Made by a program: the position numbers and the translations under genes
Notes under the pieces: generated by a model
What the model saw: the letters and a program-made list of their open reading frames with translations, nothing else
The model's database searches: none
What the model was told of the DNA's origin: nothing
Shown: one piece after another, positions 1 through 64,000 of the stretch
Numbering within the stretch: position 1 is the stretch's first letter
How the letters are laid out: the number at the start of each line of letters is the position of its first letter
Assembly (NCBI GenBank): GCA_907165135.1
Contig: OU015566.1
Location: 1,116,001-1,180,000, forward strand
Reading direction: 5' to 3'
Origin: Oikopleura dioica
Taxonomy: Eukaryota > Animalia > Chordata
DNA: 64,000 nucleotides

Positions 1-90
1 AAAAGAGCTCATTTTATGCATTATTAGCGTCATTTTTTCCCACTGTTATCCTAGTTTGATCATAAATTTTCCAACTTAAGAGCGTTTTGG

Positions 91-279
91 TCAACCCTTG
101 TCATCCGAAAAACGCTCTAAAGATGGAAAACGACTGTAATACGACGTTGTTGTGCTGGTCTCTTCTGTTGAGTAATAACTCGTCATATAGTTCTCTTCAT
201 CGTTGCCGTATCCGTAAGGGTATTGGTAAGGATTTGCTCTGACAAGAAGTGGAAAGAGTAGTAAAAAGAAATAAATCAT
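91..279 (-). CDS. Small putative secreted Tyr/Thr-rich protein (possibly one exon of a longer gene)
   Basis: ORF begins with a hydrophobic signal-like segment MIYFFLLLFPLLVRA followed by a Tyr/Ser/Thr-rich stretch; no recognisable family. Confidence 0.3.
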   Translation of the reverse strand: MIYFFLLLFPLLVRANPYQYPYGYGNDEENYMTSYYSTEETSTTTSYYSRFPSLERFSDDKG

Positions 280-550
280 TGACTTGAACTTTTATTTGCA
301 AGTTTTTGATTTTCTAAGTGATAATTTCGCCGCGCAAAAGAGCATATTCTGGTTTTGATATTTGAAAAGAATTTTTGATTTTCTTTTGCTGAAGTTGACA
401 AAAAATGAACTTTGCCAAAATTAAAAAGGAAAAAAAAATAAAATGAAAAAAAAACAAATTTTTTTGCAGAAATTTTTTTATTTCTCAAAAATGTGCAAAA
501 TATTACAAACATTAGTAATTACAGCAACAAACAAAAATACAGTAAGTAAA

Positions 551-811
551 TCAGTAACGATAGTCGTAAAATTCCGGCGATCTTCGTTCCATAAGATGCA
601 TTTGTCGCCGGAAAGATCGGACATTTCCGAGTCTTCGTTGATGAATCTCATCCATGACAACTCGGCGGAGACCAGGTTCTTGAAATTTTTCGCGGAGAAA
701 TTGCATGTTTCGCGAGTTTAAACTTGTGTTTCTCATTTCATTCCAGTTTCGGCTCAGCGATCTGGCTGCGGTTAGATTGAAGACAACGAAGAGAATTCTC
801 AAAAAAATCAT
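551..811 (-). CDS. 86-aa secreted prepropeptide-like protein
   Basis: ATG at 811; signal-like MIFLRILFVVFNLTAA; four RR dibasic sites; ends RRSPEFYDYRY-stop. Confidence 0.45.
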   Translation of the reverse strand: MIFLRILFVVFNLTAARSLSRNWNEMRNTSLNSRNMQFLREKFQEPGLRRVVMDEIHQRRLGNVRSFRRQMHLMERRSPEFYDYRY

Positions 812-1335
812 TTTCGCTTTTTCTATTTTCTTTTGCTTTATTTTATTTTGTGCTTGTTTTGAGCTTTTGGCCAGCGGAAAGTTGTATTTATTCAAAAACC
901 CGTTTAATTATGCATTTTACAGCGATCCCAAAGAATTAACGAAAAGCTACGTCGGATTCAGGTGCGAAAGTTTTCCATTGTTTCGGTTGTACGGTTCGTG
1001 ACGTTTCGACGTTTCAGGAAATGAAAAAAAAAACTCAACCAGATGTTTCTTTAGCTTTTTCCTGAAGGATTTCCTATGCGGAGAGCTACGTTTTGAAAAC
1101 GTCGAATTTTTTAATGACGACGTAAAAAGTCAATTTGGAACAAACTTGCTACAAACCAAAATTAAAAAAATATTGCATCAATGATGACAAACTCGCCCTT
1201 TTTCAGTCAAAAAAAAAGTTTGCTGTGTAAATTTCTTCATCGAAGTCAAAATAAATTCAGTACTGATTAGTTGCTCAGTCAGGATTATCGCTTTCGGCCT
1301 AATGGCTGCTCGTTGGTCAGGCTCAGAGAGAGATA

Positions 1336-3828
1336 ATGGCGTGGGAATTTAGCTTGATCAAGGTATTTTTCAACTTTTTCAGCCAAAATTTATCTGAAAA
1401 TTCAAGTCGACGAAAAATGTCGCATTTGAGCAACGCTGCGAAAGAGTCCAGAAATGCTCTCCTTCTTCGATTCAGACTGGATCGCAGCTTACCTACTTGC
1501 CGAAAAGTATTCAAGAGGTGATTCAAGATGCTATGGAAGTAACGATGCAGTGGTACGTCGTCGACTGCCCGAAAAGCAAAAGAGAAGCGCTTGATGACCG
1601 CTGGGAGAAACTAATCGGCATTCTTGTCAGCTCAAACAACGAAATCGGGCAAAAAATATCCGGCCTGTGCGTAAAGGTCTCAGAAGGATTCGACCGCCTG
1701 GCGATTTTGATGGACAAAGTCAGCAAAGAACAACGAGCAGAGAGGTTCAACGAGTTGAGCAAAATGCTCGATCTTTCGAAGGAGGAAAATTTCACGATGA
1801 AGACTTTTGCGAATTTCATGAAAATTCACGGCTGGGAAATTGTTGACAACGCGACCCAAAAAGCGCAAGTGAAGAAAGACCCGAAACAATGGAGAATTCT
1901 AGCGCTGGAAAGAAATGAATCCTGGAGTCAAAAACTCAAGTCGTATAAAAATTCTGACATCAAGGAACACATCGTTTCCGCGGATTTATCACTTGGGGTT
2001 TTTCTGATAAATGGAGATGGAGAGCCGAATGATTCTTCCTGGTTCAAGAAAATCGCCATTCTAGAGGCTGAAAACGACAGTGAAAAGATTCATCAAATTT
2101 TGAAAATTTTCGTCGACAAAATTTCTCCAAACGATTTCCACTCGATCACCGCAATGAGGGTGCAGACTTTGGATGCCAAAACATTCATCGGACTTTACAT
2201 CACAAAACAGCTCGTCGAAACTGACATTGAAGAAAGTCTCGATCGAATTCTCCGCCCTTTCAAACGAATCCTCTCTCCAATCATCTTCGCCGAGAAATTT
2301 CCTAAATTTCAGGCAATACGAAAAATCGCTGAACTCCCGTCTTCGCTGAACAACAGTCCCAAGATGCCGGAAAAGTACAAAAAGCTCCACAGCGCGCTGT
2401 CGGAGGCAAACATGTCGCAAAGCTTGCCTAATTCAAAGAGCTCGAAAATTCAGGATCAGCTTCAGAGAATAAGGGACAGAAGCGCGACTCCACCGATTTC
2501 GAGGGTTGAACAACCGCAAGTGGAGATAACAGGATCGGATTTTCGATCCGCGTCAGCTTTTTTTTTCTGAGAAACTTTATAAATCCGCTGAAAAGGCCCT
2601 TCCCCAACTACCATCCGAAGGCACAAATCAAGTCAAGACCACGAGCGACAAAAATCCCTCCGCGCATCTGGTGTCGATTTTTCATCAAGAGAAGAAACCG
2701 AAGTCTTTGTCGCTCAACTTCTCTCCCAAAACGAAAGCCTCAAGAAACAGCTCTCCGAAGAAGCTGCTCAAATGCCGAAAACGCCCTTGAAACAGAGTCA
2801 ATCGCTACCTCAGTCTTCTATGTCTCCGAGGGAGCAAAGAAATTTGGAACATAAGATCAGCGAATTGAAAAACTCGCTGGTGAGGGCGGAAAAAGATCAT
2901 CAAGAATCCGTCAGAAAACTGAATCAGCAAATAAAGGAGAAAGAAGAAATGATGAAAAAGAAAGCAGAAGAAATCAAGGGACTCAGGAAAGATTGAAAAT
3001 GATCATTCTTCTAGGGCTTTTTCTGTCGAGCAATTTTTTCAATCCAATTCTAGGTCACATGCTGGCGAAACAAATCTTCTCCGACTAGAAGAAAAAAGAG
3101 CCCTTGAAGCAGAAAATGTTCGCCTCAAGTAAATTCCTCGTGTTTCTTATTAATTAAAATCTCTAGCGATGACAATTTGTACTTCATCGACATCATCGAA
3201 AAACGAGAAAAGACGATCGAAGAGCTCAAAGAAGCGAAGAACAAAGTGGACGAGGAATTGAAAAAAACGAACATGAGCAAAACAATTCTCGAATCTGGTA
3301 AAAAATTCAAAATTTTGGAGTCAACAGCGATTTTTTAGAAATTCAGGATGCAAAAAAACAGCATGAAGAAAAAATAGTGACGCTCAAAGACGTTCTCGGA
3401 AAATTCTTCGATCACAATTTGAAGGAAGTCCAAAGCGTAGAGCGAAAGAAGATTCTCCTTCACTTAGCTTTGGATAAAAAGCTTGTGAGCACGGAGGAAA
3501 CTCTTCCTGGGCTTGAAGAACAAGAAGAACTCAAACTTGAAATCGAAAAACTGAAGGTCCAGGTCATTGAAGCACAGGTAAGACTTTCCAGGAGAGCATC
3601 CATTTCACCTCTTTTTCCAAGGCAAATAGCGAAGCCATGTCGAGTTGCAACATCTGCCAAAACTATTTCGACAACGAAAATCACAAAATGTCGTGTTTGA
3701 CTCCCTGCGGCCACTGCATGTGCTATTCCTGCGCGCTGCAAATGATGCCCTACGGATTCGTCGGAACCTGCCCGCACTGCAGGAAGGAGTTCAGAAAACA
3801 AGAGATCCGACCTCTTTTCTTTGCATAA
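1336..3828 (+). CDS. Multi-exon coiled-coil protein with C-terminal C3HC4 RING finger (putative E3 ligase)
   Basis: Exon 1 MAWEFSLIK splices in phase to the long exon-2 frame; E/K-rich coiled-coil exons; last exon CNIC..CGHCMCYSC..CPHC RING pattern ending at TAA 3828. Confidence 0.75.
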
Positions 3829-3900
3829 AAATTCATTTTTCAAGGAATAAAATTTGCCTCAAAATCTTCAATTTTCTCATTCTTTTATTCGATATTTTGA

Positions 3901-6900
3901 TCAATCGAGCTCAGTAACTGTCGCTTCTTCTTGAAAAATCGGCTCAGGTTTTGGCAGAATGGTCCTGAAAGGCTGTTGCATTCTTCGTAAATCATCAATT
4001 GTAACTCCATTCGATCTGGTAAATTTGCCATAGTTCGTTTTTCGAATTTCCGACAGTCGGAAAGAAATAACTAAAAAACGGATTTTGTGTTCAATTTTCA
4101 AGAAAACTTACTTTGGCGAACTTCAGTCGATCTGCAGTTGTACCAGCGTTGTGCTTCTTTGACGATCATTTCAATCTTCTCAGAGTTGACATCCCTAAAA
4201 AGAAAAATTAACAAAAAGAAAAGAAAATCTGCTCTTTACTTGATGCTCTCTACCAGCAGCTCTTCTTTCGCAAAAACGATGTTCATCAATCTCCGGATAA
4301 CTTTCGACAGATTCAACCCTCGATCAATCTCTTTTCAGAAAATAAATTCAGCTGAAAAAATTTTAACGATTACCTTCCCGTATTGCCATCAGTCTCGTAA
4401 GAGAACCGTTTTTGTAAACCAACGCTTCGAGCGAACTCGGACTCGGAATATCAATTGAAATAAATTGAGAAGACCCGTCGAATTCGTTTTTTATCTCCTC
4501 AATTTTTTCTTCCCCCGTGTAGAACTCATCAGCAGGTTCTTCTTTTACGATAATCTCTTCCGTCTCTTCTGGTAAACTTTTCGACGCGCTTCTTTCCGAA
4601 GTTTTTTGACCTTTTGAAATCTGATCGTATTTTCTAAAAAGGAGAATTGAAAAAATGAGGCTTTAGTTCAAAATTACCTTTTCTTTGACTCCTTCTTCTT
4701 TTCTGTTTTCTCGTTATTTTTCCACTGTATAAAAGCCTAAACTCAAGTTTAGCCATTTGTAACACTGGTCCCTCTCTTACAGTGACTCCCGTCTCCGTAA
4801 TCTCGATTTTCCAACAAGGGGGAACGACTCCATCCCATTTGAAAATGGACTGGTCTGCTAGGTGCTTTATAAAATCCTTTGGAATCGCGGTCTTTTTCTC
4901 TCCAGCATCCATTTTTCGTTCAAAAACTTGACCTTCCTGCGTTTTTATCTCCGGTGGAATGAACAACGTGAGGAAGAGGCTAGTGATTGGTTGGTGGGGC
5001 CTAAGAAGAGGAGACCCATACTTCCAGATTGGCCGATTCTCGAAAAATGTTTCATTTTTGCAAGAAAATTGGCGAAGAGGTTTTCACAATGTTCGAGTTT
5101 ATTAATAATAAGACAGTCTGTTTCTAGAATTACAGTAATTCCAATTGAGAAGTGATTTTGACGGGTCATTTCGTAAACGACAAGAATTGGTTTTTCAGGG
5201 CGTTTTGGTCATGCATCCTTCATCACGAAGACAGGAGAGACGTTTGGAAAGGCCAGGTCCGATCGTGACTCCGGAAGTAGAATTGTATTCGAATCCGCGT
5301 TTTCGTTTCGCCGAGCCTGTGACGCCCGAAATCATCTCGTTGATTGAGCTGAATTCGGAGCGGCGATTCGGACTTTGGTTCATTAAAAACTCGATCTTCT
5401 TGCCGACGTGGATTGATTCCGGAGTGAGTGGGATTCGCTTGCACTAGAAAATGATTAGGATGAAAATGGGGGAAGGGGAATGATTTTTAACCTTTGCGGG
5501 AGAGATGAAAATCGAGTGTTTGGAACTCAATCGCCTGGGAGAAGAAGTGCTCATCTGAACAAAATCGGTCAGAAAAATGGTCAGGGTTGAAAAACTCACC
5601 GGTAGGGGAGAAAGAGGAACTCCAGCATTAAATCCAGCTTGCCTGATCAGCTCCGTCGTAAAAGTCCCGACAAGAGGGGCAAAAACGGCGTTGTAGAACT
5701 TTGTAATGTCGCCCCGCTCAGAGGTTTTGGCCGAAGTTGAGGCGGTTCTGACGCTGCGATAGACCTAGAAAGGGATGAAAAGGAGTGTTTTAAGAGGAGT
5801 GTTTTACCCTGCTCTTGCATTGAGGCTGGTATCGGTAGGCAGAGAGGATTTCCATGAACTTGATTTCGTTTCGAGGGTTGGACACTTTGCCGACGATGTA
5901 GACGCAGCAGAGGATGATCTGAGTAAACGATTAATACAAGAAGAGCGGCAACAAATCACCTGGTCGACATGTCGATCGAGAAACATTTCTCGTTTCTTCG
6001 TCAGACAGTGTTCGAAAACGTTAAAAATGTATTCGGTAATTTGCTTTGAAAGCCGCAGCCGCCTAAAATGAATCATAATTTCACCCTCTCATTTTCAACT
6101 AACTGTGAAATGTGTTGGATTCTTCTTGTAACGAGGAGGTAAATTTTTCTGTAGAAAAGATGCATCGAGCTGCGCTTTGAGACTATCTTCGCGTCAACCA
6201 CTTTGTCCACTAAATTTTCAACAGGACTTTCTTTTGGGTCATCGCTCTTCGGATCATCGTCGAATAATTTCCGTTTGACGGAGGCTTTGATCGGCGAGGC
6301 AAAGGAATGGCGAAGCGACATCGGCTGAGCTGGAGAATTTGGCAGTTCTTGGGCGTTACGGCGGGTCGTGACATCGGCGCAGGGAGGGACGAAATCGTCG
6401 TTTTTCCAAAGAGGCGATTTGTTTTCCCAGCTTAGTTCTTCGAGAATGCGCTCTTCGATCACAGCCAGATGCTTGACCACGTCTCTTGGTAGACGAAGAC
6501 CTTGAAAAAAAACGACTTTAGAAAGCCTGGAGAGGACAAAGAACTCGGTTAACCCTAACCCATGTAAAAACCTGAGTCAGGGTACTGAAAGAGATATTTT
6601 CAAAGGAAGCCGCGATTCGCGAAGTTTGTTTAGGACCCTGACTCAGGTTTCTACACAAGTTTCTGAGCCAGCGCTAGGAGGAAGAGACTTACCGGAACCA
6701 AGATCAGCTCTCAAAATCAGCTCGATGACCTTGTAAAACTCAATTGGCACAAACAGGTTTTTTTTAAGTGTGCCCGAGAATTTTCGTAACTTTTGATTGG
6801 GTTAATATAATTACAATCTGTAACTTGCAGAATGTAGCCGGGTATTAGTTTACTAATTTGAGATAGAGTTGGTGTCAATATCTATTCTGGTGGTGGAGTT

Positions 6901-8878
6901 ATGACGTCATAAAAATGCATTATAAAAGGGGGCCTTCAACTTTGTGACGTCATAACTCCACCTCCACTGGTGCAAATAACACCAAAAGCTTATTTAACAC
7001 ACTACAGACCCTCCCCAACAAGGTCCAAAAGAGAGAATTGAAATATCTCGACTCTAACACCTTCAAAAACGCTCCACCATTTTTGGGCACACTTAAAAAA
7101 AACCTGTTACAATACTCAACGCCTTCAGAATCAGCTGAAAGTTGTCGTGCGAGGAGTAGCTCCAAAGAATAATCTCCACCGAAACAGCTAGAATCGACTT
7201 GACAACGATTGGTTTTTGAAGAAGGAAGCCCAAATCGCTGATTTTACCAAGACGGTCTCGTTCTTCCAAAAGAATGGACTCGAGGAATCGCCAAAAGAGC
7301 TTCTTCGAGATTTCCAATCGCTCGCTCAGGGACTTGTCTTTCTTCAGCTTCTCTAGAATGGTCTCGGAGGAGGTGTTAACCAGATCTCGAAGGGAGCGAG
7401 AGTGATCTTTCTCGCATGAAGCAAGGAGGGACATCAAGCTCGCTAAAGAAAAATGTCATTTTCTCAAAGAAAACGAAGAAAAGTTACCTGGAATATCAGA
7501 GGAGTCATTCTCTTTGATGAGATCTTTGATTTGCTGGACAGCACGGGTATGCTGAGAGATGGGAGAGGCAGTGCTTTGCGTTTTCGCCAAATATCGACGA
7601 TTTGTCAGAGGTGTTTTCGCTCCAAAAGCAATTGTTGATGAATTTTCGCCAAATGTCTAAAAAGAGGGTTTGATTTTTTTAATAATGATAGAGTTACCGA
7701 GTCTAAAGAGCCAGAATTCCCGGCAGAGCCCTTGACCGGTGTGCCCAAGCTCGAGTCTGCGTCTGGCTTCAAAAAGATCTGCTCATCAAAGTCCCCTCGG
7801 AGAAGAACAAACTCAGAGTACATGTTCTTCAGTTCTCTGATATTCGTTTCGTAGAACTGCCCCTCGAAAGCGCCACAGATTCCCTCCTCGCTATTCGCGT
7901 CGTAGGAAAACTTCGCCTGTTCGTAGAGCTGCGCGATGTGCGGCTCGAACCAGTGGTCGTTGATGCACTGCGCGTCGGCGAGAAGACCTTGGTGCCGTTC
8001 GGAGAGTTTTTCGAGGATGGAGATTTCTTCGCCTTCCGGGACGAATTCGTCCTTGATGAAACCTTTCAAATTCGACTGCAAGAAAACATTTCGAAAGACG
8101 AAATTGACGGAGGCGAGGAGCAAATGATACGAATTGACCAGATCGCCAGCGACTTTCGGAAATTGACTCTTTGTATGAATGAAGAGCAGCCAGGTGAATT
8201 CTTTCAATTGCTCGTGCCCAAGTGGACGTTTTCCTTTTCGTCGGCCGGGAGTGGCGAAGCAGTTTATTCGGAAGACGTCGGTGAAGATTGGCGCGAATTT
8301 CTTGTAGATGACGGTTACCACTGAAAAGAAATTGAATTCTGGAATGTCTTCTAAAATTTTTTGCTTACCAGAAAAGTTCTTCTCCAACTGCTCAATTTTC
8401 GCGTTGAAAGTTTCGCCCAACTGCGCCATTTCCGACCAGCGTTTGATTTTCTTCATGAAATCAATGAGCGAAATGTTGACTTCGTCGAGCAAGCTCATCA
8501 GCGAGATGCAGTTTCCATTGATCTCCCGCCCGTTCATACAGGTATTGACTGTCATTGAACAGGCGGCGAATATTGCACAGCCAGCCCAGACGTCGGAACT
8601 GCCTTCGAGAGTGAAGGTTTCGGAAACCGAACTGTAGACTTTCCAAGCGCGTTCTAGAGTCGTCTAGAAATAACGAATTAAGTCTGGGTGTTTGATTCTC
8701 TAGCAAGAATCGAGATTCAAAATTATATAAATTGTCTCTATTTTGATAAGAAAGAGGAATCCCCTCATTTCAAGTAACAATTATTTTACTAGAATCAAAT
8801 TTGAAAACATACCTGATCTAATGCAAGCGTTTGAGCAAGTTCAGTCATTTTATCCGTCGGAGAAAGCTCATCGCCCAT
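3901..8878 (-). CDS. RBL1: Retinoblastoma-like pocket protein (p107/p130 type), multi-exon
   Basis: N-domain WLLFIHTKSQFPKVAGDLVNSYHLLLASVNFVF; A-pocket EFYKVIELIL; B-pocket DRHVDQVICC and DITKFYNAVF; start exon MGDELSPTDKMTELAQTLALDQ. RBL1 versus RBL2 orthology not resolvable by eye. Confidence 0.9.
6563..6655. mobile_element. 93-bp MITE in an RBL intron
   Basis: 20-bp TIR tgtaaaaacctgagtcaggg / ccctgactcaggtttctaca (1 mismatch); related copies at 25623-25724 and a partial end near 9388. Confidence 0.7.
6752..7108. mobile_element. 357-bp MITE inserted in an RBL coding exon
   Basis: Perfect 24-bp TIR aacaggttttttttaagtgtgccc; 3-bp direct repeat ACA at 6749-6751 and 7109-7111; removing the element plus one TSD restores ...ALSI-VPIEFYKVIE. 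Confidence 0.88.
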
Positions 8879-8987
8879 TTCCTTCTTTATTTCTCTCATC
8901 CTTCTTTCTTTTTTCGCGACTTTGAGCGCTTCGGAGATTCGATTTTTCGACTTTTTTGAAAAGTGGCGCCGAAATCGAGTGAGTAAT

Positions 8988-9031
8988 TTTGCCGCGCGTC
9001 AATTGGCTCCAGCGGGACGTCGCGCGGCAAA
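8988..9031. promoter_or_regulatory. Inverted pair of E2F-like sites flanking a CCAAT box in the RBL/CSDE1 divergent promoter
   Basis: TTTGCCGC at 8988-8995, ATTGG at 9002-9006, GCGGCAAA at 9024-9031; matches the TTTSSCGC consensus, 110-150 bp upstream of the RBL ATG. Confidence 0.5.
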
Positions 9032-9639
9032 GTCGAATCTCAAAACGGCAAAATTTCTTCGACTGTTTTATTGAACTTTCTATAACAGCCTGTAACTCAC
9101 AGGCATTCTATTTTAGCTAGTTTGATAAGAAAAACGAGAAATGATGAATATTTTTTAGAATGTAACGCAGTTTTAATCAAGTGCGCCTGTCTGAATCAAT
9201 TTTATCAAGAAAATGGTTTTTTATTCGATAAAATTTCATGTCCAGTCTTGAAAATCGCAAATTTCTCCCTAGAAATCTGCAAATTTGGGCCGAAAAATGC
9301 ATAGAATAGCCAAAAAAGACAATTTTTATAGAAAAAATTTCGAGATTTTAGTATAAATTTCGCATTTGGTGTCAATGATCTGCGTTCAAAGCCTGAGTCA
9401 GGGATCCATAAGAGGAAGTCAAAATGCGGCCTTTCGTTCAAGCCTTTTTAGTTGCGCACGCAGGTTTCCGACCCATTTCCACATCTCTCCGACGGAGAGT
9501 CTCCGTTTCATAAAAATATCAAAAACCATTATGAAGACACGAAAAACATTTATTGCATCTTCAAACTATTTATTTAAAACTAAGCTAAACGCACGAAAGG
9601 GAACACCCTCTCCAAAAAACAATTCTGAATCCGACAATC

Positions 9640-12545
9640 ATGAATCGAAACGGCGGTCACCAGCACTCGCGAAACAACCGACGCTCAAATGGCGGTCCTA
9701 ATGGCAATGGGGGCCCGTCTCCGTCCAAATGGCAGGAGTTTCGAGCTTCCCACCAGAATCCAGAACATGAAATGAACGAAGGTCGAAAGCCGAATTTTGT
9801 TCCTGAAAGCGTCGATTTCATTCCAGGAAAGGGAGATTTCTGAGCAATAAAGACCGAAATTCAAGTTTTTTTCGGAAATGAATCCCTTGCCCAGGACAAC
9901 GCATGTTCGGAACCGTCGAAAAAATGATGAATTCGTACGGCTTCATCGACGTCCTGGATCGAAAAGGCCGCGTTTTTTTCCACTTTTCCCAGTACAAAAA
10001 CGGAGGGAACGAGCCATTGCGCGTCCACGACGAGGTCGAGTTCGAAATGATGATCGACGATCGGAACAGTCGCGTCGTCGCTTCCAAAGTTGTCCGGCTT
10101 CCTCGAGGAACAATTGAGTACGAAACCCTTTCGCCAGAGAGAATTTGTGGCTACGTCGCTGCGCCGCCTACTAGAGCTCATCCGGGCTCGTTGACCTACT
10201 CGACCGGTGGAGAGTACTTCTTCATCCCCTTTTTCTACAACGATGTTGTTCCGGAAACACCGTTGTTCAAAAACGATGAAGTGTCGTTCTTCATTTCCAC
10301 GAATAAACGGACGAAATCGCTTTCTGCAAAGAAAGTTACTGTTGTCGCGCGATCCCAAGCTCCGAAGCGTTTCAGGGGACGAGTCAGTGGAATGAAGGAT
10401 TCGTTCGGTTTCATCAAGCGCGCGGAAGTGGCCGTGGAAATTTTCTTTCACTACTCTCAGGTAGCTGCCGATGTTCCAGATCTACGAGTCGGGAACGACG
10501 TAGAATTCTCCATCGAGAATCGCAAGGACAAGGAAGTCGCTGTCAACGTCACCCTCCTTCCCGACGGCTCCGTTGTTTTCGACGACATTTCGGAAAAGAT
10601 CCTTTCTGGTCGATTGTTGACGATTCCAACAAACAAGCGCGATGAAGGCAAAATCGAGTGCACTTCGGACGGCAAAATTTACGCTTTCGCCGAGGCCGAT
10701 CGAGACGGAAACGCCTACACCGTCCAGGAAAACGACATTGTCCGCTTTTTGATCGCCACTGATCGACGGGATCATTCAAAGCGAGCAGTTTCGATTCAAC
10801 TGGACATTGACGCCACGAAAGCCGAGAAAAATGAAGAGCGCGAAACTGGAATCGTCGCGGCGGTGAAAGTTCTTGAAGGATTCGGATTCATCAAGTGCCA
10901 ATCGCGCGAAAATCGCATGTTCTTTCACTGCTCGGAAATAATCGACGCTCAGCACAGGGTGAAAATGTCCGACGAGGTTGAATTTACGGTCATGCCGGAC
11001 ACGATGGTCAACTCGAAGCCGCGGCTACACGCGACCAGGATCAAGATCTTGCCAAAGGGATCTGTCCATTTTAGCACTCTATCTAATCAGGTAATCATGC
11101 AATGGATTGTAGTCCAAGGGGGCATCTCTATTGACAATTTACTTTGGTAGTTCAACGATTTTAAGCTCTACAACGGCGTCATCTGCGGCGAGAAGTCGAT
11201 CAAGTCGGACGCTTTTCCCGACCTCGTCGAAATGGAAGAAGCTCTTGACGATCTCGCAGAAGGCGAAAGCGTTGCCTTCCGAATCCGCGAGAACAAACGA
11301 ACGGACGAGCGAATCGCCGTCGAAGTTCGCTCGCTCAAGCGCGATCTTCGCTACGGAACTGTCATTCTCAAGAAGGACAGCTACGGCTTCATCGAATCCG
11401 AAGATCACTGCAAGGAGATTTTCTTCCACTACTCGGAAATCGTTTCTGAATCGGACCAGATTACTCTTGGCAGCACGGTCGAGTACTCGGAGAATTTGAA
11501 GGACAACAAACTTTGCGCCGTCGGAATCAAGATTTCCAAGAAGGACTTGTCTGCTGATGAAGATGTCTCGCAACAGGTAAAAAGCTTTTACTCAAAGAAT
11601 TCTCTTTCATTCCCCCCTCGCGCAGGTCCTCAGCGGAATCGTCAAACAAGAGCTCAAATCATCAAACCAATCATACGGTGGCGTCATCGACATCACCGAG
11701 GCAGAAGGAACAACTGAACTTTCCTCCGTTCGATTTTCCTCGACGAGCATGGCGGAAAAGCGCACTTTCAACCAAAATGATCCGGTTTGCTTCCAGCTGG
11801 CGACGCACAAGAAAACTGGCGACATTCGAGCTGTGAATGTTCAATGTAAGATTTTATGCATTTTAAAGTTTATCGTCTTGTTTCAGTAAAACGGAAGCAG
11901 CAACAATCTACAATCGAGTCGATCAAGGGCGAGTACGGATTCATCAACTACCAGGAAGGCGAAGGAGACAGGTAAAGATCCGAATAAGATATAAGGTCGA
12001 TTCCTTTCTTTAGCAAGAACGTCTTCTTCCACGCAACAAATCTCATTGATGTGGCAATCGCAGACTTGGGCGTCGGTGATGTCGTGAAATTCTCTGTGAT
12101 TCACAACAAACGCTCTGGAAACACCTGCGCTGCTGGAATTCGTCTTATCAAAAAAGCGCCAAAGACGGAAATCACTGCGAAAGAGCCGGTGTCGAAGGAC
12201 TCGCCCGCCCGGCCGGAGAGACTGAAGATGAAGCTCTCTAGAAACTCGGAGAGCAAGGAAGATAGTCCGGTTATTCGGCAGCCAAAGGTACTCTCTTCGA
12301 GTTTTGACCGAATCCGCTTAAAAATGTACTAGGGCCCTGAGGCAGCTGGAGTCAAGGGCTTTGGTCGCCAGATGTCTCGAAGTACCACAGAAGAAAATGG
12401 AACAGGAGAGCCAGACTCTGTAAGAAAAAATATCTTTCTTGAATTATTTCTTATCACTTATTTCTAGGTGGCGGAGATGGAAACTCTGGAGACAGAAGAA
12501 GTCGTTTCCTGCGAAATTGAAGCAGCCGCTGTTTCTGAAGAATGA
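9640..12545 (+). CDS. CSDE1: Cold shock domain-containing protein E1 (Unr), multi-exon
   Basis: Repeated CSDs ([60 protein letters not shown]) and C-terminal SUZ-C motif IRQPKGP..GFG. Confidence 0.92.
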
Positions 12546-15500
12546 TTTTTTTAAAAGAAACTTCCCCTCAGATTCAAATTTATCTGATGAATCAATTCTA
12601 GTTTATTCCTAGTTAAATTTCAAATTGTCCAACTTTGCCGTCCCGAATTTCCAACACAACACTTTTTTTAATAAGAACGCGTTACACTCTGTTAGACCCC
12701 AAGTTTAGATGCAATTGAACTGTGACAAGAATTTTCCGCTTTGGATTTTGCCTTGTTTGCCTATTATTTTATCTACTTTTTTCTACAGCTCTTTTCTCTA
12801 AGTATTTCTCTCTGTCCTCGTTCACTTAAATAAAAATCCTTGCGAATGTTGCAAATTTTTAAAATAACGCCTGTAAAAAGAGCCCTTTTTTCTGTCTATA
12901 ATATCTAGTCTCTAGATCCTCTCTAGATCCTTGTCTATATGATGTTCAAGAACTTGGTTCTGTTGTCAAATTAGGCTTGGGTTGGTTAGGGTTAGTTAAG
13001 GGTTAGGGTTTGGTTCGTCAATAAGGATAGTTTCCAGTTTTAGATTTGTACGTTAAATATGAACTTTTTGGCTTTTGTAGAAGGCTTTTTATTTCAAAAT
13101 GAATTTTTTCTGTTGAAAAAGTTGCCCATTCAAATTTATTTAAACTTTTAGTTTTTTAAGAAGAGCATATTGTAGTACTGTAAAGAGCCTTTTCACGCCC
13201 TCTTCATTATTTTGTTTTTCATGTTTTCAACCGGAAATGAAAAGGAATGTTTAAAGATATTCGTCCATCGCCAAGAGTAAACTAAACTTGATAAACCGAG
13301 AAAATTTCAAAAAAAGACAAAAAAAGAGATTTTTATCAGAACTTCGCCTTGGTCCAAAGTGACCTTTTTGGTGGGGTCAGACATTTCAGTTTCGCCGCGC
13401 AAATTTCACCGCGGTCATTCAATGTCAATATTTTGCCAGTTGAAAGTAAACAGCAGTTATTTGCGTTTACAGACTTAGAATGATCTGGCATCGATCACTG
13501 CTTGCCTGCCCTAAGGGTGGCGGAGTCCCACTCTTTTCTACTGACTCAGTGAGGCTGATTTCCATTCATTACGGAGAAAGAGAAAACCATCACCGGTCAA
13601 TGACCGCGCAGAATTTTCCGTCGATTCGTCAAACGCGATCTTATTTGAATTCCATTTCGGAAATTAAATAGAGAAAAGGGCGATTCCGAAAAATTAAGAA
13701 TTTTTGAAAGTCATTTTTTTTTTAATTTTTTAATCAATAAAGTCATACAATTTGCAATTAGACAAAACTGATTAAAATTAAATTTTAAATTTGATAAATA
13801 GAAATTATTTTTTATCAAATTATCCTGATTTTTCCTCGAAATGATTGCAATTTTAGCAAATTTTTGATATTATTTGTCTCAGATTCCGACATCTGTTAAA
13901 ATGGCGACGCTTTTGAGAAGTCTCTCTTTATTGATGTTTGAAATTTCCCTGGGTGGGTAGTTGTCACGCAAATGTTTTCTCTGATGACGACTTTATGTTT
14001 ACAAGAAACAAGTCAATCACCGATGCGATCTCCGCTGCTCGCTTCTGATTCTGGCAATTAAATGACTTGATTATTCTGACATTATGTTTTTTCGTAAAAC
14101 CAAGAGAAAAATAGTTTTCATTAAAAACTTCTTCGGAAATCGTGATTCATTTCATGGCTCCCGCCTCTAGGCTTATTTTTAACAAATGCGCCACGTAATT
14201 TCTTTTTATTTTTCAGAGAAAATTGTGATTAATTTGATCGAACTCGGAAATCAACGAAGAAAAGGAAGCTTTTCTGGGCGTGGCCTTCTATTTTCAACAC
14301 TCCTTTTTTATCAGGTAAATTTGAACTCAGAAATACAAGCGATTTTTTCGATGGAAAGACGCTTCAAATTTTTGTTTGAAAATAAAGCTGAAAGGCTTTG
14401 AAATTAGACAAGAAAGCCTTTTAGGAAAGATAAGGTTAGTTAAGGTTAAACCACTTTTCAAGTGAATCAATTTTGAATACATAAAAGTGCGTATTTTGCG
14501 CGGGGCGTGCGAGCAATAAGTCGTCCTGCGCCTACGAGGTGATTGTCGAGTTTTGTACGCTGATAAATCTCGCGTCTAAAAATGAACCTCACTGGACCAC
14601 GCTGCTCTGTTCGATCGATCGCCTCGCGTGGCAAGGGCTAACTCAGAACTTTACCTTCAGAGTTTGAACAGACCAGAGACAACGAGGACTCCCCCCTTTA
14701 CCCTGTTTTATCAGAAAAAAGCTTGATCGTTTTTGACAAATTTTGACGGTTCATTAAGCTTAACAGGCCTGATTATAACTTCTACGTGAGCCAAAAACAC
14801 CCCATAATCTAAAATGAATTTATCTTGAAACAGAAACTGCTCTAGTAAAGGATAAAAGAGTAACAGTCTGGGCTCCGCGACCTGACTTGAGTCACACTCA
14901 ATGCACTTCGGCCAGGTGAAAAACCATGGTCTTACATCAGGTCGAATGCTGAGCCCAGAACCTGTTTTAAAAGCTGAGTTAGGTCCCATAACTTATGGTC
15001 CATTTTAGCCATCGGTTAAGCGATCCGATAATAAGCCGTATCGCGAAGACACAAAGAGGCTTCGCCAGAATATTATAAATATTGCGATTATTATCCTGAA
15101 GAAGCCGCTTCGCGGCTTTTTTTAAATAAGCCACAAGACAGCACTAAAGAACAGCCCTTTCGGAACTCAGAGCCAGGCTTCTACAATTGAAGAATCTTCA
15201 TAAACAGATTTAGAAAATAACGGTCAGGTTATAATGGAACAGATAAGGGATGTGATCGCTTCATTTAATTGGCTTAACTTAAGCGTATTGGGCAAACAAG
15301 TCAACTGATAAGATAGTAGCCTGGACTCGGAGTTCTAAAATCGCCAGCGGCCATTAATGGAATCGAACTTGGCAGACTCAGTTGACAGAGTTATTTTAAA
15401 CAGAGAAAAATAGCGAAAGAGGGAACTTTTTTTAGAGCAGCGGATTCTGTATTGCTTGTTTTATATTGTATTTAATCAGCTTAGATCTTGATCTTTGTCA

Positions 15501-16241
15501 ATAAGAAATGCCTTCAAATTAGCAACTTTTCCAGGAAAGCATTCTTGACGAATTTTTTGAACGAATTTATTTTTCTTATTTTCTTTTATTTCAGATAAAA
15601 AGGTGAGATCGCGAAAATATGGAGCGCCAAAGCGTGATAATCAGGAACCCGAATTATCCAGAGAAAGAGAGGAAGAGACCAGAACCGGTTCAGCGAAGCT
15701 CTGTCATCTGCCAACGGCCTGATCCAGTTACCAGAGTCAGGAATGTGATTTATCAATTTATAGATCGAAAGTTGCCAGTGTCCATTTTCTTCCTTTTTAC
15801 CTCGTCGCGGCCACTAATGGAGATTACTGAGTGTGGTAGGCTTCCTACAGGCCTGCTACTAGCGACATTGAATCAACCCATCCATCAGTAATGCCTTTCG
15901 CCCGGACGAGGCTGTTTTGAACTTTAGTGAATTGAACTCTGCGCCCGAGCTAAGCGTCTCAAAATGAAACAGTTATTGATCACCAGAAAGCCCGTATGAA
16001 ATCCCGGGAAACTTCAAGCAAAAACATGCAGAACCAAGGATGGACAATGATGAGCTAAGGGACATCTACCTTACTTTGCCACAGCAGAAGCTTTTCAAAG
16101 GGTTAGTTTCCTATTCAGAGTTCTGCAGCATGTATGATGGTCTCTCCTATTTATGGCCTTGTTAAAAGCCGCGTAGATGGAGCTGGTTATCTTGCATTCA
16201 GCACAGTTTGAGCCTGTTCATATTTGACCCACAAATTCAGC

Positions 16242-18036
16242 ATGCTGAATTTCGCGTCAAACATTTCCGACGGGGAAGACGTCCAATTCATCAACTCTTC
16301 CATTCCGACAACTTCGAAATCGCCCGTCATGCATCGTCCGACAGCAAGCCCGATCCGAAGGCCGCCGATAACTTCTGCTTCCATCGCCGGGCCGCCGATG
16401 CAGCATCCACGGCTTCCAGTTCCGAACATCGAAAAACCGACAAAGAAGAAAGGACCTGTTCCGAAACTCTACGATGGCGAATGTTGTAAAAGTAAAAAAT
16501 ACGGAAAAGAAGCTCGGTTTGGTTATTTTTTTTAGTTTGCGGCGATAAAGCAAGCGGATTTCACTACAATGTCGTGTCCTGCGAGGGCTGCAAGGGGTTT
16601 TACAGAAGGGCGATTCTTGAAACAAGGGCTTTTAGGTGCAAAGGGACGAAAGTCGGCGAGTGTATGAAGGATTGGTTACATTGAATTTTGATAAATCTTA
16701 TCGACGTTTTCGAGGTTTATGCATTTTTGACTAAATTCAAATTTTCGGGGCTCTAGAGTTTGGAATAGAAGTGTAACCCTTTACAGGACTATTTTCTCAG
16801 CCGAAAGTGTAAATATTGCCGCTTCGATGCTTGCCAAAAGGGTGGTATGGCGAAGCACTATCTTCAGAACAAAAACGTAAATTTATCAACGCTGAATGGG
16901 CGTGTTATATTGTATATATACAATTATTACAATTATCCATCCTTGCAGCAAATTTAAAGATAAATTTATACTTTTTAGACAAATGGAAAGTATCCGGCGC
17001 TTAATCCTGGAGAAGAAGAGCTCTTAAAAATGGTCATAAATTTTTGGGGCTTGTATCGCGACGGAGTATGTAAGTAAAATGTTCTAGGGATAGGGGAGAT
17101 CCTAGATAGGGGGCAACGAATCAACGAATAACCGCCGATTTCAGCGGCGGCAATGGATAAAAAGCCACCAGAAATGCCAAAAACGATGCGTCCCATCAAA
17201 AAGACGAATCCATTTGTGGTCATTCAGAAAAAACTGCGGGAGATATCAATAAACGTTCCTGAGTATCCGGAAGAAGATTCTATCGCCGCGATGCGATCAA
17301 GAATGGGCCATCTTATCGCTCTCTCGCAGCTTCATTTGGTACAATCGCCGAATAATTTTACACAATTAACAATAACACTAGCAATTTATCTTGTTGCTGG
17401 TCGAAGCGATGCCGTTTTACAACGATTTGACGGAAGCAACGCGGAAATTGATAACCAAGGAGTCGATTGTCGAGATTATCTTTCTCCGAGCTGCTTGTTG
17501 CGCAGGAGGAAACGGAGGTAATTATGATGTTATTCTTCTTCGCCCTCAAAATCTACTGTTCTTGTTTTACGAGGTCGTTTTGACATCTAATAACTCTAGT
17601 GGCGAGCGTGAACGGCGCACGATATTCCGCCGAATCGCTCCAGAAGTCCGGTGTTTCCTCAAGTTGTATTTCAATTCTGAGCGACTTTATCAAATGGGTC
17701 AGAAAACTGCAACTCCTGGAAGAAGAATTCGCGATCATCGTGGTTCTGATTCTCATGTCACCTGATAGAGGAGTCGCAAAAGATGTGGACAGATGTCAAT
17801 TGTACCGGGTTCAGGAGATCTTCAGGGACATTTTGAGGCAGTTCGTTGTGGATAAATTCCCTGAGACGGCGACGAAGCGAATAGGAAAGGATTCAACTTT
17901 TGAAGAAATTGCGCTTTTATTTGGTTGCATTCAATTTTGAATCCAAACTAAAGCTAAAATCGTTGATCTACTGATGAAACTACGAATGATATCCGGTAAT
18001 CTGAACAAACAATTCCATTCGGCTGCGAAGGGATGA
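16242..18036 (+). CDS. LXR-like nuclear receptor (NR1H family); upstream exons and exact 3' end uncertain
   Basis: [41 protein letters not shown] closely matches the LXR DBD; LBD segments [36 protein letters not shown]. Confidence 0.85.
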
Positions 18037-18650
18037 TCCTCCACCCAACTGTTCCTGCTTCATTTTCGCCTCGTAATAAAAATTTTGGAAGAAAAAAAAC
18101 GAAGAGGAGAAAACGTTTTGTCACGTGAAAATGATGTCCTTTGTGCATTCATATTTTATTGCCTGTTCAATTGCCTTCTTTGTTTCTACTTCAACGATGC
18201 TCGATTGATTTTTTCGCCCAGACTTTTTGAACTTTCAAACTTTGAAAAGAAATATAACGAAGATGTTCTTGAACTTTATTATTTGATTTTAAACAATGAA
18301 TTCAAATTTTTACAGACGCGCATGATAGTTAGCTTTTCTTAGCTACGATTAATCTTTTTTGGGTAGTTCTTAGTAAGGCTAAGCCCAGGTAAAATTTTAT
18401 TATTTTTTTGTGATTTCGTGTAATTCAATTCTGATCTTGAAATCGGTGCTATTATCTTTCTAGTGAACCCAGGCAGGAACTCTTTTGCAGCTGTGATATC
18501 GGACTCTTATCGAATTTCCCCCGTAACAAGGTTAATGCTTCTCTTTCTCAAGACACAGTAGATTCGAGAAACTTTGTCGCTTCAACCCACCACCAAGTTA
18601 ATCTGAATTTCTTAGCCTTGAGTTCAGTCAATCATACTTATTTTTAATTT

Positions 18651-18791
18651 CATTTCATTTATTTAGCAGAAGCTTTTCGCCATTTCGGCTTCTTAAGTGC
18701 TTTTTTGATGCAAAGACAGAACTTGAGTTTTGCATAAAAAAGCACTGAATAGGCCGAAATGGCGAAAAGCTTCTGCTAAATAAATGAAATG
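18651..18791. mobile_element. 141-bp foldback/MITE hairpin
   Basis: Perfect 39-bp TIR catttcatttatttagcagaagcttttcgccatttcggc plus an inner inverted segment; flanked by a 12-bp AT-rich direct repeat ttatttttaatt. Confidence 0.75.
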
Positions 18792-21063
18792 TTATTTTTA
18801 ATTGATCTCTTTAATGGAATATAATTTCTGTACTCTAAAACTGCAAAACAAATGTATGTATTCATAATTTCCAAGTTATGACGAATATATTTTATTCAGA
18901 AATCGGGCCAGCACGATCTACAGTTTCGTTCCGTCTTTGACAAGCTGATTTGATAAGTAAGAATTATCCGGGGTTCTTACCAGTGGTGAAGACTCGTTGC
19001 TAAAGAGTCTTAGCTTGGGGCCTTGCCGCGGAATCCTTACTAGTTAAAACCCCCGTAACTGGTTCTGTTTTTTGGACCCCGTCCTGTTTCCTATCTTGTG
19101 TGCTAAAGTTAACTTGAGTTTTTAGTAAAAACTTTTTTACATCAATGATTAAGCGGAACAACGTCTTCGCTATTTATACACAAAATATTGCCTGTTTAAC
19201 ACTAAATACAAAAGGAAATGAACCCTTGATAAGACTTTGGCATCTTAGGACCACGGGCAGCGAAGCTGCAGAGGCTCTGCAGTAGAGCTGTTCACCACAA
19301 TTTTCAAGGAACCCCGTTTTTCCTCCGTCAATTAAAATTTTCAAAAAAATGACATATTTTTTTGGCTCTGAAAAGGTCTGTATGTTAAATTTTCAATAAA
19401 GGCCCAAAATCGTTGTTTTTCCGGAAATCCGATAATTTGATGGCTTAATTGCAGCCATGGTCTGATCAGGATTCGTTCTGCAAAGTATTTTTTCCAAAAA
19501 TGAACGGAAGTAATTAGGGATTACGGTACTCACAGATGACATCAGCGAACAAGTGTTGGAGCTTTCAAGCGGGCGCAAGCGAGCGAGCTGCGTTGTTATC
19601 ATTTTCAGCGCTTGTTATGAAAGCTTTATCTCGCTTTTTTCAAGTCTTGGGGCGATTTAATCCGACACCTATTTTTAATTTGAGAGCGGCTATTGATTGG
19701 AGAGAAATATATCTGCGAAAATTGACAAATTAACGTTAAACACAGTGTTTAACGAGATAAATAGAAACAGTTAAGAACAAATGTGCGTTTTTATTGGACG
19801 TTTCTAAAGGTCGCATATTTTACTCTTGGCACTTGAGTGTACGCTTCAAAGCTAAAAGCTTGACTTTGTCATCGCTTATTATGAGCGCTTTTCGAATCCC
19901 TTGACAAATTTGGTAAGAAAAAGAACCTGTTTAAACGAGCTGAAATGTCCTTGCCCGGTGACAATACGGAAGGCTGCAATGGAATCCGCACTGCGAAGGC
20001 ACATCCCTGATCCTAGGGATTACACACAGGATACCCTTCAAAAAGGACTCCTAGGGATCGGAGGATACCCTTCAGAAATGAATCATGGGTATAAGACCCG
20101 GGGTACCTTTTCACAATCATATCCTGGGGACAAAAGCGTCGAAAAAAGCTTGTTTTAGAACCATTATTTTAGGACCTTAGAGCAGAGCCTCCCATGGTTT
20201 AAGGCGCACTCCAACGCCTCTTATTTAAGAATATCGATTTTCATCCAAAGCGTGAGTCGGGATCGGTGCCGATTCTTTTTTCAAGAGTATTATTCATTTT
20301 CAATCGCGAAAAAATGATGAATAACGCAGGTTTCTAGCAATTGCTCTTCAATTTCCGCCTTGATCGGGAAATACCGTCTAAGAAATTACCAAAGTTGCAA
20401 TATGTATAGGGTTAAGCTGTCGAGTACGTCTTTTTTGGCGTGCGCGGCTTCCTTCCCTGTCTGCTTTGGCTTGGAGAGTTTCGCCAGCTCAGAAGACAAA
20501 TGAGCAGTCATGCTCGCAACGAACCCGTGCCTATTTGCTAACACTCTTTTCTTAGGTCGGCAAATTGTAACTGTCAAATATTTGCGGAGTCTCTTTTATC
20601 TCAAACGAACCATCGTGCAGCAGACGAAAGAAACTTGAAGCAGAGACACGCGCTAGGAAATTTCATGTCAGCGATTGTCAAGAAAACGGGAAGGATCGGG
20701 TTTAAGCGCGGTCATTTTCTTTTGCTTATTGAAACCTAACACTGAAAAGCTGCGATTCTAAATGAATATTTGTTGCTTGCCTCCTGCGGCTTCTCTATTT
20801 ATGACAGCAATTTTACTTTGTTAGCAATCAGTATCGCAGTTTTAGACTTTCAATCAGCGATTCACTTTTGTAAAGCATCATTTCTTTTGGAATTATAAAA
20901 TCGTAATAATATTACTTTGAAGTTTAGACTCTGAAGTTCAGAGCTGAACTCGAGACTGAAAGTCTCGAAGTCAGAAATTATATATTCACGCATTAGTAAC
21001 TTGCACCTCGAAAAAATCGATTCAATGATTTCTACGTACGTAGCTCTTTATAACGATATCCAT

Positions 21064-23676
21064 CAGGGCTGTTGATTTCGAGTCCTTCAAAATTACCCGC
21101 AATTTTTCTCCGGGTAATCCGCAGATTTTTCAACGGGTTACTCGCGCGGAGAGTCTTTTCGCGGGCTACCCGCCCTACGATTTTTCTCCTTGCCGCCGAG
21201 TAGCTCGCGATAATCCGCTACCCTTTTACCCGTTTCTACTCGCGCGGCGGGTTACTCGAAATTACCCGTACCCCTTTTTTCCTCACGCTAAGCGACAAAC
21301 TGCAATCAATTTTCAAATTTCAAATTCAAAATTTTCGAAAATTTTTTACTGATTTTTTACCGTTCTTAAAAAAAATTAAATAAACAGACAATTTATTTGC
21401 GAATAAATTTATAAGTAAATTTCGCAGTGTAAATTCGCCAGTGGAAAAATCGACTCTTTTTGCACTTGGTCTGGAGGGATGAAATTTTGTGGACATATTT
21501 CTTCAGACCTCAAGGTCCTTATCAAGAAAAAAATCAAAAAAAAAATCGAAAAATTAAGGGTATAGGTGTCAAAAAATCGATTTTTTATTTTTGCAAAATT
21601 AAGCCTGATCAAACATAGAAGACCCTTTTATAAGTCGAATAATGATTTTATAATCAAGGAACTTGGCTGAGACGGCCCGAAGGGCCGTCAAGCCCCTTAA
21701 TTTAATAATCAAGGAACTGCGCTGAGACGGCCCGAAGGGTCGGCAAGCCCGTTAAATTAAATAATCAAGGAACTGGGCTGAGACGGCCCGAAGGGCCGTC
21801 AAGCCCCTTAATTTAATAATCAAGGAACTGCGCTGAGACGGCCCGAAGGGCCGTCAAGCCCCTTAAATTTAATAATCAAGGAACTGGGCTGAGACGGCCC
21901 GAAGGGCCGGCAAGCCCCTTAAATTTAATAATCAAGGAACTGGGCTGAGACGGCCCGAAGGGCCGTCAAGCCCCTTAAATTTAATAATCAAGGAACTGGG
22001 CTGAGACGGCCCGAAGGGCCGGCAAGCCCCTTAAATTTAATAATCAAGGAACTGGGCTGAGACGGCCCGAAGGGCCGTCAAGCCCCTTAAATTTAATAAT
22101 CAAGGAACTGGGCTGAGACGGCCCGAAGGGCCGTCAAGCCCCTTAAATTTAATAATCAAGGAACTGGGCTGAGACGGCCCGAAGGGCCGGCAAGCCCGTT
22201 AAATTAAATAATCAAGGAACTGGGCTGAGACGGCCCGAAGGGCCGTCAAGCCCCTTAATTTAATAATCAAGGAACTGCGCTGAGACGGCCCGAAGGGTCG
22301 GCAAGCCCGTTAAATTAAATAATCAAGGAACTGGGCTGAGACGGCCCGAAGGGCCGGCAAGCCCCTTAAATTTAATAATCAAGGAACTGGGCTGAGACGG
22401 CCCGAAGGGCCGTCAAGCCCCTTAAATTTAATAATCAAGGAACTGGGCTGAGACGGCCCGAAGGGCCGGCAAGCCCCTTAAATTTAATAATCAAGGAACT
22501 GGGCTGAGACGGCCCGAAGGGCCGTCAAGCCCCTTAAATTTAATAATCAAGGAACTGGGCTGAGACGGCCCGAAGGGCCGGCAAGCCCGTTAAATTAAAT
22601 AATCAAGGAACTGGGCTGAGACGGCCCGAAGGGCCGTCAAGCCCCTTAATTTAATAATCAAGGATCTGCGCTGAGACGGCCCGAAGGGCCGGCAAGCCCC
22701 TTAAATTTAATAATCAAGGAACTGGGCTGAGACGGCCCGAAGGGCCGTCAAGCCCCTTAAATTTAATAATCAAGGAACTGGGCTGAGACGGCCCGAAGGG
22801 CCGGCAAGCCCCTTAAATTTAATAATCAAGGAACTGGGCTGAGACGGCCCGAAGGGCCGGCAAGCCCGTTAAATTAAATAATCAAGGAACTGGGCTGAGA
22901 CGGCCCGAAGGGCCGTCAAGCCCCTTAATTTAATAATCAAGGAACTGCGCTGAGACGGCCCGAAGGGCCGTCAAGCCCCTTAAATTTAATAATCAAGGAA
23001 CTGGGCTGAGACGGCCCGAAGGGCCGTCAAGCCCCTTAAATTTAATAATCAAGGAACTGGGCTGAGACGGCCCGAAGGGCCGTCAAGCCCCTTAAATTAA
23101 ATAATCAAGGAACTGGGCGATTTTTTTGCAAAAATGGAAATTTTCAAATTGGCATTATTTCCGTTACCGGACATTACCGGACGAGGTTACAATTTATTTA
23201 TAGAGAGCATCGTCCGCACTTTCTTTTGGTGGTCTTGATTCGGTTTTGGGTCGTTGTGGTTTCGAGTTATTCGACCAAATGTCCGTTACTCGTGGTATTT
23301 TCCGAAAAAAATCGCTATTCTACCATCAAAAATCAAAAATTTTTAATTTTCGCTAATTTTTATAGGATCCCCTTTAATTTACGTTTATGGTCACTTGGTT
23401 TCAGCGTTTGTTGAAAACAACACGTTTCCGGCCGAAATCCCACCAGCGCAACCCCATCCATTCACAATCGTAGCGTATGTTTTCGCGAGTAATCCGGGAT
23501 TCTCCGCTACCCTTCTCTCCGATTCTACTCGCGTCGCGGGCTACTCGCGATTTTCCTTTACTCATTTACCCGATTTACACGCACGGGTCTCCGCGCGAGT
23601 TACCCGTGTAAAAAACTGCGGGTTACCCGGAGAAAAATAGCGGGTAATTTCAAAGGACTCGAAATCAACAGCCATG
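21064..23676. mobile_element. Non-autonomous hAT-type element (2613 bp) carrying a minisatellite
   Basis: TIR cagggctgttgatttcgagtcc / ggactcgaaatcaacagccatg; exact 8-bp TSD ATATCCAT (21056-21063, 23677-23684); tacccg/cgggta-rich subterminal arms. Confidence 0.9.
21651..23118. repeat. 56-bp tandem minisatellite, about 26 units, each with a GC hairpin
   Basis: Unit aataatcaaggaactgggctgagacggcccgaagggccgtcaagccccttaaattt; internal palindrome GACGGCCC-GAA-GGGCCGTC. Confidence 0.97.
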
Positions 23677-23857
23677 ATATCCATTTTGAAAATGTAATCA
23701 GCATATATGATTCGCTTTATCGATCAAAACGAAAAACCTGGCATATACTATTTGAGCTCAAAGGACGCGCGCTCGATGACTGTTATTCTCTGGCGTCAGA
23801 TCTTTATATTTTGCCAGGCGTCCTTGCGCTCGCTTGAAAAAGTTGAAATCAAAAAGT

Positions 23858-25905
23858 ATGCTTCGAATACCCGAGAAAAGACAAAAGAAGCTCTTTGCAG
23901 GTGAAAAATGCTCAATCTGCGACCGAGAAGCGAACGGAATCAAGTACAATGCGATCAGTTGCGATTCGTGTCGCGTTTTCTTCAGAAGGATCGTCCTTTC
24001 TATGGAGAAAAGTAACAAGACGCAGCTCCCGTGCATCCGGGTAACCTTTGATTAATGCAAACTCGTGTCCATTTCTTCATTTATCGATTCAGAACAAAAT
24101 GTCGAGCTCGTTATTTGGTCTTACAGCGAGAGAAGCATCACTCAAATGCCAACACTGTCGTTTCCTCGCCTGCACGAATGCGGGAATGTGCGCAGAATAC
24201 GTACAAGGTAACGATCTTCAAAATCAGATCGAGTTCTGACCATCTGATTTTACCCTATTTCGCCTTTCAAAAACCCGTTCAGGAACTGCTGCGTTTCGAA
24301 ACAAGAAGCGGAAAAGGGAAAGCTCCGGGGCCTCTCAAACGGGTGCAAGCTCACCAAATCGCGCACGCTTGACTTCGTCCGAAAACTCCCCCGCCGCCAG
24401 TCCTCAAAGTTCAAATATCTTCGACTTCAGCAGCAGAAGCCCGAGTCAGCAAGAGCAGACTTCAAATGCTCTTTATCGCGTTCCACCGGTGGTGCAAACA
24501 TTTTATACAGAATCGAGCGAGGTGCGAAGGCTCCTGTCATTCTGGGAAGATTACGCGGGCATACGAGCAACGAGCGAAATGAGCATGAACAGATTTCAGC
24601 AGAATATAAACGGGCGCTTTTTTGGCCCACCAAGTCCGCCTCAAGTCGCTACTATTTGCAGTCAGGTACGACTTAGATCTCCTTTCCGCTGTCGATATCT
24701 TGATATATCCAAAGTTCCCAAGATTTTGACATCTTTGGTCATTTATGAATATCTTGAATCCATTATGGAATACTATTAGTATTCGAAAAATGTCTACATT
24801 TTTACAGAGAAAAATTCATCAAACATCAAAAGATCGATTTCAATGAAACTAGTTAGCATCTGTGGACATTTTTCGACACTTATCTATCGTTTCGCTCCGC
24901 CTATCAAGGGTTGAAATCTCCGTCTGAACCCGCTTGAGATTGAGACTTTAGGTTCAGTGAACCTGAAGCGCTACGGTCCTTTTATATTATTAAATTATCA
25001 ACTGACTGCTAGACTGATCGTCCCGTTCTACGGCAGAAAGTAAGCGGCCTTCTCTTCTCCCATCTGGAAAAAGTCATGGGTTTCGTTGAATCGCTTCCAT
25101 TCGTGACGCAATTCTTTCCGGACAAACGCCAACGCGATCGAATCACAATGAGCTGTTTTGTCGAACTCATCGTTTTACGTTGGGCGGCGACGACGAATGC
25201 CCGTGCATCGATGATCACCGGCATAGACGGAGCCAACTTCAGTGTTGCCAAAACGGTCAGCGTCGGAAACAACTGGGGCGCCAAGTTCAAGGAGTATTTT
25301 CTGCTCTCTCAAAGGTCTGTTTTTGTTGAAAAATAGATTCAATATGAAAATTCAGAATTCGAGCGATCGGGGTCGACCAAGTCGATTTGAGCCTCATGGC
25401 CGGGCTCGTCCTCCTCACCTCCGATCGCCACGACGACCTCGACCAGCAACAACGAAACGCCTTATCATACGTTCAAGAGCTTTTTGCCACTGTGCTCTAC
25501 CAAAAAGCGAGCCAAGCGGGTCAATCGTCCAAAGTCCACAAAATCTTTTCCATCCTCTCTTCGATGCGCTCAAAAATCAAAAGTGTAAGATCTCGAATAC
25601 ATTTCAAGACGGACTCGCCAATCTGTGTAGAAAACCTGAGTCAGGGTTCCGAAAGAATCTTAAAAAAGCGACGGGTATTTTCGAAAACGCTGTTTTGGGA
25701 CCCTGACTAAGTTTTTCTACGCAGGTTGTTGGGCTCTAATTTTGAGAATGGCTCATTTTCTTCAGTTTTGAAAAAGTAATTTTAGCTTGACTTGACGCCT
25801 GTCTCCGGCTTTGAACGACGAATCATGCTTACTGACGATCTGACAATTAAAGGTTTGATTTTTACCTCGAATTATATGTTTTCTTAAATAAATTTTTCAG
25901 TTTGA
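23858..25905 (+). CDS. Divergent nuclear receptor (NR1-like), multi-exon; ends uncertain
   Basis: Zinc fingers CSICDREANGIKYNAISCDSCRVFFRR and CQHCRFLACTNAGM; LBD segments FVESLPFV, FVELIVLRWAA, LMAGLVLLTSDR, KIFSILSSMRS. Confidence 0.8.
25623..25724. mobile_element. About 100-bp MITE (same family as 6563-6655) in a nuclear receptor intron
   Basis: TIR ctgtgtagaaaacctgagtcaggg / ccctgactaagtttttctacgcag. Confidence 0.7.
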
Positions 25906-26590
25906 CAATTCCTGAACTGTTGATGACGCAAAAAAAAGGAAGAAAAATCTTTCAAATCGAATATTTCGTCTGCTGTTAATTACAGCCTGTTATATTTATA
26001 AATTCAAAAATATTGTTCTTATTCTGACTCAACAATTATTTGTTTATTTAATAATTGATAAAAAGATAGTTGAATCGTCGGTGCTTAAAATTGTTTCATC
26101 CATACCTTGTCTTCTTATTGTTACTATATATTTTTCGCATCATGTTGGTTTTCTCAGAAGTTGACTTTTGAACATCATTATTTATAAGTAAAATAGTTCA
26201 ACCTTAATTCAAGATTTACCACTTTTATGACGAGACGAATTCGAAGTATCTATAAAAGGATGATAAAATAGAAAGTTGAGCATAAGAAGAAACTTTTAAT
26301 TTTATTAATTTAAAAGTCTCCTTTGAACCTATCTAACCGGTTATATTTATGGTGGGGTCTACCCTCAAAACATGATCAATATTCAGAAATAAGAAGCAAG
26401 GTCAATATCTCAAAGATATAATATTTAAACGGTGCTCTTTCCATCCTTTTCGTTTTTTGTTTTTCTTCTTTCTTTTCTCCTCCCAATCTCTTCAAGCTTT
26501 CATTCGAGTGTTACAGTGTGTGTACTAGTTCCTCAAGTTTATTTCAATCATCCATATTTAATTTCCTGAATTATGAATTATTGCCAGAAA

Positions 26591-29470
26591 TGCTAAAAAT
26601 ACCATCATTCTCAATGTTAATTTTCATCTGATTGATTTACTGTTTTCTTGCTTTGGTTGAATAAATTTATGATCAATTTAGAAAAAAAAACACAAATAAA
26701 AAAAAAGAAGAAAATTGATAAAAAAATTTCTTCTTTTATTGAAATTTCAAATTTTTATTTGCAATTTTTATGCAGGTTCGATATTAAAATTAATTTCCAG
26801 CGCTTACAAGTCTTCAACTAAGCCTAATAAGTAGGGGAAATCACTAATAATTGAGCTTTTTTTTGGGCTTAGTAGGGTAGGCATATAATACAGTTTTAGA
26901 TAGCCCAAAAGCTGGGGATCATTTTGACTATTGATACTGGGGGGTGATCTCGTACCCTGAGGGCATTTAGGTACCTCCAAAGTCCCAAAATCTGGCCAAC
27001 TTCGGAAATTTGAATTTTTAAGTGCCTGGAGTGGCCTTTCAGAGCCAGCGACTATGCTAGAATTGTAGCCCAGGCTCTGACGGTCATTTTGAGATATAGA
27101 AAAGTACTGAGACCCCCGGGTTCCTGAGGAGCTAGAGGCCCTTGAAGTTGGGGAACTCGACAAAAAATGAGTACTTTTTCACAAAAGTACACTATTTGTG
27201 TCACAAATGCCTCCCAAAGACTTTTTATCTATGCTTCTTCATGAAAATATGTTCGAGAAAATATTTGGGGTCATCCGAGGTCACTCTAGGTCAGAAATTA
27301 TGAAAAATTTAGAAAAACTGTCATTAGTGACCCGATCTGACCTCAGATGACCCCAAATGATTTCTCGAACATATTTTCATGAAGAAGCATAGATAAAAAG
27401 TCTTTGGGAGGCATTTGTGACACAAATAGTGTACTTTTTGTGAAAAAGTACTCATTTTTTGTCGAGTTCCCCAACTTCAAGGGCCTCTAGCTCCTCAGGA
27501 ACCCGGGGGTCTCAGTACTTTTCTATATCTCAAAATGACCGTCAGAGCCTGGGCTACAATTCTAGCATAGTCGCTGGCTCTGAAAGGCCACTCCAGGCAC
27601 TTAAAAATTCAAATTTCCGAAGTTGGCCAGATTTTGGGACTTTGGAGGTACCTAAATGCCCTCAGGGTACGAGATCACCCCCAGTATCAATAGTCAAAAT
27701 GATCCCCAGCTTTTGGGCTATCTAAAACTGTATTATATGCCTACCCTACTAAGCCCAAAAAAGCTCAATTATTAGTGATTTCCCTACTTATTAGGCTTAG
27801 TTGAAGACTTGTAAGCGCTGGAAATTAATTTTAATATCGAACCTGCATAAAAATTGCAAATAAAAATTTGAAATTTCAATAAAAGAAGAAATTTTTTATC
27901 AATTTTCTTCTTTTTTATTTGTGTTTTTCTAAATTGATCATAAATTTATTCAACCAAAGCAAGAAAACAGTAAATCAATCAGATGAAATGCTAAAAATAC
28001 CATCATTCTCAATGTTAATTTTCATCTGATTGATTTACTGTTTTCTTGCTTTGGTTGAATAAATTTATGATCAATTTAGAAAAAACACAAATAAAAAAAG
28101 AAGAAAATTGATAAAAATTTCTTCTTTTATTGAAATTTCAAATTTTTATTTGCAATTTTTATGCAGGTTCGATATTAAAATTAATTTCCAGCGCTTACAA
28201 GTCTTCAACTAAGCCTAATAAGTAGGGAAATCACTAATAATTGAGCTTTTTTGGGCTTAGTAGGGTAGGCATATAATACAGTTTTAGATAGCCCAAAAGC
28301 TGGGGATCATTTTGACTATTGATACTGGGGGTGATCTCGTACCCTGAGGGCATTTAGGTACCTCCAAAGTCCCAAAATCTGGCCAACTTCGGAAATTTGA
28401 ATTTTTAAGTGCCTGGAGTGGCCTTTCAGAGCCAGCGACTATGCTAGAATTGTAGCCCAGGCTCTGACGGTCATTTTGAGATATAGAAAAGTACTGAGAC
28501 CCCCGGGTTCCTGAGGAGCTAGAGGCCCTTGAAGTTGGGGAACTCGACAAAAATGAGTACTTTTTCACAAAAGTACACTATTTGTGTCACAAATGCCTCC
28601 CAAAGACTTTTTATCTATGCTTCTTCATGAAAATATGTTCGAGAAATCATTTGGGGTCATCTGAGGTCAGATCGGGTCACTAATGACAGTTTTTCTAAAT
28701 TTTTCATAATTTCTGACCTAGAGTGACCTCGGATGACCCCAAATATTTTCTCGAACATATTTTCATGAAGAAGCATAGATAAAAAGTCTTTGGGAGGCAT
28801 TTGTGACACAAATAGTGTACTTTTGTGAAAAAGTACTCATTTTTTGTCGAGTTCCCCAACTTCAAGGGCCTCTAGCTCCTCAGGAACCCGGGGGTCTCAG
28901 TACTTTTCTATATCTCAAAATGACCGTCAGAGCCTGGGCTACAATTCTAGCATAGTCGCTGGCTCTGAAAGGCCACTCCAGGCACTTAAAAATTCAAATT
29001 TCCGAAGTTGGCCAGATTTTGGGACTTTGGAGGTACCTAAATGCCCTCAGGGTACGAGATCACCCCCCAGTATCAATAGTCAAAATGATCCCCAGCTTCT
29101 GGGCTATCTAAAACTGTATTATATGCCTACCCTACTAAGCCCAAAAAAAAGCTCAATTATTAGTGATTTCCCCTACTTATTAGGCTTAGTTGAAGACTTG
29201 TAAGCGCTGGAAATTAATTTTAATATCGAACCTGCATAAAAATTGCAAATAAAAATTTGAAATTTCAATAAAAGAAGAAATTTTTTTATCAATTTTCTTC
29301 TTTTTTTTTATTTGTGTTTTTTTTTCTAAATTGATCATAAATTTATTCAACCAAAGCAAGAAAACAGTAAATCAATCAGATGAAATGCTAAAAATACCAT
29401 CATTCTCAATGTTAATTTTCATCTGATTGATTTACTGTTTTCTTGCTTTGGTTGAATAAATTTATGATCA
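26591..29470. repeat. Nested palindrome: two about 1.36-kb foldbacks forming a larger 2.8-kb palindrome
   Basis: Four copies of a roughly 650-bp arm in alternating orientation (same spurious ORF at 26804-, 27459+, 28284-, 28844+); spacer tgctaaaaataccatc recurs at 26591, 27989, 29386. Confidence 0.92.
27268..27353. promoter_or_regulatory. Two opposed triple half-site DR4 arrays (RGGTCA-N4-RGGTCA-N4-RGGTCA); mirrored at 28654-28739
   Basis: GGGTCAtccgAGGTCActctAGGTCA (27268-27293) and TGACCCgatcTGACCTcagaTGACCC (27328-27353); motif is seen, function inferred. Confidence 0.4.
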
Positions 29471-30318
29471 ATTTGATCAAAACTGTATTATATGCCTACC
29501 CTACTAAGCCCAAAAAAAAGCTCAATTATTAGTGATTTCCCCTACTAATAAGATTTCTTCTCCGCGCAGCTGCTAGAATTGAATAGCTAGAATCGAATAA
29601 ATTTGGCGGTGGAAATACAATTTCAAGTTTGTTCGCGCTCGGTTGCGCTTATCCGCAAAATGCACCTGTTGATAACACCGGCCGCACTACGCCATCCACG
29701 CTTACAAATACACTGATAACAAAATAATGTACAAAAAGTAACCGCAACAGTATGTCACCTGCTTCCTTTGGTTTTCAAAACTCTTGCGCGCTGGGAACGC
29801 GCCGTAAAAAGTTAAAACTTGGCTGCTGATTGTTTCAGAAAAATATATTTATTATTCCATTTATTATTCGATCCTTATTTTTGGTTATTATTGAGAAATT
29901 TCGCGGTTTTGAAAAACTTCTGAAATCAACACCTTCAAAGGGTAAAAATGTAATTATTCATGACGCGGAGGATCACGTCGTTATTTCAGCTGGTGGCGCT
30001 CATCACGTTTTGGAGGTGGCGCGGCGCCATCTCATTTTTTTTTCTTGCGCTTCTTTTTTTACACCTTCGAGCAATCTTTATTTTTACGCGATTATTTTTG
30101 TTTTGGCGTTCAATTTCTTCCCAGAGAATAAGAAAAATATCAAGAATTTGAAAGATCGACAAAGCTGCGGCAGAAAAAGCAAGAGAGCACCTTCTGTCAG
30201 ATTGCGCCAATATTTGAGAAAACTGGTTGCGAGATAAATTTCCCGGCTGATGAATTACGACTGATTTAATATACACGCGCTTCTGTATTTCGCCGAGAAG
30301 GACAGAGAAGATAGAAGA

Positions 30319-33300
30319 ATGAAGATAAGATGGAGTGTGATATTGAACATAGCGCTTGCAACCCTGCAAACTGCGAGCAGATACAAACGGCAGCACAGTC
30401 AACTTGCCAGTAGGAATCATGGTTCGTAAAGTCAATATTTGACGGCGGAAGTCAGTGTTGGAAAACCCGCAACATTTCCCGCGGGCGCGGGCGGGCGCGG
30501 GGGCCGATTTCAAAATTTTCCGCGGGTGCGGGCGGGCGCGGGGGCCAATTCCAAAATTTCCTGCGGGTCCGGGCGGGCGCGGGGGCCAACTCAAAAATTT
30601 CGTGCGGGTCCGGGCGGGCGCGGGCGGGGGCCCCGCAGATTTTCGCGCCCGCGGGCGCCCGGGGGGTGGAGGGCGCCCGTAACCCTCGCGTCCGCAAGCC
30701 CCGCGAGTTCAGAAATCAGCAAATAAAAAAAATAATTTTTGATAAAAACCATAATAGAGTTATAAACTAAGATAATTTGAATTTTTCAAACGATGGGTGT
30801 GGGTGGGGTTGGGGACAAAACTGAGATTGATCAACTAAGAGTTCCCAGCCATTGTCAAGCCCCTTAAATTCAAGAATCATGGAACAGGGCTGAGACGGCC
30901 CGAAGTGCCGTCAAGCCCCTTAAATTCAAAATCATGGAACAGGGCTGAGACGGCCCGAAGGGCCGTCAAGCCCTTAAATTCAAAAATCATGGAACAGGGC
31001 TGAGACGGCCCGAAGGGCCGTCAAGCCCTTAAATTCAAAATCATGGAACAGGGCTGAGACGGCCCGAAGGGCCGTCAAGCCCCTTAAATTCAAAATCATG
31101 GAACAGGGCTGAGACGGCCCGAAGGGCCGTCAAGCCCTTAAATTCAAAATCATGGAACAGGGCTGAGACGGCCCGAAGGGCCGTCAAGCCCTTAAATTCA
31201 AAATCATGGAACAGGGCTGAGACGGCCCGAAGGGCCGTCAAGCCCTTAAATTCAAAATCATGGAACAGGGCTGAGACGGCCCGAAGGGCCGTCAAGCCCT
31301 TAAATTCACAAATCATGGAACAGGGCTGAGACGGCCCGAAGGGCCGTCAAGCCCCTTAAATTCAAAAATCATGGAACAGGGCTGAGACGGCCGGAAGGGC
31401 CGTCAAGCCCCTTAAATTCAAAATCATGGAACAGGGCTGAGACGGCCCGAAGGGCCGTCAAGCCCCTTAAATTCAAAAATCATGGAACAGGGCTGAGACG
31501 GCCCGAAGGGCCGTCAAGCCCTTAAATTCAAAATCATGGAACAGGGCTGAGACGGCCCGAAGGGCCGTCAAGCCCTTAAATTCAAAAATCATGGAACAGG
31601 GCTGAGACGGCCCGAAGGGCCGTCAAGCCCCTTAAATTCAAAAATCATGGAACAGGGCTGAGACGGCCCGAAGGGCCGTCAAGCCCTTAAATTCAAAATC
31701 ATGGAACAGGGCTGAGACGGCCCGAAGGGCCGTCAAGCCCTTAAATTCAAAAATCATGGAACAGGGCTGAGACGGCCCGAAGGGCCGTCAAGCCCCTTAA
31801 ATTCAAAAATCATGGAACAGGGCTGAGACGGCCCGAAGGCGGAAAAAATCGCGATTTTCACGCTTAGTACTATTTATACCCATTTTTACATGGGCAAACA
31901 TTTCGGGTTAAGATGTTTGTTAAGAGATAGTGTGATACATCAAAATGATTCTCAGAAAGCTGGGAATATATGGCACAAAAACTTTTTAACGCCCATTTTT
32001 CTCTTTTCTTCCATTTTGGTCACTAGACTGGGATGGACACTAGGTTCATGTTCGAGTTTAGGTTTCGGGCTCTGTTTTGGTTTGGGTTAAGCTTTGGTTT
32101 CGGGCATTCTATTGATCAAACGATGGCATTAAAATCCATGTGCCATACATGCCACAATTGTCGTCGGCGGGTGAAATTCCGGTTTGTCGTTGTAAGGTTA
32201 ACATGCCATGAGACCTGTGATAAAGAGAGGGGAATCGGCCATTTGGCCGTCAAGCTCAATTTAAATTCAAGGCGAGGGCAGGGAATGATAACAACGCCCG
32301 GGGGCCCCGGGCGGCTGAAAAAAATTTGTACGGGCGCGGGCGGGCGCGGGGGCCAAATCAGAAATTTTTTGCGGTCGCGGGCGGGCGCGGGGGCCAGATC
32401 CGAAATTTTTTGCGGGTACGGGGGGCGCGGGCGCCCGCAGCCCCCGCCCGCCGCCCCCGCGGGGTTCGCGGGCGGGTTTTTTCCAACACTGGCGGAAGTG
32501 AACTTGATGATTTGGGGATTTTCGAAATGACAGTTTTTCTGATACACCTCATTGTCAAAAAAACTTTCGATTCTTCCGTTCTTTTTTTCGTTTCTTCTAT
32601 CGATTCTTCCCTAAAAAGATTCAATGATCGCAATTTTTCTTCGAGAAATTTTTTTGAAAAAACTGAAAATAATTCATCAAATTTATGAATTTTATTTTTT
32701 GATCCGTAAACTCAAAAAAAATTGATCATTTTTTTCTTTTCTTAGCTCAATTACTAACCCTAACCCTAAGTCTTCTTCTTTTTCTGACTCTTACTCCCTT
32801 ACCCTAACTCTGGCAAACCCTAACCTAACCCTAACCTTAATTCATCAAACTAATAAATGAGATAATGAATATTCCCCCTGTCTTTTACCAACCCACAAAA
32901 GCATGGATACAAAATCAGAAATCGACCTTGGCGAAGTCTCTTGCGCTGAACTTTACACCGGAATTACCTGTTGGTGCAAAAAGAAGCAAGTAGAAGTGAA
33001 GAATTTCAAATACGTCGTCATAAGGCGGAAAATCTTTCGCGAGAAAAAATACGGTCGAAACTTGAGTTGCCAAGAATTGGTCAGTATTCAAAGCGATATG
33101 AGCAGACTCGGTCGAAGAAAGTTGGGATCAACATCTTTTTATCGTCAATTTCTTCATTTCTCGATTTCTTTTGCCAAGTCATTGAAAGTTGATCCCTTCT
33201 AGGAAGATAGATTCGTGCCCTGAAAAGTCGCGCGCTGACTTCAACACGAAATTGAAGCAATTTTTCATGAGCAGAAGCGGTGCAGCTGACATCGGCGCCG

Positions 33301-35213
33301 CCATTCAACGCCACTTTATCAAGGTCGACACGAACGGCGATCAGCTTGTGTCGAGGAAAGAGATCAAGGTTCGGGTTAAAAGAAGAACTATGCTTATTAT
33401 GATGGGTTGGAGTCCGGAACCAACAAAAATTTTCGACAAATTTTGCGTCGGCGGTTGCTGATTGGCTGGTTGGCCGAATCCGGGCTTCTGATTGGTTGAA
33501 AATTTGGGAAGGTGTCTGGAACCGACAAAAAATTTCGACAAATTTTTCGTGGAAATTTTCAACCAATCAGAAGCCTGGATTCGGCAGACTGGCCGAATAA
33601 TTTATTTTATTTCATCCCAATGAGCGGCCGAGTAGCCGCCCGCGCAAGATTTGTCGAAATTTTTTGTCGGTTCCAGAAACCTCCCCATTAATAATGCAAT
33701 CATAATGATTGCTTCATTTAACCCCGTCAAAGTCATTCTTCCATGAGATCAAAAAAGAAGCAACATTCAACTCGCGTGATCGTGGATGTTTCTCAAGTTT
33801 GATTTCTCGCTGTGACTTCACAAACGGAGCTTCGAAGAATAAACTGACTCTGGTCGAATGGAGCAAATGCTTCGATCTGCCTACACAGGTTCATTCATTC
33901 CTTCTTCTTCAACCATTCATTTCTTCTTTAGCACGCGCCAATTCCTTCATCGGATCCAAAGTCAATCATCGATCTTCTCAAGCAAGGTGAAATCACTCTT
34001 CCCCCTCGAGAATCAAAAAAGTCTTCAGTCGACGAACCGGTGACCTCATCTCCAAGCGGAGTCCTCCCGCCAGGAGTGACGCAAATTGTCACCGATCGTC
34101 GCTCAGGAAGCGCATCATCTTCCGCCCGGGTACCATGTTTTTCTGAGAAAGAGACGATCGCCAACTGCCATAAAACTCAGAGGACATCCTCCAAAGTATC
34201 CGCTCCGAAGTTTACGAATGGCAAACTGGGGGTTTCTTCTAGTGACCAGGAAAGGAATTTGAACTCTTATCTGTTCGAAAAATCTTATTCGAGAAGCCGC
34301 TTGCGGCTTCGAGTCAAAAAGAATCGGAGCCGCGGGTAGCGCGGCTTGTCCGTCTTGTTTACTCGAAGCCGCAAGCGGCCTCTTGATTTTCATCCCTTTA
34401 AAATCCCGAAAAGCTCTGTCGTCCCCTCCCATCTTGCAGCATTTCCGAGCCCCGACTTTGGCGACGAATTCAGTGCGACGCAGAAAGCAGTCTTTGCTGG
34501 TGTGTGGACACAAAAACAGGCGCTGTGGACAACAATTATCGAGTCAACACGCGAAAAGGATCCGCCGGTGGCCTCCGATGTCGGGACGGGTTCGCAAGTT
34601 ATTAATTACCCTTTTTGTTATTTCTTGTGAATTTGCTTCGAGCCGCCAATCGAGTGATAGTGGAATTTCTGGCTGTTCTGCGAATGTTTTTGAAAATGTT
34701 CAGCGAAAATTGGGCGACTTGATGGAGGAGCATTTTCGATCTCATCCGGAGACGCAGGTTTCTGTCATGATGGAGAATAATGAAATCATGGCCAAATATC
34801 GACACAAAGGTAATCTAAAAACAAGTTCCTCTTTCTTCATTCGGAATGAATCATTCCATTTTAGGAGCTTTGCCTGCCGCTTGGTTTTTCAGCGTTCACG
34901 ACACTTCAACCCGTCGGAAAAGAAAAGATACTCGTGGAAAAGACAATGTTTGGCGAAAATCAGAGCAAATGACGGTCAGGCTAAAATTGACGGAAATCCT
35001 GAGAAATCTCGAAAGCGCGAAATGCATCCGACGATTTATTTCCTACTGTGATTCGATTGGCACTGGTCGGACTGATCGGAGAATTGGGGTAAAATGGGAA
35101 TTCAGTGGGGTTTGATTAAAAATTATTTTAGAAAACAGATTTCATCGAATGCATCGATAAAAATCACATCCGCCATGTTGATACTCAAAAAGATTCATCA
35201 ACTTACCAAGTAA
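30319..35213 (+). CDS. SMOC: SMOC-like SPARC-related modular calcium-binding protein; assignment of 5' exons tentative
   Basis: TY domain IPPC..VSCAELYTGITCWC; EC domain RHFIKVDTNGDQLVSRKE and GCFSSLISRCD..LTLVEWSKC; second TY QCDAESSLCWCVDTKTG; second EC AWFFSVHD..KCIRRFISYCD. A signal-like exon MKIRWSVILNIALATLQTA lies at 30319. Confidence 0.72.
30453..32491. mobile_element. Non-autonomous hAT-type element (2039 bp) with GC-rich arms and minisatellite cargo
   Basis: TIR cagtgttggaaaacccgc / gcgggttttttccaacactg; exact 8-bp TSD GCGGAAGT (30445-30452, 32492-32499); gcgggcgggcgcggggg subterminal repeats. Confidence 0.92.
30854..31839. repeat. 54-56-bp tandem minisatellite, about 18 units, related to 21651-23118
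   Basis: Unit aaaatcatggaacagggctgagacggcccgaagggccgtcaagcccttaaattc with an identical hairpin core. Confidence 0.97.
33409..33685. mobile_element. Two adjacent copies of a roughly 145-bp CCAAT-containing MITE in a SMOC intron
   Basis: Ends ggaaccgacaaaaaatttcgacaa / ttgtcgaaattttttgtcggttcc; core gccgaatccaggcttctgattggttgaaaattt. Confidence 0.7.
34291..34384. repeat. 94-bp inverted repeat (MITE-like) in a SMOC intron
   Basis: gagaagccgcttgcggcttcgagt / actcgaagccgcaagcggcctctt (22 of 24 match). Confidence 0.5.
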
Positions 35214-35275
35214 GATGACGCTCATTTTCCCTCATTTTCTGACGAAATCAATTTAAGTTAGTGCATTTTCTGATT

Positions 35276-35442
35276 ACCAATAAGATCGCTGTTTCTGGCC
35301 TACCGGCCAATCGAAACCCTGATCCATAATAATTTCTTTTAATTGGTTACCCACCATTTTCGGGTTATACCAATTTATGGAAGTGATTTTATGGATCAGG
35401 GTTTTGATTGGTCGGTAGGCCAAATACAGCAATCTTATTGGT
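35276..35442. repeat. About 170-bp imperfect palindrome (MITE-like)
   Basis: accaataagatcgctgtttctggcctaccggccaatcgaaaccctgatccata is mirrored by tatggatcagggttttgattggtcggtaggccaaatacagcaatcttattggt. Confidence 0.6.
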
Positions 35443-35941
35443 TATTAGAAATGCAATTCCATAAATCGGTTTATGGCTCATTTTCACGGTTTTTAGCAAT
35501 ACTTCAACAAACTTCAAGGAAAATCAAGATGATCCAATTCGACATTCCTACTCTTATCAAAAAATATTATTGTTCACTATTTCTATTTAGGATATTTTTT
35601 TCGTGGAATAAAAAAAGAGTACTGCCAAGAGTGAAATTGTCGTTTTTGCATATGTTTTACTTCCTCCGTTCAAAGCGTGGCGATCATTCGCCAAAACAGC
35701 TTTCATTTTCGATGACATGCTAAAGCAACAGCTCTAATAGAATGAAAACAAGGTGCGAAAATGATTCCCAGAAGCCGTCAATCTCGACCGCCCGGTTAGA
35801 ACTCGGCGCGCGCTCCGACAAAATAAAATAAATCAGAAATCAATTATAAAGGCCGCTATCGTCTTCATTCGCGATCCAGTTTCGTATTTGAAGCAAAATT
35901 TATTCATTTTTTTCTTTGAGAGATAATTTCGAGAAGAGAAA

Positions 35942-38900
35942 ATGAAGAAAAAAGGGCATCAAAAGATATTCCAAATATTCATGCTCATGCTCGGGCTTTT
36001 GAGAGAAGCGCAGGCTCAAGGACAGAGTTGCGCTAATTTGACTTGCCCTGGAACTTGTGCTTGTAGATTTATCGAGGTAATGAGGGGTGATAGAAAGGAA
36101 ATGATTGCCTTTTCAAAATAAAGGGGGGGGCGTCAGGAACCGACAAAAAATTTCGACAATTTTTGCGTGGACGGCTACTCTGCTGATGATTCGCCGGTTA
36201 GATGAATCCAAGCTTCTGATTGGTCGAAAACTTCCACGAAAAATTTGTCGAATTTTTCATCGGTACCTGACACTTCCTCAAAAAAGTCGGAGAAAATCCA
36301 ACATGAAGAACCCGATTTTTGGGTCAGAACTTTTTTATCTTCGTTTAGTTTGATGTAAAATTTGACAATTGCGAGTGCCTCTCCGACCAAAGCCCTTGCG
36401 AAGCGCGCCCAACAGAAACCTGCGATGTCGAGGCTCCCTTTTTCTACGAATGTGTTGACATTTTAATCGAAAACTCAGGAGGCGGGGAAGAGTTGGACAA
36501 GCTATGCACTTGCCCGCTTGGACGAGCAACGCACTTTGATTTGAGCACTTTTAGCTTGGTTTGCATCGATGTTGATGAGTGTTCTTCTGGGGAGCATAAT
36601 TGTGGCTCGACGGCGATCTGCGCGAATACCGATGGCTCTTACATTTGTGAGGACATCGACGAGTGCTCCGAAGGAACCCACAACTGCGCCGCCTCCGAGA
36701 CCTGTCTCAATCACGAAGACGGCTTTTCATGTCAAATAAATGACATGTGCGCGGTCCTTCAGCCTTGCCACGAGCGAGCCACTTGCGAAAACACCGATGA
36801 CGGGAGCTATATTTGCACATGCGCTTCAGGCTTCGAAGGCGACGGTGAAATAAGCTGCGAGGACATCAACGAGTGTACTAGTGGAGGCTGGCCGAGGGGT
36901 GGTTGCGATTGGTGGGGAAATGGTGGAAAGTGCATCAACGAAATTGGTTCTCATCGGTGCGTTTGTCGCAAGGGCTTTACCGGTGATGGAATAAAGTGCG
37001 AAGATGTTGATGAATGCGAAGAAGGATCCCATACCTGTGCGACAGACGCTTCTTGCGTCAATACTAAAGGAAGTTTTACTTGCACCTGCAATGTTGGTTT
37101 CTCCGGAGATGGAAAATTCTGCACGGATGTTGACGAATGCGCCACTGAAGAAGACAATTGTAGCGAACACGCGATATGTTCCAATTCCGTCGGAAGCTTT
37201 TTCTGTTCTTGCAAAAGTGGTTTTTCCGGCGACGGGCAAAACTGCCAAGAAATTGATGAATGTGAGAGCGAGTCGCATGGTTGCTCTGAAAATGCAACTT
37301 GCTTGAATCTTCCTGGATCGCATGTTTGCTCTTGTAACGCTGGATTCGAAGGAGATGGAGAGACATGCACGGATATTGATGAGTGTGCTACCGAAGCTCA
37401 TAACTGTCATGCGAATGCTTCTTGCCTGAATCGACCCGGCGGCTGGGATTGTGCTTGTGATGATGGTTTTCAAGGTGATGGGATGAGCTGTGAAGATGTC
37501 GATGAATGTCAAGCTGGAAGTCACAGCTGCTCTCAGAACGCCTTGTGCGTCAATTTAGAGGGAGATCATCATTGCATTTGCAAAACTGGCTATGAAGGTG
37601 ACGGCAAAACCTGTTCTGATAGAGATGAATGCGCTCTTGGGATTCATAATTGTCACGAAAACGGTGTTTGCTCGAATACCGCAGGGTCGTATTCATGTTC
37701 TTGTGCTGCCGGATACGTTGGTGATGGAATCAACTGCGAAGATATTGACGAATGCGCTACTGGTGGACACAATTGTCATGCAGCGGCAAATTGCAATAAT
37801 AATCTTGGATCTTGGGCGTGTTCTTGCCGTGCTGGATACAGTGGATCTGGGCAGAATTGCTTTGATGTTGACGAGTGCGCCGACGGCAGCCACTATTGCT
37901 CCTTAGTTGGCGGAAGTTGTCAAAATACAGATGGCTCATTTTCCTGCTTCTGTGTTGAAGGGTATTCTGACGACGGAGTCAACTGTTCTGATATTGACGA
38001 ATGCGCAGCAGAAACTGATAATTGTCATGCAAACGCAATCTGCTCGAATACCCAAGGAAGCTATCAGTGCTCGTGCAAAAATGGCTTTGCTGGTGACGGA
38101 ACTAATTGCGAAGACATTAACGAGTGCGAGAAAGGAACTGATAATTGTGATGAAGACGCAAATTGCGCGAACAGTCTTGGCAGCTTTACTTGCACATGCA
38201 ACGATGGCTTTTCTGGGGATGGAATCAGCTGTGTTGACAATAACGAGTGCGAGACAAACGAGCATAATTGCCATTCAAATGCAAAATGCACCAATTCTGA
38301 TGGTTCTTTCCTCTGCGCGTGCAGAAGAGGATTTTCCGGCAATGGAATCACCTGTGCAGACATAGACGAGTGCGAGGACAATTCTCATAATTGTGATCCT
38401 AATGCAAGCTGTACGAATACTATTGGTTCTTTTAGTTGCTCTTGCAATTCTGGTTTCGGCGGCTCTGGTACTGAATGTGCGAACATAGATGAATGTGCGC
38501 TCGGACAGCACGATTGCCATGCAAATTCCATTTGTGAAAATACTTTTGGCTCTTACGATTGTTCCTGCAAAGATGGTTTCATCGGTGATGGCAAAAACTG
38601 TGAAGATGTCGATGAATGCGTAGGTGGTGCGCATGATTGCGATGTGAATGCAAGCTGTTCCAACACTCTTGGCTCCTGGAGCTGTTCATGCAATGGTGGT
38701 TTCGAAGGAAATGGGAAGGTGTGTGAAGACATCGACGAATGCTTTGTTGGATCTCACAACTGCGCGAGCACGGAGGATTGCATCAATAGCGAAGGTGGAT
38801 TCACATGCAAGATAAACGACATGTGTGCGGTTCTTCAACCTTGCCACGAGCGAGCCACTTGCGAAAACACCGACGACGACAGCTACACTTGCACATGTGC

Positions 38901-40790
38901 TTCCGGCTTCGAGGGTGATGGGGAAACCAGCTGCGAAGACATCGACGAGTGCACTACTGGAGGTTGGCCGAGGGGTGGATGCGACTGGTGGGGCGACGGC
39001 GGAAGGTGCATCAACGAAATTGGCTCTCATCGCTGCGAATGTCGCGAAGGCTTTTCCGGAGATGGAATTGAATGCAATGATATCGACGAATGCGAAGAAG
39101 GATCTCATACTTGCCATGAAAACGCAATTTGTGAAAATAACGCTGGAAGCTTTAGCTGCAACTGTGCCAATGGATATCAGGGCGACGGAGAAAATTGTGA
39201 AGATATTGACGAGTGCAAAGAAAAGACCCATTCATGCGCTGAAGACTCAAAGTGCTCGAATTCGCCGGGAAGTTATTCTTGCCAATGTCTGACTGGCTTT
39301 TCTGGTGATGCTTATTTAGGCCTCGGTTTCAATCTTCGATTTCTCGTTTCTCGAAAAATTTCGTTTTCAAATCAAAATATGAAACCAAATGAGCTTGTGA
39401 TGACATCAATGAATGTCTGAACTCTCCTTGCGCAGAAAATGCTTCTTGCTCAAATACTCGAGGAAGTTTTTCGTGTTCTTGCAATTCTGGCTTCGCTGGT
39501 GACCCCCGTACGTCCTGTGAGGATATCAATGAATGCGAAGGCGACCACGGTTGTCCTGTTAATTCGCGGTGCACCAATCTTGAGGGGTCTTTCAAGTGCG
39601 AAGGATTCGCGATGAAAAACGGGCGTTTTGAAGACATAGACGAGTGTGCCAACAATCCTTGCCATCATAACGCGAATTGTGTGAACAACGATGGGAGTTT
39701 TGACTGCATTTGCCAAGGTAAAAATATTTGTTCATAATTTCTCGGAGATTTTTTTCTAGATGGATATCACGGGGACGGCTTCGTTTGCGATCTGACAGTG
39801 AATTGCTTTGTCGACAATGGTGGCTGTAGTCACTTTTGCAATATCCCAAGCGGCTGCTCCTGCCCAGGCTCTTGCTGGAATCTTGATTCGGATAACAAAA
39901 CATGCGTTCCTGATGTAGAGAAATCGGAGATGCAGTGCCTACCCGGCTCGATGGACATTTCTATTGACGGTTGTTTGTTCGAAGACGGGAAAAATTACGA
40001 GCTTCAGATGATTGATCCAAACTGCATATTGAGCAAAAATGGTGGATTTTTCGAGCTCGAAGTTGATTTTGATGAGTGCGGCACTTATATTGACAAGATG
40101 AATGGCCAAGTTCTCATGTCGCAAAAAGTACAAGCAATGACAGGCGATCCTCTCAGCCAAATTATCGGTAAGAAAAATATGAAAGGGGCGATGAATACCG
40201 TATTATCTAGAGGAATTCGATTTCGAGTGCAGCTACAATTCGACATATATAGTTGCTGCTTCAACCAGACTTGAGCTTGACGATACTCCGTTGGAAGTAA
40301 AAAGTGAAACTGAAGAAGGAATTTTTGACTTCTCACTCAATCTCTTTTCCAATGATGAATTTGTGGAGAAATTATCAGAAGATGATGTAATCAATGTTGG
40401 GGAGAAGGCGTTCTTTGCTATTCAGGTATTTCTTTCTTCCCGCCTCAAATGATGATTATTTTCAAGGCTGAAAATTTCCCGGAGAGTCTTTACTTTTTCG
40501 TGCAAAAATGCTCCATCGAAGAAATCGGCACTTCAAGCTCGTTTGACATCATTTCAAGTCCTGGCTGCAACAACTTGATCACCTCTACTTCTTCTCCCGA
40601 TCCATACATCACCAGCGGCGCCGGAATGAAACGATTTGAGTTCCAGTCATTCACTTTTACAAGTTCAACAAAAGCAATCGCGGAGGAAATTTTGAAATGT
40701 GAAATTCAAGTCTGCCTTCAAGATGAATGTCCCGAAACTGCAGCTTGCGGGACTGCGAACTCCGTAAGAAGACGGAGAGATAATTACTGA
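35942..40790 (+). CDS. Secreted fibrillin-like protein: tandem calcium-binding EGF repeats plus C-terminal ZP domain
   Basis: Signal-like MLMLGLLREAQA; more than 20 D(I/V)DEC..C..NT.GS(Y/F).C.C..G(F/Y).GDG repeats in the 975-aa ORF; ZP-type CLPGSMDISI..FDECGT, FFVQKCS..GC..RFEFQSFTF..CEIQVC; ends in furin-type RRRR with no TM helix. Confidence 0.88.
36127..36278. mobile_element. CCAAT-MITE family copy in the first intron of the EGF-ZP gene
   Basis: ggaaccgacaaaaaatttcgacaa ... ttgtcgaatttttcatcggtacc with the cttctgattgg core. Confidence 0.65.
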
Positions 40791-41276
40791 CGATCTTTTC
40801 TGTACTGAAAATGTACTTTTTGTAAATAAACTTTCATAAATTCTCAATTAATTCGCAAGAAAATAATGTTTTCAGAATTTTGTTGAAAGTTCTTTTTATG
40901 TTCTTTTCAGCAGGTATCAGATTCACGTGTTTACTCTTGAAACTTTAAGCAGAACCCATCTGACTAGAAAAAGATAGATTATTGCCCGAGGAATTTTTGT
41001 GCTGCACTAGAAATACAACTCAAACGCAAGCTCAGCACTTCGCAGGTTTTTTTTAAAGTTAAATTTTCAAAAAAGAGAACACTTCACGAAGATTAATGAA
41101 GAGTTGTCTAAGGAAAAAGTTAAAAATCGATTTACAGAAGAGTTTAAACTTTGTTTAATTAATAAAAAGCATAAAGAGTATGCTTTACTGGAATGTACTG
41201 TGAATAATATTACTGTGAATAATATTACTGTGTTTAGGGAATAGAAAAGGGGAAATATCCAAATAAAATGATCTAT

Positions 41277-42755
41277 TTATTCAGGTTTTTCTAAGCTGCA
41301 TTGAGTATTATGCCTTGTTCTTCTTGCAGTGTACTCCATTTCAAGCTTTACAAGGCAAATTAGAGCTAAAAGCACGAACACAAGCAGGATGATAATTTGA
41401 ACAGAAAGCGTCAGTACAGTAGCATAGAGAGAGGCAACTCCAACAGAACCAGCAAGCAAGATTCCGACCCAGACATATGCTCCAGCTGTTTCCCACTCTG
41501 CCTTGAAGCATGAACCTTAATTCACTAATGATAAAAGATGGCTGAGAATTTGTAACCGATAGCTCGATTCATGGCGACTTGAGTCGTGCAGTCAAAATAC
41601 CCAATCGCAAGGGCGGAAATCAAAATTGAATATTTTTGAGGCGAAATGATCCCTGGAGTTGTTGTTGCGTGGAGAGTGCAGGTATCTGGAAAGGTCAGGT
41701 AGAAAGTGATCAGGGAGTAGATCAGGAGACAGAAGGCTGATCCCAGCTGAACTTTGTAATGAGATGAAGGCAGGCAGAATGAACGAACCTGGATGAAATG
41801 TTTTGAATGAAGAACTTGAACAAACGTCGCCAAGAGTTCTCCCACTCCGACCATCAAGACTGCCAAGCCCATTAGGGACTTTGAATCGGGCAAATCTGGT
41901 GTGGTTCCAACACAAGTTGGGAGAACAATCGAATAGAAACAGATCAAAATCCCGATTTCGGCCATGAGCGGCATCAGCAAGAGCACATCCTTGTTCTTGG
42001 CCATTTCCCAAGCACTAAATGAAAAGCATAATTTTTCAAAAGAAACCATAAATTCACCTGAATAGATAAGTCCTAAGCTCTTCCCCAACATCCTTTTGCT
42101 TCACAACCTTTCCTTCTTCATTATTTTTCAGGAGCAGAAACGACAATGCTCCTAGCAGCGTGATTCCAGACATAATAATCGCGAGAAGATTCTGCTCCGA
42201 TTGATCAATGATCGTCCTTCCTTTCCAAGCGTAGAAAACGTAGATATTTCCTCCGAAAGAGCCGCTCATGTACATTGCGAAAAAGATCGAGGCGTTTCTG
42301 TGAAGCGTCTTTTTCGTCGAATTTATGACAAATTCCGAACCGCGGCCGATCCAAAGAAATGCGGCGCCGCAACCGGAGAGGGCGGAAAAGACATAAAGGA
42401 GGGCTGGAATTGGTTTGATGAAGACAGCGCAGTAGCAGGCAGTGATGACGCCGCCAAGGAGCATGAGATATTTTCGACTCATCAGGCTCATCAAGACTGG
42501 GGAGAAAATTGACATGATGCTGTTCGTAGAAGAATATAGGGCCAGTGAAACAAAGCCATTAACATCTGTCTCTCCAGTTCGATTTCTGTACGATCGGAGA
42601 ATTGTCTCTGAGCATCCAACAATCGTCAAATAGCCTGTCTTATTTTTGGCTCTGAAAATTCCTATTCTTGGTAAAAAAGAAAAATTTTAGAGCCATTCAT
42701 AAACAAGAAAAAATCCAAGCCCGAGAATGAAAATATTCCAATCTTTCGTATTCAT
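41277..42755 (-). CDS. MFSD11: UNC93-like MFS transporter
   Basis: MNTKDWNIFILGLGFFL..; GFVSLALYSSTNSIMSIFSPVL..AVFIKPIPALLYVFSALSGCGAAFLWIGRG; IFFAMYMSGSFGGNIYVFYAWKG; about 12 TM segments over 4-5 exons. Confidence 0.82.
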
Positions 42756-43367
42756 TTTCTTTCTACTTTAGTCTCTATTCGAAAAAGTGATCTTTAGGTT
42801 TGAATTTCTTGATATTCTGGAAGTAAGAAAAAAGGGTTGAGTTGTGTTTGTTCACGACTCAATCGGATGATATTGAGCCAATCTTAATTGAATTTCGAAA
42901 AAATAGACAAGAATGAGAACTGGCGGAGTGACAAAATGGTTATTTTTGAAGTGAAACAGTCGATTCGACAAGTACAGTGTGTACTCAGTGCTACAGGGTG
43001 GGAAGAAAAGACGCTCTTTTCAGTAATGGAACTGTAGGTTTATCCCTCAATAGAATATTTACACGAAAAACGGGATTAAACCAAAAGTTGGAAGTGGTTT
43101 TTGGATAACAAATAAGATTTGCGCATTTGACCTACTGGCCAATTAAAACCAAGATCCTGAAATTCACTTCCTTTTTTTTGGTCTGCCCGAAAAAACGACT
43201 GTTTTGAGTCATCTATCCGTCAAAAGATTCATAGGAAATGAAATTCTCCTCTGGAACACGCGCGACATTTTTATACGATTTTTAACAATCCGGTTGAATA
43301 CATCTTCAAATACAGAAAATGCATAAAAGACCCTGCGCCCCAAAAATTTTGACGAAACAAGAGGAAA

Positions 43368-46300
43368 ATGATACGCTGCCTTTTTATTCTGACGAATACT
43401 CTCGCTTTTCTCGGCGGAACTGCTTTGATTGGCCTCTGCACTTGGATCATTCTTGACGCTGAATCTATTGGTGAATAAAAATGAAGCAGCCGTTTTCATT
43501 TTTCTGTTTTTTAGGGATCGAGGCGGACTTCATTGTCGATTTCATAAATGGCTTTTTGAAAGAAGTGGCTGAGAACCTCGGCGAATTGTATGAAGAACAT
43601 GTTGGCAACCCGGAAATTTTCGAGGACATTTTTGAATGGATTTCATACGCGACTTATGTTGCCCTAGCCGCCGGATGCCTTGTTACGCTGATAAGGTTTG
43701 ACATGAAATTTGACAAAAGAAAGCGATTTGGCGATAATTTTTGCAGAATCTGATTGGCGCGTCGGCCAAATGCGGACATCTGATTGGCCAGTCGGCCAAA
43801 TACGGACATCTGATTGGTCTGAAATTTGACATAAATTTTGACTAAAATAGTATTCTGATTTTTGTCGAATCTTGACAGAAAAATTGAACTTTCCCTTTTT
43901 CAGTTTTACTGGCTGTTTCGGAGCTCAAGCAAAGAGCCGTTGCCTCTTGACAATTTTCGAGATTTTCATGGCGCTTCTCATTGTCATCCAGGTAATGAAA
44001 CATTTTTACAGTTTTCCTAGGACTTCGTTCTTTGACTCATTTCCTAGCTCACTGGAGCTGTTCTCGCGATCTTCTACTACCCAAAAGTCGATGAGTTTCT
44101 GGTTGAGCGCTTTGCCGAGTACGAGCCGATTCCGAATCCGGAGGACATTAATGATGTGAATCAAATTCCAGACCCTGATGTGATTTTCAACTCGCAATTT
44201 GTTGATATCATGCAGACAAGTCTCGACTGCTGCGGGTGGAATTCGAAAGATGATTTTCCAAATGGTAAAGAAAAAAGACCGAATTTCGATTTTTTGGGGC
44301 ATTTTTTGGACAAAATTTTAGCAAAATTTTAGTCAAATTTTTGGTCGCAATTTCGAACCTAAATATTTTTTTACCGATATTTTTTTCTCATTTTGATAAT
44401 TTTGCTTCTAGAATTGCCGGAATCCTGCTTCCAGACCGATGCCCAAAACTTGACCTCCGTCTGGGAAAACTCCTGCGGACGAATTTCAATAAGAATTTTT
44501 CGGCCAAAAAAATGGCCCCCCTTTTTATGTGCTCATATGAAAGAGCGTAAAAAGTTATGCTCGAAAAAAATATTTTTTTTTGCCCGAGGGCATAAATTAT
44601 GACTCATAGGTCAGTTTGAAAAATTTTCAAACTCCCCCCCTAAATAGCCTCCGGGCACTTATTTTTTCGGGATTTTTTGACGTCATTAGAATCCTCAGGA
44701 CATAAGCTTTTGGTAGACCCCTCAACCGCGGTAAACCGCCCGGTTAACCGCGTGGTTCACCGCGGTTCATTTCCTTAGGCATAGTACACATACCAATATA
44801 CATATCAATCGACTTCTTTTTTGATGCTGGATTCATTTTTGAGCATGAAAACACATGACCGCATGGTCAACCGCCCGGTTCGGGATTGCTGATGAATATT
44901 TTTCAAAAAATTGCTTTCAAAACTGAAAATTTTTCAAAGCTGAATAATTTTCAAACCTGAAAAACTTTGAAAACTGAGTAATATAATGCACTCAAAATAT
45001 TTCAAAACTGATAATGAACCACTTGACTAACCGCCCGGTTAACAGCGGTTCAAAGCGATTCACGCTCTGAATAATCACAAAATGTGGACATATGTATATA
45101 AGAATGCTTTTCTACTCAATAGGAGTCTTTAAAACAGATATTTGAACCGAACCACTAAGGTAACCGCCCGGTTCAAAGCGGTTCAGAATGATTCACGCTC
45201 TTAGTATCCACAAAATGCTTAAAATGTTTATCAAAATGCTTCTCTACTCATAAGGTGTTCTTTTTATAGATATTTGAACTGAACCACTTGGCTCACCGAC
45301 CGTTTCTTGAATCAACTTAGGGAAGGGGCCGGCCGACTCTGAGGTGAGACAAGCCCTGTTTTTTGAATCCAGTCAAGGAAGGGGCGAAGCCGAAACCCTT
45401 AACTGGATTCAAAAAACAAGGCTGGCATCGCCTTCGTGTCGGCTTGGCCCTCTCCAAACTGGAGTCAAAAAGCGGGACTGGCCTTACTTTCGGGTCGGCT
45501 TGGCCCCTTCCCAGACGGGATTCAAGAAACGGGGCTCAGAAAATTGGTCAGTTTTGAAAATTTGCAGTTTTGAATATTATTTTGTTTTGAATATAAAGTT
45601 TTTTAAAAATTTTTTAGTATTTGGCACTTCTGAAAATTTTCTTGAAACTAAGAGCGTGAATCACTCTGAACCGCTTTGAACCGGGCGGTTACCTTAGTGG
45701 TTCGGTTCAAATATCTGTTTTAAAGACTCCTATTGAGTAGAAAAGCATTCTGATATACATATGTCCACATTTTGTGATTATTCAGAGCGTGAACCGCTTT
45801 GAACCGCTGTTAACCGGGCGGTTAGCCAAGTGGTTCATTATCAGTTTTGAAATATTTTGAGTGCATAATATTACTCAGTTTTCAAAGTTTTTCAGGTTTG
45901 AAAATTATTCAGCTTTGAAAAATTTTCAGTTTTGAAAGCAATTTTTTGAAAAATATTCATCAGCAATCCCGAACCGGGCGGTTGACCATGCGGTCATGTG
46001 TTTTCATGCTCAAAAATGAATCCAGCATCAAAAAAGAAGTCGATTGATATGTATATTGGTATGAGTACTATGCCTAAGGAAATGAACCGCGGTGAACCAC
46101 GCGGTTAACCGGGCGGTTTACCGCGGTTGAGGGGTCTACCAAAAGCTTATGTCCTGAGGATTCTAATGACGTCAAAAAATCCCGAAAAAATAAGTGCCCG
46201 GAGGCTATTTAGGGGGGGAGTTTGAAAATTTTTCAAACTGACCTATGAGTCATAATTTATGCCCTCGGGCAAAAAAAAATATTTTTTTCTAGCATAACTT

Positions 46301-46488
46301 TTTACGCTCTTTCATATGAGCACATAAAAAGGGGGGCCATTTTTTTGGCCGAAAAATTCTTATTGAAATTCGCCGAATCACAAATCGAGTCGTATCTCAT
46401 CATCATCGGGGTTGTTGGAGGAGTCATCGTCGCTTTCGAACTTGTCAGCTTGATCGTTTCTTGTCTCATCAAAAGAAAATTCAAATAA
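43368..46488 (+). CDS. Tetraspanin, interrupted by a 1.9-kb foldback between EC2 and TM4
   Basis: TM1 LAFLGGTALIGLCTWIIL; GCFGAQAKSRCLL motif; CCG in QTSLDCCGWNS; LPESC; TM4 YLIIIGVVGGVIVAFELVSLIVSCLI. Confidence 0.82.
44481..46371. mobile_element. 1.9-kb foldback element with about 725-bp near-perfect inverted arms
   Basis: Arms 44481-45205 and 45647-46371 are reverse complements (gaatttcaataagaatttttcggcc..); aaccg/cggtt-rich; 441-bp spacer; no clear TSD. Confidence 0.9.
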
Positions 46489-46602
46489 ATTCGTAAATTC
46501 GTGTTGATGAAGTGATACAGTATTGCAGGCGGAACGATGATATTTACAGTCATATAAACCCGACAGAACAAAAAGTAAACGCGAATCTCGTCGAGTCAAA
46601 AA

Positions 46603-47735
46603 ATGCGAATTTCTTCGATTCTTTTTCTGCATCTTTCTTTAGCTTCGATTCTAAAGAGCCAAAATAATGAAACCGAGAAATATTTCTTCGTCCTTGCGGA
46701 TGACAACGAAAAACCTCGTCTCAGCTATGTGATTTCTACTACTGGAGCTTTCAAGGAAGATCGAGTAATTCAAACTCCAGAGACGGTTTCTTCTTGGGGC
46801 TTTCTTGGTCGAGCTGGATCAGCGATGGTCAATGGAAAGATGCATATTTTTGGGGGAACAGCAGACACAAGAAAGGTTGGCGGGTTTTCGGAGTTGGATT
46901 AAATGGTCTTTCAGATCGGGATTCTCGATGGTTGTGAGATTAGACGACTTCGATACCGCCTTATCAACGAGTACACTACTAGCTCTTCCATCGTCTCCGT
47001 GCCAACATTACAAGGATCGAACGGTAGAGCGTTTCCAGAATATTCTTCTTTATGAAAAACTTAGCTCTCCTGTGCTTCGACTTCAAACAAACCGGCAAAG
47101 AATGCGAAGAGTTCAACGGCGAAATTTCTCTGCGAACAATTCCTAGCGAAGTCACTCATCTTGGTGCATGCCTTGCGATTTTCAAGGGACAACCAACGGC
47201 TGTTAGCAGTTACGAACCAGACGGATGGAAAACGGTGGAAACAAGGGGTCAGGATGGATGGTCGTTTTTATCTGAACATCCAAGGTAGAAGCAAAAAAGT
47301 TGCGGAAAATTCACATTCTAGAAAACTCAAATACCATACATGTCTTGGTCTGGCAGACGGGTTGATGACCATCGGTGGCGAGGATTTCGACGGCTTTCAA
47401 AGAATCAACGATATTTGGCTTCTCCGGGATTCTGACTGGAATCTTGTTGGAACTCTGAAACAGGTTCCCTATTTTTTCTTTCTATTTTTGACCGAATTTC
47501 TCTTCAAGCAAGCTTGGTACGCGTCTTCTTTCTTGATTTCAGGAGAAATTTTCGCCATCAGCGGAGACTAGTAAGAAATCTATCATCTTCAGCCAGCTTA
47601 TTTTTCAGCCCTTATGCGATTGAAAAAATTGAATGGGATGGGACAAGTGTTGTTTCTTCGGAAATCATCAACAATCATCCTGCTTACTACGCGAAACCGA
47701 TTGTTTTTGAAACTGATGCAGAATTTTGCAAATAA
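46603..47735 (+). CDS. Secreted kelch/beta-propeller-like protein, multi-exon
   Basis: Signal peptide MRISSILFLHLSLASILKS; kelch-like blades MVNGKMHIFGG, LMTIGGEDF..DIWLLRDSDWNLVG. Confidence 0.62.
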
Positions 47736-47801
47736 AGAGTCAAAACGTCTTGTGAAAAGATTCCAAATGATGATTCTTTATTCTGATATTTTCGATTCAA
47801 G

Positions 47802-49797
47802 TCATTCAAGAGCAGAAATTGCGCAGTTACTTTCGACATGAATGTCGATCAGAATCGCTATCGTTGAAATCGTAATCGCCAGCGTCAAAATCGTTCCCCA
47901 AAAATGAGAAATCATCTTTCCGTAAAATTGCCAGGCCGCCTGGTAGTCCTTCTTTTTCAAATCACCTAAGAAAGAGAATCGATTTCTGACTTGTTCAAGC
48001 TTACTTTTCATGTCTGAGTATTTGACAGGATCGACGTTGAGGAGGATGAGAAGGGGGATGTTGTACTTGTCAGCTTTGAAGACTTGGAAGAATTTTGCCA
48101 AGTTGTATGCAAATTTGCTTCGTCGAGGTGAAAAGTTGTACATGTTTTCGTGTCTTCCATCGTAGTACCACAGTGTCATCGCTAGAAGGGCTTCTCAAGT
48201 GCTCAAGAAATGGGACCTACCGATAGTTATATGAGCAAAGACACTTCCCACAACGCTGATGATGAACAAGAAGAGCAGTCGAGGAGCAACTCTAACATTG
48301 TCAAAGACGGGAACGGAACTAGTTATCGGTCAAAACGACCGAAATATATATTTTTTTTTAAATTAAAATTTTGGCCGATTTCTTGAAAGAACATCGAGAT
48401 AAACAACCATAGCCAGCAGCACTGTTATTTGAAAACCGACGCTTTCGCCAGTCGAAACAGGCATCCACATCCCAACGCAGACCAAAATATTCAAGCAAAT
48501 TATGGGCAGGAAAAGAGTCAGCCCGTATTTCGCAGTTTTGCGATTAAGTGCGAATTCGACTCGCACCAACGACGAGAAATCTCCTTGATTGTCTTCGACT
48601 AGCTTCGTTTCAAATTTGTACCCGAGGAGGTTCCACTCGTCGCTTTCTTCGTAAAAGACGTTTTTCAGGGCGGAAAGTGTGGTGTCTTTGTAGTGAATTA
48701 TGTCATCAGGGATGTTGGTGATGTTGTTCTTTTTCTTCCACTCTTCGATTTTCATCAATCTGTATTAAAAAAAAGATGTTTATCCTCTACAGTGGAAACT
48801 CAAAATTTGCCTATTCGATATTTGGCCGGTTTTAGGCGAAATTGACTGATTTTAGAATAAAAAAAAGACTCAAAAATTGGCTGCTTTTTCAAAAATAAAA
48901 AATTTTGGATCAAAATTGCGCCCAAATTATGCTATTTCTGGGCATGTTTAGCTTTTTTAAAGTGTTAAAATTATTTAAAATGACTAATTTCAAAAATAAA
49001 TGTCTCCAAACAAGCAAAAATTTGAATAAAATTAATCAAAAACGTGAAAATCATGCCCATTTTCGAAAATTTCGAAAATTTGCTTCTTAGAAGGGGACTC
49101 TTGGCTATCCGGTAAAAACCTCAAAATTTGGCCGCTTTTGTTTGGAATTAGGATCAGAAAACCGGCCAATTTTTGAGTTTTCACTGTATCGGACTATCTT
49201 TGCCTTACCTTTTATTTGTGGGAAAACCTGGTGAAGCGAAATCAATATGGCATTGCTGGACATCCAAAGGATACAGCGAAGGATCCATGTTGCAACTTGT
49301 GTAGACGAGTACCTTTTGCGTGTAGTAGACATATCCTCTGAGTATAAAGAAAAATAACTTTATGGATAGAGAAGAACCTGTTGTCTAATCTCGCGGGATA
49401 GCGGGAAACTTTATTATCAGTCCTCATTCTGTTGATGACTTCTACATCTGGAAACCACAAACTGCTAATTGGGACTGTAATACTGGTTGTATTATCGAAG
49501 TCTGCGGGGTTCCAAGTCAGACGAGGGTCTTTAGATACATTGAAATTGATTTCATTCCGCCAGCTTACCTTGCCAGGAAGTGAACATCAAAAAACTCGAG
49601 TCCATTCCGCTATTTTTCAGATCAACATCGGCGATCGACTCCAATTCGATGGAAACCTCAACGTCAACTGGCTCCTGAGGCGGACTTATCCACCGTTGAT
49701 AACCAATGAATATTGACCTGACGATCAATGTCTCAGGCGGCAGTTTCTCGAGCGAAAAACAGCTGGAAAGAAGAAAAGAAAAAGCGCAAAATCGCAT
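47802..49797 (-). CDS. Divergent Cys-loop ligand-gated ion channel subunit (nAChR/5-HT3-like)
   Basis: WFPDVEVIN; intact Cys loop CNMDPSLYPLDVQQC (C-x13-C); M1-M2 YGLTLFLPIICLNIL..MPVSTGESVGFQITVLLAMVVYL; C-terminal M4. Confidence 0.85.
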
Positions 49798-50107
49798 TTT
49801 GGTAATGGCAAGAAAAGCGATTGTCAGCAGTTTATAAAGGGGATCATTGAATTGAGAAAATCTTCAGCAGATGATACCCCTTTTCTTTGGTTAATAAGAG
49901 CCAATTTAAGCTTACCCTTTCTGGCGCCTTCATGAGAACTTTTATAATTACGGATATTTAGGGGAAAATCTGGGGAAATTAGCCGACATTTTTCTCGAAG
50001 AAAGATGTAACAAAATCATACTTGAACTTTCTTTCATAAATTTATTGTCAATAATTTCAAGTGTTTTATTTGTTTGGGCAGGACATGGATAAGCAGGTTT
50101 TTGAGTT

Positions 50108-53100
50108 TTATGATATTGTTTTACTGAATTGGAGATTTTGAAGAGGAAGAATTGCTATTTTTTTTATAAATTTTGAGATATTCAGTTTGAGAGTTGTGGA
50201 GGTGGAGCGCGGCGGACGCCGAAAATGGAGCTTGGAGTTGTTGAAAATTTTTTCTGGCTCAGATCGGCGGATTTTCCTTCGTTTTTGTTTTTGCCAATTC
50301 CTCGTTTTTTCTTCTTTTTCTGCGCCGTCAGTGATCTCGCAGTCAAAGCAGCAATCGTGTCGACGCCGCAATTGACATTCGCCATCGTTTCAGTCAAGTT
50401 CCGCATTTTCTCCAAAACGCTTTCTAGATTTTTTGCTCGACACCTTCTATTTATTTTTTTTCTACCTTTTGGAGAGTGCCAATTTCCCGACTGATTTCTG
50501 AGACAGCCAAGGTCGGATAAAAAGTCCTAAAATAAGTTTTAGAAAAAAAAGCGGAGAAGTTTTGAAAAAACCTGAATTTCAGGATTGTCGAGCATTTCCA
50601 AAACTGGCGCCGGGGCCTTTTCGAAAAGCAAGAGAGAAGAATTATTTGAAGAAGAAGGCGAGAGGGCGATTTCGCGAAGCCACTTGAAAAATGCAACCTT
50701 TTGATAGTTCAGCGATTTTGGCGGTGATTATTTAGGGCTTTGCTTTCTTCAAAAATATATAGAAATTCATGATTGAAAAGGAAATTTTAAGAAAGCAAAA
50801 AAGGCTTTATTTCATCTTTATCATAATCCTCTGGGCAAATATCGACTTTTTCCTGCAATAAATCTTTTTTGAACCATTCCTTTGAAGAATCATTCAGCAG
50901 CGCCTGATACTTTTCATGCAGAACGGGCTGAACATCGCCAATCTCCGTCGCTCGTTTTTTCGAAATCGGCTCATTGCTGCAATTTTCAAAATTTTCTTTG
51001 AAAAATGGGGCTGATTTGGTACCTGACAGAAAATAGCACGCATAGTTCTCGGAGAAGATCGGCATCTCCAGCGCTGAGATTTTCGAGTTTTTGGCGAAGT
51101 TCGACTTCGCTCGAAGTTGATTCGTTGATTATTCGGCAGATTTTTGACGGAAGCGCTTGAAAAAAATTTCAAAAGAAAAATTCAAATTAGTGGTGGCGCC
51201 GTTTTCTGAAAAGCGCCAAATAGCGGCGAGAAATACCGGCCGCTGATTGGCCGAGAAGCGGAATATGGCTTTTTGATTGGCTTAAATTTTTTGACTTTTT
51301 TTTGCTAAAAAATTGTCGCTTCCGATGAAAAAGAGATTTTGAACCGAGAATTTAATAAATTTTCTGTCAAAAATAAATTTCTAGAATATGCTCGATTCGG
51401 ACTCACGATGCGAAGTTTCGCTTTTGAGAAGCACCAGTTTCATGAAATGCGGCGTCGTTAGTTCTTTAATACTCGTCGAGAAGATTTCTGAAAAAAATAT
51501 TTATTGTAAAATCAATTTTGAATAAATTACCGAGAACGTCGTAAATGGCAGTGACCAGCACATCATCGATTTTGGCGGGCTTAATTTTTTTCTAATATTT
51601 TTTAAGCCTGGAACGGTTGAGCTTACGTGTTCGTGCTCGATAAACAGAAGCACTGATTTGACAATTTCCATTTCTTTCACCACGGAAAGAGTCGATTCCT
51701 CTTCCTAAAAAAAACGATGATAGAACCGGGCATTTTCGACGCTTGTTAATTATTAATTAACTCCAGATAGTTACATAACTTGATATCGGAGGAACGCCGG
51801 CTTGTATCTAGGTCAAAATATGATAAGCACCAATCGATAATTTATGGTCGACTTTTTAACTAAACTTTTTGTCAAATTTTACACCAATCATTTTTCAGAA
51901 GAAAATGTCGCGAAAATGATCGGTCTAAAATTTGACGAAAATTTTGGCTAAAAAAGTCGACCAAAAATGATCGATTCGTGCCCCTCATATTTTGACCTAG
52001 ATATAAGCCGGCGTCCCTTCGAAAGGAAGTTATGTAACTATCTGGATATAGATTTTTTATTACGGAACATGATTAACTCCATTTAACATTCAGCCTGTCT
52101 ATTTCGCTGATCAGTAAATTACCTCTTTCGTCGTTGTCATTATCAAACAAGCGCACATGGCGATTCCCAATTTTTGTTCCGCCAAATTTTTACTAAATAA
52201 AATTTTATCTGAAAATATGCGATTTCAGGTCTACCTTTGAATGAGAGTTCTGAGCTTGGCATTCGTTATTGCTTGGATTTTGAGGTTTACGTCGGTGAAT
52301 TCTTTGAACTGAGCGTTTTCTCGAGCAATTTGGGCGAAGGCGAGGAAGAAAAGGCTGGCGTGGTTGAGGAAATCGTCGTTTCTCTCGCTGAAAATTTTGT
52401 ATTATTTTTCTATTTAATATTTATAACAAATTTCATTATTCATTATAAAGATAATATTAGTTAATAAAATTTTATTTATTTTTAAATTTATTAAAATTAA
52501 TTTTTTTGTACTTTTTTTTATTAATAATTTCTCATAATATGATCTTACGTGAGGGGAACAAGACTATCAGCCAAATCGATGCCAATCGTATTTATTCTGT
52601 TGAGTCGCTCAACCGTGCTGAATTCTTTCAGCTCTGCCTCGAAAAAGCCCAAGAAGCGGATGAACCAAAGACACATTCCGGCGATAGCATGCTTCGAGTT
52701 TCTGCCCACCGAGTCGATTTTCTTGCGAAGGGAAGTGAGTAACACTTCGGAGGTCGATTCGTAGAAACTATCCATGTAAAAGCGCAGGAAAAGCGTGGTC
52801 GTGCCTTTGATTTGGTCGCAGATCGAGAGACGGTGGTCCATGGCCGGTGAGTACTTAAAACAATATTATATGCAAGGACGACACGGGTTTTGTCGCCCAA
52901 TGTCGTCGAAGGACGCCGAATGTCGCTGAATGTCCCAAATGTCGCCGAATGTCGGTGAATGTCGTCAAATGTCGCTGAATGTCCCAAATGTCGCTGAATG
53001 TCGTCGAATGTCGTAAAAAATGGCGGCATTCAGCGACATTCAGCGACATTCAGCGACATTCGGTGAAATCCAGCGACATTCAGAGACATTCAGCGACATT

Positions 53101-53965
53101 TGGCGATATTCAGCGATATTCGGCGACATTCGGCGACAGAACCACTGCGCTCCATAAGCAAAGGCATTGAGTTCTTACGTCAATGGAGCAATCATCCAAT
53201 TTGCGAGGAGCTGAAGTGAATCGCTTGAAAGACAGAGGATCCAGCGTCGTCTCCATTTTGAGCGAGCTTTGAATGATGTCCTTGTAGAGACTGTAGATAA
53301 TTTCCGTCACGTGGAGGTGCCAGATGTTCATTTTTTCTTCGAGGCCGACGAACTGAATCAATTTGGCTATTCCCGAGTCGGCGAAGCAGCACAGAGTCCG
53401 CTCGTTTCCGAACTCGCTGTCGATGTCGATCAGATTTCGGACGAGATTGAACGAATAGCCAGTTACTTCTTTGAGAGATTTGGTGTACTCCTTTTTCAGC
53501 CCCTTTTCGATCTTTTCCCGAATCCTGACCCAATAAACCGCCTTGGCGAATTGCCTCTTGAACGCTTCTTGGTGGTCGTCCATGATTTTCTTGTTGACCG
53601 AGTGGACCTTGTCGTTGGCTTTCGTCGAGAGAGGACACGTGATCGCAGACATGAACTTGATCAGCGGGTCGAAAATCGCGTCTTCGTCGTTTTGATGCTC
53701 GAAAAGCGGGAGAAGATCCGTTTCGAAGATATTCGAGGCGGCGAGTTGCTGCCGCATGCTTCCAAGTTCGTCGTCTTCTTGAATGAGTTCGTTGATTTGC
53801 GCAAGGGTTTCTGAACAGTTCTCGTCGGGTTTGTAGACTCCGTCTTCTACGTAGCCGATTTCGGAGGTCAGCGCTGATAAAAAATCATTCAAAAATCGAA
53901 AATAAAAAAATTATTTTAATTTTAAAATCGTTAAAATTCAACTTACAAAGAAGATCGATGTTCAT
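50108..53965 (-). CDS. TIMELESS: TIMELESS/Timeout homolog, multi-exon; 3' end uncertain
   Basis: N-terminus MNIDLLSLTSEIGYVEDGVYKPDENCSETL..MRQQLAASNIFETDLLPL..IFDPLIKFM parallels vertebrate TIM; later exon LFLRFYMDSFYE..MCLWFIRFLGF. Confidence 0.85.
51762..52046. mobile_element. 285-bp imperfect palindromic MITE in a TIMELESS intron
   Basis: TIR tccagatagttacataactt / aagttatgtaactatctgga with further internal symmetry. Confidence 0.7.
52882..53147. mobile_element. Degenerate hAT-like MITE built of inverted 10-bp cagcgacatt repeats, in a TIMELESS intron
   Basis: Ends cacgggttttgtcgccc / ggcgacagaaccactg; first half (aatgtcgctg)n, second half (cagcgacatt)n; no TSD found. Confidence 0.6.
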
Positions 53966-54393
53966 AAAAAGCAGATCCATTTTCTCCAATTTCGATCAAT
54001 CGGTGTTTTTTTTCTTTCTGAGGAGGCTCTTCGAACGTCGGAATTATTATGTTATGATCGCGTATTCGAGGCGTATTTATATGGAGAGAAGGCGCTAGAG
54101 AAAAAGATATATAATTCTGCCCGTTCCAGAATGCTGAATAAAAATAGACACTTTCATATAAGTCTAGAGTTCCTGGTTGAAGCTATCAATAATCGCTATT
54201 ATAGTAATATTTGACTGCTGCTTTTTCTGCGAAATTTAACGTAGTGACACCCTTATTATTGGGCTAGATGTGTCCATTTTTGATGTAGTATTTTGGGCTA
54301 TGAATTTTGCCTAAAGAATGAAATTGTCGGGCTGAGACAAGCGGCAAAGGCGTAGCGGCTTCTCTAAGCTACTAGCCTCTGGTTACCTTATGG

Positions 54394-54809
54394 CAGAGTT
54401 GCAAATTTGTTGAGCTGAGTGAGCTGAGAAGTCGCTCAGCTCAGCTCAGTGATTTTCGAAAATGATCTGATCTGCTCAGCTCAGCTCCGCTCAGACAATT
54501 TTCACTCAGCTCAGCTAAATAATTTTCGAACATGATCATTTCTGCTCTGCTCAGCTCAGCTAAGCTCAATGATTTTAAAAGAGTTTTACTACTAAAAAAG
54601 AGTAAAAAACTGCTCAGTTCAGCTCACCCAGCTCAGCTCAGCTCAACTACCTAAAAAAAAGTCTGCTTAACTCAGCTTAGCTCAATGACCTCTGAAAAAG
54701 GGCAGCTCAGCTCAGCTCATTGAGCTGCGAAATAGGCCAGCTCAGCTCAGAAAATTTTTCACGCAGGTCAGCTCAGCTCAGCAAAAATAAACCAAAATTT
54801 GCAACTCTG
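54394..54809. mobile_element. MITE with agctc/gagct pentamer arrays
   Basis: TIR cagagttgcaaattt / aaatttgcaactctg; interior of repeated ctcagctcagc; TSD not recognisable. Confidence 0.65.
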
Positions 54810-55564
54810 CCGCAAAGTAGGATCATTTCAAAGGGCCTATTTCAAATTGGCCATTTGTTTAAAATTAAAATTTCTTCAAAAAATTCTAAAAATTCTTCAA
54901 AGATAATTATTTCCATTTATTATATAAGTCATGCATCTCAAGTAAAGACTTCTTTTTATAGCGCTATTTCATGGTCAAATTATCATAAAAGAGATGAAAA
55001 TCGACTGATTATATAAAATGGTCATAAAAATGGAATTAATTGCGTCTTGAATAAATTTATTTGGGGAGATCATTTTTCTCCCCTTCGAGAAAATTAATTT
55101 CATTCATCAATTTTTTTAAAATGGAAATTTATAAAATTGATTAAAATTTTTTCTTTTAATAAAAATTAAGCTTTTATTAATTAAAACACTAAACGAAGTT
55201 CAACATAAGTAATTTATGATAAATAAATAAATTCGAAGAAAAGGTTTCCGAGCTGCGAGGTTACCTCATTTCAAAACGGCGTTTCGTTGAATCTTATATC
55301 AATCTTATATAACTTCTCTCTTTCTGGCCCTTTATCCTTGCGCTCCATCTTTTGAGGAGCTTTTAGGCGCTTCGATTGGCCGGATTCGTCTACGCCCCGT
55401 GCCCCCAATTCGAAACGAACCCAGCTGACCTTGACGGCATTCTTCCTTGATTTTACTTTTTGTTTGCTTTATTTTTATGACTTGCAAAAGTGGATTTTTC
55501 GATTTTTTATTGCTGAAATTCGAAGAGAAATATCACTCATTTATTTTTTAATTCGGTGAACAGT

Positions 55565-58500
55565 TCATTTCGTTTTTCGTGTTAATTTGATGGAGTAAGC
55601 TTGAGGAAGAAGATACCAAACTTTTTTCTTCATGTTCAAATTTTCATTCGCCAGTTTCAAAAACTCGTTGTTGGCTCCCCTGTAGATGTAAGCGTTGAAG
55701 GAGCTGTAGCAATCGTACATCATTTCGAGTTTTGCGTAGTAAGGCCGGTTGAGAGCAGGGTTCTAAATTTGAAGCAAAATCTAAAAGTCTAGTCTGTCCG
55801 TGTCCGTGTCCTCCGCGAAAAACCCAAGTCTAGTCTATCCGTGTCCGGATCGAAAAAACGGATTTTTGTCCGGTCTAGTCTCGGACATGTCCGTTTTGTC
55901 CGTTTTTGTCCGTAAAATCCGGACACATTTTTTTTAAAGAAAAAGTCTGGTCTAAAAAGTCTTGTCCGTAAATGTCCGTAAAATTCCATGGGTAAAAAAC
56001 TTATTTTTATGGAAATAAACCCGACGAGACCAAAAAAAATCTTTGAAAATAAATTCGGCAGAAAATACATCGTAATATCGAGTTCTTTTCAAGCCAATTT
56101 AAGAAAATCAAGGGACTTGCCTGGGACAAGAGTCGCAAGTTTATTGCTTTTTTTTTGGAAGAGGATACGCTCAGCCCAAAGACTTCGTAAAATTTCTAGC
56201 TAAGCTCAGCATCAGCTGGTTAAAACCAGCTTGTCTCAGAGTAGATAATTTATCTCAGATATAAATTTATTTGAAGAGAGAAATAAGAAGTGATTTTCTC
56301 AACTTAGAGAATAGTCTTTTTGAACTAGACTAGAACTTTCACAACGGTATATTTTTCTAGGACCTTTTTGAAGCTGACCTGAAAGAAAATTTCTCATAGC
56401 TGAGCTAAGCTGTATGAAAATTTGCGAAACTGAGCTGAGCTTGCGTTTTCTTAATGTCAGCTGGTGTTATCCAAGCTGACCTTAGCTGGCTTTATGAAGA
56501 AAATCATTAGTCTGAGCTGAGTTCTCTCAAAATGATCGAGCTGAATGACTGAGCGGGCTAGCCCGACCGCTGACTCCTCAACACGTTGAGCTGGCTTTTT
56601 CCGAAAATTGCCGTGCTGAAAGTCCCAAATTAGGACTCGCAATGAATTAGCGGAATAATGAAGGACCTTATATAATATTAAGAATTTCTTAAGTTAACCA
56701 TTTTTCCTTGAGACTCGGTCCTCAAAGTTCCGGCTTCGCACCATCAAAAAGACATATCAATTAAAAGTTATCATCGATATTTTCCGGCAAAAAATCAAAA
56801 TTTTGATATTTTTAAATTTAATTTAATTTTTAAATCGATATTTTTTAAACTGAAAACCTGGCTTATTTTATCAAACAATGACGTTGGTTCAGGCTTTTTG
56901 AAACGAGTTCGAACTCAAATCGTGCTTTTTAACGGATTTTTACGGATTCTGCCCGGATTTTACAGACACGGACAAAAGTCTGGGGTTGTCCGGATTTCAC
57001 GGACAAATACGGACAAATACGGATTTTGTCCGGATCGTGACAAAAGTCCGGTCTAGGCTGTCCGTTTTTTCCTCAACCAATAGACTAAAAGTCTAGTCTG
57101 TCCGTACGGACAAGACCGGACAGACACGGATAAAATCCGTACACGGACATGTCCGTTTAGAACCCTGGTTGAGAGGAACTCTTATTTGGGAACCAGAATG
57201 ATCAAGAGCGGTGTTTTGGAGAATGTATTCGGAGTTTTCGATTCGGTCGATCACCATTTGGTGGAAAAAGACGCCGCCCGTCTCCGGTAGAAAGGCGCCT
57301 GTTACCAGGGTTTGAAAAGTCACAAATTTTGCCTGAGCATGAGCACGGCTGAGCACGGAGAGTTCAAAACTTTGGCTGAGCCTGAGCACGATTGAGCATC
57401 GGCGTGCTCAAACTTGCTGAGTAAGAGCACGACTGAGCATTGGCGTGCCCAAATTTAGCTGAGCCTGAGCATGATTGAGCACCCGCCTGCTCAAATTTCA
57501 CTGAGCCTGAGCACGCTGAGCATGCTCAATGCTCATGCTCAGTGCTCAGAGCATGCTCAAGCAATCTTGCTCCATAAAAGAACAAAAAATCAAAATTTCA
57601 ATGAGAACCATAAATATGCTAAAAACCATGATAGTTTATATTTTTAAAACGATGGGTGTAGGTGGAATTGGGGACAAAACTGAGATTGATCATCTCAGTG
57701 TTCCAAGCCTTTGTCAAGCCCCTTAAATTCAAAAATCAAGGAACGGGGCGGAGACGGCCCGAAAGAAAAAAAAATAGAAAATAAAGCAAAAAAAGAAAAT
57801 TTTTGCTCAGACGTGCTCAGAACATTTGAGCACGCATTTCAGAGACTCGTGAGCATGAGCACGGCTGAGCACGCGAATGCTCAGATTTTATTGAGCTTGA
57901 GCACGGCTGAGCACGACACGCTGGAATTTCCGTTGAGCTTGAGCACGCTGAGCATGCTCAGTGCTCATGCTCAGACTTTTCAAACCCTGCCTGTTACAGT
58001 CAGGGGGCGGGAGAGAGTGAAAGATTCGTGGAGGAGCACTTATGAATGAATTTAAAGTTCAATTAAGGCCCTTAATTTAAGGTGGTGGCGTCTGAAACCG
58101 ACAAAAAAAAATTCGACAATTTTTGCCTGGCGGCCATTCGGCTGCTAATTGGCCGTTAAGCCGAATCCAGGCTTCTGATTGGTTGAAAATTTTCAATAAA
58201 ATCTGTCGAAATTTTTTTGTCGGTTCCACGAATTTGAGACTTTACCTTGTTCAAAGTCGAAATCAGCATTTACGGTCGAGTTTTCGTCGATAAAGTCCCA
58301 TCCTCTTTTATCCAAGTAAGTTTCAAATTTTAGTCTTTTGAGGAGCAGCTCGATTTCTGTTTGTTGAAAGTTTTGCTCTTCCTTTTTCGGGTTGAGATTG
58401 AGTCCGGCCAAGCTTCGTGGATAAACTATCATTGTCAGAGCAGTCAAGACTTTTTCCATCGAAAAATAAGCAAAAATGATGTTATCATTTGCATCCAAGT

Positions 58501-60047
58501 CATTTTTGATGGCCCATCTGAGAAGAGAGCTGACCGAAATGGGGACACAAAGATTCGTTTCTTTCTGGTCGACGACGTTTTTCGTCAAATTTTTGAAGTC
58601 ATTGTTAATTTGCCGCGTGTATTGCGCCTTCCAGTTCGCCAGTACTTTCGATTTCGTCAGATTTGAATCCAAAATAAAAGCAGAAGAAACGTTTTTCAGC
58701 GATATAATTTTTGAGACGCCTTTGATTTCGTCGATTCTTGGCTTTTGCGTTTTTGAGAGCCATTGAGCGTTGAAAGACTAAAATCAAATTAATTCTTCTT
58801 TCTTGAAAAAGCAAACCTCCAGCTCTTTTTTAATCGCTTCTTTTTCATCCGCCTCTATTGGTTTGAAAAGAAGACTCCAGGCCGTCTCCCAGTCGCAAAG
58901 GGTCCAGACGTGAACTGCGAACTCAGTATTCGAGTTTCCAGTATTATCCACTAACTGACCAATCTGCGTAAAAGCCGGTGTTCCCGCTCCTGAAAGAAAT
59001 CGATCTACAATTTGAAGAGCAAAACTTACGAAGAAATTGAGCGCCTCGATATCTCGACCCTTTTCTTGAATAAGCCATCTCTCGATAGCCCTTTTCCCCT
59101 TTTGCTCCGCCTCCCGAGATGATCCCGAAATCCGACCATTTGGGAACTCCATCTTTCAGAAGAATATTCTCCGGCTTCCCATCAAGATGTCGAATCGCAA
59201 TTGCCTTCAAATACCCCTCTCCCTCAACGACTCCGATCGCAATCTTCATTCTCTCTTCCAAGTCCAAGCTTTCTTCCCTCAGTCGCTTTCTTAAATCAGA
59301 CTCGCACTTCTCCATGATTGTGATCCAGCCGAGACAGTCTTCTTTTTCTTCATCTTCCTTCAAGAAAATCTCAATATTTGAGAAATTCTTTACGACGTTT
59401 TCATGCACGGGGATGGACTTTTCGCTTCCTGTCTTGTAGTTTTTGGCGATTTCATAATCTTCAGAAAGATGAATTTCAAAATGCAGCTCCTCGTTGTTCT
59501 CTCCAGTAAACAGCGCGGAATCAAAACACTGGACTCGGACGGCGACTTCCAACTCCCGAAAATATTCGCTGAAAACGATCGCTTCTCCTCCTACTGAAAT
59601 TTGTTTCTTCTCCAGCGACGAATCAAGAATCCACTCCCCAGTTTCCCGTTTCACTTCCGATCGGAGAATTTGCCTTCCTTCAAGATCTGGATTCCGCGCG
59701 AGAATTTTCTTCTGAAACTCAGTTAGCTGCAATTCCAACTCCATCGTCCGAAAGTATTTGATCTTCCCTCCTTGCTCTTCGAAAATCACCTCCGTCCATC
59801 CAGCCGGCCCGACCATTTCACTTCCATCTTCTTTCCTAAAGTCCATTCTCTCGACAGACAAGATCAGTCTGTCCAAATCGTCCCTGCTCGTTGTTCTTTT
59901 CAATTTCTTTTTAAAATCATTTAGCCAGCTCTCAATGGCCTCTCTTGTCAGTTCTTTCGGGTGCATTATTTGTGGTGGTGGTGGTGGTGCTCTTCTGCTT
60001 GCAAAGAACGAAGCTAGGAATGCGGAGCGATCACGGGTAGACGTCAT
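55565..60047 (-). CDS. Atypical protein kinase fused to a C-terminal putative papain-like domain; last exon carries two hAT insertions
   Basis: Kinase motifs ISVGGEAIV, IMEKCESDL, HLDGKPENILL, SDFG; spliced in frame to NLCVPISV..; after removing 57306-57989 and 55756-57167 (each plus one TSD) the frame is open to TGA at 55565. Confidence 0.78.
55756..57167. mobile_element. Non-autonomous hAT-type element (1412 bp) in a coding exon
   Basis: TIR cagggttctaaa / tttagaaccctg; exact 8-bp TSD GTTGAGAG (55748-55755, 57168-57175); gtccg/cggac subterminal repeats. Confidence 0.93.
57306..57989. mobile_element. Non-autonomous hAT-type element (684 bp) in a coding exon; candidate introner
   Basis: TIR cagggtttgaaaagtc / gacttttcaaaccctg; exact 8-bp TSD CCTGTTAC (57298-57305, 57990-57997); tgagc/gctca subterminal repeats; core holds one satellite unit. 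Confidence 0.93.
58084..58228. mobile_element. CCAAT-MITE family copy in a kinase-gene intron
   Basis: aaccgacaaaaaaaattcgacaa ... tgtcgaaatttttttgtcggttcc; gccgaatccaggcttctgattggttgaaaattt core. Confidence 0.65.
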
Positions 60048-60213
60048 TTTTTGAAATTGTCGTTTTCTGGTGTCGAAGATTTTTTGGCCGTTTTCGAGTC
60101 GTGAATAAGCGCTCTCCAAATTAGTCAGGAAATTACGGAATAATTCAAATATTGTTTTCCGGTAAATAAATTCTGATCGATATTGGTGTCGGATTCTAGT
60201 GGCTCCTCCACCT

Positions 60214-60285
60214 GACTCCTTGGCGCAACGGTAGCGCGTCTGACTCCAGATCAGAAGGTTGCGTGTTCGAATCACGTAGGGGTCA
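60214..60285 (+). tRNA. tRNA-Trp (CCA)
   Basis: GACTCCTTGGCGCAACGGTAGCGCGTCTGACTCCAGATCAGAAGGTTGCGTGTTCGAATCACGTAGGGGTCA: canonical cloverleaf, CCA anticodon, followed by a T-run terminator. Confidence 0.97.
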
Positions 60286-60551
60286 AACTTTTTGTCTTTT
60301 TTTGTATCGAAAAACGGAAAACCGCGCCTCGGAGTAAAATATTTGCATTTTGGAAAGTGACTATCTGGCTCGATTGAATTCGGCGTGTTCAAATATTGCA
60401 TGATCGGGCTTCGGAGGAAATAAAAAGAGAAACAAGATGGCCTGGTGGAGGATACCGTTGAAGGTGCTTTCGATTGTTTGTTTCTTGTGTTTGGCGCTTA
60501 TCGGAGCAGGTTTGTTGAAATGAAAAAATTATTTTATAAAAATTTTTTTAA

Positions 60552-60891
60552 GGACCCCCGTCAGCTTTTTTTGAAAAATCTAATTTCGGAATTTTATAAT
60601 TTTGACCCCGGAAATGGATTCTTCAGGTCAAAAAACGATTTTGAGGCTTCATTTTTCGGGGGTTTATCTCGACTTCTTCACCCCCAAAATCGCAATTGAA
60701 AATTGGTCTTTTCCCGACAAATTGACGAATTTGCCCTTATTTTGGCAAATATATTGATTTTTCTTGGTCAAAAATTCTTCTTATCATGTTTTTGAAGAAA
60801 ATTTAACCTGAAGACGCATTAAGAACCAAAAATATGGTGCTTGTAAAAATTTCAATTTTTCGAAGAAAAAAGCTGACGGGGGGGGGGGTCC
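60552..60891. mobile_element. 340-bp TTAA-flanked MITE (Kolobok- or piggyBac-like)
   Basis: TTAA|ggacccccgtcagctttttt ... aaaaaagctgacgggggggggggtcc|TTAA. Confidence 0.72.
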
Positions 60892-61151
60892 TTAATTTAT
60901 GTTTCAAATAAAAATATATGAAGAAATTTTCTGTATTGAAAAAGGCTTAAAATCGTTGTTGATACCCTTAATAATCGCATAAACAACTGGTTTTTTTCTT
61001 TTAATATATTTTAATATTGGGCGCTAGAAAGACTCCTGTCATTTTCAAGAGGAATCTCTTTCCCGATTTTACTGATTTACACTGTACAAGTGCAAATGTC
61101 ACCGTTCCAAGCGATGATGTTTGCGCCGGCCTCAAATTCAGAGAATAGAAA

Positions 61152-62019
61152 ATGAAGATTTCTCCTCTTTTTCTCGCATTTCTCGCCGTTTCAGAGGGCA
61201 AAAAAGGGAAGCACAAGAAAAAGAAGCATTCAACAGAGCAAGTTCATTTCGAAGCAAGGGAACCGTACGAGTGCGTCTGGGATGAACAAACTTGGAATGT
61301 AGAGGCATGTAAGATTGAGGAAGACGATCATCATGGCCACCAGAGAAACGAAGGGCATGGAGGAAGGGTTCTTTCTACAGACGAAATTATAGAGCTTGCT
61401 TTTTTTCAAATTTCAAGCGTCGAAAAAGAACCCTAATCGGAGGAGAGGAGCATCATGACTTGTGTCCCTCTCAGTTGATCAAGCTCAATCGACACCCAAA
61501 ATGCAGCAAAGACGAGGTTTTGTGGCATTTTTGTGCGCATAGCTGCAACTGTGATACAAGATTGGATACTTTTCCCCATGCGATGGTTAGGAAATTCGAG
61601 TGTGACAAGTTCAAGGATATTTTAGCTCAACCAGGTATTGCCGTTTTGAAAAGTTCTCTTCCCTGAAACAAGCCCCCTGAATAGAAAGGGGGCCGAACCC
61701 CCTTAAGTTCTGACGCCCACCCTTGCCTTTATTTTGACATTAACATGATGTCTCTTCAGGATATCCCGAAAACAACGAAATCCAAAAACCCGAACACATC
61801 GAATGCGACAATTATCCACACGGAATGTACGTCAACTGCCATTGCCAACCAGACGACAGCAAGGCAGCCATGCTTTCTCTCGTAATCATGGGCGCTGCTT
61901 TCTTGGCCTTCAAGCTCGGCGCTTTCTTCTGGGTCAAATACACCACCTACAAAAGGAGGAATAATGGAGAGAAGGCCGGAGACAACGAGGAAAAAAAGTC
62001 GCTGATCAATGGACATTAA
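61152..62019 (+). CDS. Orphan type I membrane protein, His/Cys-rich, three exons
   Basis: Signal MKISPLFLAFLAVSEG; KKGKHKKKKH; Cys-rich ectodomain; TM LSLVIMGAAFLAFKLGAFFWV followed by a basic stop-transfer segment. Confidence 0.62.
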
Positions 62020-62449
62020 TTTTAGATTTTTCTGCAGATTTTAATAAATTTGATTAAAATATTTATTAAAAATTTCTTGGGCGTTTTCCTATTTAAAAAT
62101 CATTCAAAAAATGAATCATTTTTTTTTGAACATCAAGTCTAATCTCCTTCTTTTTTAGCATTTATGTACATTGGCTGCCGAGCAATTCTCGTCTCATCCT
62201 TTTCCATCCACTTACTGCTTTTCATCGCTGCCGGCTTTTTGAACATCCTGATAGCATGTTCCGGAACTGGTGGCTTTATTTGCAAGTCGAATTGGATCAA
62301 GGGCTCAAGTCGAGCTTTTTGCATTTTGAATATTTTTTTACTTCTCTTGGTTTTGGTCAGAGAAGTGCGTTTTTCAAAATGCAATTCGATAAAAAGCAGA
62401 TGTGACGTTTGTCTAGGAGACGCTCTAAATAAAAAGAGGCTTTTTTTAT

Positions 62450-62590
62450 GGGAAAAAAATTTCGACAACTTTTGCGTGGGCAGCAACTCGGCTGCTCATT
62501 GGCTGGTTTGCCGAATCAAGGCTTCTGATTGGATGAAAATTTCCACGCAAAATTTGTCGAAATTTTTTGTCGATACCAGACACCTCCCCT
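62450..62590. mobile_element. CCAAT-MITE family copy
   Basis: aaaaatttcgacaac..gccgaatcaaggcttctgattgg..ttgtcgaaattttttgtcgataccagacacctcc. Confidence 0.6.
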
Positions 62591-62651
62591 TTTTTATTCG
62601 AAATTTTTTGAGCGCTAGAAAGATCCGCTTACTCCTTACGAAATATCCGTT

Positions 62652-63089
62652 ATGTGGGACTCAGAATGCGATTCAGAAAGCTGCAAAATCGAAGGAGAAA
62701 AATTTTGGGACGGTTTGAGCGAAATTAAAAGGCTAGAAACAACCATCGCACACAGGTCAAAATTTTGGCCAGAAACATGCGAAGATTTGCAACCAGAAGA
62801 CTGTCAAAAAGAATGCAAAGATCAAGGTAAGGAATGCCGCTCGCCAAAGGTTCATTTTTTCGAAGGGGTTGGGGATATAATCGTCGAGATTTTCCCGCCA
62901 ACCTGCGAGGAAACCTGCGGAAGCATGGAAAGAAACGAGCAGGCTGCTTCGATAACGGAAAAATTTATTTGGATGCTGGTCCTTGCCGAGCTTTTGATCT
63001 TGATCATTTGGTCGATCGATGTTCTTGTCGATGACGAGAAAAAAGACGTAAGTGAATTTGGAAGTTTTGAGTCAAAACTTTTGACCTGA
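62652..63089 (+). CDS. Cys-rich exon with C-terminal hydrophobic segment (fragment of an unknown membrane protein)
   Basis: ORF with eight Cys and FIWMLVLAELLILIIWSI; upstream exons not resolved. Confidence 0.35.
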   Translation: MWDSECDSESCKIEGEKFWDGLSEIKRLETTIAHRSKFWPETCEDLQPEDCQKECKDQGKECRSPKVHFFEGVGDIIVEIFPPTCEETCGSMERNEQAASITEKFIWMLVLAELLILIIWSIDVLVDDEKKDVSEFGSFESKLLT

Positions 63090-63259
63090 TTGTTTGATTT
63101 TTAGCCGTATCAAGCAGCGCAGTCAGTTTTGTTTCAACATGGGCTGGCGAGAAATATGGACAGATCTTATCAATTTTCACGCTGAAAATAAAATAAATAC
63201 ACAATAAAAAATTATATAATTATTCTGCAAACGATTCTCAAGGTCAAGCATATTCATAG

Positions 63260-63724
63260 CAGGGTTCTAAATCTGAGCTGAAAATCAGAAGTCGAATCGA
63301 GTCGAAAGCGTTTTTGAAAATCGCTAATCGAGTCGAGTCGACTTATTAGTCGAAAAGTCAAAAAACTTGTAAAATATATAAATTTAGTCGAAAAAGTCGA
63401 GATTTAGTCGAAAAATCAAAATAAAGTTGGAAGTCGAAAGAGAAGTCGAAAAGTCGAAAGCAAAAAAGTGATTCTTTTCGACTTTTTCGAATAAATTTAC
63501 AATTTTTTCGACTAGATTTTCCGACAATCCGACATTTTCTGCAATTTTGTTGACGACTTTTTTTGACTAGTCGACAATCTAGTTCCCTCATAGGGTCAAG
63601 TCCAATCGATCCGAGTCGACTTGTTTCCACGATCAGTATAGTCAAGTCGAGCTAGTCGTTTCGATTCAGACTCGACTCGACTTCGACTTTAGTCGAAACT
63701 CGACTAGTCGATTTGGAACCACTG
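63260..63724. mobile_element. Degenerate hAT-like MITE with agtcg/cgact arrays
   Basis: Left end cagggttctaaat (same as the 55756 element); right end atttggaaccactg; TSD not conserved. Confidence 0.6.
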
Positions 63725-64000
63725 GCAAATATTCGCCGAATATCCAGAAAGCGTTATCATCGTAAAAAATCAAGTTTTGAATTCTCAATCGCCCTTCTAA
63801 GAAACCACCAAAATCAAAACAAACAGTTGTCAGTGCTCCTTCTTCTACTCCGCCCAGATTTTCGACATTTATCCATCAACAGAGATGAAGGTCAAGAATT
63901 TATCAATTTTTATTTCTAGCGTTTTCGCGGGTAAAAGCTCGGAACGAGCGAGTGGATTGCTGAAAGAGTTTACTCAAAATTGTGATGGCTTTGATCCAGC

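What the first reader, a model, noticed from the sequence alone, without database searches (positions are those of the whole stretch)
6749..7111. Transposon sitting inside a conserved exon of the retinoblastoma-like gene
A 357-bp element with perfect 24-bp TIRs and an ACA TSD splits the A-pocket codons ..AGT ATT GTG CCA ATT GAG TTT TAC AAG (SIVPIEFYK). The TSD plus TIR creates a donor ATT|GTAACA on the coding strand, but exact excision would end in TT rather than AG. In-frame GT-AG alternatives exist: an AAG at 6790-6791 adds 13 aa (LRKFSGTLKKNLF), and the downstream GAG deletes 4 aa (VPIE). A gene expected to be important would then be rescued by imprecise splicing or by a non-AG acceptor.
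Basis: partly seen in the sequence, partly recalled or inferred. Interest (0 to 1): 0.75.

Follow-up and report, generated by a model that had tools for sequence, protein, structure and literature searches.

The report
Young transposon splitting Oikopleura's Rb gene
A small, recently inserted jumping element sits in a strictly conserved coding exon of the only retinoblastoma-family gene in the Okinawan Oikopleura dioica reference genome; it most likely marks a broken gene copy carried next to an intact one, not a new intron, and no RNA data could be checked.

Summary
A 357-bp MITE lies at 6752-7108, with perfect 24-bp terminal inverted repeats and a 3-bp ACA target-site duplication. It splits the RB_A-domain exon of a minus-strand pocket-protein gene, between the codons for SIV and PIEFYK.

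- **Genome:** it is O. dioica OKI2018_I69. The window lies on autosome chr1, so the sequenced male is diploid here.
- **Gene:** this is the only RB_A/RB_B locus in the assembly, and every other exon is open.
- **Empty site:** twelve exon sequences from other O. dioica-like DNA (96% and about 76-81% identical) and two metagenome contigs carry the uninterrupted site.
- **Family:** it is small and young. Seven other full copies each have their own 3-bp duplication, and none of them splits a recognisable coding exon.
- **If retained:** translation stops five codons into the element.
- **Splicing:** the junction does create a donor, GTAACA, with the same GTAAC core as two genuine introns of this gene. 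Exact removal cannot end in AG. The stop-free, in-frame AG acceptors are all weaker than the gene's seven real acceptors, and they change a stretch that aligns without gaps to human p107.

Best reading (about 0.6): a recent insertion allele that is probably loss-of-function and probably heterozygous. Splicing rescue is unproven. The scan's notes list at least eight similar exonic insertions elsewhere in this genome.

The parts
6749..6751 (.). Target-site duplication, copy 1 (ACA; TGT on the coding strand)
   Evidence: Direct repeat of 7109-7111. All 8 full copies of the family have matching 3-bp flanks, each with a different sequence.
6752..7108 (.). 357-bp non-autonomous TIR element (MITE). 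It has stops in the gene's frame and no long ORF.
   Evidence: Dispersed copies at 98, 97, 97, 93, 93, 86 and 78% identity.
6752..6775 (+). Left terminal inverted repeat, 24 nt (AACAGG, then T8, then AAGTGTGCCC)
   Evidence: exact match, 0 expected by chance.
7085..7108 (-). Right terminal inverted repeat, 24 nt, perfect complement of the left one
7109..7111 (.). Target-site duplication, copy 2 (ACA)
6869..6985 (.). Internal 45-nt inverted repeat of the element, carrying two TGACGTCA palindromes (6902-6909 and 6945-6952)
   Evidence: I1, D3. These columns are invariant among six copies.
7112..7442 (-). Upstream part of the interrupted exon. It matches RB_A profile positions 27-146 and ends ...ALSI(V).
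6693..6748 (-). Downstream part of the same exon (PIEFYKVIELILRADLGSG), ending at the conserved donor G|GTAAGT
7105..7110 (-). Cryptic donor GTAACA, made from TSD (GT) plus TIR (AACA). It has the same GTAAC core as genuine introns 7697-7657 and 7487-7443.
7093..7095 (-). First in-frame stop (TAA) if the element is retained. The protein would end ...SIVTGFF, without the end of the A box, the spacer, the B box and the C-terminus.
6790..6791 (-). In-frame AG acceptor inside the element (+13 aa). The 15 nt upstream are A-rich, about 47% pyrimidine.
   Evidence: The 15-nt pyrimidine figure was counted by hand from the sequence shown.
6739..6740 (-). In-frame AG acceptor in the exon (GAG; removes VPIE). 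G at position -3.
6730..6731 (-). In-frame AG acceptor in the exon (TTTTACAAG; removes VPIEFYK)
6501..6692 (-). Genuine downstream intron (GTAAGT...T8CAAG), 192 nt. Its donor position is conserved in relatives.
6556..6662 (.). Older palindromic MITE inside that intron (arms 6563-6589 and 6629-6655)
   Evidence: I3; dozens of dispersed matches in the genome, the near-full-length ones at about 71-77% identity.
5200..8830 (-). The whole pocket-protein (p107/RBL1-like) gene, approximate limits. All other exons are open.
   Evidence: It is the only RB_A/RB_B locus in the genome.

Best explanation
A non-autonomous cut-and-paste transposon (a MITE with a 3-bp target-site duplication) recently inserted into the coding exon for the end of the A box of the single pocket-protein (Rb/p107-type) gene of Okinawan Oikopleura dioica. 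This insertion allele was the one kept when the two haplotypes of one heterozygous male were merged into the haploid reference.

The unspliced transcript stops five codons into the element. The protein would lack the end of the A box, the spacer, the whole B box and the C-terminus, so this allele is most likely null or strongly weakened. I infer that it is covered in the animal by an intact allele on the other chr1 homologue.

Shown here: the element, its family, the empty site in relatives, the single-copy status of the gene, the autosomal location, and the splice-site options. Inferred, not shown: heterozygosity, and loss of function.
For: - **Real mobile element:** perfect 24-bp TIRs and a 3-bp duplication. 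Seven other full copies each have their own 3-bp duplication.
- **Young:** it differs at 6-12 of 357 positions from its three nearest copies and has only 3 private changes.
- **Derived state:** P0007 (96% identical) and 11 members of the P0008 cluster read straight through the site. DNA of two metagenome contigs shows the unoccupied site and the same downstream donor.
- **Genome identity and ploidy:** contig lengths 14,533,022, 17,092,476 and 16,158,756 equal chr1, PAR and chr2 of OKI2018_I69 (PMC8008620). The window is therefore autosomal. The assembly comes from one male with about 3.6% heterozygosity, merged with HaploMerger2 into a reference and an allelic sub-assembly.
- **Premature stop:** retention gives a stop codon at 7095-7093.
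- **Not built for splicing:** its 3' end on either strand has no pyrimidine tract and no AG, and none of the other seven full copies splits a recognisable coding exon.
- **Weak rescue options:** in the 15 nt before the AG, the in-frame acceptors have about 47-60% pyrimidines and 20-47% T. The gene's seven genuine acceptors have 67-93% and 47-60% (the values for 6791/6790 and 6731/6730 were counted by hand).
- **Conserved target:** the affected stretch aligns without gaps to human p107.
Against: - Zygosity was not measured.
- This is the only pocket-protein gene, and its other exons show no decay. That also fits an allele still under selection because it is spliced.
- The donor GTAACA has the same core as two genuine introns of the same gene, so some splicing from it is plausible.
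- If the three private substitutions arose after insertion, the allele would be rather old for a recessive lethal. They could equally come from an unsampled source copy or from consensus error.
- The scan's notes list at least eight other young TIR elements in conserved exons of this assembly. That could mean a high load of polymorphic insertions, or a general tolerance of them.
Confidence: 0.6

Rival explanations
1. The element is removed by imprecise GT-AG splicing. The TSD-made donor at 7110 pairs with an in-frame acceptor, giving +13 aa at 6791/6790, -4 aa at 6740/6739 or -7 aa at 6731/6730. The result is a working or partly working pocket protein: a newborn intron.
For: The donor core GTAAC equals that of genuine introns 7697-7657 and 7487-7443. 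Four in-frame, stop-free AG options exist. The gene is single-copy and otherwise intact. Transposon-derived introns are documented in larvaceans (PMC11282704; PMC13326754).
Against: All in-frame acceptors have fewer pyrimidines than the seven genuine ones, and the -4 aa site has G at -3. Two other in-frame AGs inside the element (7055/7054 and 6968/6967) lie closer to the donor and lead to stops after 19 codons. The altered residues (VPIEFYK) are identical in 12 O. dioica-like sequences and sit in a stretch with no gaps against human p107. There is no transcript evidence.
Confidence: 0.2
2. The element is removed exactly, through a non-AG acceptor (GT..TT or AA..GT). This could work as in Fritillaria borealis, or be helped by pairing of the terminal repeats in the pre-mRNA.
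For: Exact removal of 360 nt restores the ancestral codons. The transcript is predicted to fold with its ends paired: -132.6 kcal/mol, z = -8.2. F. borealis, another larvacean, splices MITE-derived introns with non-AG ends.
Against: The F. borealis signature, a YAY triplet before the intron and at its end with AG at the intron start, is not met: here the triplet is TGT and the intron would start AA. That system coincides with extra U2AF paralogs described only for the F. borealis lineage. The prominent non-canonical class reported for O. dioica is GA-AG, which keeps the AG. Strong folding is expected of any element with long inverted repeats.
Confidence: 0.05
3. The insertion is not a germline allele. 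It would be an assembly or consensus artefact, or a somatic insertion.
For: The assembly is Nanopore-based with haplotype merging. No second copy of the locus is present for comparison.
Against: A complete element with perfect repeats and a clean 3-bp duplication at a site that restores an open frame is the signature of true transposition, not of a mis-join. There are no Ns or breaks nearby.
Confidence: 0.05
4. The allele is fixed or homozygous, and the pocket protein is dispensable in this lineage.
For: O. dioica is known for gene losses (my own knowledge, not tested here).
Against: The exon is strongly conserved across 12 environmental O. dioica-like sequences, and all other exons of this allele are open.
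Confidence: 0.03

Closest known systems
Segregating transposon-insertion (loss-of-function) alleles in coding exons. Classical examples are maize Ds/dSpm alleles, where part of the element is removed through cryptic sites near its ends (my own knowledge, not checked here).
   Same: A cut-and-paste element with TIRs and a TSD sits in an exon. There is a premature stop if it is retained. A cryptic donor is created at the element's edge. The empty site is present in relatives.
   Different: Zygosity, the transcripts and the phenotype are all unknown here.
MITE-derived non-canonical introns of Fritillaria borealis (Henriet et al. 2019, cited in PMC11282704; PMC13326754)
   Same: A larvacean tunicate, a MITE with TIRs and a 3-bp duplication, located in coding sequence.
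   Different: There is no YAY triplet and no AG start. No splicing evidence exists. The U2AF-beta paralogs tied to that system are described only for the F. borealis lineage. The family here has only about eight full copies, one of them in a coding exon.
Introner elements (Micromonas and others; Huff et al. 2016, Gozashti et al. 2022, as summarised in PMC11282704)
   Same: A short DNA transposon with TIRs and a 3-bp TSD, where one splice site is formed from duplication plus element.
   Different: Introners occur as hundreds to thousands of copies that are introns, and they co-opt an AG from the duplication. Here the family is low in copy number, mostly outside coding sequence, and offers no AG for exact removal.
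Human p107/RBL1 pocket domain (PDB 4YOO, 4YOS)
   Same: The interrupted exon aligns to it at E = 4.6e-14 with no gap across the insertion point (...LNLQPFYFYKVIE...).
   Different: This comparison concerns only the host gene, not the element.

Membership tests
MITE (non-autonomous class II TIR transposon) | Terminal inverted repeats | tested here: met
   24/24 perfect, 0 expected by chance.
MITE (non-autonomous class II TIR transposon) | Target-site duplication of fixed length with varying sequence among copies | tested here: met
   3 bp in 8 of 8 copies: ACA, TAA, AAT, TAA, TCT, TGA, ATA, TTT.
MITE (non-autonomous class II TIR transposon) | Dispersed, similar copies; small size; no coding capacity | tested here: met
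   Copies lie on four chromosome-scale scaffolds. The element is 357 bp, with only short stop-free stretches in the three minus-strand frames.
MITE (non-autonomous class II TIR transposon) | Empty site in related genomes | tested here: met
   Protein level; DNA level.
A named DNA-transposon superfamily (PIF/Harbinger, CACTA, Zator and others with a 3-bp TSD) | An autonomous partner encoding the superfamily's transposase with the same termini | tested here: inconclusive
   Four unpaired termini were inspected over 8 kb each. Only host-like ORFs were found (C2H2 zinc finger, sestrin-like) and no transposase domain.
Retinoblastoma/pocket protein family | N-terminal domain plus A box plus B box, in that order | tested here: met
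   DUF3452 at 3.9e-31, RB_A in two pieces, RB_B. The best solved relative is human RBL1.
Transposon-derived intron / introner | Splice sites at or near the element's ends that allow frame-preserving removal | tested here: inconclusive
   The donor GTAACA is plausible. There is no AG for exact removal. The in-frame AGs are weaker than all seven genuine acceptors of this gene.
Transposon-derived intron / introner | Transcripts in which the element is spliced out | not testable with these tools
No O. dioica gene model was retrieved.
Transposon-derived intron / introner | Many family members that are themselves introns of genes | tested here: not met
   Only this one of 8 full copies splits a recognisable coding exon. 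L007 lies within a larger (about 700 nt) presumed intron, L004 lies between two ORFs, and the rest show no convincing coding sequence across the site (ORF inspection only).
Fritillaria borealis-type non-canonical intron | A YAY triplet before the 5' splice site and as the last three intron bases; intron typically AG...AC/AT | tested here: not met
   The triplet on the coding strand is TGT, and an intron in that register would be AA...GT.

The most novel reading that the evidence does not exclude
The element is a newborn intron in the only pocket-protein gene of a chordate. O. dioica's spliceosome would use the donor created by target-site duplication plus terminal repeat, together with a weak or non-AG acceptor. 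Carriers would then make a working protein, possibly changed by a few residues, and exonic MITE insertions would be broadly tolerated in this species.
Probability: 0.15. Interest if true: 0.7.

Novelty: new member of a known kind. Interest (0 to 1): 0.3.

Why it matters
If this is a heterozygous broken allele, it is an ordinary piece of genetic load. It is also a caution for users of the OKI2018_I69 reference: the only Rb-family gene is represented by an interrupted allele, which can cause wrong gene models or false reports of gene loss.

If carriers instead splice it out, it would be a dated, polymorphic case of intron birth from a transposon in a chordate cell-cycle gene. It could be tested directly by comparing filled and empty alleles in one culture.

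The scan's notes list at least eight similar cases in this genome. A single genome-wide zygosity and RNA test would settle all of them together.

Tried and rejected
- **Second or allelic copy of the locus:** I searched the assembly for one and found none.
- **Second pocket-protein gene:** none found.
- **Representative-library search with the 115-aa exon:** it returned only six hits. The best was a 335-aa appendicularian-like fragment at 49% identity, with no O. dioica full-length model.
- **Word-index search with the 352-aa N-terminal exon:** one 200-aa environmental hit, and no truncated gene model.
- **Profile of separate exon pieces aligned to a full-length fish RBL1:** swamped by teleost RBL1, with no O. 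dioica protein among the 120 listed. This was a wasted search.
- **Heuristic intron set from the window for a splice-site matrix:** too noisy. I rejected it and used the gene's own seven homology-defined introns instead.
- **Search for an autonomous partner element:** nothing found.
- **Spliced protein:** I did not build or search a joined (spliced) protein. All searches were made exon by exon, by reference.
- **Variant proteins:** I did not fold or model the +13, -4 or -7 aa variants, because they have no reference.
Full report
**What is there**

Positions 6752-7108 hold a 357-bp element. Its first and last 24 bases are perfect reverse complements. A search with up to three mismatches finds only these two sites in the window, against none in 100 shuffles. 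It is flanked by a direct ACA repeat at 6749-6751 and 7109-7111. Inside it is a 45-nt inverted repeat with two TGACGTCA palindromes.

**The host gene**

The gene is on the minus strand.
- Stop-free stretches match DUF3452 (8663-7608), RB_A (7455-7111 and 6501-6076) and RB_B (6088-5807).
- The RB_A match covers profile positions 27-146 in the piece above the element and resumes at position 164 in the next exon. The 19 codons between the element and the next intron supply the part in between.
- Deleting the element plus one ACA joins the two sides into one 150-codon open frame reading ...ALSIVPIEFYKVIELILRADLGSG.
- Element plus duplication is 360 nt, so the frame is preserved, but the element carries stops. 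Read through, the protein ends ...SIVTGFF at the TAA at 7095-7093.

**The genome**

The assembly has 64,281,565 bases in 19 contigs. Contigs C4, C1 and C5 measure 14,533,022, 17,092,476 and 16,158,756 bases. These are exactly the lengths given for chr 1, PAR and chr 2 of Oikopleura dioica OKI2018_I69 (PMC8008620).

The window is therefore chr1:1,116,001-1,180,000, on the short arm of an autosome. The assembly comes from a single male with about 3.6% heterozygosity. Its two haplotypes were merged by HaploMerger2 into a 'reference' and an 'allelic' sub-assembly, and only the reference is available here. A second allele of this locus therefore existed in the sequenced animal.

**The element family**

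The genome holds seven other full-length copies, at 98, 97, 97, 93, 93, 86 and 78% identity, plus fragments and a related family of about 532 bp that shares the terminal AACAGG-T8.

Every full copy has its own 3-bp duplication: TAA, AAT, TAA, TCT, TGA, ATA and TTT. This is a true MITE with a 3-bp target-site duplication.

The exact 24-nt terminus, allowing two mismatches, occurs only 11 times in the genome, so the subfamily is small. The Rb copy differs from its three nearest relatives at 6, 10 and 12 positions and has 3 private changes, so it is young.

I found no transposase next to unpaired termini, so the superfamily stays open.

Only the Rb copy splits a recognisable coding exon. By ORF inspection, the 86% copy (L007) lies in a presumed intron of about 700 nt in a gene with WD40-like repeats, L004 lies between two ORFs, and the rest show no convincing coding sequence across the site.

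**The empty site**

A word search with the 115-aa exon piece found two hits:
- P0007: 96% identical, from Logan and ENA assemblies.
- P0008: 75% identical, representing a cluster of 11 environmental sequences.

All of them read straight through the site as (S/N/D)IVPIEFYKVIELILRADLGSG and then run into the same donor.

Two JGI metagenome contigs, L039 and L040, show at DNA level ...atcgtgccaattgag... followed by the same GTAAGT donor. A more distant 335-aa appendicularian-like fragment (P0001) has ...DIHPYEFYKVIELILRAELGSG....

The insertion is therefore derived and specific to this lineage or this individual.

**How important is the gene and the site**

RB_A and RB_B each match only this locus in the whole assembly. 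No second copy of the flanking exon exists. All other exons are open and align to teleost RBL1 and to the appendicularian fragment.

The best solved relative is the human p107 (RBL1) pocket (PDB 4YOO), at E = 4.6e-14. The alignment has no gap across the insertion point.

**Can splicing rescue it**

On the coding strand the junction reads ATT|GTAACAGG. Two genuine introns of this gene, 7697-7657 and 7487-7443, also begin GTAAC. The donor is therefore credible.

Exact removal of 360 nt can only have the termini TG..TT, GT..TT, TA..TG or AA..GT. None of these ends in AG.

In-frame AG acceptors without a downstream stop lie at four places:
- 6791/6790: +13 aa.
- 6740/6739: -4 aa.
- 6731/6730: -7 aa.
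- 6722/6721: -10 aa.

The seven genuine acceptors of this gene have 67-93% pyrimidines and 47-60% T in the 15 nt before the AG. The first three of these candidates have about 47%, 60% and 53% pyrimidines, and the -4 aa site has G at position -3 (the values for 6791/6790 and 6731/6730 were counted by hand).

Two other in-frame AGs inside the element, at 7055/7054 and 6968/6967, lie closer to the donor. Both lead to stops after 19 codons.

The terminal repeat does contain a good acceptor-like T8AAG. It sits at the 5' end of the element in either orientation, which is the wrong end for removing the element.

The pre-mRNA is predicted to pair its ends strongly (z = -8.2). That is expected of any long inverted repeat.

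**What the literature says**

- The prominent non-canonical intron class reported for O. dioica is GA-AG, which keeps the AG (PMC7072748). About 11% of OKI2018_I69 introns are non-canonical (PMC8008620).
- Non-AG, MITE-derived introns are known from Fritillaria borealis. There they carry a YAY triplet signature and coincide with duplicated U2AF subunits specific to that lineage (PMC13326754; PMC11282704).
- Neither signature is present here: the triplet is TGT, and an intron in that register would start AA.

**Verdict**

The most economical explanation is a recent insertion allele of the single pocket-protein gene that is probably loss-of-function. It would have been captured by the haploid merge and masked in the animal by an intact homologue (confidence about 0.6). 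Heterozygosity and loss of function are inferences, not measurements.

The rivals are:
- In-frame cryptic splicing, about 0.2.
- Exact non-AG removal, about 0.05.
- Artefact or somatic event, about 0.05.
- A dispensable gene, about 0.03.

One point cuts against my reading. If the three private substitutions arose after insertion, the allele would be old for a recessive lethal. They may equally come from an unsampled source copy.

**Context from the scan**

Earlier notes, which I did not check, list at least eight other young TIR elements in conserved coding exons of this same assembly. The named genes are SUZ12, MTAP, HGSNAT, ERO1, PRKX, WDFY3, a HEAT-repeat gene and a coiled-coil gene. The follow-ups mostly reached the same 'polymorphic, probably broken allele' verdict. 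This finding is therefore one more member of a pattern the scan has already seen on other DNA of this genome.

**Limits**

- No RNA data, reads or allelic sub-assembly were reachable.
- No O. dioica gene model was retrieved.
- I did not build or search a joined spliced protein. Searches were exon by exon, by reference.
- A profile made of separate exon pieces aligned to a fish RBL1 was swamped by teleost proteins.

Noticed in passing
window 6501-6692 (element at 6556-6662): The intron just downstream of the interrupted exon is 192 nt, while neighbouring introns of the gene are about 40-45 nt. It contains an older palindromic MITE with 27-nt arms. That MITE has dozens of dispersed matches in the genome, the near-full-length ones at about 71-77% identity. 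The intron's donor position is conserved in relatives, but its content is not.
   Followed up: partly
window 6902-6909 and 6945-6952: There are two TGACGTCA palindromes (CRE/ATF-type sites) inside the MITE's internal inverted repeat. These columns are invariant among six copies of the family.
   Followed up: no
G000 C4:1327554-1328085, C1:2475242-2475773, C1:12635217-12635748, C4:8466283-8466814 and others: A related MITE family of about 532 bp shares the terminal AACAGG-T8-AA but has a different inner repeat (AACGTTGCAC). One copy lies about 200 kb from this window.
   Followed up: partly
L007 (G000 C5:13238699-13242055), element at 1501-1857: An older copy (86% identical) lies in a gap of about 700 nt between two minus-strand ORFs, 2182-2394 and 937-1476, that look like exons of one gene with WD40-like repeats. 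This looks like an insertion into a pre-existing intron, not an intron made by the element. It rests on ORF inspection only.
   Followed up: partly
whole genome G000 (scan notes): The scan's notes list at least eight other young TIR elements inside conserved coding exons of this one assembly (SUZ12, MTAP, HGSNAT, ERO1, PRKX, WDFY3, a HEAT-repeat gene and a coiled-coil gene). As a set they call for one genome-wide zygosity and RNA test, comparing hemizygous X/Y scaffolds with autosomes.
   Followed up: no
window 1-131: An earlier first-reader note (s1-396840) reports another inverted-repeat element in coding sequence at the very start of this window. I did not examine it.
   Followed up: no
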